Program-made: the position numbers and the translations under genes
NCBI GenBank assembly: GCA_018371855.1
Contig: JAHAKD010000005.1
Span: 84,928-148,927, forward strand
Source of the DNA: Clostridium sp.
GTDB taxonomy: Bacteria; Bacillota; Clostridia; TANB77; CAG-508
Length of the DNA: 64,000 nucleotides
Reading direction: 5' to 3'
The notes under the pieces: model-generated
The model's database searches: none
What the model saw: the letters and a program-made list of their open reading frames with translations, nothing else
What the model was told of the DNA's origin: nothing
Shown: piece by piece, positions 1-64,000 of the stretch
Numbering within the stretch: position 1 is the first letter of the stretch
Layout: every line of letters begins with the position of its first letter

Positions 1-1051
1 AATATTTCTTTTGTCTTGGGCTCCAAGCTTCTACATCACAAGATTTAGCTTTTAAGTCTGCTAAGTCACCACTACAACATTCAAGTGTTCTTACAGGGAT
101 GTTCATACTTCTAAAGAATTCTACTGTGTATGACCACATTTTATTATACCAATCCCAAGAATCTTCTGGTTCACATACAACAATCATTTCTTGTTTTTCA
201 AATTGGTGAATTCTATATACACCACGTTCTTCTAGTCCATGTGAACCTTTTTCTTTTCTAAAACAAGGAGAATAAGATGTCATTGTATATGGCATATTTT
301 CTTTTTTTAGAATTTGACCTTTAAATTTTCCGATCATTGAATGTTCACTTGTACCAATTAAGTATAAATCTTCACCTTCAATTTTGTACATCATTGCATC
401 CATTTCTTCGAAACTCATAACACCAGTTACTACGTCACTTCTAATCATATAAGGTGGTATACAATAAGTAAAACCTTTATTAATCATGAAGTCTCTTGCA
501 TATGTTAAAACAGCAGAATGTAATCTTGCAACATCTCCCATTAGGTAATAGAAACCTTGACCTGCAACACGTCTTGCACTATCTAAGTCTAATCCACCTA
601 AAGCTTCTAAAATTTCGCCATGAAATGGAATTTCATAATCTGGAACTACAGGTTCTCCAAATTTCTCAATTTCTACATTTTCGCTATCATCTTTTCCTAT
701 TGGAACAGACTCGTGCATGATATTTGGAATTTTCATCATTCTTACTTTAATTTCTTCTGCATATTTGTTTTCTAAAGTCTCATTTTCTTCTAGTTTACTA
801 TTAATTGCTTGAACTTCTGCTTTTATTTTTTCTGCTTCTTCTTTTTGACCATTTTTCATTAAATTACCAATTTCAGCACTTAGTGTTTTTCTTTTATTTC
901 TTAATTCGTCACCAGCAAGTGTAGCTTCTCTAGATTTTTTGTCTAAATCTATAACTTCATCAACTAGAACTAGCTTTTCATCTTGAAATTTTTTCTTTAT
1001 ATTTTCCTTTACAATTTCAGGATTTTCTCTTAAAAATTTAATATCTATCAT
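1..1051 (-). CDS. serS: seryl-tRNA synthetase, N-terminal ~350 aa (gene continues beyond window start)
   Basis: Minus-strand translation from ATG at 1049-1051 (RBS AGGGGGAA) reads MIDIKFLRENPEIVKENIKKKF... Class-II aaRS core motifs are present (RVAGQGFYYL, TSYSPCFRKEKGSHG, HQFEKQEM). The ORF runs off the window edge, so it is absent from the ORF track. Confidence 0.85.
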   Translation of the reverse strand, partial: MIDIKFLRENPEIVKENIKKKFQDEKLVLVDEVIDLDKKSREATLAGDELRNKRKTLSAEIGNLMKNGQKEEAEKIKAEVQAINSKLEENETLENKYAEEIKVRMMKIPNIMHESVPIGKDDSENVEIEKFGEPVVPDYEIPFHGEILEALGGLDLDSARRVAGQGFYYLMGDVARLHSAVLTYARDFMINKGFTYCIPPYMIRSDVVTGVMSFEEMDAMMYKIEGEDLYLIGTSEHSMIGKFKGQILKKENMPYTMTSYSPCFRKEKGSHGLEERGVYRIHQFEKQEMIVVCEPEDSWDWYNKMWSYTVEFFRSMNIPVRTLECCSGDLADLKAKSCDVEAWSPRQKKY

Positions 1052-1066
1052 ATTAATTCCCCCTAA

Positions 1067-1330
1067 TTATTTTTTTGTATAATCTATATTTAAATCTTGG
1101 GCTACTTCAAATCTATGTCTTTGTCCTGTAATATTATCTGGTCTTTCAGGAATTTCCTCTAAAAACATTTTTTCTGGTCTAACCCAAATATAATTTCCAT
1201 CTTCTCTTGGATATAAAGGTTTGTATACTACCATTCTTTCTTTAGTTTCCGAATCACAAGCTACATTTTCTACAAAATAATAATTTCCTTTAAAATGACG
1301 ATAAACTTTTCCAATTTCTACTTGATTCAT
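1067..1330 (-). CDS. small conserved protein (DUF1653-like), 87 aa
   Basis: ORF 1067..1348; the better start is MNQVEIGKVYRHFKGNYY at 1330 with RBS GGAGGG. Lies between the T-box leader and serS. Confidence 0.55.
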   Translation of the reverse strand: MNQVEIGKVYRHFKGNYYFVENVACDSETKERMVVYKPLYPREDGNYIWVRPEKMFLEEIPERPDNITGQRHRFEVAQDLNIDYTKK

Positions 1331-1392
1331 AAAAATCCCTCCAAACAAAATATATTCTAATAAATTATCTTAACATTTTAAGACAAATTTTA

Positions 1393-1650
1393 GACAAACA
1401 AAAATCGTCCTTATGTAAAAATATAAGGACGAATATAATCCGCGGTGCCACCTTAAGTTATTATAAAAATAATACACTCAATTAGTAGGGTAACCGCCTA
1501 ACTTACGGTTTAGCTTTCACTAAAAACATCTAAGAGTAGATTCACATATAAATTTTATTTACTTACACCACCCGTAAACTCTCTTAAAAAATTAAATATG
1601 TTACTATTCTCTTATCAAACGTTTATATTAATATGTAACACATTTTAACA
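1393..1650 (-). promoter_or_regulatory. T-box riboswitch leader (candidate Ser specifier UCU) with intrinsic terminator
   Basis: Minus strand reads AACTTAAGGTGGCACCGCGG (T-box consensus AAnnnGGGTGGnACCGCG). It is followed by the hairpin TCGTCCTTATATTTTTACATAAGGACGA and a U-run. Upstream Stem-I-like AAGAGAG ... GAAUCUACUC contains UCU followed by A. Confidence 0.8.
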
Positions 1651-1670
1651 TAATATGTATGAATATTCAA
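1642..1670 (-). promoter_or_regulatory. sigma-A-type promoter of the T-box/serS leader (TTGAAT-17-TAAAAT)
   Basis: Minus-strand -35 TTGAAT (1665-1670) and -10 TAAAAT (1642-1647) with a 17-nt spacer. Confidence 0.4.
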
Positions 1671-1700
1671 TAAAAAAATAAAAAAAATGTTATATAGGTG

Positions 1701-1740
1701 CAAATAGGGATTTAGGGGACGTTCCTAAAATCCCTATTTG
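1701..1740. repeat. interspersed nested-palindromic repeat, copy A (CAAATAGGGATTTAGGGGACGTTCCTAAAATCCCTATTTG)
   Basis: Outer ~16-bp inverted repeat around the central near-palindrome GGACGTTCC. Related copies at 32131, 43411, 57785 and 57841; partial copy at 13082. Confidence 0.7.
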
Positions 1741-1741
1741 A

Positions 1742-1773
1742 TACTTGGAAAGTTATGTAAATTGTGCTATAAT
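1742..1773 (+). promoter_or_regulatory. promoter ATACTTGGAAAGTTATGTAAATTGTGCTATAAT (extended -10)
   Basis: TTGGAA-17-TATAAT with a TGn extension. The first 19 nt are nearly identical to the promoter at 2226. Confidence 0.5.
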
Positions 1774-1899
1774 TATATAGTATCATCATCGGAAAAAGAG
1801 CGGAGTTTTGATAAATAGTTTGTCATTGCTTTAGCTCTGGAACTGGAGGAGACTGTAAGTAGGTAAGGCAGGGAAGACAACGAAGAAAGGAACATAACA

Positions 1900-2157
1900 A
1901 TGTCTAAGACGATCAAGCGGGTTTTGCTAGTTGCACTGGTAGTTGTCCTGATTCTTAGGGCTATTATCCAGGCAGCTACGATTAGCACGCTGAATGAGAA
2001 TATCGCAATCAGTGATGAACTCATCAAGTCCCAGCAGGAAACCATTAATCTCCAGGAACAGGAGATCCAGATTCTCGAGAACAAAATCGAGGAGCTGACC
2101 GGTGATGCTCCAGCAGAGGAGGACACCTCTAGTGATACGGAGGTGCTCACCGTATGA
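1900..2157 (+). CDS. small bitopic membrane protein with coiled coil (FtsB/DivIC-like topology), GC ~45%
   Basis: ORF MSKTIKRVLLVALVVVLILRAI... has an N-terminal TM followed by a heptad-rich segment, then an intrinsic terminator. GC is far above the local ~29%. The antisense ORF 1773..2162 is an artefact of the GC-rich codons. Confidence 0.5.
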   Translation: MSKTIKRVLLVALVVVLILRAIIQAATISTLNENIAISDELIKSQQETINLQEQEIQILENKIEELTGDAPAEEDTSSDTEVLTV

Positions 2158-2164
2158 TACAAGG

Positions 2165-2196
2165 AACGCTCAGCTGCTACAGCTGAGCGTTTTCCG
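2165..2196 (+). terminator. intrinsic terminator (AACGCTCAGCTG-cta-CAGCTGAGCGTT + TTCC)
   Basis: Perfect 12-bp stem followed by a T-rich tract. Confidence 0.6.
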
Positions 2197-2225
2197 TATA
2201 TAAAAAGTAAAACTTTGATATATAT

Positions 2226-2257
2226 ACTTGGAAAATTATGTTAAGCATGGTATAATG
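2226..2257 (+). promoter_or_regulatory. promoter ATACTTGGAAAATTATGTTAAGCATGGTATAAT (extended -10), duplicate of 1742
   Basis: TTGGAA-17-TATAAT with TGG upstream of the -10. Shares 17/19 nt with the 1742 copy. Confidence 0.5.
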
Positions 2258-2291
2258 TAATGCAGAAAAAATTTGAAAGGAGACTTAAGCA

Positions 2292-2645
2292 ATGAGAGAG
2301 TCGGAAAAAAAGAATAGCGAAAAGCTATTCTTGCTGAGGGTATGCTTACCTTCAGTATACGAAGAGATTGGAAATGATGGTGTGGAGGCAGTCGAACAGG
2401 GCTGGGCTAAAGAACAAGATTATAGATTTATAAATGATCTTGTTCACAAATATGTAGCCCGAGCTACAGAAGAAGCCATTTCCTATGAGGGAAGTATGCA
2501 AGAAAAAATTGCTTTATTAAAAAGTTTTAATTTTTTCTTATATGCGTATTTGGAAAATAAAAGCCCAAAAACGCTGGAAGAAATTGAAGCTTTTATTAAA
2601 GAATATTACAACAACGTAGAAAGAGCAGTTAAATTAGGAGGTTAA
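2292..2645 (+). CDS. hypothetical protein (117 aa), GC-atypical islet
   Basis: ORF with RBS AAGGAG; the stop overlaps the RBS of the next gene (translational coupling). GC ~40%. Confidence 0.5.
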   Translation: MRESEKKNSEKLFLLRVCLPSVYEEIGNDGVEAVEQGWAKEQDYRFINDLVHKYVARATEEAISYEGSMQEKIALLKSFNFFLYAYLENKSPKTLEEIEAFIKEYYNNVERAVKLGG

Positions 2646-2649
2646 ATGC

Positions 2650-3228
2650 ATGTTTCTTAAAGACAGATTTGACAAAATGACACGCAAAGACTTGGAAGAA
2701 GAAATACGTGTGTATAAGGATTTCTCCAAGTATAGTCGGAAAGAGATGGAGAAAGAATTAAGAGTTCTTCTTCCAGATATTAATCTGAACGAATTTTCCG
2801 ATCAGGACTTGGAAGATTTGCTAAGAAGTAACTATACTTTTTCCGAGTATACCACAGAGGAGCTTCGTGAAGAAGCAAGGCGACATGAACAGTTCGAAGA
2901 GTGGTCAAGAGAAGAGCTCGAAGAAGAGTATGAAAAACTAGAGGATTCGGAAGAATCAAAAGAGCACAATATAATATGGTTGATCTTTATTGTAGTAGTG
3001 TGTTTATTAATTGGGTATTCATATGGAAGAATGAATACAAAGCTTGAGTACCTCGAACAGAGGACCGAGCAACTTCAGCAGGAGATTAATGTGATGGAAC
3101 AGGAAAATAATCTGTTGGAGGACAGAGTTGATACTTTGTCAGATATTATAGATTTGATAATAATCAATATAACGTCTGACGATGTCGTACCTGAAGAAAA
3201 ACCTGGTACATCAGCACAAATCATTTAA
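2650..3228 (+). CDS. hypothetical coiled-coil membrane protein (192 aa), GC-atypical islet
   Basis: Acidic coiled-coil N-terminus, a central TM (IIWLIFIVVVCLLIGYSYG) and a C-terminal coiled coil. RBS GGAGG; followed by the terminator CCCCTGGCgaaaGCCAGGGG. Confidence 0.5.
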   Translation: MFLKDRFDKMTRKDLEEEIRVYKDFSKYSRKEMEKELRVLLPDINLNEFSDQDLEDLLRSNYTFSEYTTEELREEARRHEQFEEWSREELEEEYEKLEDSEESKEHNIIWLIFIVVVCLLIGYSYGRMNTKLEYLEQRTEQLQQEINVMEQENNLLEDRVDTLSDIIDLIIINITSDDVVPEEKPGTSAQII

Positions 3229-3255
3229 AAAATCAAAAATCAAACTTCACATCTT

Positions 3256-3290
3256 TTCCCCTGGCGAAAGCCAGGGGTATTTCCATTTTA
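3256..3290 (+). terminator. intrinsic terminator
   Basis: CCCCTGGC-GAAA-GCCAGGGG followed by a T-rich tract. Confidence 0.55.
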
Positions 3291-3312
3291 TAGAATAAAA
3301 TTTAAGAAAAAA

Positions 3313-3352
3313 CGAAATTTTGTTTGACAAACAAAAAATCATATGATAGTAT
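3313..3352 (+). promoter_or_regulatory. lexA promoter (TTGACA-17-TAGTAT) with overlapping candidate LexA/Cheo box CGAAATTTTGTTTG
   Basis: 12/14 match to the Firmicutes LexA consensus CGAACnnnnGTTCG, overlapping the -35. Consistent with autoregulation. Confidence 0.45.
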
Positions 3353-3381
3353 GTAAAAAAATAAAGTGGAGGCGTTAATAA

Positions 3382-4023
3382 GTGAAAAAAGATAAAAGTG
3401 ATTTAAATAAAAGAGAGGTAGCAATCTTAAACTTTATATCAAAACAAATAAAAGCAAACCAATATCCACCATCAGTAAGAGAAATTTGTAAAGCTGTAGG
3501 ACTAAATTCAACAGCAACAGTACATGGATATTTAGAAAAATTAGAGCAAAAAGGTTACATAAGAAAAGAATCTCAAAAAGGAAGAGCATTAAGAGTTGTT
3601 AATGAAGATGATGTTATAAGAAAGCCAAAAGATGTTTATGCTGGTAAAGAATTAGTAGATGTACCAGTAGTAGGAAAAATAACTGCAGGCGCACCAATTT
3701 TAGCAGTAGAAAATATAACAGATACTTTTCCAATTCCTTTAGACTTTGTAGGAAATTCAGAAAGCTTTATGCTAACTGTTAGAGGAGAAAGTATGATAGA
3801 AGCAGGTATTTTAGATGGTGACTACATATTAGTAAAACAACAAAATACTGCAGAAAATGGTGAAATCGTTGTAGCTTTAATAGATGACGAAGCAACAGTA
3901 AAAACATTCTACAAAGAAAAAGATTATATAAGATTACAGCCAGAAAATCGCACAATGGCTCCAATAATTGTTCCAGATTGTAAAATACTTGGTAAAGTAG
4001 CTGGCGTATTTAGAAAAATGTAG
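3382..4023 (+). CDS. lexA: LexA repressor (GTG start)
   Basis: N-terminal winged helix and C-terminal S24 peptidase motifs (AG cleavage site in [11 protein letters not shown] in RGESM, K in ...TVKTF). Confidence 0.92.
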
Positions 4024-4071
4024 TATAAAATAAAACGACTTAAGACATAATATATTTTAGGTGAATATATT

Positions 4072-4236
4072 ATGAAAAAAGAAAAAGAGATTAATGAAAT
4101 AGAAGTTGGGGAAGATGTAAGCAGAAATGGTGAATTCATACCAACAAAATTTGCTTGGATAAGTTTAGGATTTCAAAAAGAGAATGCAGAACGCTTACAA
4201 AATATAACAAAAAAAGATGATAAACATAGTAAGTAA
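4072..4236 (+). CDS. possible small protein (54 aa) downstream of lexA
   Basis: ATG preceded by AGGTGA, with no terminator between it and lexA. Below the ORF-track size cut-off. Not recognisable. Confidence 0.25.
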   Translation: MKKEKEINEIEVGEDVSRNGEFIPTKFAWISLGFQKENAERLQNITKKDDKHSK

Positions 4237-4377
4237 ATATAATAGAAATCAAATGTGGTTTTATTAGTAGAAAGAGAGTTAAATTTCATTTCTGCAATTT
4301 AATAAATCCACATTTTTTACTTGAAAGACAACCTAAAAAATGATAAAATGTAAACGTTAGAGAAGGAGGAAGTAAGT

Positions 4378-4719
4378 ATGGATAGTAAAAGTAAAGAAAT
4401 CTATTCTGAACTTAGTGCTTTTTTGGATAGTATAGATGAAGAAAGAAGAAATAAAATACCAGAAGACTTAAGGGAATTAATAAATAGTAAAAAAGACGAT
4501 AACTATACACCTAAATATCCAAAAGGAACTCCTTTAGAAAAATTAAAAATGAAAAAAGAAACAAAGGATATGGTTAATTTACTAAACTTTAATTATTGGT
4601 GTGAAAACGAACAACAACGAAAAGAATTAATGGAACGAATAGCAAATGGCAAGAAGAATGAAGGAGCAAAAGTAAATGCTTTCGATAAAATAAAAAATAT
4701 ATTTAAAAAGAAAAGCTAA
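4378..4719 (+). CDS. hypothetical protein (113 aa)
   Basis: Strong RBS GAAGGAGG and an intrinsic terminator (AAAAGCT-aaa-AGCTTTT + T-run) after the stop. Confidence 0.5.
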   Translation: MDSKSKEIYSELSAFLDSIDEERRNKIPEDLRELINSKKDDNYTPKYPKGTPLEKLKMKKETKDMVNLLNFNYWCENEQQRKELMERIANGKKNEGAKVNAFDKIKNIFKKKS

Positions 4720-4743
4720 AAGCTTTTCTTTTTTGTTATTTGA

Positions 4744-4869
4744 AAATCTTCAGATATAGAAGAATCAGAAAAAGATATGATAGAATATTATAATAACAAA
4801 AGAATTAAGAGCAAAGTAAAAGGAATGTCTCCTATTCTATACAGAAAACATTCCATGCTAGTAGCCTAA
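4744..4869 (+). mobile_element. IS3-family transposase (OrfB) C-terminal remnant
   Basis: In-frame translation ...KDMIEYYNNKRIKSKVKGMSPILYRKHSMLVA* matches the conserved IS3/IS150 integrase C-terminus (IEYYNNERIK.KL.GMSPVQYR). No start codon and no upstream transposase body. Confidence 0.65.
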
Positions 4870-4966
4870 TTTATAATGTCCAACTTTTTAGCCCCACTTT
4901 AATTACGTAAACTATACTATTATATTGTTAAAAAATAAAAAGATAAGGTTTAATATGATAAATAAT

Positions 4967-6208
4967 TTATTTACAATTTTTTAAATTGATTTTATCAATA
5001 CAAATAGAAGCAATAGGTATTAAAACTATTATATAAGGGATTATATACCTTGATTTTGCTTCCCATAAAATGTGAAAAGAAAATCCACCAGCAAAAATTG
5101 TAAGTAAAAATATAACTTCTAGTGATAACTTTTTTCGATTTTGTATTAAAACAATTAATGTACAAGAGCAAGTTAATAGTAATAATGCTTTTTGATAAAA
5201 TTCAAGAGGCTGTATAAAATTCTCTATGAAATCATTATTACTTCTAATATTATTTCTTATAGCAGAATAAGTGTTTTCAGTCCACATAGAAGCTATTTTC
5301 TTAGTATAAAAATCAAAGGTATAATCTGGATTTTTTAAAAAGTAATTTATTTGCTTATAAATATATTTAGGATAATCATGTTTTGCATTATCTGGATTCA
5401 ATAATGTATCTTTTGCAATATCTTCATTATACCATCCATTACCTCTAGGAGATTTTTCCATTGCCATTAAGACATAGCTTATAGTAGGATATTTCTTAGT
5501 ATTATCTAAGTTATACTTATTAGAATAATAATTTATTACTAAGATTGCTGGAAGAATTGAACCTATAATATATATAGCAATTAAACTAATATTTTTTAAA
5601 TTATTTTTTAAAGTGTATTGATTCCACTTGCTAAATAAATTTAACAACATATAGATAATTGTTGCTATTATAAAAATTAAACTATTCATTCTCATCATAT
5701 ATGCAATCGTTGTAAAAAAAATAGTATAAATAAAATATTTTATCTTATGTGTTTCGGTGTAACACATTATAAAATAGGTTGCCAATATGCATAATGCCAA
5801 ACTAGGAAGATCCCCATATATAAATGTGGATAATAATGGTAAAGTAAAAAATGTTAATACTAAAATAAATAATAAAGAAGTATTGGTTGCATATTTTGAT
5901 GATAATTTTAATTGTATTTTATATAATACTATAACAATAGCAATATTGCTTATTATATTTACAATTCTCAACACTTCCATAACATCAAAATGAATTAACC
6001 TAAAAATAAGGCTGAAAATAAATGCTAAAGGTATTTGATGTGTATATGCTTGTATGTATTCATATAATGGCACGCCAATATATGTAGAGTTAAATAGAAA
6101 TTCTTGAGGATTATTTCTGGAAAAAGTTTGTGCAAGGTTACATACATGAACAGAATCACCGACGACTTTAGGATTTATAAAAATAACCCAAAGAATATTA
6201 ACTAGCAA
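4967..6208 (-). CDS. polytopic membrane protein, putative GT-C-fold glycosyltransferase (ArnT/PMT-like); N-terminus may continue in ORF 6223..6456
   Basis: Eleven or more predicted TM segments with a large extracytoplasmic loop. No RBS before the first Met. The adjacent upstream ORF carries two TMs and a DE dipeptide. Confidence 0.4.
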   Translation of the reverse strand: MLVNILWVIFINPKVVGDSVHVCNLAQTFSRNNPQEFLFNSTYIGVPLYEYIQAYTHQIPLAFIFSLIFRLIHFDVMEVLRIVNIISNIAIVIVLYKIQLKLSSKYATNTSLLFILVLTFFTLPLLSTFIYGDLPSLALCILATYFIMCYTETHKIKYFIYTIFFTTIAYMMRMNSLIFIIATIIYMLLNLFSKWNQYTLKNNLKNISLIAIYIIGSILPAILVINYYSNKYNLDNTKKYPTISYVLMAMEKSPRGNGWYNEDIAKDTLLNPDNAKHDYPKYIYKQINYFLKNPDYTFDFYTKKIASMWTENTYSAIRNNIRSNNDFIENFIQPLEFYQKALLLLTCSCTLIVLIQNRKKLSLEVIFLLTIFAGGFSFHILWEAKSRYIIPYIIVLIPIASICIDKINLKNCK

Positions 6209-6222
6209 ATATATTAGTAATG

Positions 6223-6456
6223 CTATTCTAAATGTTTTTCGTCTATAAGAAACACTTTTTTATATAGAATTTTATTGGTTATATTAGCTATATAATAGAT
6301 AGTAATAATTAATAAAATCATCCCCAAATTATATAACCATGAATTATAAGAAATACTAATATGTTCTGAATTATTAAGAAATGATGTATATAATAAGTTT
6401 AAAATAATAATTATAATTAAGAATATCATTCCTAAAAAATATATGATTTTTTTCAA
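6223..6456 (-). CDS. small membrane protein (77 aa), possibly the frameshifted N-terminus of the downstream GT-C protein
   Basis: Two TM helices; ends ...LIDEKHLE 15 nt before the next ORF in another frame. Confidence 0.35.
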   Translation of the reverse strand: MKKIIYFLGMIFLIIIIILNLLYTSFLNNSEHISISYNSWLYNLGMILLIITIYYIANITNKILYKKVFLIDEKHLE

Positions 6457-6477
6457 TTTATTTCTCCATTCCTATAA

Positions 6478-7041
6478 TTATAGATATTGATTGCGTACTT
6501 TATTTAATACTGTTATTATACTTGCTTTTGGAGTCAATTTATATAATAACATTTTTTCTTTTTCGCGCTCATTTGTTGCTTTAATAATATTAGTTTTTAT
6601 ATTATTTATACTTTTCTGATGTTTATAACTGATATATTTATAAACATTTTGCTCGAGATTATCTACAAAATCAAAATTATTTCTATTATATACATACATA
6701 ATAGCCTCTATAATATAAAGAGTTCCTTTGTATTTAATATTATATACTTGTCTTGGCAAATCTGTATCTCCAGAAATAACTATTATTTGAGGCTTTTTTA
6801 TAGTATTCATATATTTTAAATCTTCTAAAATATTAATCCCATTTCCATCTGGTAAATTTATATCTAAAAAGATTAAATCTATTTGATTGTTTGATAAAAT
6901 ACTAATCCCTTCTTTATATGTAGTTGCAATATAAGAAAGTTGTATGTTTTTAAATTTACTTAAAATAGAATTTAAGATTCTTTTAGAAAAACTCAAGTCA
7001 TCTTCAATTATCAAAGCTTTTATTAAGTTGTTATTCATCAT
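6478..7041 (-). CDS. orphan response regulator (REC domain plus short uncharacterised C-terminus)
   Basis: ALIIEDD ... LIFLDINLPDGNG receiver motifs. No adjacent histidine kinase. Co-oriented directly downstream of the sigma/anti-sigma pair. Confidence 0.7.
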   Translation of the reverse strand: MMNNNLIKALIIEDDLSFSKRILNSILSKFKNIQLSYIATTYKEGISILSNNQIDLIFLDINLPDGNGINILEDLKYMNTIKKPQIIVISGDTDLPRQVYNIKYKGTLYIIEAIMYVYNRNNFDFVDNLEQNVYKYISYKHQKSINNIKTNIIKATNEREKEKMLLYKLTPKASIITVLNKVRNQYL

Positions 7042-7075
7042 GATCCTTCCTTTGGCTGTCTCAATACTTTATTTT

Positions 7076-7939
7076 TTAATTTTCTGAGTCCGGTGGGAAA
7101 ATATCATTATCAGAAACAATATTTGTTTCTATTAAAAATGTACGTTCAAAATTAATTTCACCGTTATTTTTTTGAACTTCTCTAACTGGTAGCATTATTT
7201 TTTTATCAATCCATAATTCCCTAGTATTACCAAATAAAATTACATAGCAATCTTTATCATTATAAGTATCTTCTTTTATTTTTAAACTAATTATATTAAG
7301 TTTGTTTTGCATATAATTTTCTATATCAATAAAGCAATTAAAAATAGAACCTTTTGATTTATATGGATATGTAGTATTATTAAATGATGTATTTGTATTG
7401 TAATCTTTATGAATTACGTCATTAGTATAAATATTTCCATAATTTATTATTTCTTTAGTATTATTAGAGTAAGATTCACTTTTAAATGTACCATCTTTAT
7501 AATAATAAATATCTGTAAATGAATTTATTTCTTCGCTATTTGGCGTTATGTAGTATTGTGTCATTGTGAATTTATAGTTATCCATATTTTTAGCTTCTTG
7601 AATTTTGTCATATGTTTTTGATATTATAGAATATCTAGGAATATATGTGGTTAAGAAAGAAATAAGTAATAATATTATTGCTATTAGAAAAACAGAAATA
7701 CTAATTTTTAATATAGCCATTTTTTTTCTATACTTCTTTATTTGATGGATTTCTGCTTGTTCTTCCAAAAAGCTAGTATCTATTTCTTGAATCATATTAC
7801 CTTGCATATTATTTAATATTTCTTTACATTCTGGACATTCTTTAATATGTGTTTCGATAAAATCCTTTGTTTGATTACCTACCAAATTTTCTATATAATT
7901 AGGTAACAAATCTCTTACAATCTCACATTCCTTTTTCAT
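7076..7939 (-). CDS. anti-sigma factor (zf-HC2 N-terminus, single TM, extracytoplasmic domain)
   Basis: CEIVRDLLPNY...HIKECPECKE zinc-finger signature and a TM at ~95-115. Overlaps the sigma-factor gene by 17 nt. Confidence 0.75.
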   Translation of the reverse strand: MKKECEIVRDLLPNYIENLVGNQTKDFIETHIKECPECKEILNNMQGNMIQEIDTSFLEEQAEIHQIKKYRKKMAILKISISVFLIAIILLLISFLTTYIPRYSIISKTYDKIQEAKNMDNYKFTMTQYYITPNSEEINSFTDIYYYKDGTFKSESYSNNTKEIINYGNIYTNDVIHKDYNTNTSFNNTTYPYKSKGSIFNCFIDIENYMQNKLNIISLKIKEDTYNDKDCYVILFGNTRELWIDKKIMLPVREVQKNNGEINFERTFLIETNIVSDNDIFPPDSEN

Positions 7940-8414
7940 TTTTAAATCTCTCCTTTAATTTAGATTTTGCACGATAAAAAGTTATTCTTGCCCATACTTC
8001 ACTTCTGTTTAATACTTTTCCAATTTGCTTGAATGATAATTCACCTTCAATTCTTAGTTTTACAACATCTTTAGTGAGATTATCTAATTTTTCTATTTCA
8101 TTATGCAAAGCAATTAAATCACTATTGTTTAAAATTTTTTCTTCAACATCATCTTTAGTTAACCAGTTTTCAATTACATTGTCTAAACTAATAGTTTGTA
8201 TTTTATTATATTTGATTTGATAATTTTTTAATTTGTTTTTTGCTATTTCACATAACCACGAATACATACTACAATTACCTTTAAAATCTTTAATTCCCTT
8301 TATAGCACTATAAAAAGTTTCTTGCATAAGTTCTTCAGAAAGTTCGTGGTTCTTTGTTAAGCTATATAAAAATCTATATACTTGTTTAGAATATTTTTTG
8401 TATATTTCCTCCAT
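7923..8414 (-). CDS. ECF-type sigma-70 family RNA polymerase sigma factor
   Basis: Region 2 (ELMQETFYSAIKGIKDF) and region 4 HTH (LSFKQIGKVLNRSEVWARITFYRAKSKL). Start MEEIYKKY with RBS GGTGGTG. Confidence 0.8.
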   Translation of the reverse strand: MEEIYKKYSKQVYRFLYSLTKNHELSEELMQETFYSAIKGIKDFKGNCSMYSWLCEIAKNKLKNYQIKYNKIQTISLDNVIENWLTKDDVEEKILNNSDLIALHNEIEKLDNLTKDVVKLRIEGELSFKQIGKVLNRSEVWARITFYRAKSKLKERFKNEKGM

Positions 8415-8754
8415 TACACCACCTTCTATATATAAGACAAGAATTTTTATCAATTTGTTACAAAATCTTTAAAAATTTTATAATATTTTACTATTTTTTA
8501 TTACTTTTTGTTATCTTCTATTATCTTTTTTACAAAAAACATTTTTGTGTGCTATAAATTATATCCAACAACTATGTTGTAGGTTAAAGCAAAAGTATGG
8601 ATTTATGGATAAAAGCATAAAGAATTACTTATAGGAGAATATGGATGTAATCTATAGAAAATAATTTTTTAGCCCAATTCTATCTTTAAAACAATTTTTA
8701 TTGTACCAGCTTTTCATATAAAGAAAAGCTGGTTTTTCGGTATATTAAATAAAA

Positions 8755-10455
8755 CTACATAATATTAAATTGGCTTTTGTACATATTATAATATGCTCCT
8801 TTTTTATTGATTAATTCATCATGAGTGCCAACTTCTGCGATATTACCATCTTCTATAAAAACAATAAAATCACAGTTTTTTATTGTAGATAATCTATGTG
8901 CAATAATTATAGAGGTAGAATTCGAAGTTAATTCTAGTATAGCTTTTTTTATCATATCTTCTGTTAGTAAATCGACATTACTTGTAGCTTCATCTAAAAT
9001 TAAAATAGGTGGTTTTATTAGCATAATTCTAGCAATGTTTAATAACTGTACTTCGCCTTCAGAAAGCATATCAGAATTTGATATATACGTATCATAGCCA
9101 TCAGGTAATTTTTCTATAAATGTGCTGGCAAAAGATAATTCCGCAGCTTGTTTAATCTCTTCTATACTTGCATTGGGTTTTCCATATGCAATATTTTCCA
9201 TTATAGTACCTTGAAAAATATTAGTATCTTGAAGAACCATACCGATATTTTTTCTTAAATTATTAATGTTAATATCTTTTATGTTTGTATTATCTATTAA
9301 TATTTCACCACTAGATATTTCGTAAAATCTATTTAATAAATTAATTATTGTAGTTTTACCAGAGCCCGTTTTACCAACTATAGCAATACTTTTTCCATTA
9401 GGAATATATAAACTAAAATCTTGTATAAAAGGTTTATCAGTATACGAAAAATATACATTTTTAAATTCTATAGAATAATTAGGTTTTTCTGGCAGTTTAA
9501 TAGTATTACTAGAAGGTAGATTTTCTATAATAGGAGTAGTTATAAATTTTAAAATCCTTTTGTAAGAAGCAATAGCAGTTTGGATTTCACTAAATACAGC
9601 TGTTATCTCGTTAAATGGTCTAGTAAACAAATTTGTATATATTAAAAAAGTAGAGATATTACCAATTGTTAAATTTCCGTTTTTACAAAATATAATTCCA
9701 AGCATAGCAATTATTATATAAGAAAGGTTTGAAACAAACCTAGTACTAGGATTTGTAAGTGAAGAATAAAACTGTGTTTTATACCCATAGTTATATAATT
9801 CAGAATTTTTTTCTTCGAAATTTTTATTAGGTATTTCAATATAATTAAAATTATCGAAAGTCTTTTTACCACTTATTAATTCGTCAGTATAAGCATTTAA
9901 ATTTGCTAATAAATCTGCTCTTTTAACAAACATTTTATTTGTATGTGAAACGATGTATTTAGATATAGCAAACATTAGTAAAGATAAGACTATAAGTAAA
10001 ATTGTTAAAGGTATATTTAAATTTATCATTATATAAGTAGCTAATATAATGGTAAATATCCCACTTATAATTTTAGAAATGCTTTGCATAGTTCCATTAG
10101 AAATATTTTCTATATCTGTAGAAAACATGTTTATAATTTCACCTTTTTCGAAGCTTTCTAAAATAGATAGTGGTAAGGTATTTATTTTATTAAAAAGAAT
10201 AGTCCTAATATTTCGAGAAAGTTTTGTAGCATAACTAGTTAAAAAATAATTTAATAAAAAATTACTAATAAATAGAAAAATAAATATTAGAGCAAGACTA
10301 ATAAAATAATTTATTAAGCTTGTATTTGTTCCTAGTTTATCTATTAAATTACCTATTATAACAGGATAAGTAATACTTAAGCCTGCAGAAAGGACAGAAA
10401 ATATAATTATTAATAAAATATAAAATTTAGAAAACTTAAATTTAAATAATTTCAT
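8755..10455 (-). CDS. ABC exporter, fused permease/ATPase subunit
   Basis: Six-TM N-terminal domain; Walker A GKTGSGKTT; signature LSEGEVQLL; Walker B ILILDEATS. Confidence 0.85.
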   Translation of the reverse strand: MKLFKFKFSKFYILLIIIFSVLSAGLSITYPVIIGNLIDKLGTNTSLINYFISLALIFIFLFISNFLLNYFLTSYATKLSRNIRTILFNKINTLPLSILESFEKGEIINMFSTDIENISNGTMQSISKIISGIFTIILATYIMINLNIPLTILLIVLSLLMFAISKYIVSHTNKMFVKRADLLANLNAYTDELISGKKTFDNFNYIEIPNKNFEEKNSELYNYGYKTQFYSSLTNPSTRFVSNLSYIIIAMLGIIFCKNGNLTIGNISTFLIYTNLFTRPFNEITAVFSEIQTAIASYKRILKFITTPIIENLPSSNTIKLPEKPNYSIEFKNVYFSYTDKPFIQDFSLYIPNGKSIAIVGKTGSGKTTIINLLNRFYEISSGEILIDNTNIKDININNLRKNIGMVLQDTNIFQGTIMENIAYGKPNASIEEIKQAAELSFASTFIEKLPDGYDTYISNSDMLSEGEVQLLNIARIMLIKPPILILDEATSNVDLLTEDMIKKAILELTSNSTSIIIAHRLSTIKNCDFIVFIEDGNIAEVGTHDELINKKGAYYNMYKSQFNIM

Positions 10456-10458
10456 AAA

Positions 10459-12177
10459 TTATGCTCCTTTGCTTACGCTGTTTTGAAGTTCATATATTTT
10501 TTTATATAAGTCAGAATTGTTTAAAAGCTCAGTACGTGTACCGATATTTTCAATTTTTCCGTTATTAAAGACTAAAATTCTAGAACAGTTTTTTATTGCA
10601 GATGTTTTTTGTGAGGCTATAAATGTTGTAATATTATGTTCTTTAGAATACTTAAAAATATTTTGTAATACTTGTGATTCTGTATATAAATCTAATGCGC
10701 TTGTAACATCGTCAAAAATTAATACTTTAGGACTACCAATAAAACCTCTTGCAATATTTATACGTTGTTTTTGACCACCAGATAAATTAGATGCATTATT
10801 TTGTAAAACAAAGTTTAAGGAGTTTTCTTTTTGATTAACAAATTCACTTGCAATAGAAAGCTCCAAACTTTTTTGTATTTCTTCTTCAGAAGTATCTCTA
10901 CCTAATGCAATGTTTTCAAAAATTGTACTTGTAATAAAATCTGGCTTTTGACAAATATATGTTATATTAGATTTTAAAAAGCTTGGATCATATTTTCTTA
11001 TATCTTCACCGTATAGTTTTAAGTAACCAGAAGAAATATTTAAAGAATTGTTTAGAAGTTTTAAGAAAGTACTTTTTCCCGAACCTGTAAGACCAATAAT
11101 ACCAATAGTTTCGCCAGGTTTTATTTTTAATGATATATCCTTTAAATTACTAGTAGCAAAATACGAAAAATTAACATTAGATATATCAAAAATATAGTTG
11201 TTAGGTTTAAATTCTTTAAGGTTACCAGTGTGTTTATTTCCTTTTAGGTTAAATAATTCTATTATGCGTTTTGAAGAAGCGAAAGCTTTTGTGTAAATTG
11301 CAACTAAGTTTGAAAGTACAATAACAGCTAATAGCATCTCAGAAATGTAATTTATTATTGCAATAATTTCACCTTTAGATAAATTTCCAAATCCAAATTC
11401 AACATTGCTAATATTTAATACTATTAGTGTAGTAAAGTTTAAAATAAATATAGAAACAGGATTTAGTAGAAAGGATAAAATAGTTGCAAGTTTACTATAG
11501 ATATATGTTAGATTATTTACTTTATCAAATTTTGTTTTTTCTGTATTTTGTGTTACAAAACTACGAATTAATTTAATATTAGTTAAGTTTTCTTTTATTC
11601 TTAAGGTTAGCTTGTCTAACTGTAAATTAGCTTTTTGATAAAGTTTACTAGCAGTTTTTGCAATTAGCAAAATTACTAGAAATAGTATAATACTTGCTAC
11701 AAGAACATTTATTGCAATTTGTATGTTTATTAATAAAATCATAATAATTGAGCCAATAAAAATAAATGGAACTCTTATTACTAGTCTTATGAACATAGCA
11801 GTTCCTGTTTCTAAATTAGTAACATCATTAATAATTCGATTTACTATGGCGGAACTACCAATGCTATTTAATTTATTAGAAGGAACTTTTTGAATATGAA
11901 CAAATAATTTTTCACGTAAAGTTTTGCTATATCCTTGCGAAGTAATTGCAGCTATGTATTGTGCACTACAAGCAAAAATAAGTCCTAATAATACAAGTAT
12001 AATTAATCCAGCAGAGTAGTATATAAGCTCTGTAGAAGAAAATGTATTATAATTATCTATAAAAAAGGCAATAATAATTGGCAATAGTACTTCTATTATT
12101 GCTTCTAACAATTTTAATATTGGTCCAACTATTAAATTTACCTTATATTTTTTAAAATATTTTAATAATGTCTTCAT
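10459..12177 (-). CDS. ABC exporter, fused permease/ATPase subunit (heterodimer partner)
   Basis: TMD plus NBD with GLTGSGKST, LSGGQKQRINIAR, LIFDDVTSALD. Start MKTLLKYFKKY with RBS AAGGAT. Confidence 0.85.
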   Translation of the reverse strand: MKTLLKYFKKYKVNLIVGPILKLLEAIIEVLLPIIIAFFIDNYNTFSSTELIYYSAGLIILVLLGLIFACSAQYIAAITSQGYSKTLREKLFVHIQKVPSNKLNSIGSSAIVNRIINDVTNLETGTAMFIRLVIRVPFIFIGSIIMILLINIQIAINVLVASIILFLVILLIAKTASKLYQKANLQLDKLTLRIKENLTNIKLIRSFVTQNTEKTKFDKVNNLTYIYSKLATILSFLLNPVSIFILNFTTLIVLNISNVEFGFGNLSKGEIIAIINYISEMLLAVIVLSNLVAIYTKAFASSKRIIELFNLKGNKHTGNLKEFKPNNYIFDISNVNFSYFATSNLKDISLKIKPGETIGIIGLTGSGKSTFLKLLNNSLNISSGYLKLYGEDIRKYDPSFLKSNITYICQKPDFITSTIFENIALGRDTSEEEIQKSLELSIASEFVNQKENSLNFVLQNNASNLSGGQKQRINIARGFIGSPKVLIFDDVTSALDLYTESQVLQNIFKYSKEHNITTFIASQKTSAIKNCSRILVFNNGKIENIGTRTELLNNSDLYKKIYELQNSVSKGA

Positions 12178-12330
12178 AAAGCTAAATCCTTTCGTAACTT
12201 GTAAAGTCAAAATTATTATATCATTAAAGCAATAAAAATATGTAGTTATTTCATATAAAAAATATACATATATAAGTGGACATTTTGTGGTATATAATAT
12301 AAAATGTACTATAGATTTAGGAGGACAAAG

Positions 12331-13083
12331 ATGAAAGCTTTAGTTACAGGTGCATCATCAGGAATAGGAGAGGAAATAGCTAAAGAATTAGCAAAAAGAG
12401 GATATGATATAATTCTTGTAGCTAGAAATGAAGAAAAATTAAAAGATGTTGCCTCAAAGATAAAAACCAATACCAGAATAATAACTATGGATTTATCTAA
12501 TAAAGAAAATTGTGAAGAGTTATATGAAGAAACAAAGAATGAAGATATAGATATCTTAATAAATAATGCAGGTTTTGGTGTTCACGGAAAATTTTGTGAT
12601 ACAGATTTAAATAAAGAAGTGCAAATGATAGAAACAAATATAACTGCAGTTCATATTTTAATGAAATTATTTTTAAAAGATATGATAAAGAAAAATAGTG
12701 GATATATTTTGAATGTTGCTTCTATGGCAGCATTTGGCCCAGGCCCATTAATGAGTGCATATTATGCTTCAAAAGCTTATGTATATAGATTGTCACAGGG
12801 GGTAAAAACAGAATTAAAAAAGAATAATTCAAAGGTTAAAATTTCGGTATTATGCCCAGGACCCGTAAGGACAAATTTTAATAAAGTAGCAGGAGTAGAT
12901 TTTGCAGCACCATCAATAAGTAGTGAATATGTTGCTAAATATGCAGTAAAGAAAATGCTAAAAAATAAATTTACAATAGTTCCTGGTACTTTTATGAAAA
13001 TAACTAGATTTTTCGAGAAAATAACTCCACATAATTTAGTAAGCAATGTTTCATATTTTGTAAATTACCGTAAAGATAAATGA
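12331..13083 (+). CDS. SDR-family short-chain dehydrogenase/reductase
   Basis: TGASSGIG Rossmann motif, NNAG, and YxxxK (YASKAY). RBS AGGAGG. Confidence 0.8.
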   Translation: MKALVTGASSGIGEEIAKELAKRGYDIILVARNEEKLKDVASKIKTNTRIITMDLSNKENCEELYEETKNEDIDILINNAGFGVHGKFCDTDLNKEVQMIETNITAVHILMKLFLKDMIKKNSGYILNVASMAAFGPGPLMSAYYASKAYVYRLSQGVKTELKKNNSKVKISVLCPGPVRTNFNKVAGVDFAAPSISSEYVAKYAVKKMLKNKFTIVPGTFMKITRFFEKITPHNLVSNVSYFVNYRKDK

Positions 13084-13110
13084 ACTTTAGGGACGGGGGA
13101 AAAGTTCAAA
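13082..13110. repeat. partial/degenerate copy of the GGGACG-core palindromic repeat (GAACTTTAGGGACGGGGGAAAAGTTC)
   Basis: 7-bp inverted repeat flanking a TTTAGGGACG core immediately after the SDR stop codon. Confidence 0.3.
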
Positions 13111-13157
13111 AATAGTGAATTTATTTGCAATACTAAGTAAAATAAAGGAGAAATATT

Positions 13158-13712
13158 ATGAAATTAATGTTTGCATCAGATATACATGGAAATGCATATT
13201 TTTGTAATAAACTTAAGGAAGCATATAATAAAGAACAACCAGAAAAATTAATATTGTTAGGAGATTTATTATATAATAAATCGATTCTATCATTTGGAAG
13301 AAATAGTGAAAGGCAAAAAACAGCCGGAATTCTGAATGATTTAATGGATTATATAATTGCAGTAAGGGGAAATTGTGATACGGATTTAGATCAAGCATTA
13401 TTATATTTTCCAATAATGATTGATTATAAAAAATTAAATGTTGATGGATATGAAATTTTCATAACACATGGTCATTTATATTATAAATATTATTTACCAC
13501 CTTCAAATAAAAAGGTAATTTTAATACATGGACATACACATGTACCATGTATAGAAAATACGAAAGAATATATGTACTTAAATCCAGGTTCTATATCTGA
13601 TCCAAGAGAAGGAAATCCTAATACTTATATGATATACGAAAATAAAGAATTTATAATTAAAGATATAGAAGGACACGAGTTTAAAAGCATAAATTTAGAT
13701 GAATGCTATTAA
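13158..13712 (+). CDS. metallophosphoesterase, YfcE/MJ0936-like Mn-dependent phosphodiesterase
   Basis: DIHGN, GDLL, GNCD, THGH and GHTH motifs. Confidence 0.75.
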   Translation: MKLMFASDIHGNAYFCNKLKEAYNKEQPEKLILLGDLLYNKSILSFGRNSERQKTAGILNDLMDYIIAVRGNCDTDLDQALLYFPIMIDYKKLNVDGYEIFITHGHLYYKYYLPPSNKKVILIHGHTHVPCIENTKEYMYLNPGSISDPREGNPNTYMIYENKEFIIKDIEGHEFKSINLDECY

Positions 13713-14223
13713 TTATGATAAAATAAAATATCATATAGTATATGGAAAAGTAAAAAATTTATATATTCATATAAAAAATGGTGAAGTAATAGTGAAGGCA
13801 CCTAGGTTTATTACTAAAAAATACATAGATGAGATTGTAGAACAAAAAAGAAATTGGATATTAAAAAAACTAGAAGAAAGTAAAAATGAAACCAAAGAAA
13901 GAGAATATACTAAAATAGATATAGATAATTTAAAAACTAAATTAGAATATATTTTTCCGGAATTAATAAAACAAACAAATTTAGTTCCAAATAAGATAAG
14001 AATTAGAAACATAAAATACGCTTGGGGAAGTTGCTCAAGTAATAAGAATATAACAATAAATTTGAAGCTTGTTGATAAATCGGAAGAGGAAATAAAATAT
14101 GTTGTATTACATGAATTATGTCATTTAAAATATATGAATCATTCAGAAAAATTTTGGAACTTAGTAGAAAAATATATGCCAAATTATAAAGAAATTAGAA
14201 AACAACTAAAATACAATAGATAA
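13699..14223 (+). CDS. YgjP/DUF45-like zinc metallopeptidase-fold hydrolase (WLM/SprT-like clan)
   Basis: HELCHL zincin motif. Overlaps the upstream gene by 14 nt, suggesting an operon. Confidence 0.6.
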   Translation: MNAINYDKIKYHIVYGKVKNLYIHIKNGEVIVKAPRFITKKYIDEIVEQKRNWILKKLEESKNETKEREYTKIDIDNLKTKLEYIFPELIKQTNLVPNKIRIRNIKYAWGSCSSNKNITINLKLVDKSEEEIKYVVLHELCHLKYMNHSEKFWNLVEKYMPNYKEIRKQLKYNR

Positions 14224-14239
14224 GACAGGAGATACAAAA

Positions 14240-15739
14240 ATGATAAGTTCAAAAGATGGAATAATAGGTTTTGCAATAGGGGATGCAATGGGAGTTCCAG
14301 TAGAATTTACCAACAGGGAAAAACTAATGAGAAATCCAATAACTTCAATGGAAGGCTTTATGAGCCATAATGTTCCAAAGGGGACTTGGTCAGATGATAC
14401 ATCTATGACAATAGCCACAATGGATTCGATAATTAACTCTAATGGAGATATTATAGCAAATGATATGGCAAATAGATTTTTAGAGTGGATGGAAAAGGGA
14501 GAATATACACCAGGTGGAAAAATTGTTGATATAGATAGGACAACTTTAAGGGCACTAGGTAAATATAAAACAACAAGAAGAAGTGCTGTAAATTGTGGAT
14601 GTACAAGCAATACAGATAATGGTAATGGTTCATTAATGAGAATGTTACCAGTAGTGTATTATTCATATTTAAATTGGCTAGAGCAAGATAAAATCTTAAA
14701 ATTAGTTGCTGGTATATCATCAATTACACATGCAAATGAGCTAGTAATTATGGGATGTTATATGTATGTTAATTATGCCATTGAATTATTAAATACTAAT
14801 AACAGAAAAGCAGCATATTCTAAAATTCAAAATTTAGATTATTCGATGTTTTCTATGCCAACAATAAGAGCATATACTAGAATTCTAGATCATGAAATTT
14901 ACCATTATGGTATAGACGAAATAAAGTCATCAAGTTATATAGTAGATACACTAGAAGCTGTTTTATGGGTACTTATAAATACAGATACATATAATCAAGC
15001 AATAATTGGAGCAATTAACTTAGGTAGTGATACAGATACAATTGCAGCTTGTACAGGAGGTTTAGCAGGAATTATTTATGGAATAAAAAGTATTAATTCA
15101 GATTGGAAAATTGATTTACGTAAATATTCAGAAATTATAGACATTTGTGAGCAATTTGATGATGTATTATATAAATTAAATGGAAAAGAAATTAATAATA
15201 ATACAGTAAATAAAAATGATATATTAAGAAGAATAGAAATTGTAAATAATGAAATAACCGAAGTTCCAGCAGATGCATTAGTTTGTGCCAATACATCTGG
15301 TAATTTAGGAAGAGGGGGAGAAGGTACAATATTTTCTAGGGCTGGTATAGAGTTAGAAAATAAATGTAAAGAGTTTGACGAATTAAGTAAAGGAGAAGCT
15401 AAAGTAACAAGAGCATATAGAATTGATACAAAATATATTATTCATACAGTTGTACCAAAATGGTATGATGAAAGTGAAAAAAATCAAAATGAATTATTAG
15501 AAGAATGCTATAAAAATATTTTTAGAATTTCTGCAGATTATGATATTAAAAGTATTGCAATTCCTACACTTGGAATTGGTGCTTGTAGTGCTCCGGTAGA
15601 TGTAGCAGTTAAAATTGCAATTGATGGTATAATAAATAACTTCTTTAGAAATCCTGATATAGATAAAATTTACATAGTTTGTAACGATTCTAGAATACAA
15701 AGAACATATATAGAATACTTAAACAGCTTATTAGATTAA
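14240..15739 (+). CDS. ADP-ribosylglycohydrolase (ARH/DraG-like) fused to a C-terminal macro domain
   Basis: N-terminal GFAIGDAMGVPVEF...SDDTSMT ARH signature (~330 aa). C-terminal ~160 aa reads ADALVCANTSGNLGRGGEG...AIPTLGIGACSAP, typical of macro domains. Confidence 0.7.
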   Translation: MISSKDGIIGFAIGDAMGVPVEFTNREKLMRNPITSMEGFMSHNVPKGTWSDDTSMTIATMDSIINSNGDIIANDMANRFLEWMEKGEYTPGGKIVDIDRTTLRALGKYKTTRRSAVNCGCTSNTDNGNGSLMRMLPVVYYSYLNWLEQDKILKLVAGISSITHANELVIMGCYMYVNYAIELLNTNNRKAAYSKIQNLDYSMFSMPTIRAYTRILDHEIYHYGIDEIKSSSYIVDTLEAVLWVLINTDTYNQAIIGAINLGSDTDTIAACTGGLAGIIYGIKSINSDWKIDLRKYSEIIDICEQFDDVLYKLNGKEINNNTVNKNDILRRIEIVNNEITEVPADALVCANTSGNLGRGGEGTIFSRAGIELENKCKEFDELSKGEAKVTRAYRIDTKYIIHTVVPKWYDESEKNQNELLEECYKNIFRISADYDIKSIAIPTLGIGACSAPVDVAVKIAIDGIINNFFRNPDIDKIYIVCNDSRIQRTYIEYLNSLLD

Positions 15740-15740
15740 A

Positions 15741-15781
15741 AAACATGGAAGTAGATGTTTCTTTCTACTTCCATGTTTTTG
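15741..15781. terminator. bidirectional intrinsic terminator (AAAACATGGAAGTAGA-n-TCTACTTCCATGTTTTT)
   Basis: Perfect 15-bp stem flanked by an A-run and a T-run. Confidence 0.65.
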
Positions 15782-15944
15782 TGTGTATGTTATTGTCCAA
15801 TTTCCGGATGCTTTTTTTGCAAATCTGCAAACATATCGTATTCTTTGTCTGCCTTTTTCATTATGGAAGAGGTTGTAAAATACCCCTCAAAAATGGTGAC
15901 AATAAGAATATAGAATATTTTAAGAAATGTCCTATTATATATGA

Positions 15945-17150
15945 TTAATATTTTACAATGTCATTATATGTTTCTATTGCATAACTATCTGTCATACCAG
16001 AAATATATGTAATAATAGCTTTTTGATAATCTTTAATATCATTCATGTTATATAAAATTTTGTTTTTCAAATGAGATCTATCTGTTTCTATGTTCCAATA
16101 ACAAGAAATCCACTTTATAAAAGTATCAATCACTTTAGGATAAAATGGTCTTTCAATGTTTAATTTCTCTAAAGTATTTATACCATCATAACATTCATTT
16201 AATGTATTAAATATTTCGTTAAGCACAAGACTAAAATATCTTTCTGAAGGTTTCATACATTTGTGTTTATAAATATATTTGTAATTAAATTGTTTTAATC
16301 TTTTTATTTTTTCAAATGTAGTTTCAGAAAATTTTAAGCCTTCTTCTAAAGAGGAATTAATACATAGATCAGCTATTAAATCACCTATAATATTAGTATT
16401 ATTTAAATTAGCACTTCTAGGTTGTTCTAATAAATCATATAATTCATTTAAATTACTATCTAGTATTCCCATAGAAATGGCATCTTCTATATCTCTACCT
16501 AAATATGAGATTTTATCAGAAATTTTAACAACGCAACCCTCCCAAGTATATGGGGAATATTGGTTAAGTTTAAAATAATCTTTTTCTAAATCGATAAATT
16601 CAGTTCTAGGTTTTAAAGAAATTTCATCAATTTCACCACAGTGAGATATAATACCATCTCTTACTGCATATGTTAAGTTTAGATTTTTTTCTTCGTTATT
16701 AACATTTGTTAGCAATTCTATATTATCAACAAAATTTAAACCATTTCTTTCATGCCAAAAAGATTCTAAACCATTTTCCATACAAATTTTATTTAAAATT
16801 TGTTCGCCTTTATGTCCAAAAGGGCTATGACCAATATCGTGTGATATAGAAATGGCTCTTGTTAAAGTGGTATTTAAACCTAATGCTTTTGCAATTGTAT
16901 AACTTGTTGCATCAACATTGTTTACATGTTCAATACGAGTACAAATATGATCATTTTTTGGTAAAAAGAATACCTGTGTTTTATGCTTTAATCTTCTATA
17001 AGCATTACAATATATGATTCTATCATAATCTCTTTCGAATTCAGAGCGTACATCATTTTCTTTTTTATATAGTTCATCTCTTCTTGAAATTAAATTATTC
17101 CAATTAGGGTTAGATGGGGTAGCAGCAACACTACTAAATTTTAAATCCAT
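15945..17150 (-). CDS. dgt: dGTP triphosphohydrolase-like HD-domain protein
   Basis: ISHDIGHSPFGHKGE HD motif and the dGTPase-family N-terminus (DYDRIIY...RRLKHKTQVF). Confidence 0.8.
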   Translation of the reverse strand: MDLKFSSVAATPSNPNWNNLISRRDELYKKENDVRSEFERDYDRIIYCNAYRRLKHKTQVFFLPKNDHICTRIEHVNNVDATSYTIAKALGLNTTLTRAISISHDIGHSPFGHKGEQILNKICMENGLESFWHERNGLNFVDNIELLTNVNNEEKNLNLTYAVRDGIISHCGEIDEISLKPRTEFIDLEKDYFKLNQYSPYTWEGCVVKISDKISYLGRDIEDAISMGILDSNLNELYDLLEQPRSANLNNTNIIGDLIADLCINSSLEEGLKFSETTFEKIKRLKQFNYKYIYKHKCMKPSERYFSLVLNEIFNTLNECYDGINTLEKLNIERPFYPKVIDTFIKWISCYWNIETDRSHLKNKILYNMNDIKDYQKAIITYISGMTDSYAIETYNDIVKY

Positions 17151-17241
17151 TAAAATACCTCCTATAATTTATATATAAGATAGTGTATCATAAAAATAAT
17201 ATAATGATAAGAAATTTTGTTCGAAAAAATTAAAAAAGTAC

Positions 17242-17305
17242 TTGATTTTTTTATAAAAGGGAGTATAATATAATTCATAAAAGTCAAAGAAAGTCAAAGT
17301 CAAAA
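17242..17305 (+). promoter_or_regulatory. ctsR promoter (TTGATT-16-TATAAT) with tandem CtsR heptad operator AGTCAAAGAAAGTCAAAGTCAAAA
   Basis: Match to the CtsR consensus A/GGTCAAAnAnA/GGTCAAA, immediately downstream of the -10. Confidence 0.8.
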
Positions 17306-17411
17306 AAGCATAAACTTTGTAGATGGAGGTAAAAGTTCATAAATTAACATAAAAAATGAACTTTAAGTCCCATCAATAAAGTTCAAAAGTTCATATAAAG
17401 GAAGTGAAAAA

Positions 17412-17861
17412 ATGAGAATATCAGATTTAATAGAAGATTTTATAAAAGATATGTTAAAAACAGAAGACGAATTAGAAATACAAAGAAATGAACTTGCGGA
17501 ACATTTTAATTGTGTGCCTTCACAAATAAATTACGTAATATCCACGCGATTTAAACCATCACAAGGTTATTATGTAGAAAGTAGAAGAGGAGGTGGCGGT
17601 CACATAACAATAAAAAAAGTAAATATAACACAAAGTAATTATTTAATGCATATAATAACAAGCATTGGTGATACTTTAACTTCAAAAGAAGTAGATATTT
17701 TCATAAGTAATTTTTTATCAGACAATATTGTGACTAAAAAAGAGGCTAAACTTTTAAAAGTGGCAACAAGTGATAATGTACTTAATGTACCTATCGATAT
17801 TAAAGATAATTTACGAGCAAGAATATTTAAGAACATGTTAATAAATTTAGTAGAAGATTAA
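17412..17861 (+). CDS. ctsR: class III stress-gene repressor CtsR
   Basis: Conserved N-terminal MRISDLIEDFIKDML...QINYVISTRF and the glycine-rich RRGGGGHI loop. Confidence 0.92.
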   Translation: MRISDLIEDFIKDMLKTEDELEIQRNELAEHFNCVPSQINYVISTRFKPSQGYYVESRRGGGGHITIKKVNITQSNYLMHIITSIGDTLTSKEVDIFISNFLSDNIVTKKEAKLLKVATSDNVLNVPIDIKDNLRARIFKNMLINLVED

Positions 17862-17926
17862 TTGGCAGACGTAAATGGTCACCAACTAAAATTAGATATT
17901 TTAAATAATTTAAGGAGGTTTTTATT

Positions 17927-18499
17927 ATGAAATGTCAAAATTGTGGTAGAAAAGAAGCAAATATAAAATATACACAAATTATTAATGGAGTAAAAAAAGA
18001 AATGAATTTATGTGAAGATTGTGCAAAGGAATTAGGAATAGGAAGAGAACTTAACTTTAATATGTCTATGAATTTGCCAAGCTTTTTAGGTGGATTTTTT
18101 GATGAATATAATATGGATTCTTTTATTCCAACAATTGGAGCTTTAAGGGAAGAAGGATGCAATACATGTGGTACAACATATAACGAATTTTCAAATACAG
18201 GATTATTTGGTTGTATGGATTGCTATGATATATTTGCAGATAGATTAGATCCAATATTAAGAAATATACAAGGATCTAACAGACATGTTGGCAGAAAAGC
18301 AAAAAGTTTGGACAAATCTATTGTAAAAAATATGGAAGATAAAAAGAAAGAATTAGAAAAGAATAAAGAAGCAAAGAAAGAAAATAAAAAGACTAAAGAA
18401 TCATTAGAGGAAGAATTGAAACAAGCGATTAAAGAAGAAAGATATGAAGATGCAGCAAAAATAAGAGATGAAATTAAAAAAATTAATGGCGAAAAATAA
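17927..18499 (+). CDS. mcsA: McsA (UvrB/UvrC-motif protein, activator of McsB)
   Basis: N-terminal zinc-finger pairs CQNCG...CEDC, a second CxxC pair, and a C-terminal UVR motif (EERYEDAAKIRDEIKKI). Confidence 0.85.
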   Translation: MKCQNCGRKEANIKYTQIINGVKKEMNLCEDCAKELGIGRELNFNMSMNLPSFLGGFFDEYNMDSFIPTIGALREEGCNTCGTTYNEFSNTGLFGCMDCYDIFADRLDPILRNIQGSNRHVGRKAKSLDKSIVKNMEDKKKELEKNKEAKKENKKTKESLEEELKQAIKEERYEDAAKIRDEIKKINGEK

Positions 18500-18519
18500 T
18501 TCTTTAGGAGGTAATAAAT

Positions 18520-19536
18520 ATGCTAAATTGGTATTTACAAAGCGGAAAGGATTCTGATGTAATAGTAAGTTCAAGAATAAGATTAGCAAGAAATATATCA
18601 AACTATCCATTTGAAACGAAATGTAATGAAACAAAAAAAGAGGAAATAACCAAATTAATAGAAGAAGCTATTTCTGGAAATAAATATGGAATTAAACTTT
18701 TAAAATTAAAGGATATGGATGATATTACTATAAATAGTTTAATAGAAAAAAGACTAATAAGTCCAGATTTTGTAAAAGGTAAAGATATAGCAAAAGCAAT
18801 ACTTATAAATGATGAGGAAAATGTATGTGCAATGATACATACAGATGATCATATTAGTTTACAAGTATTTGGTGCTGGGCTAGAGTTAGATAATTTATTA
18901 AATTTAATTATTGAATTAGATGAATTTTTAGATGAGAAACTAAAATTTGCATTTAGTGAAAAATATGGATTTTTAACAGCATGTCCAATAGAAGCTGGAA
19001 CAGCAATGAAAGCATCAGTAATGGTGCATGTGCCAGCGCTACAAATTACAGGTAATATTGGAAAAATATTAGAAATAATAAATAATTTTGGTATGAATGT
19101 AACAGGAATTCATGGAGAAGGAAGTAAATCCGAAGGAGCATTGTATCAAATATCAAATAAACAAACTTTAGGAATTTCAGAAAAAGAGATAATAAAGAAA
19201 ATAAAATTAATAACAGATAAAATAATCGAACAAGAAAGAATTGCAAGAAAATATTTAGGCAAGAACAGACTAAATTTTGAAGATAAATTATATAGAGACT
19301 ATAGTATTTTAACAAATTGTAGAAAAATTTCAGAAAGTGAATGTAAAGATTTATTATCAACATTAAAATTAGGAACAGATTTAGGCATAATAGGTGAGTT
19401 AACAGATTTAAAGATAAATAAATTACTTCTATATACACAAGATGCAAATTTACAGAAGCTTTTAGGAAATAAACTAGAAGGAATAGACTTAGATGCCAAA
19501 AGAGCAGAAGTTATTAAGACAATTATAAACGAGTAA
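18520..19536 (+). CDS. mcsB: protein-arginine kinase McsB (ATP:guanido phosphotransferase family)
   Basis: Phosphagen-kinase-like catalytic domain (RIRLARNISNYPF...CP.E.GT). Confidence 0.88.
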   Translation: MLNWYLQSGKDSDVIVSSRIRLARNISNYPFETKCNETKKEEITKLIEEAISGNKYGIKLLKLKDMDDITINSLIEKRLISPDFVKGKDIAKAILINDEENVCAMIHTDDHISLQVFGAGLELDNLLNLIIELDEFLDEKLKFAFSEKYGFLTACPIEAGTAMKASVMVHVPALQITGNIGKILEIINNFGMNVTGIHGEGSKSEGALYQISNKQTLGISEKEIIKKIKLITDKIIEQERIARKYLGKNRLNFEDKLYRDYSILTNCRKISESECKDLLSTLKLGTDLGIIGELTDLKINKLLLYTQDANLQKLLGNKLEGIDLDAKRAEVIKTIINE

Positions 19537-19550
19537 GGAGGTAGATGTTT

Positions 19551-22004
19551 ATGACATATAAATTTACAAATAGTGCACAAAATGTATTAGAGATTGCAAA
19601 AGATATTGCAATAGACTTAGGACATAATTATATAGGAACAGAACATATATTATATGGTTTAACAGAAGAGGAAAATGGTGTTGCAAGTAAAGTATTAGAG
19701 AACCAAAACATAAATTCAGAAAATGTACTAAACGAAATAGAAAATTTAATAGGTAGAGATGAAGAACGAACTATAACGAATTTAGGTTTTACACCAAGAA
19801 CTAAAAGAGTGCTAGAAAATGCTTTTTTAGAAGCTAGGAAGCTAGATTCAGATTATATAGGAACAGAACATATTTTAATAGGAATAATGAGAGAAGCAGA
19901 TAGCATTGCAGTAAGAATTTTATTAGATTTAGGTATTAATCCACAAAAACTATATAATGAAATTGTAAAAGTATTAGAAGAAGATGAAGATATCAACATG
20001 CAAGATGAAAATCAAAATAGGAAACAAGGAAGTTTTAATTCTACACCAACATTAAATCAATATGGAACAGATTTAACTAAAAGTGCAAGTCTTGGAAAAT
20101 TAGATCCAGTAATAGGAAGAAAGAATGAAATAGAAAGAGTGATTCAAATTCTTTCTAGAAGAACTAAAAATAATCCTTGTTTAATTGGTGAACCTGGTGT
20201 TGGCAAAACAGCAGTAGTAGAAGGACTAGCAGAAAAAATAGTTCAAGGTGATGTACCAGAAATATTAAAAGATAAAAGAGTTGTAACAATAGATTTATCT
20301 AGTATGATTGCTGGTGCAAAATACAGAGGTGACTTTGAAGAAAGAATAAAGAAAGCTTTAAATGAGGTAAAAAAAGCTGGAGATGTAATATTATTTATAG
20401 ATGAAATTCATACAATAGTAGGTGCTGGTTCAGCAGAAGGGGCTATTGATGCAGCTAATATTTTAAAACCATTATTAGCCAGAGGTGAGATTCAATTAAT
20501 TGGTGCTACAACTTTAAATGAATATAGAAAATACATAGAAAAAGATAGTGCATTAGAAAGAAGGTTTAGTCCTGTAACTGTTAGTGAACCAACACATGAA
20601 GAAACCGTAGAAATTTTAAAAGGTATAAGGGATAAATATGAAGCACATCATAATATAAAAATAACTGATGAAGCTATTAAGGCTGCTGTAGAATTGTCAA
20701 GCAGATATATAAATGATAGATTTTTACCAGATAAAGCTATAGATTTGGTAGATGAAGCGTCTTCTAAAATGAGACTTTCTTCTTTAGAAGAGCCAGAAAG
20801 CTTGAAAGAGATGGAAGCTAAAATTGAAAAAATGAACCAAGAAAAAGAAGCAGCTGTAAAAGTTCAAAAATTTGAAAAAGCTGCAAAAATAAGAGATGAA
20901 GTAAATAAATTAAAAGAAGAGTTAAAAAACGAAAGAAGCAAATGGAAGGATAAAAAGACAAAAACAATACCAAAATTAACAGAGGAAAATATTGCTAAGG
21001 TAATTGCAAATTGGACTGGAATTCCAGCAGCAAAAATCACTCAGGATGAAAATAAGAAATTAAAGAATTTAGATAAAGAATTGCATAAAAGAGTAATTGG
21101 TCAAAATGAAGCAGTAGATGCGGTGGCAAAAGCTATAAGAAGAAGTAGAGTAGGACTTAAAAATCCTAATAGACCGATAGGCTCATTTTTATTCTTAGGA
21201 CCAACAGGTGTTGGTAAAACAGAATTATCTAAAGCATTGGCAGAAAACTTATTTGGAACAGAAGATGCTATGATTAGAGTAGATATGTCAGAATTTATGG
21301 AACCACATTCTGTTGCTAAATTAATTGGTGCACCTCCAGGATATGTTGGTTTTGATGATGGAGGACAATTAACTGAAAAAATAAGAAGAAAACCATATTC
21401 TGTAATATTATTTGATGAAATAGAAAAAGCTCATCCAGATGTTATGAATATGTTGTTACAAATTCTAGAAGATGGTAGATTAACAGATAGCCAAGGAAGA
21501 ACGGTTAACTTTAAAAATACAGTAATAATTATGACATCAAATATAGGTGCAAGATTAATTACAGAAAAGAAAGCTTTTGGTTTTACTAATTCGGAAGAAA
21601 ATGATGAAGTCAAGGAATATGAAGATATTAAGAAAAATGTAATGACAGAATTGAAGAAACAATTAAGACCAGAATTTATAAATCGTATCGATGATATTAT
21701 AGTATTCCATAAATTAAATGATGAAGAAATAAATAGCATTATAGATTTACTATTAAAAAATGTAGAGCAAAGATTAGTAGAGCAAGGTTTAAATATTAAA
21801 ATTGATAAATCTGTTAAAGAACTAATTGCTAAAAAAGGTGTAGACAAAGAATTTGGTGCTAGACCACTTCGTAGAGCAATACAAAATATCGTAGAAGACA
21901 AATTAGCAGAAGAAATATTAGATGGAAATATTAAACCTGGACTAGAAGCTAAATTAGTTGTTAAAGATGATAAGGTGGAATTAAAAGTAAGAGCGACTAA
22001 ATAA
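19551..22004 (+). CDS. clpC: ATP-dependent Clp protease ATP-binding subunit ClpC
   Basis: Two Clp-N repeats and two AAA+ modules ([18 protein letters not shown]). Start chosen at the second ATG (9-nt spacing from GGAGG); an alternative ATG is at 19545. Confidence 0.93.
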
Positions 22005-22255
22005 TAAAATAGGAATTTAGGGTGTATTCTTACATGCAGGGAGTAACTATTTATTATGATAATTGAGCTTGGTACATTGTTCAGAGTAAGGCTCTTATGT
22101 GAAAACAGAGACTGGGGAGTAATAGCAAATGCAAAAACTTCCCAGTTTTTGCATTATATAGTGTACATAATAATGTAAGTGAAATTCAAAATCTATGATT
22201 TTTATACTAATAATAAAAATAGCCCGTGCTTTTATTATAAAACACGAGCTGTTTT

Positions 22256-23008
22256 TTATTTATTATTAATTAAATCATTCATATTATACATTCCATTTTC
22301 TTTATTAACTATGTATTTACCAGCCATAACAGCACCATTTGCAAAAACAGTTCTAGAATAGCATTTATGTGTTATTTCTAATGTTTCGTGTTCACCAAAG
22401 AATTGTACTGTATGTTCACCTACAATATTTCCACCTCTAATAGAAGAAAATCCAATTTCTAATTTATGTCTTTTTTCATGTTTGTTATGTCTATCAAATT
22501 CATAAACCATTTGATTATCTTTAGCAGAATTAATACTATCAGCTAAAAATAAAGCTGTTCCACTTGGACTATCTATTTTTCTATTATGATGTGTTTCTAT
22601 AATTTCTATATCAGTATCTGGCAATTCTTTTGCTAAAGAAGCTACGATTTTAGCCATTAAGTTTATATCATATGACATATTGGCAGATTTAAAAATAGGA
22701 ATGTCTTTGGAATAATCTTCTATTTCTTTTAATTGTTCATCCGCAAAACCAGTTGTAGCAATAACAACAGGAACATGATTTTCTTTAGCATATTTTAAAA
22801 TATTTAAAGTAGCAACAGGAACAGAAAAGTCAATTATAACATCTGGTTTTTCTTCTATTTCTGAAGTATTTGTATAGACTGGGTATGTATAAATTCCAGT
22901 ATTTTCTTTATCAACACCACCAAGAAGTAATACATCTTTATCAGAATCTATTACATTTGCAACTTCTTGTCCCATTTTACCATTTATTCCATTTATTAAT
23001 ACTTTCAT
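22256..23008 (-). CDS. dapB: 4-hydroxy-tetrahydrodipicolinate reductase
   Basis: MKVLINGINGKMG N-terminus and the E(I/T)HHNRKIDSPSGTA motif. Confidence 0.9.
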   Translation of the reverse strand: MKVLINGINGKMGQEVANVIDSDKDVLLLGGVDKENTGIYTYPVYTNTSEIEEKPDVIIDFSVPVATLNILKYAKENHVPVVIATTGFADEQLKEIEDYSKDIPIFKSANMSYDINLMAKIVASLAKELPDTDIEIIETHHNRKIDSPSGTALFLADSINSAKDNQMVYEFDRHNKHEKRHKLEIGFSSIRGGNIVGEHTVQFFGEHETLEITHKCYSRTVFANGAVMAGKYIVNKENGMYNMNDLINNK

Positions 23009-23070
23009 TTTTAATTATATCCTTTCTATATCGCCAAAGGTAATTAGATTATTACTAGTGATAATGCAAA

Positions 23071-23613
23071 TTAAAATCTTACAAAAAAGATAGTTAAAAA
23101 AATATATGCATATCTATAAATCATTCTTAATTTATATTTCTTATTTAAATATTTAAAAAACTCAACTGTAGCACAATATTTGTCTACAAATGTTACTATA
23201 TAACTTTCCATATATTTAGGGAATTTTATAGTTAAAGGCCACATATGTTTTACAATTACGTCTTTCTCTAATTCATTTAACGTGAAATTTTTTAAAGAAT
23301 TTTTTAATGCGATTTTAGGATGAGAAAAAGCATGTAATTCCTTAAAAGAGTTAACATTTCTAGGTTCATGCCAATCATATAAAAAGAAATCATGAAGCAT
23401 TGCAGCGCGAGTAGCAGAAAAATAATCTAGTTTGAATTTTTTACATATTAAATAAGTATAATATGCAACATGTAAGCAGTGATTATAACATGACGTGCTA
23501 GAATGTTGCATATAATTATTCATCTCTTTTACCTTTTCATTTAAGCGAATATCATTTATTATATTTTTAAATTCTAAATAATTTTCTTCATTTTTTAATT
23601 TTTTAAAAAACAT
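23071..23613 (-). CDS. HD-domain phosphohydrolase
   Basis: H...HD motif (HVAYYT...MLHDFFLYDWH). Confidence 0.6.
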   Translation of the reverse strand: MFFKKLKNEENYLEFKNIINDIRLNEKVKEMNNYMQHSSTSCYNHCLHVAYYTYLICKKFKLDYFSATRAAMLHDFFLYDWHEPRNVNSFKELHAFSHPKIALKNSLKNFTLNELEKDVIVKHMWPLTIKFPKYMESYIVTFVDKYCATVEFFKYLNKKYKLRMIYRYAYIFLTIFFVRF

Positions 23614-23699
23614 TTATTCACATCCCATAAAATTAATATTTACTCCTAATATATATTATATCATCCAAGAGTTATTATGTGAATAAAGTTAATTAAATC

Positions 23700-24590
23700 T
23701 TAACAATTAATTAATCCAAAATTTTTTAAAGAAGTTTTTAATTTTTCTTGATTTTTTTCAGATAATCTAACTAATGGAAGTCTAGGAACTCCAAAATTAT
23801 ATCCAATCATATTTAAAGCTTCTTTTACAGGGATAGGGTTTACCTCGCAGAATAAACTTTCTACTAAATCTATTGCATCTAATTGCATTTGTGTTGCCTC
23901 TGCAATATTTCCATCAAAGAAATTTTGAACCATATCATGTGTATATTTTGGTGCAACATTTGAAAGAACAGATATAACACCAAGCCCACCTAAAGATAAA
24001 ATTGGAACGATTTGGTCATCATTTCCAGAATATATATGTAAATTGTCTTTACATAGAGATGCAATTTTTGCAACTTGTGAAATATTACCACTAGCTTCTT
24101 TTACAGCTACAATATTTGGGATTTTAGAAAGCTCTAAACAAGTTTCTGGAGTAATATTTACACCTGTTCTACTAGATACGCTATATACAATTATAGGTAA
24201 AGAAGTAGAAGTAGCTATTGCTTTATAATGTTCTACTAATCCTGCTTGAGTAGTTTTATTATAATATGGTGTTACAACAAGTAGTGCGTCTGCTCCAACT
24301 GATTCTGCATATTTAGACATTTCTATTGCAGATGCAGTATTATTAGAACCTGTTCCAGCAATTACTGGAATTCTACCATTAACCTTATCTATAGCATATT
24401 TAATGGTATCTTTCTTTTCTTGTTCTGTCATTGTAGAAGATTCACCAGTAGTACCACATACTATAATACTATCAACACCTTCCGAAATTTGAAATTCTAT
24501 TAATTTCCCAAATTCTTCAAAATTTACGCCATCTTTGGTAAATGGTGTGGAGATGGCAGTACCACAACCTTTAAAAATAATTTTTTTCAT
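23700..24590 (-). CDS. dapA: 4-hydroxy-tetrahydrodipicolinate synthase
   Basis: GTTGES, catalytic K in AVKEASG, and a TIM-barrel pattern. Confidence 0.9.
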   Translation of the reverse strand: MKKIIFKGCGTAISTPFTKDGVNFEEFGKLIEFQISEGVDSIIVCGTTGESSTMTEQEKKDTIKYAIDKVNGRIPVIAGTGSNNTASAIEMSKYAESVGADALLVVTPYYNKTTQAGLVEHYKAIATSTSLPIIVYSVSSRTGVNITPETCLELSKIPNIVAVKEASGNISQVAKIASLCKDNLHIYSGNDDQIVPILSLGGLGVISVLSNVAPKYTHDMVQNFFDGNIAEATQMQLDAIDLVESLFCEVNPIPVKEALNMIGYNFGVPRLPLVRLSEKNQEKLKTSLKNFGLINC

Positions 24591-24742
24591 AATAACATCT
24601 CCTATAGAGATTTTTTAGCCTATATAATTATATGTAGCTATTTTCTATGTTATTATATGATAAAATTAGTAAAAAATAAATAATTTATGGAAAAAATATA
24701 TATAATGATATATAATTATTAACATATAAAAGGAGGAGAACA

Positions 24743-25186
24743 ATGACAGCATCTCAAGAAGATTATTTAAAATCAATATATATATTAATATTACATAAAA
24801 ATGAAGCAAGGGTTACAGATATTGCAGACTATTTGCAAGTTAGTAAAGCAAGTGTAAATAGAGCATTAAAATCACTAAAAGAATTAGAACTTGTGGATTA
24901 TGAAACATATGGAGAAATAAAATTAACAGAAAAGGGAAAAGAAGAAGCAACTAACATTATAAAAAAACATAATGTCTTAAAAGCATTTTTAATCCAAATT
25001 TTAAATGTTAATAGCGAAACAGCAGAAGAGGAAGCAAAGAAAATGAAACATGCTATTTCAGAAGATACTGTAAATAAATTTTCTGACTATATTAAAAGTA
25101 TTATAAAAGTAGATGAACTAAAATGTAACTATAGTCCAGAAAATGAGAGATGTCAAAATTGTATAAAGTTAAAAAAGAAAAAATAA
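24743..25186 (+). CDS. DtxR/MntR-family metal-dependent transcriptional regulator
   Basis: N-terminal HTH (EDYLKSIYIL...VTDIADYLQVSKASV) and metal-binding helices. Terminator AATCGCAAATATATTTGCGATT follows. Confidence 0.75.
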   Translation: MTASQEDYLKSIYILILHKNEARVTDIADYLQVSKASVNRALKSLKELELVDYETYGEIKLTEKGKEEATNIIKKHNVLKAFLIQILNVNSETAEEEAKKMKHAISEDTVNKFSDYIKSIIKVDELKCNYSPENERCQNCIKLKKKK

Positions 25187-25249
25187 TCGCAAATATATTT
25201 GCGATTATTTTTAACACTAAAAAAATTGGTAATGGAAAAAAGAACGTTC

Positions 25250-26242
25250 CTAAATCCCTATCAATTTTTCCACTATTTGTATTGCATTAGATGCAGCACC
25301 TTTTCTTATATTATCTGCAACTACCCAAAGGTTGACACCATTTTCAACACTAAAGTCTCTTCTAATTCTTCCAACAAAAACTTCGTCATGACCAGTGGCG
25401 TTAGTTGCTAATGGGTAAATTTCAGAAGATGGATCATCTTGAACAATTATTCCTTCAAAACTTTTTAATGTTTCTACTAATTCAGAAAGGTCAAATGTTT
25501 TTTCAAATTCAACATTTATAGATTCACTATGTGAATTTTCTACTGGAACCCTAACAGTGGTTGCAGTTATTTTTAAATCTGGTTTCTTTAAAATTTTTCT
25601 TGTTTCGTTTATCATTTTTATTTCTTCTTTAGTATAACCATTTTCTGTGAATACATCTATATGTGGTAAACAATTATTATATATTGGATATGGAAATTTT
25701 TCTAATTTGTTAATTCCTTTTCTACCATTTTCTAAATCATTTAATCCTTTTTGACCTGCACCAGAAACAGCTTGATATGTAGAATATACTATTCTTTTTA
25801 TTGTATATTTATTATCTAAAGCTTTTAATGGTAATACAGCTTGAATAGTAGAACAATTTGGATTTGCAATTATTCCATGATTATTTATAATTTCCTCTGG
25901 ATTAACTTCTGGTACAACTAATGGCACATCTTTATCCATTCTAAATGCACTACTGTTGTCTACTACAATACAACCTTTAGACGCTGCAATTGGAGCATAT
26001 TTTTTAGCTGTTTCACCACCAGCAGAAAATATTGCAAAATCAAAACCTTCGTCAAAAGAATGTTCATTTAATTCCTTTATAACGTATTCTTTATTCATAA
26101 AATTAACTTTTTTGCCAGCAGATTTACTTGAGGCAAACAAAACGTATTCACTAATTGGTAGTTTTTTCTCTTCTAATACTTTTAGTGCAGTTCTACCAAC
26201 TACACCTGTAGCACCTACAATTGCTAATTTGTAATTTTTCAT
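25250..26242 (-). CDS. asd: aspartate-semialdehyde dehydrogenase
   Basis: LAIVGATGVVG, active-site NPNCSTI, and AVSGAG. Confidence 0.9.
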   Translation of the reverse strand: MKNYKLAIVGATGVVGRTALKVLEEKKLPISEYVLFASSKSAGKKVNFMNKEYVIKELNEHSFDEGFDFAIFSAGGETAKKYAPIAASKGCIVVDNSSAFRMDKDVPLVVPEVNPEEIINNHGIIANPNCSTIQAVLPLKALDNKYTIKRIVYSTYQAVSGAGQKGLNDLENGRKGINKLEKFPYPIYNNCLPHIDVFTENGYTKEEIKMINETRKILKKPDLKITATTVRVPVENSHSESINVEFEKTFDLSELVETLKSFEGIIVQDDPSSEIYPLATNATGHDEVFVGRIRRDFSVENGVNLWVVADNIRKGAASNAIQIVEKLIGI

Positions 26243-26394
26243 ATTAAGCACCTCGGCTTTTAGTAATAACAAGAATTATAGTTATAATTTCTTATATTAC
26301 ATATTATATTCTAAAGTGTAAAAAAATGCTAGTTAAAACTAACAAATATATGATAGAATGTTGTCGAAATACAAAAGATATAGGAGGGGATTAA

Positions 26395-28350
26395 ATGAAA
26401 AAGAAAATAGCAGTAATAATAGCTATATTATTAGTAGTTGCTTTTGTTATTGGAATTACATTATCAAATCTAAGATTTGAAGGAGATCTAACAGAAATAA
26501 GTTCAGAGAAACAATTGCAAAAAATAGTAGATAGAGATAATTTGGCGGAAGATATTGCATCGGTTTTTATATGTCCATTAATAGCAGTGCCTACCCGTAG
26601 TTTTTCGGAAAAAATTATAGAAGATGCGAGTTCTAATGAACCGTATAATGGTGGGCTTGAACTAGACGACATAACTGTTGATGAAAGTAATGAAAAAAAT
26701 AGTGATTCTGTATTTTCAGGTACGACTACTGACTCAAGTAAATCAACTTACTCAACAACAAATATACAAGTAGAAAATGTGGATGAGGCAGATATAGTTA
26801 AAACAGATGGGTATTATATATACTCTATTGCAGATGACACAGTTTATATAACATATGCAAAGAATCCAAACGAAATGAATATTGTAGCAAAAATAGAAGA
26901 GCCATTAAGTAGCCTATATCCAGAAGATTTAATACTGCAAAATAATAAATTAATAATTATATCTGGTAATACTGCTAAAACAGTTGTTAAAATTTATGAT
27001 TTGTCAGATATAGAAAATCCAAATAAAATAAAAGAATTCGAAATAAACAAAGAATATTATACATCAAGATATATAAATGGTAACTTATATGTAATTTCAT
27101 CAGGAAGAATAAGAGATGAAGGTAATTTAGAATATGTGGAGGATGGAGCTACTATAACTCCAGAAAAACCAAATGCGTATAAGATAAATGATTTAAACAC
27201 AAGTATGCAGACAATTATAGCTTCATATAATTTGAATTCACCAGAAAATAAAATTAAAGTTCAATCATACTTAATGGATGTTGAAAATGCATATATTTCA
27301 GAAAAAAATATGTACTTGATTGATAATGGATATAGTGGAAGCAGAAAAGTAGAATTTACAGATATATTTGGAATAAAAGGTCTTTTGGGTATTGGAGATG
27401 CCATTCAAGGAGATAATAGAACATATGGCACTAATATATATAAATTTAATTTTAAAGAAGATGGAAGTGTAGTATATCAAACTAAAAACCAGCTTGTAGG
27501 AACAACAATAGACCAATTTTCGCTAGATGAAAAAGATGATAATTTAAGAATTGCATTATATACAACAAATGGTTCAAGAGTAGTAGTGTTAGATAATGAT
27601 TTAGAACAATTAGGAGAAACAGAATATCTTGCTAAAGGTGAAAAAATGTATTCAGCAAGATTTGTAGGGGATAGAGCATATCTGGTAACATATAAAAATA
27701 TGGATCCATTGTATTCTATAGATTTAAGTGACCCAGAAAATCCAAAAGCTTTAGGTACTTTAAAGATTCCTGGATATAGTACATATTTGCAGCCATATGA
27801 TGAAAATCATATTATTGGTTTTGGATTTCAAACAGAAGAGACTGTTAAAAGAAATTCATTAGGAAGAGTTACTTCAACTTCTGCAAAAGTTATGGGAATG
27901 AAAATGGCATTATTTGATGTTTCAGATATAAATAATCCTAAAATGATATCAGAGGAAGTAATTGGAGATGCTAGGACGAATTCTACTGTTTTAGAAAATC
28001 ATAAATCTCTATTATTAGACAAAGAAAGAAATCTATTAGCAATTCCTATAAAAAATTATACGACAGATTTAAGTGTTACAGAAAACGATGATATATTTTC
28101 TGCAACAAATTTATATACAAGTTACTTAAAAAGTAGAACATATAATAAAGTTGGATATGCAGTATATAGCTTGGATATAGCAAATGGATTTAATTTAAGA
28201 GGAATAATAACACATGATGTTAATTCAGAGGACTATACTTCAGATATTAGAGGTTTATACATAGATGATATATTATATACTGTTTCAAATAAAGAAATTA
28301 AAGCAAATAATATAAATACATTAGAAGAAATAAAAGAGATTTTGTTTTAG
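26395..28350 (+). CDS. membrane-anchored secreted beta-propeller-domain protein (Beta_propel-like)
   Basis: N-terminal TM anchor and a long Asn/Tyr-rich repetitive beta-strand region (TDGYYIY, GNLYVIS, GDRAYLVTY). Confidence 0.4.
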   Translation: MKKKIAVIIAILLVVAFVIGITLSNLRFEGDLTEISSEKQLQKIVDRDNLAEDIASVFICPLIAVPTRSFSEKIIEDASSNEPYNGGLELDDITVDESNEKNSDSVFSGTTTDSSKSTYSTTNIQVENVDEADIVKTDGYYIYSIADDTVYITYAKNPNEMNIVAKIEEPLSSLYPEDLILQNNKLIIISGNTAKTVVKIYDLSDIENPNKIKEFEINKEYYTSRYINGNLYVISSGRIRDEGNLEYVEDGATITPEKPNAYKINDLNTSMQTIIASYNLNSPENKIKVQSYLMDVENAYISEKNMYLIDNGYSGSRKVEFTDIFGIKGLLGIGDAIQGDNRTYGTNIYKFNFKEDGSVVYQTKNQLVGTTIDQFSLDEKDDNLRIALYTTNGSRVVVLDNDLEQLGETEYLAKGEKMYSARFVGDRAYLVTYKNMDPLYSIDLSDPENPKALGTLKIPGYSTYLQPYDENHIIGFGFQTEETVKRNSLGRVTSTSAKVMGMKMALFDVSDINNPKMISEEVIGDARTNSTVLENHKSLLLDKERNLLAIPIKNYTTDLSVTENDDIFSATNLYTSYLKSRTYNKVGYAVYSLDIANGFNLRGIITHDVNSEDYTSDIRGLYIDDILYTVSNKEIKANNINTLEEIKEILF

Positions 28351-28364
28351 TAAGGGGGATAAAT

Positions 28365-28628
28365 ATGGGAAAAGTTTATGAAAAAGAAGTAAAACATTAT
28401 TCTGGAATGCCAGCAGCATCTTTAACATTAGGCATTATATCTATACTTACAATTATATTTTGGTATATGTCTTTAATTACAGGAATTTTAGCAATAGTTT
28501 TTGGAGTAAAATCTATACATAGAACTAATAGTAAATTAGGAAAAGCAGGAATGGTATTAGGTATTATAGGTGTTTGCTTATGTTGTTTTATATATTTATG
28601 GTTTATACTTGCAATTTTAATGCAATAA
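28365..28628 (+). CDS. DUF4190-like small membrane protein
   Basis: Two TM helices with Gly-rich packing. Confidence 0.5.
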   Translation: MGKVYEKEVKHYSGMPAASLTLGIISILTIIFWYMSLITGILAIVFGVKSIHRTNSKLGKAGMVLGIIGVCLCCFIYLWFILAILMQ

Positions 28629-28633
28629 AACTC

Positions 28634-28662
28634 TTGCAAAATGAAAAAATCATGGTATAATA
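28634..28662 (+). promoter_or_regulatory. promoter TTGCAA-17-TATAAT for the ileS leader
   Basis: Consensus-like hexamers ~30 nt upstream of the T-box Stem I. Confidence 0.45.
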
Positions 28663-28667
28663 ATTAC

Positions 28668-28920
28668 ATCATAAAAAAAGACAAAATGAGGATAACACAG
28701 TTATAAATTAGTCTTTAAGAGAGCTAGATGTATGCTGAAATTCTAGTAAGATAAAATATAATTGTTATCACCTTATATGTTGCAAAACTGAACTAATAGT
28801 AAGTTTTGTCGTATGTTCTGCGTTAAAGAAATTAGAGAGAATAACGTAAGTTATTAAATTAGGTGGTACCGCGGAAATTATGCCCTTTTCGTCCTAAACA
28901 GGATGAAAAGGGCTTTTTGA
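28668..28920 (+). promoter_or_regulatory. T-box riboswitch leader (candidate Ile specifier AUC) with terminator
   Basis: AATTAGGTGGTACCGCGG T-box, then GCCCTTTTCGTCC-n-GGATGAAAAGGGC + TTTTTG. Stem-I AGAGAG/AGUA elements; AUC-A in the candidate specifier loop. Confidence 0.85.
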
Positions 28921-28987
28921 TTGATTTCGCAAACTTAAATTTATTTAAAGTGAAATCCTTAATAAAAATAAAGAAGGAGGAATTAGA

Positions 28988-41107: not shown

Positions 41108-42679
41108 GTGAACAAAGAGGAAAAACTAAAAAAAGAGCAAAAAGCAAAAGAAATAAACAAATTGAAAGGTTTAAGAGTAACATTAATAGTATTTATTATT
41201 ATTTTGTTATCTTTAATATCTTTTGTAGGCATATATGTAAAAGATAAAAACGAAATGTCAGATATTATTCCAGACTTCATATTAGGCTCAGATGTAGAAG
41301 GAAATAGAATAATTAAATTAAATGTCGAAAAAGATGAAACAATAACGTTAACAGATTCAACAGGTGCTAAGATTGCATCAGGAACAGAAGAAGAACTTTC
41401 AAGCCAAGGCTATACGGAAGATGTTATTAAAGAAAATAGTTATACAAAAACATCAGAAGAAACAAATAAGGCAGAAAATTTAACTGCTGAAAATTATGAA
41501 AAATCAAAACAAATATTAATAAATAGACTAAAAACATCTGGAGTTACAGATTACAAAGTAAGACAAGATAAAGACAATGGGAATATAGTTGTGGAATTAA
41601 AAGAAGACAATTCAACAGATGATATAATATCAACATTATCAGAAGTAGGAAAATTCGAATTAAAAGATTCAGATACAGAAGAAATATTATTGAACAATGA
41701 TGATGTAAAAGATGCTAGAGTTTTATATAATAATACACAATCAGGAGTTAATGTGTATATAGAAATAGAATTTAATAAACAAGGAAAAGAAAAATTACAA
41801 GAAATATCAAAAACATATAACAGTAATGCAGAAGCAGAGGATACAACAAATACAGTAGATAACAATACAGTATCTAATGAAATAACAGAGGAAGACTTAA
41901 ATGCTGCAGGAACAGCAAACGAAACTACAAATACAACAACTGATGGAACAACAGATACAGAAGAAACATCATCTAAGAAAATAGATATGGTAATAGATGG
42001 AACTACAATTGCACCAGGTCAACAATTTTCTGAGGAAAATACAACAGGAAAATTAGACTTATTAATAGGTACAGGAAGTGCGTTAAGTACAGATGATGAA
42101 AACAACAAATTAGATACATATATAACACAAGCTCAAACAATGGCTTCATTAATAAAAAATGGTGTAATGCCAATTACATATTCATTAGAAAGCAATAAAT
42201 ATATAGAATCTCCAATAACAGTAGATTTACTAAAAAATGTAATTATAGTATTAGGAGCTATTGCAGTAGTATTATTTATCTTCTTAATAATTAAATTTAG
42301 AGTAAATGGAATACTTGCAACAATATCTAATGTTGGATTTATTGCAGTTATATTATTAATTTTAAGACTTACAAATGTAGAAGTAGGAATAGGTGGAATT
42401 ATAGGATTAGCATTAATACAATTATTAAATTATATATTACTTTACATGTTATTAAAAGCTGTAAAAGGTAAGAAAGATAATGAAAAAGTAATGAAGAGTG
42501 TACTTGTAAAATTCTGTATGATGTCTGTACCTGCATATATAATTGCTATTGTATTTGCATTTAACTCATTTATTCCAATATATAGTTTTGGAATGGTTGT
42601 TTTCTGGGGAATTACAACATCAGTTATATATAATTTACTTGTAACTAAAAATTTAATTATAAAAGCAGAAGAAAAATAA
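41108..42679 (+). CDS. SecD-like protein-export membrane protein (GTG start), atypical architecture
   Basis: N-terminal TM; ~330-aa extracytoplasmic domain with an acidic Thr/Asn-rich insert; C-terminal TM bundle resembling the SecD/SecF RND-type TM region. Confidence 0.4.
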   Translation: MNKEEKLKKEQKAKEINKLKGLRVTLIVFIIILLSLISFVGIYVKDKNEMSDIIPDFILGSDVEGNRIIKLNVEKDETITLTDSTGAKIASGTEEELSSQGYTEDVIKENSYTKTSEETNKAENLTAENYEKSKQILINRLKTSGVTDYKVRQDKDNGNIVVELKEDNSTDDIISTLSEVGKFELKDSDTEEILLNNDDVKDARVLYNNTQSGVNVYIEIEFNKQGKEKLQEISKTYNSNAEAEDTTNTVDNNTVSNEITEEDLNAAGTANETTNTTTDGTTDTEETSSKKIDMVIDGTTIAPGQQFSEENTTGKLDLLIGTGSALSTDDENNKLDTYITQAQTMASLIKNGVMPITYSLESNKYIESPITVDLLKNVIIVLGAIAVVLFIFLIIKFRVNGILATISNVGFIAVILLILRLTNVEVGIGGIIGLALIQLLNYILLYMLLKAVKGKKDNEKVMKSVLVKFCMMSVPAYIIAIVFAFNSFIPIYSFGMVVFWGITTSVIYNLLVTKNLIIKAEEK

Positions 42680-42696
42680 TATGAGAGGGTGAAAAG

Positions 42697-43380
42697 ATGG
42701 AACGCAAAAAAACTAATATGAAAAATAAAATACTATATCTTCTAATAGCAATTATAATAATTGCAGGTATAGTTGTTGGGTGTACAGCAAAGTTTAAATT
42801 TAGTTTAGCATATGATGATTCTAATAGAATCGAAGTTTATATTGGTAAAGATTATACAAAATCTGATGTAGAGTCTATTGCTAAAGAAGTGTTTGGAACA
42901 AATGATGTATTAATACAAAAAATAGAATTCTTTAATGATTCTGTAGCAATTACAGTAAGAGAAAGTAATGATGAGCAATTAAATAGCTTAGTAACAAAAA
43001 TAAATGAAAAATATGAAACATCTTTAACAAAAGATGATTTAATTGTAGTAGAGATACCTCATTATAGAGGAAGAGACTTAATGGCAAATTATGTTTGGCC
43101 TATAGTAATTTCAGCAGCTCTAATTATTGTTTATGAAGCAATAAGATTTAGAAAATTAGGAGTAGTAAAAGTTGTAGCAAAATTAATAATTTGGCCAATA
43201 GTAATAGAAGCACTATATTTAAGTGTTTTAGCAATAACTAGAATACCTATTAGTTATTACACATTACCATTAGGAATTATATTAGCAGTATTAACATTAA
43301 CAGTTATAACATATAAAAACGAAAAGAAATTAGTAGAACACAATAGAAAGAAAAATAATGGTAAAGAAGAAAAAGATTAA
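42697..43380 (+). CDS. SecF-like membrane protein (short)
   Basis: N-terminal TM, ~100-aa periplasmic domain, then a 3-4 TM helix bundle (YVWPIVISAALIIVYEAIRFR...). Confidence 0.35.
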   Translation: MERKKTNMKNKILYLLIAIIIIAGIVVGCTAKFKFSLAYDDSNRIEVYIGKDYTKSDVESIAKEVFGTNDVLIQKIEFFNDSVAITVRESNDEQLNSLVTKINEKYETSLTKDDLIVVEIPHYRGRDLMANYVWPIVISAALIIVYEAIRFRKLGVVKVVAKLIIWPIVIEALYLSVLAITRIPISYYTLPLGIILAVLTLTVITYKNEKKLVEHNRKKNNGKEEKD

Positions 43381-43389
43381 AAAAATATA

Positions 43390-43447
43390 AACGGGATATG
43401 GAAAGCCCCTGGGGGATTTTGGGGACGTTCCTTAAATCCCCGTTTTT
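43390..43447 (+). terminator. palindromic repeat copy C functioning as an intrinsic terminator (GGGGGATTTTGGGGACGTTCCTTAAATCCCCGTTTTTT)
   Basis: Same GGACGTTCC core with an outer AAACGGG/CCCCGTTT stem, followed by a T-run. Confidence 0.6.
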
Positions 43448-43556
43448 TATACAAAAATATTAGAACAAAAAAACAGGATGTATATCCTGTTTTTTTACAT
43501 TTATTAGGTTATATCTCATCAAATAAAATCAAAAATTTAGAAGTAAGATTAATATA

Positions 43557-44768
43557 TTATTTTTGTAATTTATAATAAGATTTTTTACCCTTTTTTAGAA
43601 TTGCAAATCCATCTTTAAAATCTGTATCTGAAAGTACATAGTTTGTATCAGATATTTTTGTATCATTTAAAGATATACCACCTTGTGTAATTAACTGGCG
43701 TGCTTGACCTTTTGATAGTGCAAATCCAACTTGAATTATTGCATCTAATATAGAAATATTATCTGCAACTGTAGCAGTTGGCATATTATCTAAACTACCT
43801 TGTCCACCAAATAAAGCATTAGAAGCTTCTTCAGCTTTTTTTGCTTCGTCTTCGCCATGAATTAATTTTGTTATTTCGTATGCAGCTACTTTTTTTGCTT
43901 CGTTTATTTTTTCATCTTTTAAATTAGAAAGTTCTTCTACTTTTTCCATAGGTAAGAAAGTAAGTAAACTTAAAACAGTTTTTACATCGGCATCATCAAT
44001 ATTTCTCCAATATTGATAAAAGTCATATGGCGATGTCTTAGCAGCATCTAACCAAAGAGCACCTTTCTCTGTTTTACCCATTTTTTTACCTTCTTTTGTT
44101 GTAAGAAGTTTAAATGTAAGACCATATGAATCAGAATGACCAATTCTTCTTATTAAGTCAACACCACCTAGAATGTTTGACCATTGGTCGTTTCCACCCA
44201 TTTGTAATTTACAACCATATTTATCATGTAAATATAAGAAGTCATATGATTGCATTAACATATAACTAAGTTCGAAAAATGTTAAACCTCTTTCCATTCT
44301 TTGTTTATAACATTCTGCAGCAAGCATTTTATTAACAGAAAATAATGAACCGATTTCTCTTGCAAAGTTAATAAAGTTTAAATCTAATAACCAATCTGCA
44401 TTATTAACTATTATTGCAGCGTTTTCACCTTCAAAAGATAAAAACTTAGCGATTTGCTTTTTAAAACATTCTACATTATGGTCAATTTCTTCCCTAGACA
44501 TCATTCTTCTCATGTCTGTTTTACCAGAAGGGTCTCCTATTGTAGCAGTACCACCACCTATTAAGATAATAGGTCTATGTCCAGCTTTTTGCATATGTGA
44601 TGCAACCATTAAAGAAATAAAGTGACCAACATGTAAACTATCTGCAGTTGGATCAAATCCTATATAAAATGATATTGATTCATTATCTAATAAATTTTTA
44701 ATTTCTTCTGGATGTGTTAATTGTTCTGTATAACCTCTTTGGGTTAATTCTTCAAAAATATTAGACAT
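43557..44768 (-). CDS. tyrS: tyrosyl-tRNA synthetase
   Basis: HVGH and KMGKT (KMSKS) class-I motifs, and a C-terminal S4 domain. Confidence 0.92.
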
Positions 44769-44780
44769 AAAACGTCCTCC

Positions 44781-45050
44781 TTATAAATTGATATCTATGT
44801 TATTTTTTTCTTTTTTTACAGCTTTAATAAAGTCTTTATTATTCATAAATCTATTTATATTTGATTCATCAATTCCAGTACCTTTACTTATGTCTGCAAC
44901 TGAAGCATCTTCTACTTGATTAGTTAAAAAAGTTTTTAATTTTGACATCTCAAAATTATCTTTTGGTGCACAATTTGGGCAAATATCATCTACTGATGAA
45001 AAAAAACATCCACAACGTATACATTTCTTAAAATTCATAATTAAGTTCAT
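44781..45050 (-). CDS. zinc-ribbon protein (TIGR03826/YvyF-like)
   Basis: CIRCG...CPNC zinc ribbon followed by a DISKGTGIDESNINRF helix. Lies 12 nt upstream of tyrS with no T-box in between. Confidence 0.4.
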   Translation of the reverse strand: MNLIMNFKKCIRCGCFFSSVDDICPNCAPKDNFEMSKLKTFLTNQVEDASVADISKGTGIDESNINRFMNNKDFIKAVKKEKNNIDINL

Positions 45051-45169
45051 TCCTTTCTAGTTTGATTATAAATAAAATAAATTTTCTAGCAGTATTCTAT
45101 CATAAAATACTACAAAAAAAAACTAAATATTACAAAAAACATATATAAATTTATTAAAAAAAGTGTTGA

Positions 45170-45209
45170 CAATTATTTGTTATTATGCCATAATGATAAT
45201 GGTTATCAT
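45170..45209 (+). promoter_or_regulatory. promoter TTGACA-17-CATAAT with a Fur-family 7-1-7 box TGATAATgGTTATCA
   Basis: Inverted repeat matching Fur/PerR box architecture, immediately downstream of the -10 of the Fur-family gene. Confidence 0.5.
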
Positions 45210-45222
45210 TTAAGGAGATGTT

Positions 45223-45627
45223 ATGGAAAGATATAGTAAGCAAAGAGAGTTAATATTAAACGTTTTAAAAGAAAGAAATGACCATCCAACTGCGGAAATG
45301 CTATATAATGATATAATAAAAATTATGCCAACTATAGGTATTGCAACAGTATATAGGAATTTAGCAGCATTATATGAAAGTGGTCAGATATTAAAAATAG
45401 AAACTAAACAAGGAGAATCTGATAGGTTTGACGGAAATCTTACGCCTCATCTTCATTTTCAATGTTTAGAATGTAACGAAATACAAGATATCTTTTTAGA
45501 CGATTTAGAAAACGAACAACTTAATGATAAACTTAAAGAATTTGCTAATATTATCAATGCAGAAGTAACAAGTTCCAAAATTCTTTTAAAAGGAAAATGT
45601 GAAAAATGCAAAAATAAGGAAATATAA
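45223..45627 (+). CDS. perR: Fur-family regulator, probably PerR
   Basis: Fur-fold HTH and a C-terminal CxxC...CxxC structural zinc site. Context: adjacent to rubrerythrin. Confidence 0.75.
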   Translation: MERYSKQRELILNVLKERNDHPTAEMLYNDIIKIMPTIGIATVYRNLAALYESGQILKIETKQGESDRFDGNLTPHLHFQCLECNEIQDIFLDDLENEQLNDKLKEFANIINAEVTSSKILLKGKCEKCKNKEI

Positions 45628-45736
45628 AATCCATATATGCAAATCTCACAGTTATAGTTAACCTAACTTTGTTGTTTCAGAAAAATCTAATGATTTTTCT
45701 TACATAATAAAATTTTATATTATAGGAGGAATAAAA

Positions 45737-46288
45737 ATGAAAGCTTATGTATGTAAAGTATGTGGATATGTACACATTGGAGATGAAGCTCCAGAAAAAT
45801 GCCCACAATGTGGAGCTGGTAAAGAAAAATTTGAATTAAAAGATATGAGTGGAGCTAAAGATTATGCTGACGAACACAGAATTGGTGTAGCTCAAGGTTT
45901 AGATGAAGAAGTTGTTAAAGGATTAAAAGATAACTTTATGGGAGAATGTACAGAAGTTGGTATGTACATTGCTATGAGTCGTCAAGCTGATAGAGACGGA
46001 TACCCAGAAATAGCAGAAGCATTTAAAAGATATGCATTAGAAGAAGCTGACCATGCAGCTAAATTTGCAGAATTATTAGGAGAAGTTGTTTATGCAGATA
46101 CAAAGAAAAACTTAGAGTTAAGAGCAGCTGCAGAACAAGGTGCTTGTATGGGTAAAAAAGAATTAGCTACAAGAGCTAAAGAATTAGGATATGATGCTAT
46201 ACATGATACAGTTCATGAAATGGCTAAAGATGAAGCTCGTCATGGAAGAGGATTTGACGGATTATTAAAAAGATATTTTTCTAAATAA
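45737..46288 (+). CDS. rbr: reverse rubrerythrin (N-terminal rubredoxin domain plus ferritin-like diiron domain)
   Basis: N-terminal CKVCGY...CPQCG rubredoxin site. Diiron ligands E..EA.H appear twice ([20 protein letters not shown]). Confidence 0.85.
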
Positions 46289-46415
46289 TATTTGTTAATA
46301 ATTAGTATGACTAAACGAATATAGGATGTTAATATTACACATCTTATATTCGCTTTTTATTTACAAATAAAAAATAGTTATGGTATAATTAAATGGACTT
46401 AAAATTTAAGAAGGT

Positions 46416-46796
46416 GTGTTTATGGCAGTATTATTATTTATAATATATATGCTAGTGCTGATAATATTTGGTTTGGTCGTATTTGCTGTTATGCAAATAA
46501 AGATGGCAGGTTTAACAGTAAAAGACTTCTGGTCATTTATAGAAGCAAACCAAGAATTAGATAAATTAGATAAAATCGCTAAAAAATATGAAAAAATGAG
46601 TATTCCTCAACAAATTATGTTTTTAAAAGAAGCAGAAAAGATATTTAGTGCTTTTGATAAGATACCTGCTTCAATATGGGAAGAAGAAACAAATAAATAT
46701 CAAAATGTTTTAGAGGCATACAAAGATATAAAAGTTATGAGATGGATAGAAAATGATAAGAGTAATGTAAAAGAGGAAGTTACAGATACTAAATAA
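46416..46796 (+). CDS. hypothetical membrane protein (GTG start)
   Basis: Single N-terminal TM. RBS AAGAAGGTG. Confidence 0.4.
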   Translation: MFMAVLLFIIYMLVLIIFGLVVFAVMQIKMAGLTVKDFWSFIEANQELDKLDKIAKKYEKMSIPQQIMFLKEAEKIFSAFDKIPASIWEEETNKYQNVLEAYKDIKVMRWIENDKSNVKEEVTDTK

Positions 46797-46822
46797 AAAA
46801 ATCAAAAAAAATAAAAAATTGT

Positions 46823-46852
46823 ATTGACAAACTATATATAAAGGTATTATAA
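46823..46852 (+). promoter_or_regulatory. tRNA promoter TTGACA-17-TATAAT
   Basis: Consensus hexamers ~30 nt upstream of the tRNA. Confidence 0.5.
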
Positions 46853-46880
46853 TAAGCATTGTCAGTTGCAAGACATTTAT

Positions 46881-46969
46881 GCAGATGTGGCGGAACTGGC
46901 AGACGCACAGGACTTAAAATCCTGCGAGGGTTAAACCTCGTGCCGGTTCGATTCCGGCCATCTGCACCA
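46881..46969 (+). tRNA. tRNA-Leu (anticodon UAA), encoded CCA
   Basis: Acceptor stem GCAGATG/CATCTGC; anticodon loop CUUAAAA; long variable arm; T-loop GGTTCGATTCC. Confidence 0.9.
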
Positions 46970-47001
46970 AAAAAGAGTAGTTTAAACACTACTCTTTTTT
47001 T
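46970..47001 (+). terminator. intrinsic terminator after the tRNA
   Basis: AAAAAGAGTAGT-ttaaac-ACTACTCTTTTTTT. Confidence 0.6.
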
Positions 47002-47076
47002 ATATGAAATAGAAGTGGAGAGCATAATAAGTGGAAGAAAAAAATAAAACCTCTTATTAGAAAATAAGAGGTTTTA

Positions 47077-47367
47077 TTAAATTCCTAAATCTTTAATTAT
47101 TTGTTTATTCTGTTTTGTAGCAGGCCAAGAAATTGTAAAGAATAATATAAAAAATATAATAACCAAAACAAAACCAACAATTGTACTATAACGCATTATA
47201 GCTAAAGATTCGAAAAGAGCTATTAAAATGGCATAAATTTTTCTATAGTTTTTCACAAGAGTTTGTTTTTGCTCATCAGAAGCTTTTTCCTTAACTTTTT
47301 TAGCTAATAGAATATCTGGTTTAGCCAAACTTATTATTAAAATTATTATTAAAAATAAATCTAACAC
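47077..47367 (-). CDS. small membrane protein (GTG start)
   Basis: RBS AAGGAGG then GTG. Two TM helices. Confidence 0.4.
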   Translation of the reverse strand: MLDLFLIIILIISLAKPDILLAKKVKEKASDEQKQTLVKNYRKIYAILIALFESLAIMRYSTIVGFVLVIIFFILFFTISWPATKQNKQIIKDLGI

Positions 47368-47552
47368 AATATTTCCTCCTTTGTTAATTTTATTTAATAT
47401 ATCATAAGAAAAGAACAAAAAAATATTAATTCAATAAGAAGTCTATTTACTGCCTTTTGCCTTTTATAAGCAAATGTGCTATAATAAATTTTGAGAAACT
47501 TGTAGATATAGCCATTGCACATTAAGTGCAAAGTCTAATAGGAGGAAGAAAT

Positions 47553-47918
47553 ATGAGAGAAATATTAGCAGAAACGAATGCAATAGAAACAATTAGGAAA
47601 ATAATTGTTGATTGCATTCGGAACAACAAGTGCGAAAGTACACAAGTATGGCTTCATGACGGAGTAGTAAAGAAACTTAAGAACGCACAAATTTATGGGA
47701 CAATTAATGTACCATATGAAGGTTGCATAATGTCAGCTTTTAAGCTCAAAAACGGTGAGAAGATGGAAATAACATATAAACGGGAAAAGAGCATAGCTAT
47801 AAGAAATTGGCACAATACATGGAGCAACATGAATGTCATTAAACATGTATATTTCCCGGATAGTAACGAGTACTTTTTCTTTGGAGCTGTAAATAAGGAA
47901 ATCTTAGTAATTAAGTAA
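47553..47918 (+). CDS. hypothetical protein (121 aa)
   Basis: RBS AGGAGG. GC ~34%. Followed by the hairpin ACATGGCTTTTCTAC/GTAGGAGAGCCATGT. Confidence 0.45.
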   Translation: MREILAETNAIETIRKIIVDCIRNNKCESTQVWLHDGVVKKLKNAQIYGTINVPYEGCIMSAFKLKNGEKMEITYKREKSIAIRNWHNTWSNMNVIKHVYFPDSNEYFFFGAVNKEILVIK

Positions 47919-47986
47919 TCTCATGTTTCGTACATGGCTTTTCTACATAAAAAGTAGGAGAGCCATGTATCAGTTTATATAAAAGA

Positions 47987-49519
47987 CTAAGGCAATTCTA
48001 TCTTTAAATGTTTGCTTTTTAAATTTTTTAATTTATCATTTATACGACTAGCAATATTATCATTATAATCACTATGGCTTTCTATCAAATTAATATAATA
48101 ATTTAATTTCTTCAAATAATTTTCCGAATTATTATTTTTTAAATATAAATCATAATAAATATATATCAATTCTTCTAAAGAAACTATAAGCTCGCAAGAA
48201 GAATCTTTAAGCAAAGAAATAGCTTTAGTTAAATCTTTATGAATTTCAATTTCTAAACATCCATCTTTAAAAAAATATTTTGCTAAATTATATTTAGACC
48301 AATTGCACAAAGTAAATTTTGGTGATTCACTAGATAAAGTGTAGTAATCAAAAGCTTTTTGTAAATTTATATTACCTATTTTTCCTAATCTGTAAAATTC
48401 ACCAACTCTATTCTGAGCCCAACTATCACCTAAATTAGCAGATTTCATATAATAATCAAAAGCAAGTTTTAAGTCATTTCGAGCCTCGTAAATTTTGCCA
48501 AGATTATTAAATGCATATACATGTCCCATATCTGATGCAATTTTAAACATTTCAATTGCTTTTTCTTCGTTCTTAGAAATATGAGAAATATTACCACAAA
48601 GTAGCATATTGCCAATACTTGTGTAAGCATTAGCACAATTTAGTTTCCTAGCTTTGTTGAAATATTTTAAAGCTAAATACATATCATGTTTAGATTTAGT
48701 ACCAATATGCCCTTCATAATATAAATAGCCAATAGCCCAATTAGCTGTCGGATGATTAGCCTTTGCAGCAATTTGATAGTAATCATAAGCTTTTTCATAT
48801 CTAGCTTTTCCCGTTATAATTCCATAACATTCCATAGAAGCCATCTCAAAACATGCAAAAGGATTACCATGCCTTGCTAATTCATAAATGCCTCTAATAG
48901 ACCAAATGCCAGAGGTTAATTGAATATTAATAAAATCTTCAATATCATTTACAGAAATATTTGTATCATATATTTTCTTTTCAATTATATTATTTAAATT
49001 TTCATCAATATAAATAGGTTGTTTTTTATCTAATACAGTGTAAAATAAAACTTCAGATATAAAATTATATAGATTGTTATTAGTTAAATTTGAGTATAAA
49101 CGATTAGAAAGATTAGTGGTAATATCCGAGTCATTTTTACTAATAGAATATAGTCGTGTACAAATATGTCGCATTTTTTCATTTGTGTTAAAAATATTAA
49201 TTGTAATTTTTGCTGGAACGTTAATATCTATTAATTTTAATATTTCAGAAAAAATAGGAAGTAAAGCAGAAGAATTTTTTTGATATTCACTTTTTAAACT
49301 TTTTATATAATTTTTATAAGTAGAATTAATTGCTCTAAAACCTGTACAGTAATTATTAACAGTACTATCTGCAATTGTATCTGTATTAAAAATTATAGAG
49401 AATAAATCTGCTTGCCAAAAACTTGCAGAATTATTACTTTCTTCTTTTAAAATTCTAAAAAAATTACCAAAAGATAAATAATTATCATTTATATTTAAAC
49501 GAATAAAATTCTTTTTCAT
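47987..49519 (-). CDS. Sel1-like/TPR repeat protein
   Basis: C-terminal half contains five or more Sel1-type repeats (AxxxLGxxYxxG...). Confidence 0.6.
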   Translation of the reverse strand: MKKNFIRLNINDNYLSFGNFFRILKEESNNSASFWQADLFSIIFNTDTIADSTVNNYCTGFRAINSTYKNYIKSLKSEYQKNSSALLPIFSEILKLIDINVPAKITINIFNTNEKMRHICTRLYSISKNDSDITTNLSNRLYSNLTNNNLYNFISEVLFYTVLDKKQPIYIDENLNNIIEKKIYDTNISVNDIEDFINIQLTSGIWSIRGIYELARHGNPFACFEMASMECYGIITGKARYEKAYDYYQIAAKANHPTANWAIGYLYYEGHIGTKSKHDMYLALKYFNKARKLNCANAYTSIGNMLLCGNISHISKNEEKAIEMFKIASDMGHVYAFNNLGKIYEARNDLKLAFDYYMKSANLGDSWAQNRVGEFYRLGKIGNINLQKAFDYYTLSSESPKFTLCNWSKYNLAKYFFKDGCLEIEIHKDLTKAISLLKDSSCELIVSLEELIYIYYDLYLKNNNSENYLKKLNYYINLIESHSDYNDNIASRINDKLKNLKSKHLKIELP

Positions 49520-49680
49520 ATATAACCTCCAATAAATATATAAACATTATATTTACATAATATATAAAAGTCAATATAAAAGCGTGAAATAAATGTGAAA
49601 TAAAATAAAATACGTGAAAAATTATGAGTTGATATTAGCATACAATAAAATATAGAATAGTAAAAAATAATAAGGAGCTG

Positions 49681-50448
49681 ATTAATATAAATATTTTAGG
49701 ACTAAATATTAATTACATAGAGCAAGGTGAAGGAGATAATGTCTTAATTTTACCTGGTTGGGGAACAGATTATAATGTATATAAAAATTTAATAGATAAT
49801 ATTTCTAAATATGCAAAAGTATATTATTTTGATATGCCAGGTTTTGGAAAGTCTGAAGAACCTAAAGAATCATGGAATACAGATAACTTTATAGAATTAG
49901 TAAAAGAATTTATTAAAATAAATAAAATAGATAATATAACATTAATTGGACATTCAAATGGTGGAAGAATTGCAATAAAAATGCTAAGTGAAGGAAATTT
50001 AGAATTTAAAGTAAGAAGGTTAATTTTAATAGGAAGTGCAGGAATAGTTCATAAAAAAACAGCAAGACAAAAGGCAAAGTTGTCTATAGTAAAATTGGGA
50101 AAAAAACTATTAAATACGGGAATTGCAAAAAAAATTGTACCAAATGCGCTAGAAAATTTAAAGAAAAAAATGGGATCAGTAGATTATCGTAATGCAACAC
50201 CTGTTATGAGAAATACATTAGTAAAATTAGTGAATGAGGATTTAAAAGATAGATTACAAAAAGTAAATGTTCCAACATTACTATTATGGGGAGAAAATGA
50301 TACAGAAACACCATTAGCAGATGCTAAAATTATGGAAAAAGAGATACCAAATGCAGGATTAGTAACTTTTAAAGGTTGTTCTCATTATGTATTTTTAGAA
50401 ATACCTGTACAAATAAATAATATAATTAAAAATTTTATAGGAAAATAA
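49681..50448 (+). CDS. alpha/beta-hydrolase fold protein (no canonical start codon for the conserved N-terminus)
   Basis: Nucleophile elbow GHSNGG and HGW-like oxyanion region LPGWG. The in-frame conserved N-terminus INILGLNINYIEQGEG extends 150 nt upstream of the first ATG and begins at ATT/ATA directly after RBS AAGGAG. Confidence 0.6.
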   Translation: MNINILGLNINYIEQGEGDNVLILPGWGTDYNVYKNLIDNISKYAKVYYFDMPGFGKSEEPKESWNTDNFIELVKEFIKINKIDNITLIGHSNGGRIAIKMLSEGNLEFKVRRLILIGSAGIVHKKTARQKAKLSIVKLGKKLLNTGIAKKIVPNALENLKKKMGSVDYRNATPVMRNTLVKLVNEDLKDRLQKVNVPTLLLWGENDTETPLADAKIMEKEIPNAGLVTFKGCSHYVFLEIPVQINNIIKNFIGK

Positions 50449-50463
50449 ATTTGGAGGATATTT

Positions 50464-64000: not shown

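Follow-up and report, generated by a model that had tools for sequence, protein, structure and literature searches.

Hairpin-forming REP repeats in an uncultured gut Clostridia lineage and their association with a RAYT-type transposase gene in relatives

The palindromes of about 40 nt that recur in this 64-kb stretch of DNA (the window, i.e. the whole stretch analysed) are real and are members of a repetitive extragenic palindrome (REP) family in an uncultured lineage of gut Clostridia. It is highly probable, in our judgement, that they constitute a REP/REPIN family of AT-rich gut Clostridia which is recognised as hairpin DNA by a single-copy RAYT, and which gives rise only incidentally to stem-loops at RNA 3′ ends. 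The preliminary description had offered two identities, a REP/BIME-like element or a site for a dimeric regulator. Copies were found to be numerous, dispersed and extragenic clade-wide, and inverted copies flank a RAYT-type Y1 gene in relatives; the repeats are thus elements of an established type, here in a host that has received little study, and not a regulator site.

A profile built from 139 copies of the main family (family 1) was searched against the window, which served as an unbiased sample, and four strong and two weak copies were obtained. The strong copies, at 1701–1740, 32131–32164 and 43411–43442 on the forward strand and at 57841–57883 in inverted orientation, lie as first described, with profile E-values from 2.6e-10 to 7e-10, and were also recovered by a de novo repeat search (family D2 and inverted pair I15). 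They have GGGATTT-GGGGACGTTCC-TTAAATCCC in common with a degenerate copy at 57785–57817. Within the window GGACGTTCC occurs exactly three times, and CCTAAAATCCC with at most one mismatch occurs eight times against 1.06 expected, a count reached in none of 100 shuffles. The units fold as the 20–40 nt imperfect palindromes characteristic of REP/RAYT systems, with a stem of 10–13 bp and a conserved internal asymmetry. As RNA the hairpins were predicted at −14 to −24 kcal/mol, with z-scores of about −4 to −6 for copies 1, 2 and 5 and −1.4 for copy 3, while the z-scores as single-stranded DNA ranged from −2.8 to −5.7. When the window was scanned with Rfam at gathering thresholds, two T-boxes and a tRNA were found and nothing else; an E-value scan of eight loci returned only sub-threshold matches to miRNA precursors, which were rejected as reflecting generic long hairpins.

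Copy 1 (1701..1740, plus strand, E = 2.6e-10) is the most perfect palindrome, CAAATAGGGATTT-AGGGGACGTTCCTA-AAATCCCTATTTG, and folds at −24 kcal/mol as RNA (z −6.1) and at −12.9 kcal/mol as single-stranded DNA (z −5.7). It is situated in a divergent intergenic region, with the promoter of a T-box leader (1422–1627, minus strand, identified with Rfam) on one side and a plus-strand promoter-like site (1745–1773) on the other; the leader precedes a DUF1653 gene and a SerRS-like ORF. Copy 2 (32131..32164, plus strand) starts 2 nt past the end of ileS (stop codon at 32128), and downstream of it, at about 32172–32205, lies a distinct terminator hairpin that looks bidirectional. Given this position between stop codon and terminator, copy 2 is probably transcribed as part of the ileS 3′ UTR. 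Its orthologues in two sister species (L064 and L071) each carry one further upstream unit of about 24 nt. Copy 3 (43411..43442, plus strand, −16.7 kcal/mol as RNA), with orthologues at L014, L029 and L093, lies 31 nt past the stop of ORF 42697–43380 and is followed by a conventional bidirectional terminator at 43467–43496. It is preceded by a degenerate upstream half-unit, GGGATATGGAAAGCCCCT (43393..43410, plus strand), which is a relic of the tandem units of about 21 nt found in other genomes; in the alignment L029 has an extra 20-nt unit at this site.

The two remaining copies form a REPIN-like inverted doublet in the copZ–copA spacer, within the csoR–copZ–copA operon. Directly 3′ of the copZ stop, a run of A/G-rich short repeats (AGGAAAAT-like 8-mers, 57758..57790, plus strand) merges with the left arm of the degenerate REP; the run varies in length among sister species (differences of 22–51 nt against L006 and L016), and similar runs of GGGAAATA are also present at L103, L098 and L085. 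Copy 4, the left half of the doublet, is a genuine forward copy that had been placed at 57785–57806 and is better bounded at 57785..57817 (plus strand). It is degenerate (E = 0.025), its left arm being replaced by the AGGAAAAT repeats and its core being GGAACGTTGTTAAAATCCC, and it has no fold alone and pairs with copy 5. Copy 5 (57841..57883, minus strand, E = 2.9e-10), the inverted right half, has a duplicated outer arm and lies 25 nt upstream of the copA start; compared with sister species, 49 nt have been lost between two direct units. The entire spacer folds as one long hairpin of −34.5 kcal/mol (z −4.5). One further weak match, a right-half relic AGAACGTTCCTAAATCCCTAT at 25241..25261 (plus strand, E = 0.2–0.4), had been missing from the initial list and lies between convergent genes for an iron-dependent repressor and an aspartate-semialdehyde dehydrogenase. 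As for the genomic contexts first assigned to the copies, those at ileS, the SDR gene, copZ–copA and the T-box were correct, and the SecF-like assignment is unsupported, since ORF 42697–43380 has no Pfam match.

A second, related family with GAACTTT/AAAGTTC arms is represented by three copies, and two REP families co-exist in the window. In this family GGGATTT/AAATCCC is exchanged for GAACTTT/AAAGTTC in both arms. The site at 13082–13110, initially taken for a degenerate copy of family 1, scored only E = 16 with the family 1 profile and belongs here: the copy at 13081..13108 (plus strand), TGAACTTT-AGGGACGGGGGA-AAAGTTCA, has as its first three bases the TGA stop of the SDR gene, folds as single-stranded DNA with a z-score of −4.6 and is conserved in L019. 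The second copy (17357..17385, minus strand) lies 27 nt upstream of an ORF starting at 17412 and has further AAAGTTCA half-sites nearby. The third, TTGAACTATAGGGATGGAGCTTAAAGTTCAA (53262..53292, plus strand), includes the TAG stop (53270–53272) of ORF 52079–53272. The latter two were found by the repeat search as inverted pair I9.

Far from being restricted to a few sites, which had been considered at the outset, the family 1 motif is widespread in the clade. The 19-mer core was found in at least 109 stretches in a scan of public genomes, and nearly all the matches listed belonged to a single clade, represented by about 24 species-level MAGs whose labels are Clostridium sp. CAG:354-like or uncultured Clostridia. 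The seemingly exact conservation of this core is in part an ascertainment effect of the search pattern. The window's species itself is present in many gut samples (213 index blocks). One MAG (UMGS1570) contains at least 26 exact 16-mers in the 182 kb sampled, and extrapolation from the density in the window and the largest contig seen gives roughly 100 copies per 1.7-Mb genome. No match to the 19-mer core was obtained in viral contigs. A literature search for the repeat sequence found no paper, and the papers on "CAG-354" are silent on repeats.

As in REP/RAYT systems, the many dispersed copies were overwhelmingly extragenic: among the matches listed, 139 of 145 lay outside ORFs and six within them. 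Many of these listed copies stand 0–60 nt past stop codons or fill co-directional gaps of 30–100 nt, and 14 occupy divergent promoter regions. Relative to co-directional genes the listed copies were oriented 54 in the same and 25 in the opposite direction, and relative to GC skew 90:53, which adds no information beyond gene orientation, so that replication and transcription bias are inseparable here. Singlets, inverted doublets and clusters were all encountered. Within the window's clade the majority are singlets rather than REPIN doublets; doublets occur in the copZ–copA spacer, at L019 and L052, and as elements of 116–152 bp in distant MAGs, where the unit also forms the inverted termini of palindromic elements of 116–361 bp with a conserved interior. 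Tandem direct arrays of half-units of about 21 nt stand ahead of many hairpins. The top ORF clusters around the copies were copA-like P-type ATPases and, judged by size, ABC transporter-like proteins.

The hairpin itself is under constraint. Of 31 repeats that flank RAYT genes in diverse lineages, 28 had a stem around a GGGGAC(G/A) loop, with inner stems of 25 different kinds, and across metagenomic homologues the flanking hairpins keep the GGGGAC loop while their stems differ by lineage. The nearly palindromic centre GGAACGTTCC noted earlier is a lineage-specific feature, and it is the GGGGAC(G/A) loop that the wider class conserves. An ungapped covariation count over the 139 copies was weak, since the search pattern fixes the right arm and some rows have the left arm out of register, and was replaced by a registered analysis of the flanks together with the cross-lineage comparison. 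Covariation between the nucleotide preceding GGGA and that following CCC, as of an additional base pair, was seen in the window's clade (A-T 102, C-G 30, counts that are approximately doubled by duplicate records). Stems that vary freely with pairing kept speak for a folded single strand and not a half-site code in duplex DNA. The classical GTAG tag of proteobacterial REPs was not found as a regular feature at the palindrome end; GGGATTT is preceded in most cases by TA or TC, and GTAG is occasional.

No RAYT gene lies within the 64-kb window, and the link to such an enzyme comes from sister lineages with 86–96% nucleotide identity to the window and from more distant ones. At L048, a 261/262-aa ORF matches Pfam Y1_Tnp (E = 4.6e-10), and its best NCBIfam model is the REP-associated tyrosine transposase (REP_Tyr_transpos), with 66.7 bits, which is below the 80-bit equivalog cut-off, against 17.4 for IS200. 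Inverted copies of the repeat lie on both sides of this gene, 150 nt upstream of it and 11 nt beyond it. Inverted flanking copies were likewise seen for the homologues P0006, P0004, P0012, P0029 and P0032, with those of P0013 further out; the loci so arranged are L048, L112/L115/L116, L117/L118, L121 and L122, with repeats further out at L119. The RAYT homologue at L123 is flanked by repeats of the family 2 type. The RAYT gene in relatives of the window's genome thus shows the flanking by inverted repeats that is typical of such systems. It occupies one syntenic locus, PSP1–ferredoxin–RAYT–POR, in seven fetched variants whose proteins are down to 45% identical, and a Y1 gene was matched once among the 109 pattern-fetched loci listed. 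In a more distant MAG contig (L090) REPs are present and no RAYT was found within 2.8 kb of the syntenic ferredoxin gene.

The encoded protein of about 256 aa is a Y1 HUH enzyme nearer to TnpA-REP than to IS200 TnpA. All of 33 homologues, which are 36–61% identical to the L048 protein, retain its HUH motif (NHAH) and a YIHxNPVKAG tyrosine motif unchanged. The best PDB profile match of the family was 4ER8, the E. coli TnpA-REP, and an AlphaFold model (pLDDT 82) had 4ER8_A as its top Foldseek match (E = 3.7e-7, TM 0.72), with the IS608 and ISDra2 TnpA structures ranking below it at about 3e-4. Profile and fold searches were needed for this result, as phmmer with the single RAYT against PDB sequences returned nothing, and tblastn with three Y1 transposase queries gave no significant match, the best (E = 0.08, L048) being the RAYT. 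At the C-terminus the model shows a helical domain, for which only weak matches to HTH families (HTH_24, Sigma70_r4, HTH_19) were obtained. For a single pair of RAYT genes dN/dS was 0.25.

From these observations a mechanism may be proposed, in which the trans-acting partner would be the single-copy RAYT of the TnpA-REP-type Y1 HUH class, about 256 aa long with an HTH-like C-terminal extension and encoded between two inverted copies of its own repeat. On the model of E. coli TnpA-REP and the TnpA of IS200/IS605, the substrate that the enzyme recognises would be the repeat folded into a hairpin of single-stranded DNA, with the lineage-specific stem read as shape and the conserved GGGGAC(G) loop supplying sequence contacts. 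Cutting and rejoining beside the hairpin could then seed new copies over the long term without target-site duplications, while the tandem half-units of about 21 nt and the 8-nt runs would expand and contract, probably through slippage or recombination between direct repeats. Copies in transcribed intergenic DNA would yield stable RNA stem-loops; about a third of them, those with a T-run and copy 3 included, could terminate transcription, and the remainder may act as barriers to 3′-exonucleases or as structures between co-directional genes, for example the copZ–copA doublet.

Turnover of the units is visible between close relatives. Sister species differ at orthologous copies by indels of 20–49 nt in unit number, L019 differs from the window by presence or absence at 15740–15945, and an insertion of about 70 nt between ybaB and recR in L074 and L107 is absent from L059. 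Among close relatives there was no clean filled-versus-empty pair with exact insertion boundaries, as the differences involve replaced sequence. A metagenome search for an empty allele of copy 1 gave no match, which is uninterpretable without a filled-allele control.

We weighed three other explanations against the REP/RAYT reading. The units might be operators, long palindromes bound in double-stranded DNA by a dimeric regulator or a nucleoid-associated protein; the palindromic architecture is compatible with this, and two window copies are near regulatory regions (the T-box leader promoter and the csoR–copZ–copA operon). However, most copies come after stop codons, in convergent or 30–100 nt co-directional gaps, at variable distances from start codons, and the extrapolated number of about 100 copies per 1.7-Mb genome, the conservation of the loop alone with stems that change among lineages while pairing is retained, and the position of copies beside a RAYT gene all speak against it, so that an operator function is scarcely credible. 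The repeats might instead be similar intrinsic terminators or 3′-UTR stabilisers, spread or kept alike by selection at the RNA level without a mobilising enzyme. Among the matches listed, 34% of copies have a run of at least four T within 12 nt downstream, compared with 14% of random 12-mers, and the direction of transcription is favoured 2:1; the transcribed orientation is also the more stable one through G-U pairs (−24 vs −19 kcal/mol). The additional terminator role suggested for one copy could plausibly be filled by copy 3, since T6 directly follows its hairpin, though a simple terminator scan did not flag it; the other window copies have no adjacent T-run. Yet two thirds of the copies lack the T-run, and among the matches listed a third of those in co-directional gaps are antisense and 14 lie in divergent promoter regions. 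An identical 19-mer at more than 100 places is incompatible with independent origin, and inverted doublets, palindromic composites of 110–360 bp and the flanked RAYT exist besides. This explanation is accordingly very unlikely as an origin, and a terminator role is more aptly regarded as something REPs took on secondarily than as a competing account of their origin.

The repeats could also stem from an active insertion sequence present in many copies, as its solo ends or as miniature forms of it (MITE, PATE); the source would be either a DDE transposon with terminal inverted repeats or a member of IS200/IS605. Such a derivation would agree with the inverted termini around a conserved interior in the 116–361 bp elements of distant MAGs and with the IS200-like Y1 fold of the associated protein. 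A DDE-type MITE was rejected because no direct repeats, and hence no target-site duplications, flanked 10 doublet elements. IS200/IS605 elements and PATEs were rejected in turn: ORF clustering over about 870 kb around copies revealed no recurrent transposase family, no tnpB was seen among the neighbours, the RAYT model and 4ER8 outrank IS200 and IS608, and the Y1 gene, seen once among the pattern-fetched loci listed, keeps its one chromosomal locus across variants whose proteins diverge to 45% identity, which is the behaviour of a domesticated RAYT and not of an insertion sequence. We hold this derivation to be highly improbable. The earlier concern that the motif might be a known IS end is not borne out in the sense intended: the repeat is not the terminus of a multicopy element, although it does flank a transposase of domesticated type. 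Further candidates were dropped for poor fit, namely CsoR/CopY operators, Noc/parS/dif-type sites, CtsR or CIRCE boxes, DNA uptake sequences, integron attC sites, Tn7-like end repeats, a sigma-54 promoter at the centre of the 330-bp elements, CsrA-binding GGA hairpins and G-quadruplexes.

Small modular intergenic repeats dispersed through small genomes are also represented by BOX and RUP of Streptococcus pneumoniae and Correia of Neisseria, which form stable RNA structures and affect neighbouring expression; in BOX the number of internal tandem modules is variable. Their sequences are unrelated to the present repeats, and they are not known to rely on a flanked RAYT, their mobility being ascribed to DDE-type IS transposases or unknown enzymes. 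With the REP/BIME elements of E. coli, the repeats described here share the form of imperfect palindromes of about 35–40 nt, the extragenic and often transcribed position at 3′ ends and inside operons, the occurrence as single copies, inverted pairs and clusters, and an apparently single-copy Y1 HUH partner lying between inverted repeats, whose model matches 4ER8 best. They differ in lacking the 5′ GTAG tag, in their conserved GGGGAC(G) loop on lineage-variable stems, in their AT-rich clostridial host and in the arrays of half-units of about 21 nt before many hairpins, and the protein is about 100 aa longer than E. coli TnpA-REP, with an HTH-like C-terminal region. Such tandem arrays ahead of the hairpins are not described for proteobacterial REPs. 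IS200/IS605 elements (IS608, ISDra2) and PATEs have in common with this system the Y1 HUH fold and the absence of target-site duplications, and their recognition of subterminal single-stranded hairpins may by analogy extend to the RAYT; unlike them, the gene is apparently single-copy, at a syntenic locus without tnpB, scores 17 bits with the IS200 model and is vastly outnumbered by its repeats.

The REPINs of Pseudomonas fluorescens SBW25 (RAYT groups 2 and 3; PMC5581495) likewise comprise inverted REP doublets that form long hairpins, and there too highly repeated 16-mers occur in extragenic DNA beside a RAYT gene, which is single-copy and inherited vertically, as the one here may also be. 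In both cases turnover is slow and orthologous copies persist between sister species. Unlike in SBW25, singlets prevail in the window's clade, and it is only among MAGs at a greater distance that clear doublets (116–152 bp) predominate. For RAYT Group 1, to which the RAYTs found in Clostridia belong, only a weak association with repeats is reported, the flanking 16-mer having about 12 occurrences (PMC5581495). TIRYTs are RAYT-like proteins of great length that carry an HTH at the C-terminus (Di Nocera et al. 2013, PMC3733652), and the present RAYT is also long with an HTH-like C-terminal part. The inverted repeats flanking TIRtrons share GGGGWSAS, are sometimes self-complementary, and sometimes belong to moderately abundant dispersed families occurring as dimers or clusters (PMC3733652). 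The variant units GGGGACAC and GGGGACAG fit GGGGWSAS exactly, whereas the main core, GGGGACGT, matches it at 6 of 8 positions. TIRYTs probably correspond to TnpA-REP subclass 2.1, beside whose genes no REP-like sequences were found (Quentin et al. 2018, PMC6006769); in contrast, the flanking repeats here are true hairpins and abundantly dispersed.

It is quite possible, and we propose it tentatively, that long HTH-carrying RAYTs resembling TIRYTs or subclass 2.1 do have canonical hairpin REPs, with a conserved GGGGAC(G/A) loop on a stem free to vary between lineages, and that these have reached an estimated 100 or so copies per genome of about 1.7 Mb in the gut Clostridia lineage studied here. 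REP/RAYT systems have so far been characterised almost wholly in Proteobacteria, and the role of RAYTs for their hosts is an open question (PMC5581495). The system described here resides in small AT-rich genomes, and its enzyme resembles a class reported without REPs. If the proposal is true, it would offer a testable recognition code for a class of RAYTs and a Firmicutes model of the REP–RAYT relationship, and the combination of a conserved loop with a variable stem suggests a route by which enzyme and repeat may co-evolve. The repeats provide neighbouring genes with stop codons and possibly ribosome-binding sites, and since strong hairpins stand between co-directional genes such as copZ and copA, annotation and expression work on these organisms should consider them. 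They also fragment MAG assemblies, several contigs terminating inside copies.

Copies of the repeat (family 1) named in the preliminary description were confirmed by sequence, and a repeat search of the window put the four forward copies into a single family (D2) and paired the inverted fifth copy with copy 2 (I15). Three exact occurrences of GGACGTTCC were found in the window, and CCTAAAATCCC with at most one mismatch occurred 8 times against 1.06 expected, a count reached in 0 of 100 shuffles; the frequency of the family 1 core in the window is far above chance. When the window was scored with a profile built from 139 copies, E-values of 3e-10 to 7e-10 were obtained for copy 1 (1706-1737, +), copy 2 (32133-32164, +), copy 3 (43413-43441, +) and copy 5 (57840-57870, -), followed by copy 4 (57787-57816, +; E = 0.025) and a right-half relic at 25242-25260 (E = 0.2). 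A supposed degenerate copy at 13086-13095 reached only E = 16 and was withdrawn from the family. RNA folds of copies 1, 2 and 5 were far better than those of shuffles (z -4 to -6), as were single-stranded DNA folds of the window repeats (z -2.8 to -5.7), and Rfam scans gave no match at the window repeat sites. The repeat family is real.

The partner gene was found by searching for ORFs with copies on both sides. In one related locus (L048), an ORF at 270-1058 encoding 262 aa (261 aa from an ATG at 273) carries one copy 150 nt upstream (+) and another 11 nt downstream (-). Its protein matched Pfam Y1_Tnp (E = 4.6e-10), and its top NCBIfam model was "REP-associated tyrosine transposase" (RAYT) at 66.7 bits, below the cut-off of 80, with the IS200 model at 17.4 bits. 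There were 561 homologues at E <= 1e-5, mostly of about 256 aa and one of them named RayT by JGI. Alignment of 33 sequences showed the HUH motif (NHAH) and the tyrosine motif YIHxNPVKAG to be invariant and a C-terminal ...ILGIGKNRI... segment, which gave weak HTH matches, to be conserved; dN/dS was 0.25 for the one informative pair. The best PDB match of the RAYT profile was 4ER8, the E. coli TnpA-REP, and 4ER8_A was also the top Foldseek match (E = 3.7e-7, TM 0.72) of the AlphaFold model (pLDDT 82.4), with an E-value about a thousand-fold better than those of the IS608 and ISDra2 transposases. Only a single RAYT match came from the 109 pattern-fetched loci listed.

Six homologues with 45-61% identity to the L048 protein (P0006, P0004, P0012, P0013, P0029 and P0032) have the same gene neighbours, a small ferredoxin gene on one side and oxoacid:ferredoxin oxidoreductase genes on the other, and the L048 locus starts with the same ferredoxin C-terminus. 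Inverted family 1 copies or arrays bracket each of the six, the repeats of P0013 lying further out. As judged from these loci, inverted copies in the relatives flank a conserved, syntenic RAYT-type gene with its predicted catalytic motifs intact. In a more distant CANRXN MAG (L090, 1-2793), a REP (repetitive extragenic palindrome) lies between PSP1 and ferredoxin and no RAYT homologue was found within 2.8 kb after ferredoxin; the syntenic site is therefore not RAYT-bearing in every REP-carrying lineage. In a metagenome contig (L115, 1-2760, compared with L112), holB, PSP1 and ferredoxin upstream of the RAYT are swapped for phage lysis genes (holin, GH25 lysin), and since synteny is lost some 45 nt upstream of the left REP, a rearrangement or prophage boundary adjoins the repeat.

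The protein alignment, used as query against metagenomes, retrieved 80 loci. Inverted repeats surrounded the RAYT gene in about 40 of the 50 with usable flanks; a hairpin whose loop starts (G)GGGAC(G/A) was seen in 28 of 31 flanking repeats examined, while the stems differed by lineage (25 distinct inner stems). To judge from these sequences, the conserved object is the hairpin and not the duplex sequence, and the loop result is the strongest evidence for it. A dimeric-regulator site, proposed earlier as one reading, was rejected, and the other reading, a REP/BIME-like element, proved correct and is anchored by the cognate RAYT in relatives. The central palindrome GGAACGTTCC, described as nested, is present but is a local feature and not class-wide, because the loop is conserved and the stems vary across RAYT-flanking hairpins. 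We describe a dispersed extragenic hairpin family with stem covariation, unit-number instability and no target-site duplications. By analogy with TnpA-REP and the TnpA of IS608/ISDra2, the RAYT would recognise the folded single strand and would cut and rejoin beside the hairpin, slowly seeding copies.

The family 1 consensus was nnGGGATTTGGGGACGTTCCTTAAATCCCTATTTT, its apparent core conservation being inflated by the way copies were found, with left-arm variants including GGGATTTG, GGGATTTA, GGGATTAG and GGGAAATA; the base 5' of GGGA covaries with the base 3' of CCC. Upstream of many copies were 1-4 degenerate tandem units of about 21 nt (GGGATTTGGGGACGTTCCTTC) or runs of GGGAAATA-like 8-mers, and relics of these remain in the window at 43393-43410 and 57758-57790. 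The A/G-rich, microsatellite-like 8-mer runs (AGGAAAAT or GGGAAATA) replace the left arm of some REPs; they occur at 57758-57790 and in L103, L098 and L085, and differ in length among sister species. The differences between orthologous copies of sister species amount to entire units: 24 nt more at ileS and 20 nt more at copy 3 in the sister species, and 49 nt less at copZ-copA in the window. Some differences are of presence or absence. An inverted pair in L019 corresponds to unrelated sequence at 15740-15945 of the window, and ybaB-recR carries an insertion of about 70 nt in L074 and L107 and a 12-nt gap in L059.

RAYTs were reported to be single-copy, vertically inherited and flanked by highly repeated 16-mers, Group 1, Clostridia included, being weakly repeat-associated (Bertels et al., 2017, PMC5581495). 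The equivalent subclass 2.1 consists of long proteins, with an HTH at the C-terminus and without REP-like neighbours, and was taken to correspond to the TIRYTs (Quentin et al., 2018, PMC6006769). The inverted repeats flanking TIRYTs have GGGGWSAS in common and in some cases make up families of moderate abundance (Di Nocera et al., 2013, PMC3733652). In outline, the present system resembles what is described for this subclass; its hairpin repeats are clear and abundant.

Family 2 (TGAACTTT-AGGGAYGG..-AAAGTTCA) co-exists with family 1 in the window, at 13081-13108 (+), 17357-17385 (-) and 53262-53292 (+). The same repeat, TGAACTTTAGGGACGGACCTTAAAAGTTCA, with copies at 1752-1770 and 2897-2915 of L123, from another MAG, brackets a homologue 42% identical to the L048 protein (P0079) at a different locus, between PMT_2 and queH, which points to two REP-RAYT pairs within the wider group. 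More distant MAGs contained palindromic elements in two size classes (116-152 bp and 316-361 bp) whose inverted ends are the composite unit GGGATTAGGGGACGTTCCTTAAATCCC...GGGGATTAGGGGACACTCCTTA, and no target-site duplications were found at them. The longer ones (L100 5480-5795; L017 976-1309; L101 379-739) are bounded by inverted composite units, share a conserved interior with the asymmetric centre TGGCACCCTTYCA...GAACRYTTTCC among different MAG species, and had no Rfam match.

A scan of one genome per GTDB species located GGGACGTTSCTWAAATCCC in at least 109 stretches, nearly all of which, among the matches listed, came from about 24 MAGs (Clostridium sp. CAG:354, UMGS1570, HGM13682, BRZ_CR_bin60 and similar), several being 86-96% identical to the window in nucleotide sequence. 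Window-encoded proteins were present on ENA gut-metagenome contigs, and scanned viral contigs gave 0 matches to the core. Two exact core matches in MAG Lapin-001 bin57 (L009 7180-7198, L061 4489-4507), a much more G+C-rich organism, both fall within ATCGAC-GGGACGTTCCTNAAATCCC-A amid other repeated non-coding sequence and may represent an unrelated or convergent repeat. Several of the MAG contigs (L033, L038, L079, L088) end inside a copy or right beside one, and composite copies are most numerous in ERR9465714_bin.18, the MAG that is most fragmented; short-read assemblies are therefore probably broken by the repeats.

Only 6 of 145 copies lay inside ORFs. Co-directional gene pairs held 79 (54 in the orientation of the genes, 25 opposite), convergent gaps 29 and divergent gaps 14, and 17 were unclassifiable because the locus end was too near. 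In many cases a stop codon lay 0-60 nt before the copy, or the copy occupied a short co-directional gap, and some repeats supply the stop codon themselves: in the window TGA (13081) and TAG (53270), and in L107 TAG. Transcribed copies would form RNA stem-loops. A downstream T-run followed 34% of copies versus 14% of random 12-mers; copy 3, a hairpin with U6, is a plausible terminator, and was not flagged by a simple terminator scan. Copy 2 follows the ileS stop and is itself followed by a separate terminator, and the copZ-copA doublet, 25 nt upstream of the copA start, is predicted to form a single hairpin (-34.5 kcal/mol, z -4.5).

Directly after copy 1, the composition at 1780-3300 is atypical (G+C up to 46% versus 27% for the whole window), with small ORFs (85, 117 and 192 aa) giving no Pfam matches; this is probably a small acquired island. 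Two promoter-like sequences, at 1745-1773 and 2228-2256, are near-duplicates of each other; lexA (3382-4023) comes next. For the T-box leader at 1422-1627 (-), the first gene downstream encodes DUF1653 (1067-1348), and after it comes an ORF with a seryl-tRNA synthetase-like N-terminus, a 355-aa fragment leaving the window.

Follow-up and report, generated by a model that had tools for sequence, protein, structure and literature searches.

Genes and signals between the serS leader and lexA

A cassette of three genes occupies the interval between the T-box leader of a DUF1653-serS operon and lexA in the 64,000-nt stretch of DNA analyzed here (the window, W). The window was compared with the corresponding loci of relatives (L-numbers), and the source genomes of all compared loci are MAGs. 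The features of the interval are as follows.

1422–1627, minus strand: T-box leader of the DUF1653-serS operon (Rfam RF00230, 110.8 bits, E 1e-24)
1702–1739, no strand: REP-like palindrome of 38 nt abutting P1, left edge of the cassette; an inverted repeat that folds at −23 kcal/mol
1741–1773, plus strand: predicted promoter P1; TTGGAA −35 at 1745–1750, TGnTATAAT extended −10 ending at 1773
1774–1899, plus strand: leader of gene 1; hairpin 1797–1838, GGAGGAG 1845–1851, true Shine-Dalgarno (SD) sequence GAAAGGAA at 1885–1892
1900–2157, plus strand: gene 1, 85 aa, third-position GC (GC3) 0.59; NCBI hypothetical protein MBS5864269.1
2165–2191, plus strand: hairpin after gene 1, a probable and possibly leaky terminator; perfect 12-bp stem, −22.2 kcal/mol, followed by UUUUCC
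2224–2256, plus strand: predicted promoter P2, the second copy of the promoter repeat, 27/33 identical to P1
2292–2645, plus strand: gene 2, 117 aa, an orphan, soluble and all-helical; the SD of gene 3 lies within its last codons
2650–3228, plus strand: gene 3, 192 aa; acidic cytoplasmic domain, transmembrane (TM) segment at about 107–126, extracytoplasmic coiled coil, conserved C-terminal II
3258–3290, plus strand: terminator after gene 3, right edge of the cassette; 8-bp GC stem and T-rich tail, −18.2 kcal/mol
3311–3352, plus strand: lexA operator and promoter, CGAAATTTTGTTTGACAAAC, TTGACA-17-TAGTAT; invariant right flank
3382–4023, plus strand: lexA (LexA_DNA_bind PF01726 and Peptidase_S24 PF00717)

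The three ORFs of 85, 117, and 192 aa listed in the first-pass annotation, and their placement between the serS leader and lexA, were borne out. The T-box forms the conserved left flank of the cassette site and also flanks the site in L018, L021, L025, and L041. The cassette genes and lexA are read in the same direction and do not diverge, and the terminator after gene 3 separates them from the lexA operator. The palindrome at 1702–1739 belongs to a dispersed intergenic hairpin family found mostly at gene ends, with further copies near 32143, 43413, and 57839 of the window and at 2048, 7067, and 17041 of L001; the sole repeat flanking the cassette is this dispersed host palindrome. No paralogues of the cassette genes were found elsewhere in the window. 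An antisense gene opposite gene 1 (a 129-aa ORF, 1773–2162, minus strand) was rejected as a by-product of the codon usage of gene 1: the open antisense frame differs among orthologues, and an open frame is expected in 35–50% of synonymous reshuffles.

P1 and P2 form a 33-nt direct repeat, 82% identical, with the copies 483 bp apart, and each reads TTGGAA-17-TATAAT with a TG extended −10. The earlier proposal of two near-identical promoters, one for gene 1 and one for genes 2 and 3, agrees with this result, the two being homologous, near-consensus, and of predicted sigma-A type. P1 is conserved in L007, L013, L093–95, and L018. A search for the repeat elsewhere had been recommended; carried out within the window, it gave no other good match to the 18-nt promoter core, and the motif was rejected as a regulon marker on that ground. 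The motif matches once in L003/L006, where a synonymous change within gene 3 accounts for the match. Each promoter unit had also been assigned its own terminator. For genes 2 and 3 this holds, as the terminator scan called 3258–3277 and this terminator is kept in relatives; for gene 1 it is only probable, the hairpin at 2165–2191 not having been called by the scan (its U run is short).

The leader of gene 1

The long 5ʹ untranslated region proposed for gene 1 (~125 nt) was found to measure ~120 nt between the predicted −10 and the ATG, and other species have the same layout. The SD-like GGAGGAG of this leader is followed by no start codon. The order of hairpin and then GGAGG was found in five lineages despite different sequence, with compensatory changes in all five outer stem pairs of the hairpin, and at the nine loci examined GGAGG or GGGAGG lies 51–55 nt before the ATG (64 nt in L020). 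Comparison of the leader with Rfam gave no match at E ≤ 1, and a riboswitch or other known RNA was rejected on this basis. A uORF leader peptide after GGAGGAG was rejected for its inconsistent start codon across species, and a type I toxin-antitoxin system appears unlikely because gene 1 is acidic and longer than typical toxins.

The arrangement is like that of the STAB-SD and 5ʹ stem-loop stabilizers (cry3A of B. thuringiensis, aprE and hbs of B. subtilis), in that GGAGG stands far upstream of the start and initiates no ORF. In cry3A the leader has 129 nt and the STAB-SD is close to its 5ʹ end, and the element has been reviewed as an mRNA stabilizer (PMC4113751). As in leaders of that type, a hairpin precedes GGAGG in the ~120-nt leader of gene 1, whereas, unlike in the known examples, this hairpin starts ~17 nt from the predicted 5ʹ end. 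By this analogy, the leader of gene 1 resembles a STAB-SD and may act like the 5ʹ-hairpin stabilizers of Bacillus mRNAs, blocking 5ʹ–3ʹ decay.

Proteins of the cassette

Genes 1 and 3 encode type-II bitopic membrane proteins with a short extracytoplasmic coiled coil, and gene 2 encodes a small cytoplasmic helical protein. In gene 1, an N-terminal hydrophobic helix forms a single N-in TM segment (residues ~8–27), preceded by K3, K6, and R7, and is followed by a conserved membrane-proximal motif, heptad-rich sequence of about four coiled-coil heptads, and an acidic tail; I23, T27, and I28 are invariant in 18 sequences. The AF2 model of gene 2 has six helices (pLDDT 63). The cytoplasmic domain of gene 3 holds five [ST]xxE-L motifs, and the AF2 model of this protein (pLDDT 71) has four short helices and a 90-residue helix across the TM segment and the coiled coil. 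A hypervariable core lies within gene 3 at 2886–3000. The TM and coiled-coil topology of the FtsB/DivIC/FtsL type that had been noticed earlier is thus present, as topology, in genes 1 and 3.

On sequence criteria the cassette proteins are orphans, and their matches to FtsL/DivIC, PspB, and spanins are sub-threshold and reflect topology only. The AF2 models of genes 2 and 3 had no Foldseek match in the PDB with E < 1. Residues 53–109 of gene 3 weakly match PDB 6n7m (E 5e-5), which is CD630_05490 of C. difficile, a secreted protein of the WalR regulon; the likeness lies in the helical acidic repeat region of gene 3. Unlike gene 3, CD630_05490 is a signal-peptide protein, and the match is short and compositionally biased and adds no mechanism. 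Homologues of gene 2 form 70 close clusters, and an exhaustive profile search with this gene recovered only six representatives among 1.84 billion proteins.

Distribution, divergence, and recombination

Homologous cassettes fill the same interval between the serS T-box and lexA in about ten congeneric species (L007–L022); the genus consists of uncultured low-GC gut Clostridia, MAGs like Clostridium sp. CAG:354. The species of the window is carried by many metagenomes, gene 3 alone being indexed in 110 blocks. No cassette homologues were found outside the genus, the search being word-indexed for ORF1 (gene 1), with a reach down to ~60% identity, and extended by the exhaustive profile search for ORF2 (gene 2). 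Beyond the genus, relatives with LexA identity of 82% or less mostly carry obg or unrelated genes upstream of lexA. In L025, which is less closely related, the site is empty and a mere 131 nt separate the T-box from lexA; an old insertion in the ancestor of the genus is possible. Homologues with native GC at this locus in all relatives had been named as the observation that would speak against recent acquisition; homologues were indeed found at the same locus in every congener examined, and the GC3 of ORF1 stays high in them.

The cassette is more diverged than its surroundings, its genes having changed several times faster, with nucleotide identities of 77–93% for the cassette genes and 93–97% for the flank genes. 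Between W and L009, dS was 0.49–0.85 and dN 0.11–0.16 in the cassette, compared with 0.13–0.43 and 0.004–0.036 in the flank genes. Between species, ORF1 is synonymously saturated (pS ≥ 0.75, with one pair, L017/L020, at 0.64) and its protein identity is 24–44%, while dS of lexA is 0.44–0.86; dN of gene 1 is 0.5–0.86 versus 0.02–0.06 for lexA, a 15- to 25-fold difference. The mean pairwise dN/dS was 0.15–0.31 in every domain, indicating purifying selection on all three genes and, therefore, that the three ORFs are real genes. Positive selection was not found at the level of domains, none of which had a dN/dS near or above 1.

The cassette is also a mosaic. The nearest neighbor of W switches repeatedly within it, at identities of 64–97%; across lexA and the downstream genes, identity is 89–100%. 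The alleles that lack gene 1 in L012, L015, L008, and L014 carry P1/P2 chimeric promoters, and recombination between the copies of this repeat, as read from the sequences, deleted gene 1 in several lineages. A duplicated promoter can thus become a means by which a cassette loses one of its genes. Gene 1 was deleted at least twice, by two types of deletion; in type B, which arose by microhomology, the ends lie at the center of the palindrome 1702–1739 and on the 3ʹ side of the hairpin 2165–2191. Only a gene-1-like ORF is present in L018, L020, and L021, and only a gene-3-like ORF in L019 and L022. The last gene before lexA is a TM and coiled-coil gene in W and in L012–L022, and every species retains one or more genes for a TM segment with an extracytoplasmic coiled coil immediately before lexA. 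That gene 1 and the C-terminal half of gene 3 are paralogues was rejected (hhalign probability 8.7%). As homology is not demonstrable, the redundancy of the two genes is read only from their architecture and pattern of loss, from which we infer that their functions overlap.

Base composition and codon usage

Codon-usage and GC3 analysis, as recommended in the first-pass annotation, confirmed the atypical composition of the cassette. The GC content and GC3 were 0.48 and 0.59 for ORF1, 0.35 and 0.29 for ORF2, and 0.37 and 0.38 for ORF3 (gene 3), with a GC of 0.272 for the window and a mean GC3 of 0.16 for 64 long ORFs; the highest 1-kb GC bin of the window is 2001–3000 (GC 0.375). Of the GC contents given earlier (45%, ~40%, and ~40% in a ~29% background), that of gene 1 was close to the measured 48%, those of genes 2 and 3 were overstated (35% and 37%), and the background is 27%. 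The codon-adaptation index of ORF1 is 0.19, compared with 0.72 ± 0.08 for 61 other ORFs. Host-rare codons make up 42% of ORF1, and TTA, ATA, CAA, and ACA are absent from it.

GC3 is 0.45–0.62 in all ORF1 orthologues and 0.06–0.24 in the flanking genes. Third-position changes, polarized by a crude rule (minority = derived) and small in number, were counted as GC-to-AT versus AT-to-GC at 10/9 for gene 1, 3/7 for gene 2, and 9/23 for gene 3; within these limits, the excess of GC-to-AT changes that amelioration would leave was not found in genes 1–3. Because GC3 stays high past synonymous saturation and without GC-to-AT decay, the composition is maintained rather than transient. The odd GC content, above all at third positions, belongs to the locus itself and is no remnant of recent transfer.

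Two causes of the GC3 excess are equally plausible, namely selection on codons or mRNA, and GC-biased gene conversion. The latter was reportedly described in recombining bacterial genes by Lassalle and colleagues in 2015, with a genome-wide effect said to be far smaller. As in such cases, the cassette recombines locally and its GC3 exceeds the genomic level; unlike them, it shows an effect far larger than the one reportedly found there (GC3 0.6 versus 0.15).

GC3 would likewise stay high if alleles were replaced again and again from an unsampled pool of GC-richer genes.

Interpretation of the cassette

We favor, with a probability of roughly 0.55 for the reading as a whole, an old, lineage-restricted, fast-evolving, and recombining orphan cassette whose GC content is maintained and which works as follows. 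Transcription would be largely constitutive, since the promoters are near-consensus and without an operator, and control would be post-transcriptional instead of through LexA, unlike that of SosA and YneA. The GC3 excess could be kept by selection, with host-rare codons acting as a translation throttle or with AU-rich RNase sites being avoided; alternatively, GC-biased repair at a recombination hot spot could keep it. At the external surface of the membrane, the coiled coils may join the proteins into oligomers, and these may act on the envelope or the late divisome. This last role, which follows the analogy with SosA and YneA, is possible and is the weakest step. Within one genus, the shared place beside lexA may come from plain vertical descent with no link in function, and a toxic division inhibitor is hard to square with a strong promoter that lacks regulation and an mRNA that is stabilized. 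A more specific form, in which host-rare GC-ending codons (GC3 ~0.5–0.6 versus ~0.15) are actively maintained throughout the genus, whether by selection or by GC-biased repair where recombination is frequent, and the product is a modulator of the SosA/YneA type independent of a LexA box, is tentative and, on balance, improbable.

If it were true, the rare codons under selection would be a translation throttle or, with the STAB-SD-like leader, an mRNA-stability device. If selection or biased repair maintains the GC content, the cassette would be a compact natural system for the study of a composition held off its mutational equilibrium in an extremely AT-rich genome. The locus is a counter-example to the reading of a GC or codon anomaly as recent horizontal transfer, as synonymous sites have saturated at a fixed location without erasing the anomaly. 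It also adds a candidate, from widespread uncultured Clostridia of the human gut, to the poorly conserved single-pass membrane proteins encoded beside lexA.

The strongest competitor, though an unlikely one, is an SOS-controlled division inhibitor of the YneA/SosA/DivS/ChiZ class: LexA would repress P1, P2, or both, DNA damage would induce the genes, and, by analogy, the extracellular part would block FtsW, PBP, or FtsL until a C-terminal protease removed the inhibitor. The lexA-linked inhibitors with a single TM segment are small N-in/C-out proteins best conserved just outside the membrane; those described are all divergent from lexA, and their extracellular C-terminal part is the active part (PMC6851548). 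SosA has 77 aa, a TM segment at 10–30, and 25–60% identity between species (PMC6851548). Like SosA of Staphylococcus and YneA of Bacillus and Listeria, gene 1 encodes a small single-pass protein, lies beside lexA, diverges very fast, as is typical of the class, and is conserved near the membrane, so that its size, TM segment, extracellular C-terminus, and membrane-proximal conservation match the description of SosA. The cassette genes adjoin lexA in every congener, the extreme C-terminus of gene 3 is conserved, and rare codons could keep a toxic product scarce. Unlike the SosA and YneA genes, however, the cassette genes point in the same direction as lexA, are separated from its operator by a terminator, and have strong, near-consensus promoters of their own without a LexA box, and the leader of gene 1 resembles an mRNA stabilizer. 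The extracellular part of gene 1 is a coiled coil with an acidic tail and has no LysM domain, and there are two TM and coiled-coil genes with a soluble partner. A position weight matrix for the LexA operator of the clade, derived from 79 lexA promoters, gave 25.1 bits at 3311, in the lexA promoter, versus at most −4.3 within 1640–2300, the region of P1 and P2. With one mismatch allowed, CGAAMNNNNGTTYG had no match in the cassette. A LexA box at P1 or P2 was rejected: AAAATTATGTTA at P2 resembles AAAC-N4-GTTT, but this degenerate core has 1174 equally good matches in the window.

Slightly less credible still is an accessory module for phage interaction or superinfection exclusion, or a toxin-like module, its membrane-anchored proteins made constitutively and caught in an arms race, with the gap between serS and lexA as a hot spot of allele swapping. 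Orphan genes of atypical composition, mosaic recombination, presence and absence of gene 1, the hypervariable segment at 2886–3000, and promoters that look constitutive would all suit it. Against it, all species carry the cassette at a single chromosomal position, with no patchy distribution, and no domain has a dN/dS near or above 1. PADLOC matched neither gene 1 nor gene 3, and gene 2 only marginally (HamA, E 0.023), and neither blastn against phage and plasmid collections nor three IMG/VR scans gave a relative of the cassette. Also in its favor are weak matches of PHROG profiles to Rz-like spanins (E 2e-5 and 1.8e-4) and, from a separate domain search, a marginal SieB match (E 0.17); the spanin matches cover only the TM and coiled-coil stretch. 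Spanins belong to phages of diderm hosts. An Rz-like i-spanin (PHROG 739/214) was rejected, as there are no phage genes nearby and no viral relatives.

It is very improbable that the products are true divisome components, that is, paralogues of FtsL, DivIC, or FtsB that merely lie beside lexA. Like these proteins, they have a bitopic N-in architecture and, close to the membrane on its extracytoplasmic side, a leucine-zipper-like coiled coil of comparable size, and gene 3 weakly matches the profiles of DivIC (PF04977, 15 bits, E 0.021) and FtsL (TIGR02209, 15.7 bits, E 0.011). All scores are, however, far below the curated cut-offs of 28.9 and 42.45 bits, respectively. Gene 1, described in the first-pass annotation as FtsB/DivIC-like, scored 9.8 bits with PF04977, so the label holds for its topology and not for membership of that family. 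Unlike the divisome genes, the cassette genes are not conserved and do not behave as single-copy essential genes: gene 1 was lost repeatedly, its dN is 15–25 times that of lexA, and the family is confined to one genus. The locus also lies outside any division gene cluster, in neither a dcw nor a yabQ-divIC context.

Least probable of all is the recent horizontal acquisition that the first-pass annotation proposed, with GC as donor composition not yet ameliorated: GC and GC3 far above the host values, codon usage of ORF1 that would suit a genome of roughly 50% GC (judged from the codon table), and the empty site in L025 speak for it, but synteny in about ten congeneric species already contradicts it, divergence is greater in the cassette than in its flanks instead of smaller, synonymous saturation has not lowered GC3, the small counts available show no GC-to-AT bias, and mobility genes, direct-repeat att sites, and donor homologues were not found.

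A minor observation concerns gene 2, within which a promoter-like site (2446–2419) and a terminator-like hairpin (2332–2310) lie on the minus strand; promoter-like sites, however, numbered only 18, versus 12 expected.

Organization of the locus and its products

The window, which has a GC content of 27.2%, belongs to an uncultured lineage of gut Clostridia whose nearest public records are the MAGs 'Clostridium sp. CAG:354' and 'uncultured Clostridium sp.'. Three genes lie between the T-box leader of serS and lexA, arranged as follows.

Features between serS and lexA (window coordinates)
Left flank, minus strand: serS and the DUF1653 gene
1422–1627, minus strand: T-box leader of the serS/DUF1653 genes
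1702–1739: 38-nt palindrome, between the T-box leader and P1
1741–1773, plus strand: promoter P1
Between P1 and ORF1, plus strand: leader of gene 1, about 120 nt
1900–2157, plus strand: ORF1 (gene 1), 85 aa
2165–2191: perfect 12-bp hairpin, 3ʹ of ORF1
2224–2256, plus strand: promoter P2
2292–2645, plus strand: ORF2 (gene 2), 117 aa
2650–3228, plus strand: ORF3 (gene 3), 192 aa, with its SD within the final ORF2 codons
3258–3277: terminator, 3ʹ of ORF3
3382–4023: lexA (right flank); its promoter is strong, and 3313–3326 is the site CGAAATTTTGTTTG

P1 and P2, spaced 483 bp apart, are identical at 27 of 33 positions, each being TTGGAA-17-TATAAT with a TG extended -10. The three ORFs, promoters, terminators and leader described in the first-pass annotation were confirmed. 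ORF1 is skipped by several metagenome gene calls and annotated by NCBI as a hypothetical protein. The mean pairwise dN/dS was 0.15–0.31 in each domain of all three proteins, indicating that all three ORFs, including ORF1, are real coding genes.

The N-terminus of the gene 1 protein is basic; a TM segment (about residues 8–27) is followed by a conserved membrane-proximal I-x3-T-I motif, then by roughly four heptads and, lastly, an acidic tail. The gene 3 protein begins with an acidic domain carrying five [ST]xxE(L/M) helix-start motifs. Next come a TM segment, in which one Cys is invariant, and a coiled coil; at the C-terminus, 'II' is conserved. Its AF2 model consists of four short helices and a single continuous helix (residues 87–176). 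The gene 2 protein is a six-helix orphan. Sub-threshold matches to DivIC, FtsL, PspB and Rz-like spanins covered the TM and coiled-coil stretch only, a Foldseek search against PDB gave no match, and gene 3 residues 53–109 weakly matched the profile of a C. difficile protein that is secreted and has no known function.

Two hairpins lie within the gene 2 coding sequence. One (2310–2332, AAGAATAGC-GAAAA-GCTATTCTT) covers codons 7–14, an invariant peptide stretch, and is terminator-like on the minus strand; the other (2412–2445) is a 12-nt inverted repeat, GAACAAGATTAT...ATGATCTTGTTC. With a promoter-like site on the minus strand (2446–2419), they could define a candidate antisense RNA of about 110 nt.

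Age and distribution of the cassette

The islet had been proposed to be a recent horizontal acquisition. Exact copies of ORF3 were found in 110 indexed blocks of public assemblies, with identical context in every case, and homologues with 55–78% identity were traced to contigs having the same neighbour genes. A scan with LexA as query, taking one genome per GTDB species, yielded eleven congeners (L012–L022; LexA identity 88–100%). Wherever the contig extended far enough, serS or its T-box lay on one side, and in all eleven the gap was filled by homologous or architecturally equivalent genes: all three ORFs in L013 and L017, ORF2 and ORF3 in L012, L014, L015 and L016, an ORF1-like gene alone in L018, L020 and L021, and an ORF3-like gene alone in L019 and L022. 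This occupancy of one site across the congeners, together with a GC3 kept past synonymous saturation (below), speaks against recent import, and horizontal transfer in that 'recent' form is rejected. The cassette was absent from relatives with LexA identity of 82% or less, and the T-box and lexA of the more distant relative L025 are separated by 131 nt only. No relatives were found in a phage collection, a plasmid collection or IMG/VR, and an exhaustive profile search with ORF2 recovered 6 representatives among 1.84 billion proteins, all from the same group. We conclude that the feature, genuine and unusual but not revolutionary, is a cassette of genes for orphan membrane proteins, ancient, specific to the genus and recombining, with maintained anti-host codon usage.

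Candidatus Merdicola sp. (L041), whose serS has 81% identity, carries other DNA in this T-box/lexA gap (4982–6000). That DNA, about 1 kb long and moderately rich in GC (up to 44%), includes two ORFs on the minus strand that look like paralogues and diverge from lexA. Insertions may favour this gap generally across the family.

Maintained codon usage

The compositional contrast on which the proposal of import was based is real and uneven: GC and GC3 were 48% and 0.59 for ORF1, 35% and 0.29 for ORF2, and 37% and 0.38 for ORF3, so that the earlier figure of about 40% for genes 2 and 3 was too high. The mean GC3 of the window's 64 long ORFs was 0.16. ORF1 had a codon-adaptation index of 0.19, compared to 0.72 ± 0.08 for the other ORFs, which served as the reference; host-rare codons made up 42% of it, and the host-favoured TTA, ATA, CAA and ACA were never used. 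As the GC excess is mainly at third positions, it is not an amino-acid effect.

GC3 was 0.45–0.62 in all ORF1 orthologues, including those with just 24–44% protein identity; ORF2 and ORF3 were less consistent, being near-native (0.17–0.25) in the congeners L016 and L017. Between species, synonymous sites of ORF1 were saturated (pS at least 0.75, one pair 0.64; dN 0.5–0.86), compared to dS of 0.44–0.86 and dN of 0.02–0.06 for lexA. Since a passively decaying import would by then sit at the host value of about 0.15, the composition is being maintained. When third-position changes were polarised within the close clade, a crude method with small counts, the islet had no GC-to-AT excess (GC-to-AT versus AT-to-GC, 10/9 in ORF1, 3/7 in ORF2 and 9/23 in ORF3). 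Per-site rates, equally crude, were about equal in both directions in the islet, while GC-to-AT was 2–3.5 times faster in lexA and serS. The cause may be GC-biased repair where recombination is frequent, at a hot spot, or selection that acts on the codons or on the mRNA; repeated import from an unsampled pool could conceivably also keep GC3 high. The force holding GC3 so far off genomic equilibrium is the most interesting question at this locus.

The window's other GC3-rich ORFs with low codon adaptation are a 130-aa orphan (47526–47918) and, at 55576–57067 (minus strand), a 325-aa RelA_SpoT-domain protein that may be a toxic small alarmone synthetase, together with the neighbouring ORF of 142 aa (GC3 0.34–0.36).

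The leader of gene 1

Five lineages share the layout of this leader despite unrelated leader sequence: a 9–14-bp hairpin ends 1–6 nt 5ʹ of GGAGG or GGGAGG, which lies 51–55 nt from the ATG (64 nt in L020), with the real SD further 3ʹ. All five outer stem pairs had compensatory changes (RNAalifold), and single hairpins were more stable than shuffles (z -1.0 to -3.3). Across the lineages, no consistent start codon followed the GGAGG, and no Rfam family matched. The closest known devices are the STAB-SD and 5ʹ stem-loop mRNA stabilisers of Bacillus, in which RNase J is blocked by a 30S subunit bound at an SD that initiates no translation (PMC4113751), and by analogy the leader would stabilise its mRNA likewise.

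LexA control

The 79 lexA promoters of the family (L012–L091) share cAAA(C/A)TTTTGTTTGACA, overlapping the -35 element; in this genus the form is CGAAATTTTGTTTGACAAAC (window 3311–3328), containing the palindrome TTTTGTTTG-A-CAAACAAAA. The motif may be a LexA operator specific to this clade, of the form AAAC-N4-GTTT instead of GAAC-N4-GTTC. A matrix built from the alignment of these promoters gave the lexA promoter of the window 25.1 bits, and P1 and P2 at most -4.3. The P2 spacer, AAAATTATGTTA, faintly resembles AAAC-N4-GTTT, a likeness equalled 1174 times in the window. Therefore, LexA control finds no support in the sequence.

The first-pass annotation had also raised the possibility of an SOS cell-division inhibitor. 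The cassette resembles SosA/YneA (PMC6851548) in adjoining lexA and in size, topology, membrane-proximal conservation and rapid divergence. However, two defining features of those inhibitors, divergent transcription from the LexA-controlled region and a LexA operator, are missing, and this function is kept as a minority hypothesis.

The second-best operator match in the window (AGAAATTTTGTTCG, 8.5 bits, 17208–17225) is flanked by the ctsR operon and a divergent HD-domain (dGTPase-like) gene, and may mark an SOS-box gene.

Recombination and loss of gene 1

DNA identity between the sister species and the window was 93–97% for flank genes and 77–93% for islet genes. Between the window and L009, dS and dN were 0.49–0.85 and 0.11–0.16 in the islet, versus 0.13–0.43 and 0.004–0.036 in flank genes. 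In a sliding comparison (identity 64–97% in the islet, 89–100% in lexA and downstream genes), the closest relative of the window allele changed repeatedly within the islet, indicating that the cassette is a mosaic of recombined alleles; its hypervariable core is 2886–3000.

Alleles without ORF1 are of two types. In type A (L008, L012, L014, L015), the palindrome is followed by one promoter, a P1/P2 chimera (in L015, GGAAAGTTATGT of P1 joined to TAAGTATGGTATAAT of P2), which is the product expected from recombination across the 483-bp repeat. In type B (L009–L011), a deletion runs from the palindrome centre to the 3ʹ side of the ORF1 hairpin, with CGTT/TGTT microhomology at the junction. As outgroup species carry ORF1-like genes, these alleles arose by loss. 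The losses of ORF1 are confined to loci with ORF3, and at least one TM and coiled-coil gene is kept directly 5ʹ of lexA in every species; L017 has ORF1 and a split ORF3, the split possibly being a MAG error. This pattern suggests that the functions of ORF1 and ORF3 overlap, but homology between ORF1 and the C-terminal half of ORF3 was not demonstrable.

The palindrome that abuts P1, whose centre is a deletion end-point, belongs to a dispersed REP-like family (TAGGGATTTnGGGGACGTTCCnnAAATCCCTA) found mostly at gene ends and convergent junctions (window 1702–1739, about 32140–32165, 43413–43440 and 57839–57885; related locus L001 2048–2083, 7066–7102 and 17041–17079). Its members are probably REP elements or bidirectional terminators specific to the species.

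Left of the cassette, the DUF1653 gene (window 1067–1330 and orthologues) has two allele classes, with about 83% and 93% nucleotide identity to the window, which are discordant with serS/lexA distances, indicating that recombination reaches this side. In the relative L007 (ERZ21549435 contig; 2420–2884 and 6863–7365), lexA, gene 2 and ABC transporter genes are fragmented and an IS200-like Y1 transposase adjoins serS; the fragmentation stems either from genome decay or from frameshifts in a long-read assembly. Just 3ʹ of lexA, two orphan genes (4072–4236, 54 aa; 4378–4719, 113 aa) with no family match are kept across the genus with native composition. Beyond them, 4740–8756, which encodes a response regulator, a zf-HC2 anti-sigma/sigma-70_r2 pair and a glycosyltransferase of the PMT_2 type, is present in the window, L002, L004 and L005 and missing from L003, L006 and the sister species, and is a second indel hot spot.

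Follow-up and report, generated by a model that had tools for sequence, protein, structure and literature searches.

The window, by which we mean the whole 64,000-nucleotide stretch of DNA analysed here, contains a cluster of four genes on the forward strand, set among genes for ABC transporters, a dGTPase and CtsR-McsAB. The features considered in this work are the following:

12277-12305, forward strand: promoter-like site TGGACA-17-TAAAAT (10/12 consensus match), upstream of the SDR gene
12304-13083, forward strand: SDR gene, short-chain dehydrogenase/reductase (adh_short, 4e-48)
13158-13712, forward strand: PDE gene, open reading frame of 184 aa, YfcE-type Mn-dependent metallophosphodiesterase
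13699-14223, forward strand: YgjP gene, open reading frame of 174 aa, YgjP-like (DUF45) zincin
14240-15739, forward strand: ARH::macro fusion gene, open reading frame of 499 aa
14258-15097, forward strand: ARH domain of the fusion (residues 7-286), from the ADP_ribosyl_GH (PF03747) match and motifs
15230-15736, forward strand: MacroD-derived macro domain of the fusion (residues 331-499), from the PF01661 match and PDB relatives
15739-15785, forward strand: intrinsic terminator (17-bp hairpin with a U-tract behind it), following the stop codon of the fusion
32227-33120, reverse strand: candidate R-S-ExE mono-ADP-ribosyltransferase (ART), from the predicted fold and the ExE motif

The initial annotation had described a three-gene operon formed by PDE, YgjP and the fusion. 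The three genes are indeed tightly packed on the same strand, and the transcription unit probably comprises a fourth, giving the order SDR-PDE-YgjP-ARH::macro. The PDE and YgjP genes overlap by 14 nt and YgjP is devoid of a good ribosome-binding site, which suggests that its translation is coupled to that of PDE. The fusion gene starts 16 nt after YgjP and possesses an AGGAG ribosome-binding site. The SDR gene, whose true start is likely an internal Met near position 12331, is separated from PDE by 74 nt; this gap varies from 9 to 130 nt across the genus and is 9 nt in some relatives. No significant hairpin lies in it, and the one candidate terminator examined between the two genes was dismissed (z=-0.5). 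The terminator after the fusion was overlooked by a consensus scan and proved strong when folded against shuffled sequences (15739-15780, dG -24.1 kcal/mol, z=-8.26, none of 200 shuffles folding equally well). An A-tract flanks the hairpin on its opposite side and might allow the same terminator to act for the convergent dGTPase gene as well. The promoter-like site is tentatively proposed as the start of the unit; the evidence is weak, since sites of this kind are no commoner in this AT-rich region than in shuffled sequence. The Rfam search of the leaders for a regulatory RNA or riboswitch gave no significant match (best E-values 0.43 and 0.81, with scores far under the gathering ones).

The domains initially named for the three genes are upheld by profile matches. 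The first protein, PDE, matches Metallophos_2 (3e-23) and exceeds the cutoff of the NCBIfam YfcE-type equivalog PRK09453 (164.1 bits vs 117). Its metal-binding motifs are complete (D8-x-H10, GD36, GNCD, HGH and GHTH), and among solved structures it comes nearest to E. coli YfcE (1su1, E=1e-35, a match in the 45% range). By its score and its full set of metal ligands, the protein resembles the YfcE and MJ0936 phosphodiesterases. We know of no established physiological substrate for YfcE; what sets the window protein apart is a link to ADP-ribose, drawn here from the gene neighbourhood alone. The family is very abundant in Clostridia, and the window PDE (dN/dS 0.12) is the ortholog of the generic clostridial YfcE, which is mostly encoded without an ARH gene beside it.

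YgjP is assigned by PF01863 (2e-45, 155.8 bits vs a cutoff of 26), the WLM and SprT matches being weaker, and it possesses the HExxH-x5-H zinc site in the form HELCHLKYMNH. Its closest solved relatives are the minigluzincins proabylysin (4jiu) and selecase/MJ1213 (4qhf), with which, as with the SprT/WLM zincins, it has in common the HExxH-x5-H module, here within its C-terminal ~70 residues; unlike the minigluzincins, it carries ~95 additional N-terminal residues. The gene is under purifying selection (dN/dS 0.155). A literature search on YgjP function gave nothing usable, and the PADLOC defence models matched neither YgjP nor PDE.

The ARH domain of the fusion covers nearly the whole ADP_ribosyl_GH profile (PF03747, 8e-64, 216.5 bits vs a cutoff of 26.2). 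Its active site, of the DraG/Tri1 type, is complete (E22, D52-D53-T54, D97, T163-H164 and D264-x-D266-T267), and the earlier proposal of an ADP-ribose-directed enzyme is supported for this protein. The motifs align with those of Lmo0067 (8za7, E=3e-69), Tri1 (6dre) and DraG (2woc), and they are invariant across the genus, where the dN/dS of the domain (0.054) is as low as that of CtsR and McsB; for the whole fusion the value is 0.08. Listeria monocytogenes Lmo0067 is the closest solved relative, with 300 aligned residues and every motif in common; it differs as a stand-alone ARH of 332 aa without a macro domain, and our literature search found no paper on it. Tri1 of Serratia proteamaculans and DraG have the same fold and share the GDAxG..E, W(S/T)DDTS and G.D.D(S/T) motifs as well as the DraG-class Asp (D97). 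The best NCBIfam match of the fusion is the Tri1 model. Its score nevertheless falls well under the equivalog cutoffs of both characterised enzymes: 162.8 bits vs 490 for Tri1 (~33% identity) and 116.4 bits vs 337 for DraG (~25% identity). Neither possesses a C-terminal macro domain and, in contrast to the tre1-tri1 and draT-draG loci, no transferase gene adjoins the fusion.

The macro domain matches PF01661 over residues 350-460 (7e-25, 87.6 bits vs a cutoff of 22), and the best relatives of residues 331-499 are human MacroD1 (2x47), the Oceanobacillus OiMacroD (5l9k) and E. coli YmdB (5cms/1spv), with E-values of ~1e-17 to 1e-20. The fold blocks are common to these proteins and the Asp before loop 1 is conserved. 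Both catalytic loops, on the other hand, are non-canonical: loop 1 reads VCANTSGNLGRGG-EGTIF and loop 2 GIGACSAP. The MacroD loop 1 pattern (N-x6-GG[VLI]-D and a His; G35-V39 in OiMacroD) gives way to GRGG, one residue short, and that of loop 2 (G-[VIA]-[YF]-G, whose aromatic residue stacks on the distal ribose) to G-A-C-S. Of six active-site residues named for OiMacroD (PMC5413906), N27, N30, D40, H44 and Y134 are replaced by C, T, E, F and C in the window protein, while V39 is deleted, which makes five substitutions and one deletion. Other members of the fusion family keep the canonical residues. Since the replacements are themselves conserved, being invariant over ~30 genus sequences (dN/dS of the domain 0.115), the macro domain probably serves in binding or has an altered specificity. 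It might still be a hydrolase, because the N30A and D40A mutants of OiMacroD retain 14-28% of the catalytic efficiency (PMC5413906). With the canonical catalytic residues of MacroD missing from its macro domain, the window protein is a doubtful case of two erasers acting on two acceptor chemistries. The PADLOC DarG model matches this domain marginally (E=3e-4).

The fusion belongs, as an unremarkable member, to a widespread predicted enzyme family rather than to a dedicated three-gene toolkit. Relatives occur in many gut Firmicutes at 40-52% identity, and fusions make up ~50 of the best 120 homologs. Among 61 family sequences, at least one canonical catalytic set is kept in 59: both sets in 20, the ARH set only in 20, the macro set only in 19, and neither in 2. 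Macro genes also adjoin stand-alone ARHs, and in two loci ARH and macro are separate neighbouring genes (L043 and L045); these observations support the view that ARH and macro form a recurrent functional pair, fused or adjacent. One relative of the fusion is carried on a mobilisable element. Annotated plasmids and phages yielded stand-alone ARHs only, at 40% identity or less, and no full-length fusion; the IMG/VR viral contigs yielded 80 stand-alone ARH loci and no fusion, and no PDE, YgjP, macro or ART homolog lies within 5 kb of these 80 loci.

A single-protein query of genome contigs returned close relatives only. The order PDE-YgjP-fusion is identical in 37 loci (16 from genomes and 21 from metagenomes), all from a single clade of gut Clostridia at the genus level (CAG:354-like), where synteny extends over the whole ~10 kb neighbourhood. 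We do not count this synteny as evidence of linkage, since the entire region from the ABC transporters to McsB is kept together; the arrangement is nonetheless fixed although synonymous sites are near saturation. Outside the genus the trio is absent from the ~58 ARH or fusion loci, the 80 viral ARH loci, the three YgjP lineages and the three PDE lineages examined. The initial annotation had made its toolkit depend on the co-occurrence of the three genes elsewhere, and the toolkit falls with the absence of the trio outside one syntenic genus. Beyond this clade no fusion homolog has a PDE or YgjP gene beside it, and fusions lacking both partners are found in at least three other contexts. YgjP orthologs (55-61% identity) follow rpoA-rplQ in three lineages, where no PDE or ARH adjoins them, so that YgjP is without a conserved association with ADP-ribose enzymes and its postulated tie to ARH/macro is lost. 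In the sister lineage L108, PDE and YgjP are kept, with the SDR gene upstream of PDE as in the window and with PnuC, a nicotinamide-riboside/NMN transporter, directly upstream of the PDE ortholog; an unrelated 576-aa protein occupies the slot of the fusion. This protein was considered as a diverged ARH::macro and rejected, having no similarity to it and no Pfam, PADLOC or PHROG match. The interval between YgjP and the dGTPase gene is variable, as it harbours the 576-aa protein in L108 and several different inserts after the fusion within the genus.

Besides that of ARH with macro, a second association survives comparison. In 16 loci of a separate, diverged ARH clade, a YfcE-type PDE lies directly upstream of an ARH as an operon, with gaps of 16-59 nt and one of 170 nt; identity within this clade falls to 67% (ARH) and 41% (PDE). 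The window ARH clusters with other fusions and not with these PDE-linked ARHs. The coupling of ARG domains to calcineurin-like phosphatases is a published prediction (PMC9503650), and we regard a role of the PDE as an accessory to the fusion as plausible and moderately supported.

The published systems in question are the ARG-centric systems of Iyer, Burroughs, Anantharaman and Aravind (2022; PMC9503650, section 3.8), predicted to counter extrinsic ADP-ribosylation. The window operon is like them in having an ARG/ARH without an adjacent ART or sirtuin and a coupled phosphoesterase, the calcineurin-like class of the window PDE being among the listed alternatives; in those systems too a Macro domain is an occasional addition. 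It is unlike them in that the operon and its neighbours are devoid of a Nudix-/WYL-HTH regulator, of chaperone genes and of nuclease effectors, whereas such a regulator and/or peptide-binding chaperones accompany a substantial share of the systems described (PMC9503650). Moreover, they evolve rapidly, with variable accretion, and were described in actinobacteria, planctomycetes and proteobacteria, whereas the window operon is slowly evolving, of fixed architecture and from Firmicutes.

A possible source of ADP-ribose marks exists in the same genome. The ART candidate has no ART-like counterpart elsewhere in the window; it is located 16.5 kb from the fusion, on the opposite strand and in a separate transcription unit. 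It had no match by Pfam, NCBIfam or PDB searches (phmmer and profile) and was identified by the fold search alone: its AF2 model (pLDDT 89.7) gave, among the best 37 Foldseek matches in the PDB, only ARTs of the C3/VIP2/iota/CDTa/Vis/Plx2A group, with modest TM-scores of 0.29-0.40. Its family is rare (29 representatives among 1.84 billion proteins), and S144, E192 and E194 are invariant in it. The protein would be cytoplasmic, without a signal peptide, and is a candidate writer. Near its homologs, no ARH or macro gene was found in three lineages, one contig being too short to inform. Of the earlier proposal of an ART at this position, the modelled C3/VIP2-type fold and the conserved ExE motif stand, while a neighbourhood tie to the fusion is not supported.

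The model we propose, to which we give about even chances of being right, is that of a genus-specific SDR-PDE-YgjP-ARH::macro operon in which the fusion, encoded by the last gene, would be the only product with ADP-ribose as its specific target. We picture this protein as cytoplasmic and as an ADP-ribosylhydrolase of the class of DraG, Tri1 and Lmo0067. With the help of metal, its ARH domain would most likely cleave the N-glycosidic ADP-ribosyl-arginine bond on proteins and free ADP-ribose, an arginine specificity that we infer from Tri1 and DraG as the nearest characterised relatives. The macro domain would derive from a MacroD-type hydrolase in which the residues positioning and activating the distal ribose have been exchanged, and most likely serves to bind ADP-ribose or to target substrates, or else is a hydrolase whose specificity has changed. 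The PDE may act on the ADP-ribose thus set free, or on a related diester derived from NAD, and hydrolyse it, for instance to AMP and ribose-5-phosphate. The marks could originate from the organism's own ExE-type ART candidate or from foreign toxins. YgjP and SDR would be co-transcribed passengers without a specific link to ADP-ribose; the tight packing and the translational coupling to PDE mean that YgjP could still be relevant to the function of the operon.

Several other readings have to be weighed against this model. That PDE, YgjP and ARH::macro form a dedicated system, in which ARH and macro take off ADP-ribose, the PDE cuts it down to phosphoribose and modified adducts are cleared by proteolysis through the zincin, as immunity against the ART at 32.2 kb or foreign ARTs, now appears highly improbable. 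The packing and coupling of the genes, the purifying selection on all three and their constant company within the genus would fit it, as would the resemblance of the YgjP catalytic module to genuine soluble metallopeptidases and the presence of an ART-fold gene in the same genome. Against this stand the restriction of the trio to the region where the whole 10 kb is syntenic, the fusions in at least three other contexts without both partners, the rpoA-rplQ setting of YgjP in three lineages, the unrelated protein beside PDE and YgjP in L108, the 80 viral ARH loci with neither PDE nor YgjP nearby and the lack of a PADLOC match for either. The removal of adducts by the zincin is left unsupported, and the immunity role is at odds with dN/dS values of 0.05-0.16 across the cluster, its fixed architecture and its surroundings of housekeeping genes, all unlike a conflict system. 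It is also unlikely, less strongly so, that the operon is one of convenience, in which a small, compact genome transcribes four unrelated hydrolase or oxidoreductase genes together and the fusion was horizontally acquired between YgjP and dGTPase. The fusion may indeed have become adjacent to PDE-YgjP by landing in the variable slot, in which case its proximity to the PDE would be accidental and meaningless; the mobility of the family in at least one relative, the grouping of the window ARH with fusions and the generic nature of the PDE agree with such an origin. The recurrence of a tight PDE-ARH operon in a separate diverged clade argues otherwise, as we estimate its chance at roughly 1% over ~20 sampled contexts with the neighbour family named beforehand, and so do the literature precedent for ARG-phosphoesterase coupling (PMC9503650) and the persistence of the arrangement at a synonymous divergence close to saturation.

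The fusion and the PDE might instead act on free NAD-derived molecules in NAD turnover or salvage, the candidate substrates being O-acetyl-ADP-ribose from sirtuins, ADP-ribose-1''-phosphate from RNA repair, free ADP-ribosyl-arginine and ADP-ribose. We hold such metabolite housecleaning to be rather unlikely. [quoted passage not shown] A bolder extension of the proposed model, which we advance as a distinctly speculative idea, is an endogenous circuit of reversible Arg-ADP-ribosylation in CAG:354-like gut Clostridia: the ExE ART (32227-33120), from a very rare and hitherto unclassified family, would be the writer, ARH::macro the eraser, with its macro domain turned into a reader that targets the ARH to modified proteins, and the YfcE-type PDE would clear ADP-ribose. 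If so, the complementary catalytic losses in the family (20/20/19/2) would represent repeated reader/eraser sub-functionalisation.

In conclusion, the finding that the trio is genus-specific guards against over-reading the zincin, and the recurrent PDE-ARH operon is one of the few hints at a function for the YfcE phosphodiesterases. The pattern observed in the fusion family, in which catalytic residues are lost from ARH or from macro but hardly ever from both, provides a testable case of the passage from two erasers to a reader and an eraser. If the fusion is an eraser of Arg-ADP-ribose, an abundant family of human-gut Firmicutes would join the short list of bacterial enzymes that reverse ADP-ribosylation, now formed by DraG, Tri1, DarG and Zn-macro.

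By its sequence, the fusion protein, in which an ADP-ribosylglycohydrolase (ARH) domain precedes a MacroD-derived macro domain, is a constrained ARH with complete catalytic motifs attached to a constrained but non-canonical macro, and it is most likely co-transcribed with a motif-complete YfcE-type phosphodiesterase (PDE) and a YgjP (DUF45) zincin. The three ORFs lie on one strand exactly where the initial annotation had placed them, and the families it had assigned to them are upheld by profile and structure-sequence matches. The features of the locus are the following:

12304-13083: short-chain dehydrogenase/reductase (SDR) gene, 74 nt 5' of the PDE gene
13158-13712, plus strand: PDE, ORF of 184 aa
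13699-14223, plus strand: YgjP, ORF of 174 aa
14240-15739, plus strand: fusion, ORF of 499 aa
15739-15785: terminator, a 17-bp hairpin and U-tract directly 3' of the fusion stop (dG -24.1 kcal/mol, z=-8.3)
15945-17150, minus strand: dGTP triphosphohydrolase (dGTPase), convergent neighbour (PADLOC dGTPase model, E=1e-54)

The PDE matches Metallophos_2 and exceeds the cutoff of the NCBIfam YfcE-type equivalog, its nearest solved structure being E. coli YfcE (1su1, E=1e-35). The zincin matches the YgjP-like family PF01863 (E=2e-45) with a HELCH-x5-H zinc site, and its C-terminal module is akin to the minigluzincins proabylysin and selecase. In the fusion, ADP_ribosyl_GH (residues 7-286, E=8e-64) is followed by Macro (residues 350-460, E=7e-25). 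The PDE and YgjP genes overlap by 14 nt and a Shine-Dalgarno sequence is absent 5' of YgjP, which suggests that the two are translationally coupled; the fusion follows YgjP after 16 nt, behind an AGGAG ribosome binding site. Because the SDR gene is close (the gap to the PDE shrinks to 9 nt in some relatives), the hairpin in that gap is insignificant (z=-0.5) and a strong terminator follows the fusion, the transcription unit is most likely one of four genes, SDR-PDE-YgjP-fusion. An Rfam search of the leaders returned no element. The terminator hairpin, overlooked by a consensus terminator scan, has an A-tract 5' and a U-tract 3', and may thus be bidirectional, terminating both the fusion and the convergent dGTPase. 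The latter falls under the cutoff of the NCBIfam anti-phage model, and since its position is kept across the genus and in L108, a sister lineage with an unrelated protein in the fusion slot, a housekeeping role is the more likely one. The host lineage belongs to the low-GC (~27%) human-gut Clostridia of the 'Clostridium sp. CAG:354' type, and a gut metagenome contig (L022) is 100% identical across the fusion.

The ARH domain carries the motifs G14-D15-A-M-G...E22, W-S-D52-D53-T54, D97, T163-H164 and G-S-D264-T-D266-T267, so that all those common to Tri1, DraG and Lmo0067 are present, D97 being the DraG-class Asp. No other part of the locus is as constrained: its dN/dS of 0.054 is about that of CtsR (0.055) and McsB (0.066). 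Among solved structures, Listeria Lmo0067 (8za7, E=3e-69) comes closest to the domain and Tri1 next, and it reaches the cutoff of neither the Tri1 nor the DraG equivalog model of NCBIfam. The macro domain is MacroD-like overall, with MacroD1 and OiMacroD as top PDB matches, and differs from OiMacroD at all six active-site positions named for that enzyme (PMC5413906):

OiMacroD N27: C in the window
OiMacroD N30: T in the window
OiMacroD V39: deleted in the window
OiMacroD D40: E in the window
OiMacroD H44: F in the window
OiMacroD Y134: C in the window

The initial annotation had credited both domains with ADP-ribose removal; its catalytic basis holds for the ARH, whose set is complete, and is doubtful for the macro, altered at six of six MacroD positions. 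The replacements are invariant in ~30 distinct sequences of the genus and the macro dN/dS is 0.115, which argues that the domain was changed under constraint and has not decayed. Since the OiMacroD mutants N30A and D40A keep 14-28% of their catalytic efficiency (PMC5413906), the window macro may possess a residual or altered hydrolase activity.

A motif survey of 61 non-identical members of the fusion family (proteins P0001-P0120, loci L017-L064) extends the picture: both catalytic sets are kept in 20 sequences, only the ARH set in 20, only the macro set in 19, and neither in 2. The losses are complementary (Fisher p = 0.002, uncorrected for phylogeny) and suggest that one catalytic domain is enough, the other repeatedly becoming a non-canonical, presumably binding, module. 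The macro H44-to-F replacement is seen in two differently modified groups.

In the 37 loci of the genus-level clade (fusion identity 77-100%), the trio is always together, as is the whole stretch from two ABC-transporter genes to ctsR-mcsA-mcsB; the entire region being syntenic, the co-occurrence reflects shared ancestry and provides no evidence of linkage. The initial annotation had named failure to co-occur elsewhere as what would refute its toolkit, and beyond the clade the trio indeed does not recur, whether sought from the fusion, the YgjP or the PDE side. Homologues of the fusion reside in three other contexts, and neither PDE nor YgjP is close by in any of them. At 40-52% identity, they are seen on a mobilisable element that carries a Mob_Pre relaxase, a serine recombinase and DUF3846/RadC (L017), and in a housekeeping block, Lon-transketolase-HD-TPR ... 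FtsEX-M23, in about 12 loci (L018-L021, L044, L046, L048-L052, L055, L064); the third context is L043/L045/L047. As the mobile element of one relative shows, members of the family can move as cargo too. That element (L017 1-13530) also encodes a YobI-like ATPase and an HTH protein, and its fusion homologue, P0014, which has both domains canonical and is found on 65 contigs, may be anti-defence cargo.

The nearest YgjP orthologues (55-61% identity, three lineages) all lie after rpoA-rplQ and before a RecD2 helicase. At L102-L107 they are directly 3' of rpoA-rplQ, with the RecD2-type helicase 1-5 genes downstream, surroundings that might point to a function of the zincin connected with nucleic acids. 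The PDE comes from a YfcE family that is very abundant in Clostridia, and two sampled relatives have unrelated neighbours. Its closest relative on the PDE side, L108 (PDE 56%, YgjP 57% identical), has the backbone ABC-ABC-SDR-(PnuC)-PDE-YgjP-[X]-dGTPase, where slot X (5511-7241, the equivalent of window 14240-15739) holds a 576-aa protein in which no family is detectable by Pfam, PADLOC or PHROG; its lack of any similarity to the fusion rules it out as a homologue. Within the genus, the fusion-to-dGTPase interval (window 15740-15944; L001-L042) ranges from ~52 to 1287 nt and holds, depending on the member, a 213-aa membrane protein, a 340-aa DUF1016/YhcG-like protein or a 282-aa alpha/beta-hydrolase, and is thus a small hotspot for insertions; the distance between dGTPase and ctsR varies as well, between 200 and 1418 nt. 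The most parsimonious history has SDR-PDE-YgjP as the ancestral arrangement, with a variable 3' slot that took up the fusion in the genus ancestor.

Two associations do recur. The first is that of ARH with macro: about 50 of the best 120 homologues are fusions of ~500 aa, and stand-alone ARHs are flanked by macro-only genes in several loci. In L043/L045, whose ARH is the closest outside the genus (59% identity), the ARH gene adjoins a distinct gene for a canonical MacroD, and a TAA-TGA parts the two precisely at the linker position, either by fission or as the unfused ancestral state. The split pair (L043 4873-6339, L045 5004-6467) encodes 309 and 172 aa, in frame; L047 has an extra in-frame TAG within the ARH, possibly a pseudogene. 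The second is PDE followed by ARH: in 16 loci a YfcE-type PDE lies immediately 5' of a stand-alone ARH on the same strand, with a gap of 16-59 nt (170 nt at one). These ARHs are 47-50% identical to the window ARH domain and the PDEs 34-42% to the window PDE, with the catalytic motifs of both intact in nearly all members. The ARHs form a clade of their own, apart from the fusions, with internal identity down to 67% for the ARH and 41% for the PDE; the flanks of the pair are inserted or replaced, and nothing ever comes between the two genes. Roughly estimated, the chance of a pre-named neighbour family directly 5' in one of ~20 independent contexts is ~1%. In L108 the PDE is directly 3' of PnuC, the NMN/nicotinamide-riboside transporter and so another NAD-related neighbour. 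ARG (ARH) genes without an adjacent transferase and coupled to phosphatases, including calcineurin-like ones, have been described by Iyer et al. 2022 (PMC9503650). Among 80 sampled viral ARH loci (L116-L195, IMG/VR), none has a PDE, YgjP, macro or ART-family homologue within 5 kb, which speaks against reading too much into the PDE link; viral contigs, some of them >100 kb, commonly carry stand-alone ARHs of 32-42% identity to the ARH domain of the window.

The model we propose combines these observations. The ARH domain would de-modify cytoplasmic proteins by stripping ADP-ribose from their arginines, the macro domain would bind ADP-ribose to recruit or orient the substrates or would treat another linkage, and the ADP-ribose set free, or a related NAD-derived diester, would be broken down by the PDE. 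In this model, YgjP and SDR have no specific part in the chemistry. To this package as a whole we accord an even chance. That the four genes form an operon of convenience, with even the PDE playing no relevant part, seems rather unlikely: the recurrent PDE-ARH pair is set against it, but the window PDE is a generic YfcE orthologue, which counts against over-reading the link, and given the variable-slot history its proximity to the fusion could be accidental. A role in metabolite housecleaning is, in our estimation, unlikely. The full toolkit of the initial annotation, with all three genes erasing ADP-ribose marks, is highly improbable, since the trio does not recur outside the clade and the fusion slot is variable.

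The initial annotation had also pointed to a candidate ADP-ribosyltransferase (ART) at 32.2 kb, which apparently closes a unit on the minus strand:

33749-34417, minus strand: histidine phosphatase
33216-33674, minus strand: TspO
32227-33120, minus strand: ART candidate, ORF of 297 aa

Pfam, NCBIfam and PDB sequence searches, including one with the family profile, gave no match. Its family, with 29 cluster representatives in 1.84 billion proteins, is very rare and conserves (S/T)-T-T-K and Y-x-K-x-x-E-x-E-(V/I)-L-L, with S144, E192 and E194 (ExE) invariant. The top 37 PDB matches of its confident AF2 model (pLDDT 89.7) are solely C3, VIP2, iota, CDTa, Vis and Plx2A ADP-ribosyltransferases (probability >=0.99), with modest TM-scores of 0.29-0.40, normalised to query length. 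Fold and motifs thus support the ART proposal at that level. ExE is the motif usually seen in arginine-specific ARTs and would therefore fit a DraG/Tri1-class eraser. The candidate lies 16.5 kb from the fusion on the opposite strand, behind the histidine phosphatase and TspO genes, and has no signal peptide; in other lineages its homologues are solitary, with housekeeping genes around them and no ARH or macro within 6 kb. A pairing of this candidate as writer with the fusion as eraser is possible. A weak PADLOC match to a DRT-associated protein (RTas1808, E=1e-5) was also seen.

The fusion would work in the manner of DraG and Tri1, yet it is an equivalog of neither and, unlike them, has no paired transferase gene. 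The window cluster shares ARG, phosphoesterase and macro with the ARG-centric systems of Iyer et al., but is kept apart from them by the absence of their regulators, chaperones and rapid evolution. PADLOC defence models do not match the PDE or YgjP, and the slow evolution, fixed architecture and housekeeping surroundings of the cluster lack the hallmarks of conflict systems, so that endogenous regulation or general protection is favoured over a dedicated anti-phage system. Proteins combining ARH and Macro already bear the bulk annotation 'ADP-ribosylglycohydrolase family protein'; of some interest here are the re-modelled macro domain and the complementary degeneration across the fusion family, together with the recurrent YfcE-ARH operon and the occurrence of a rare ART-fold family in the same genome.
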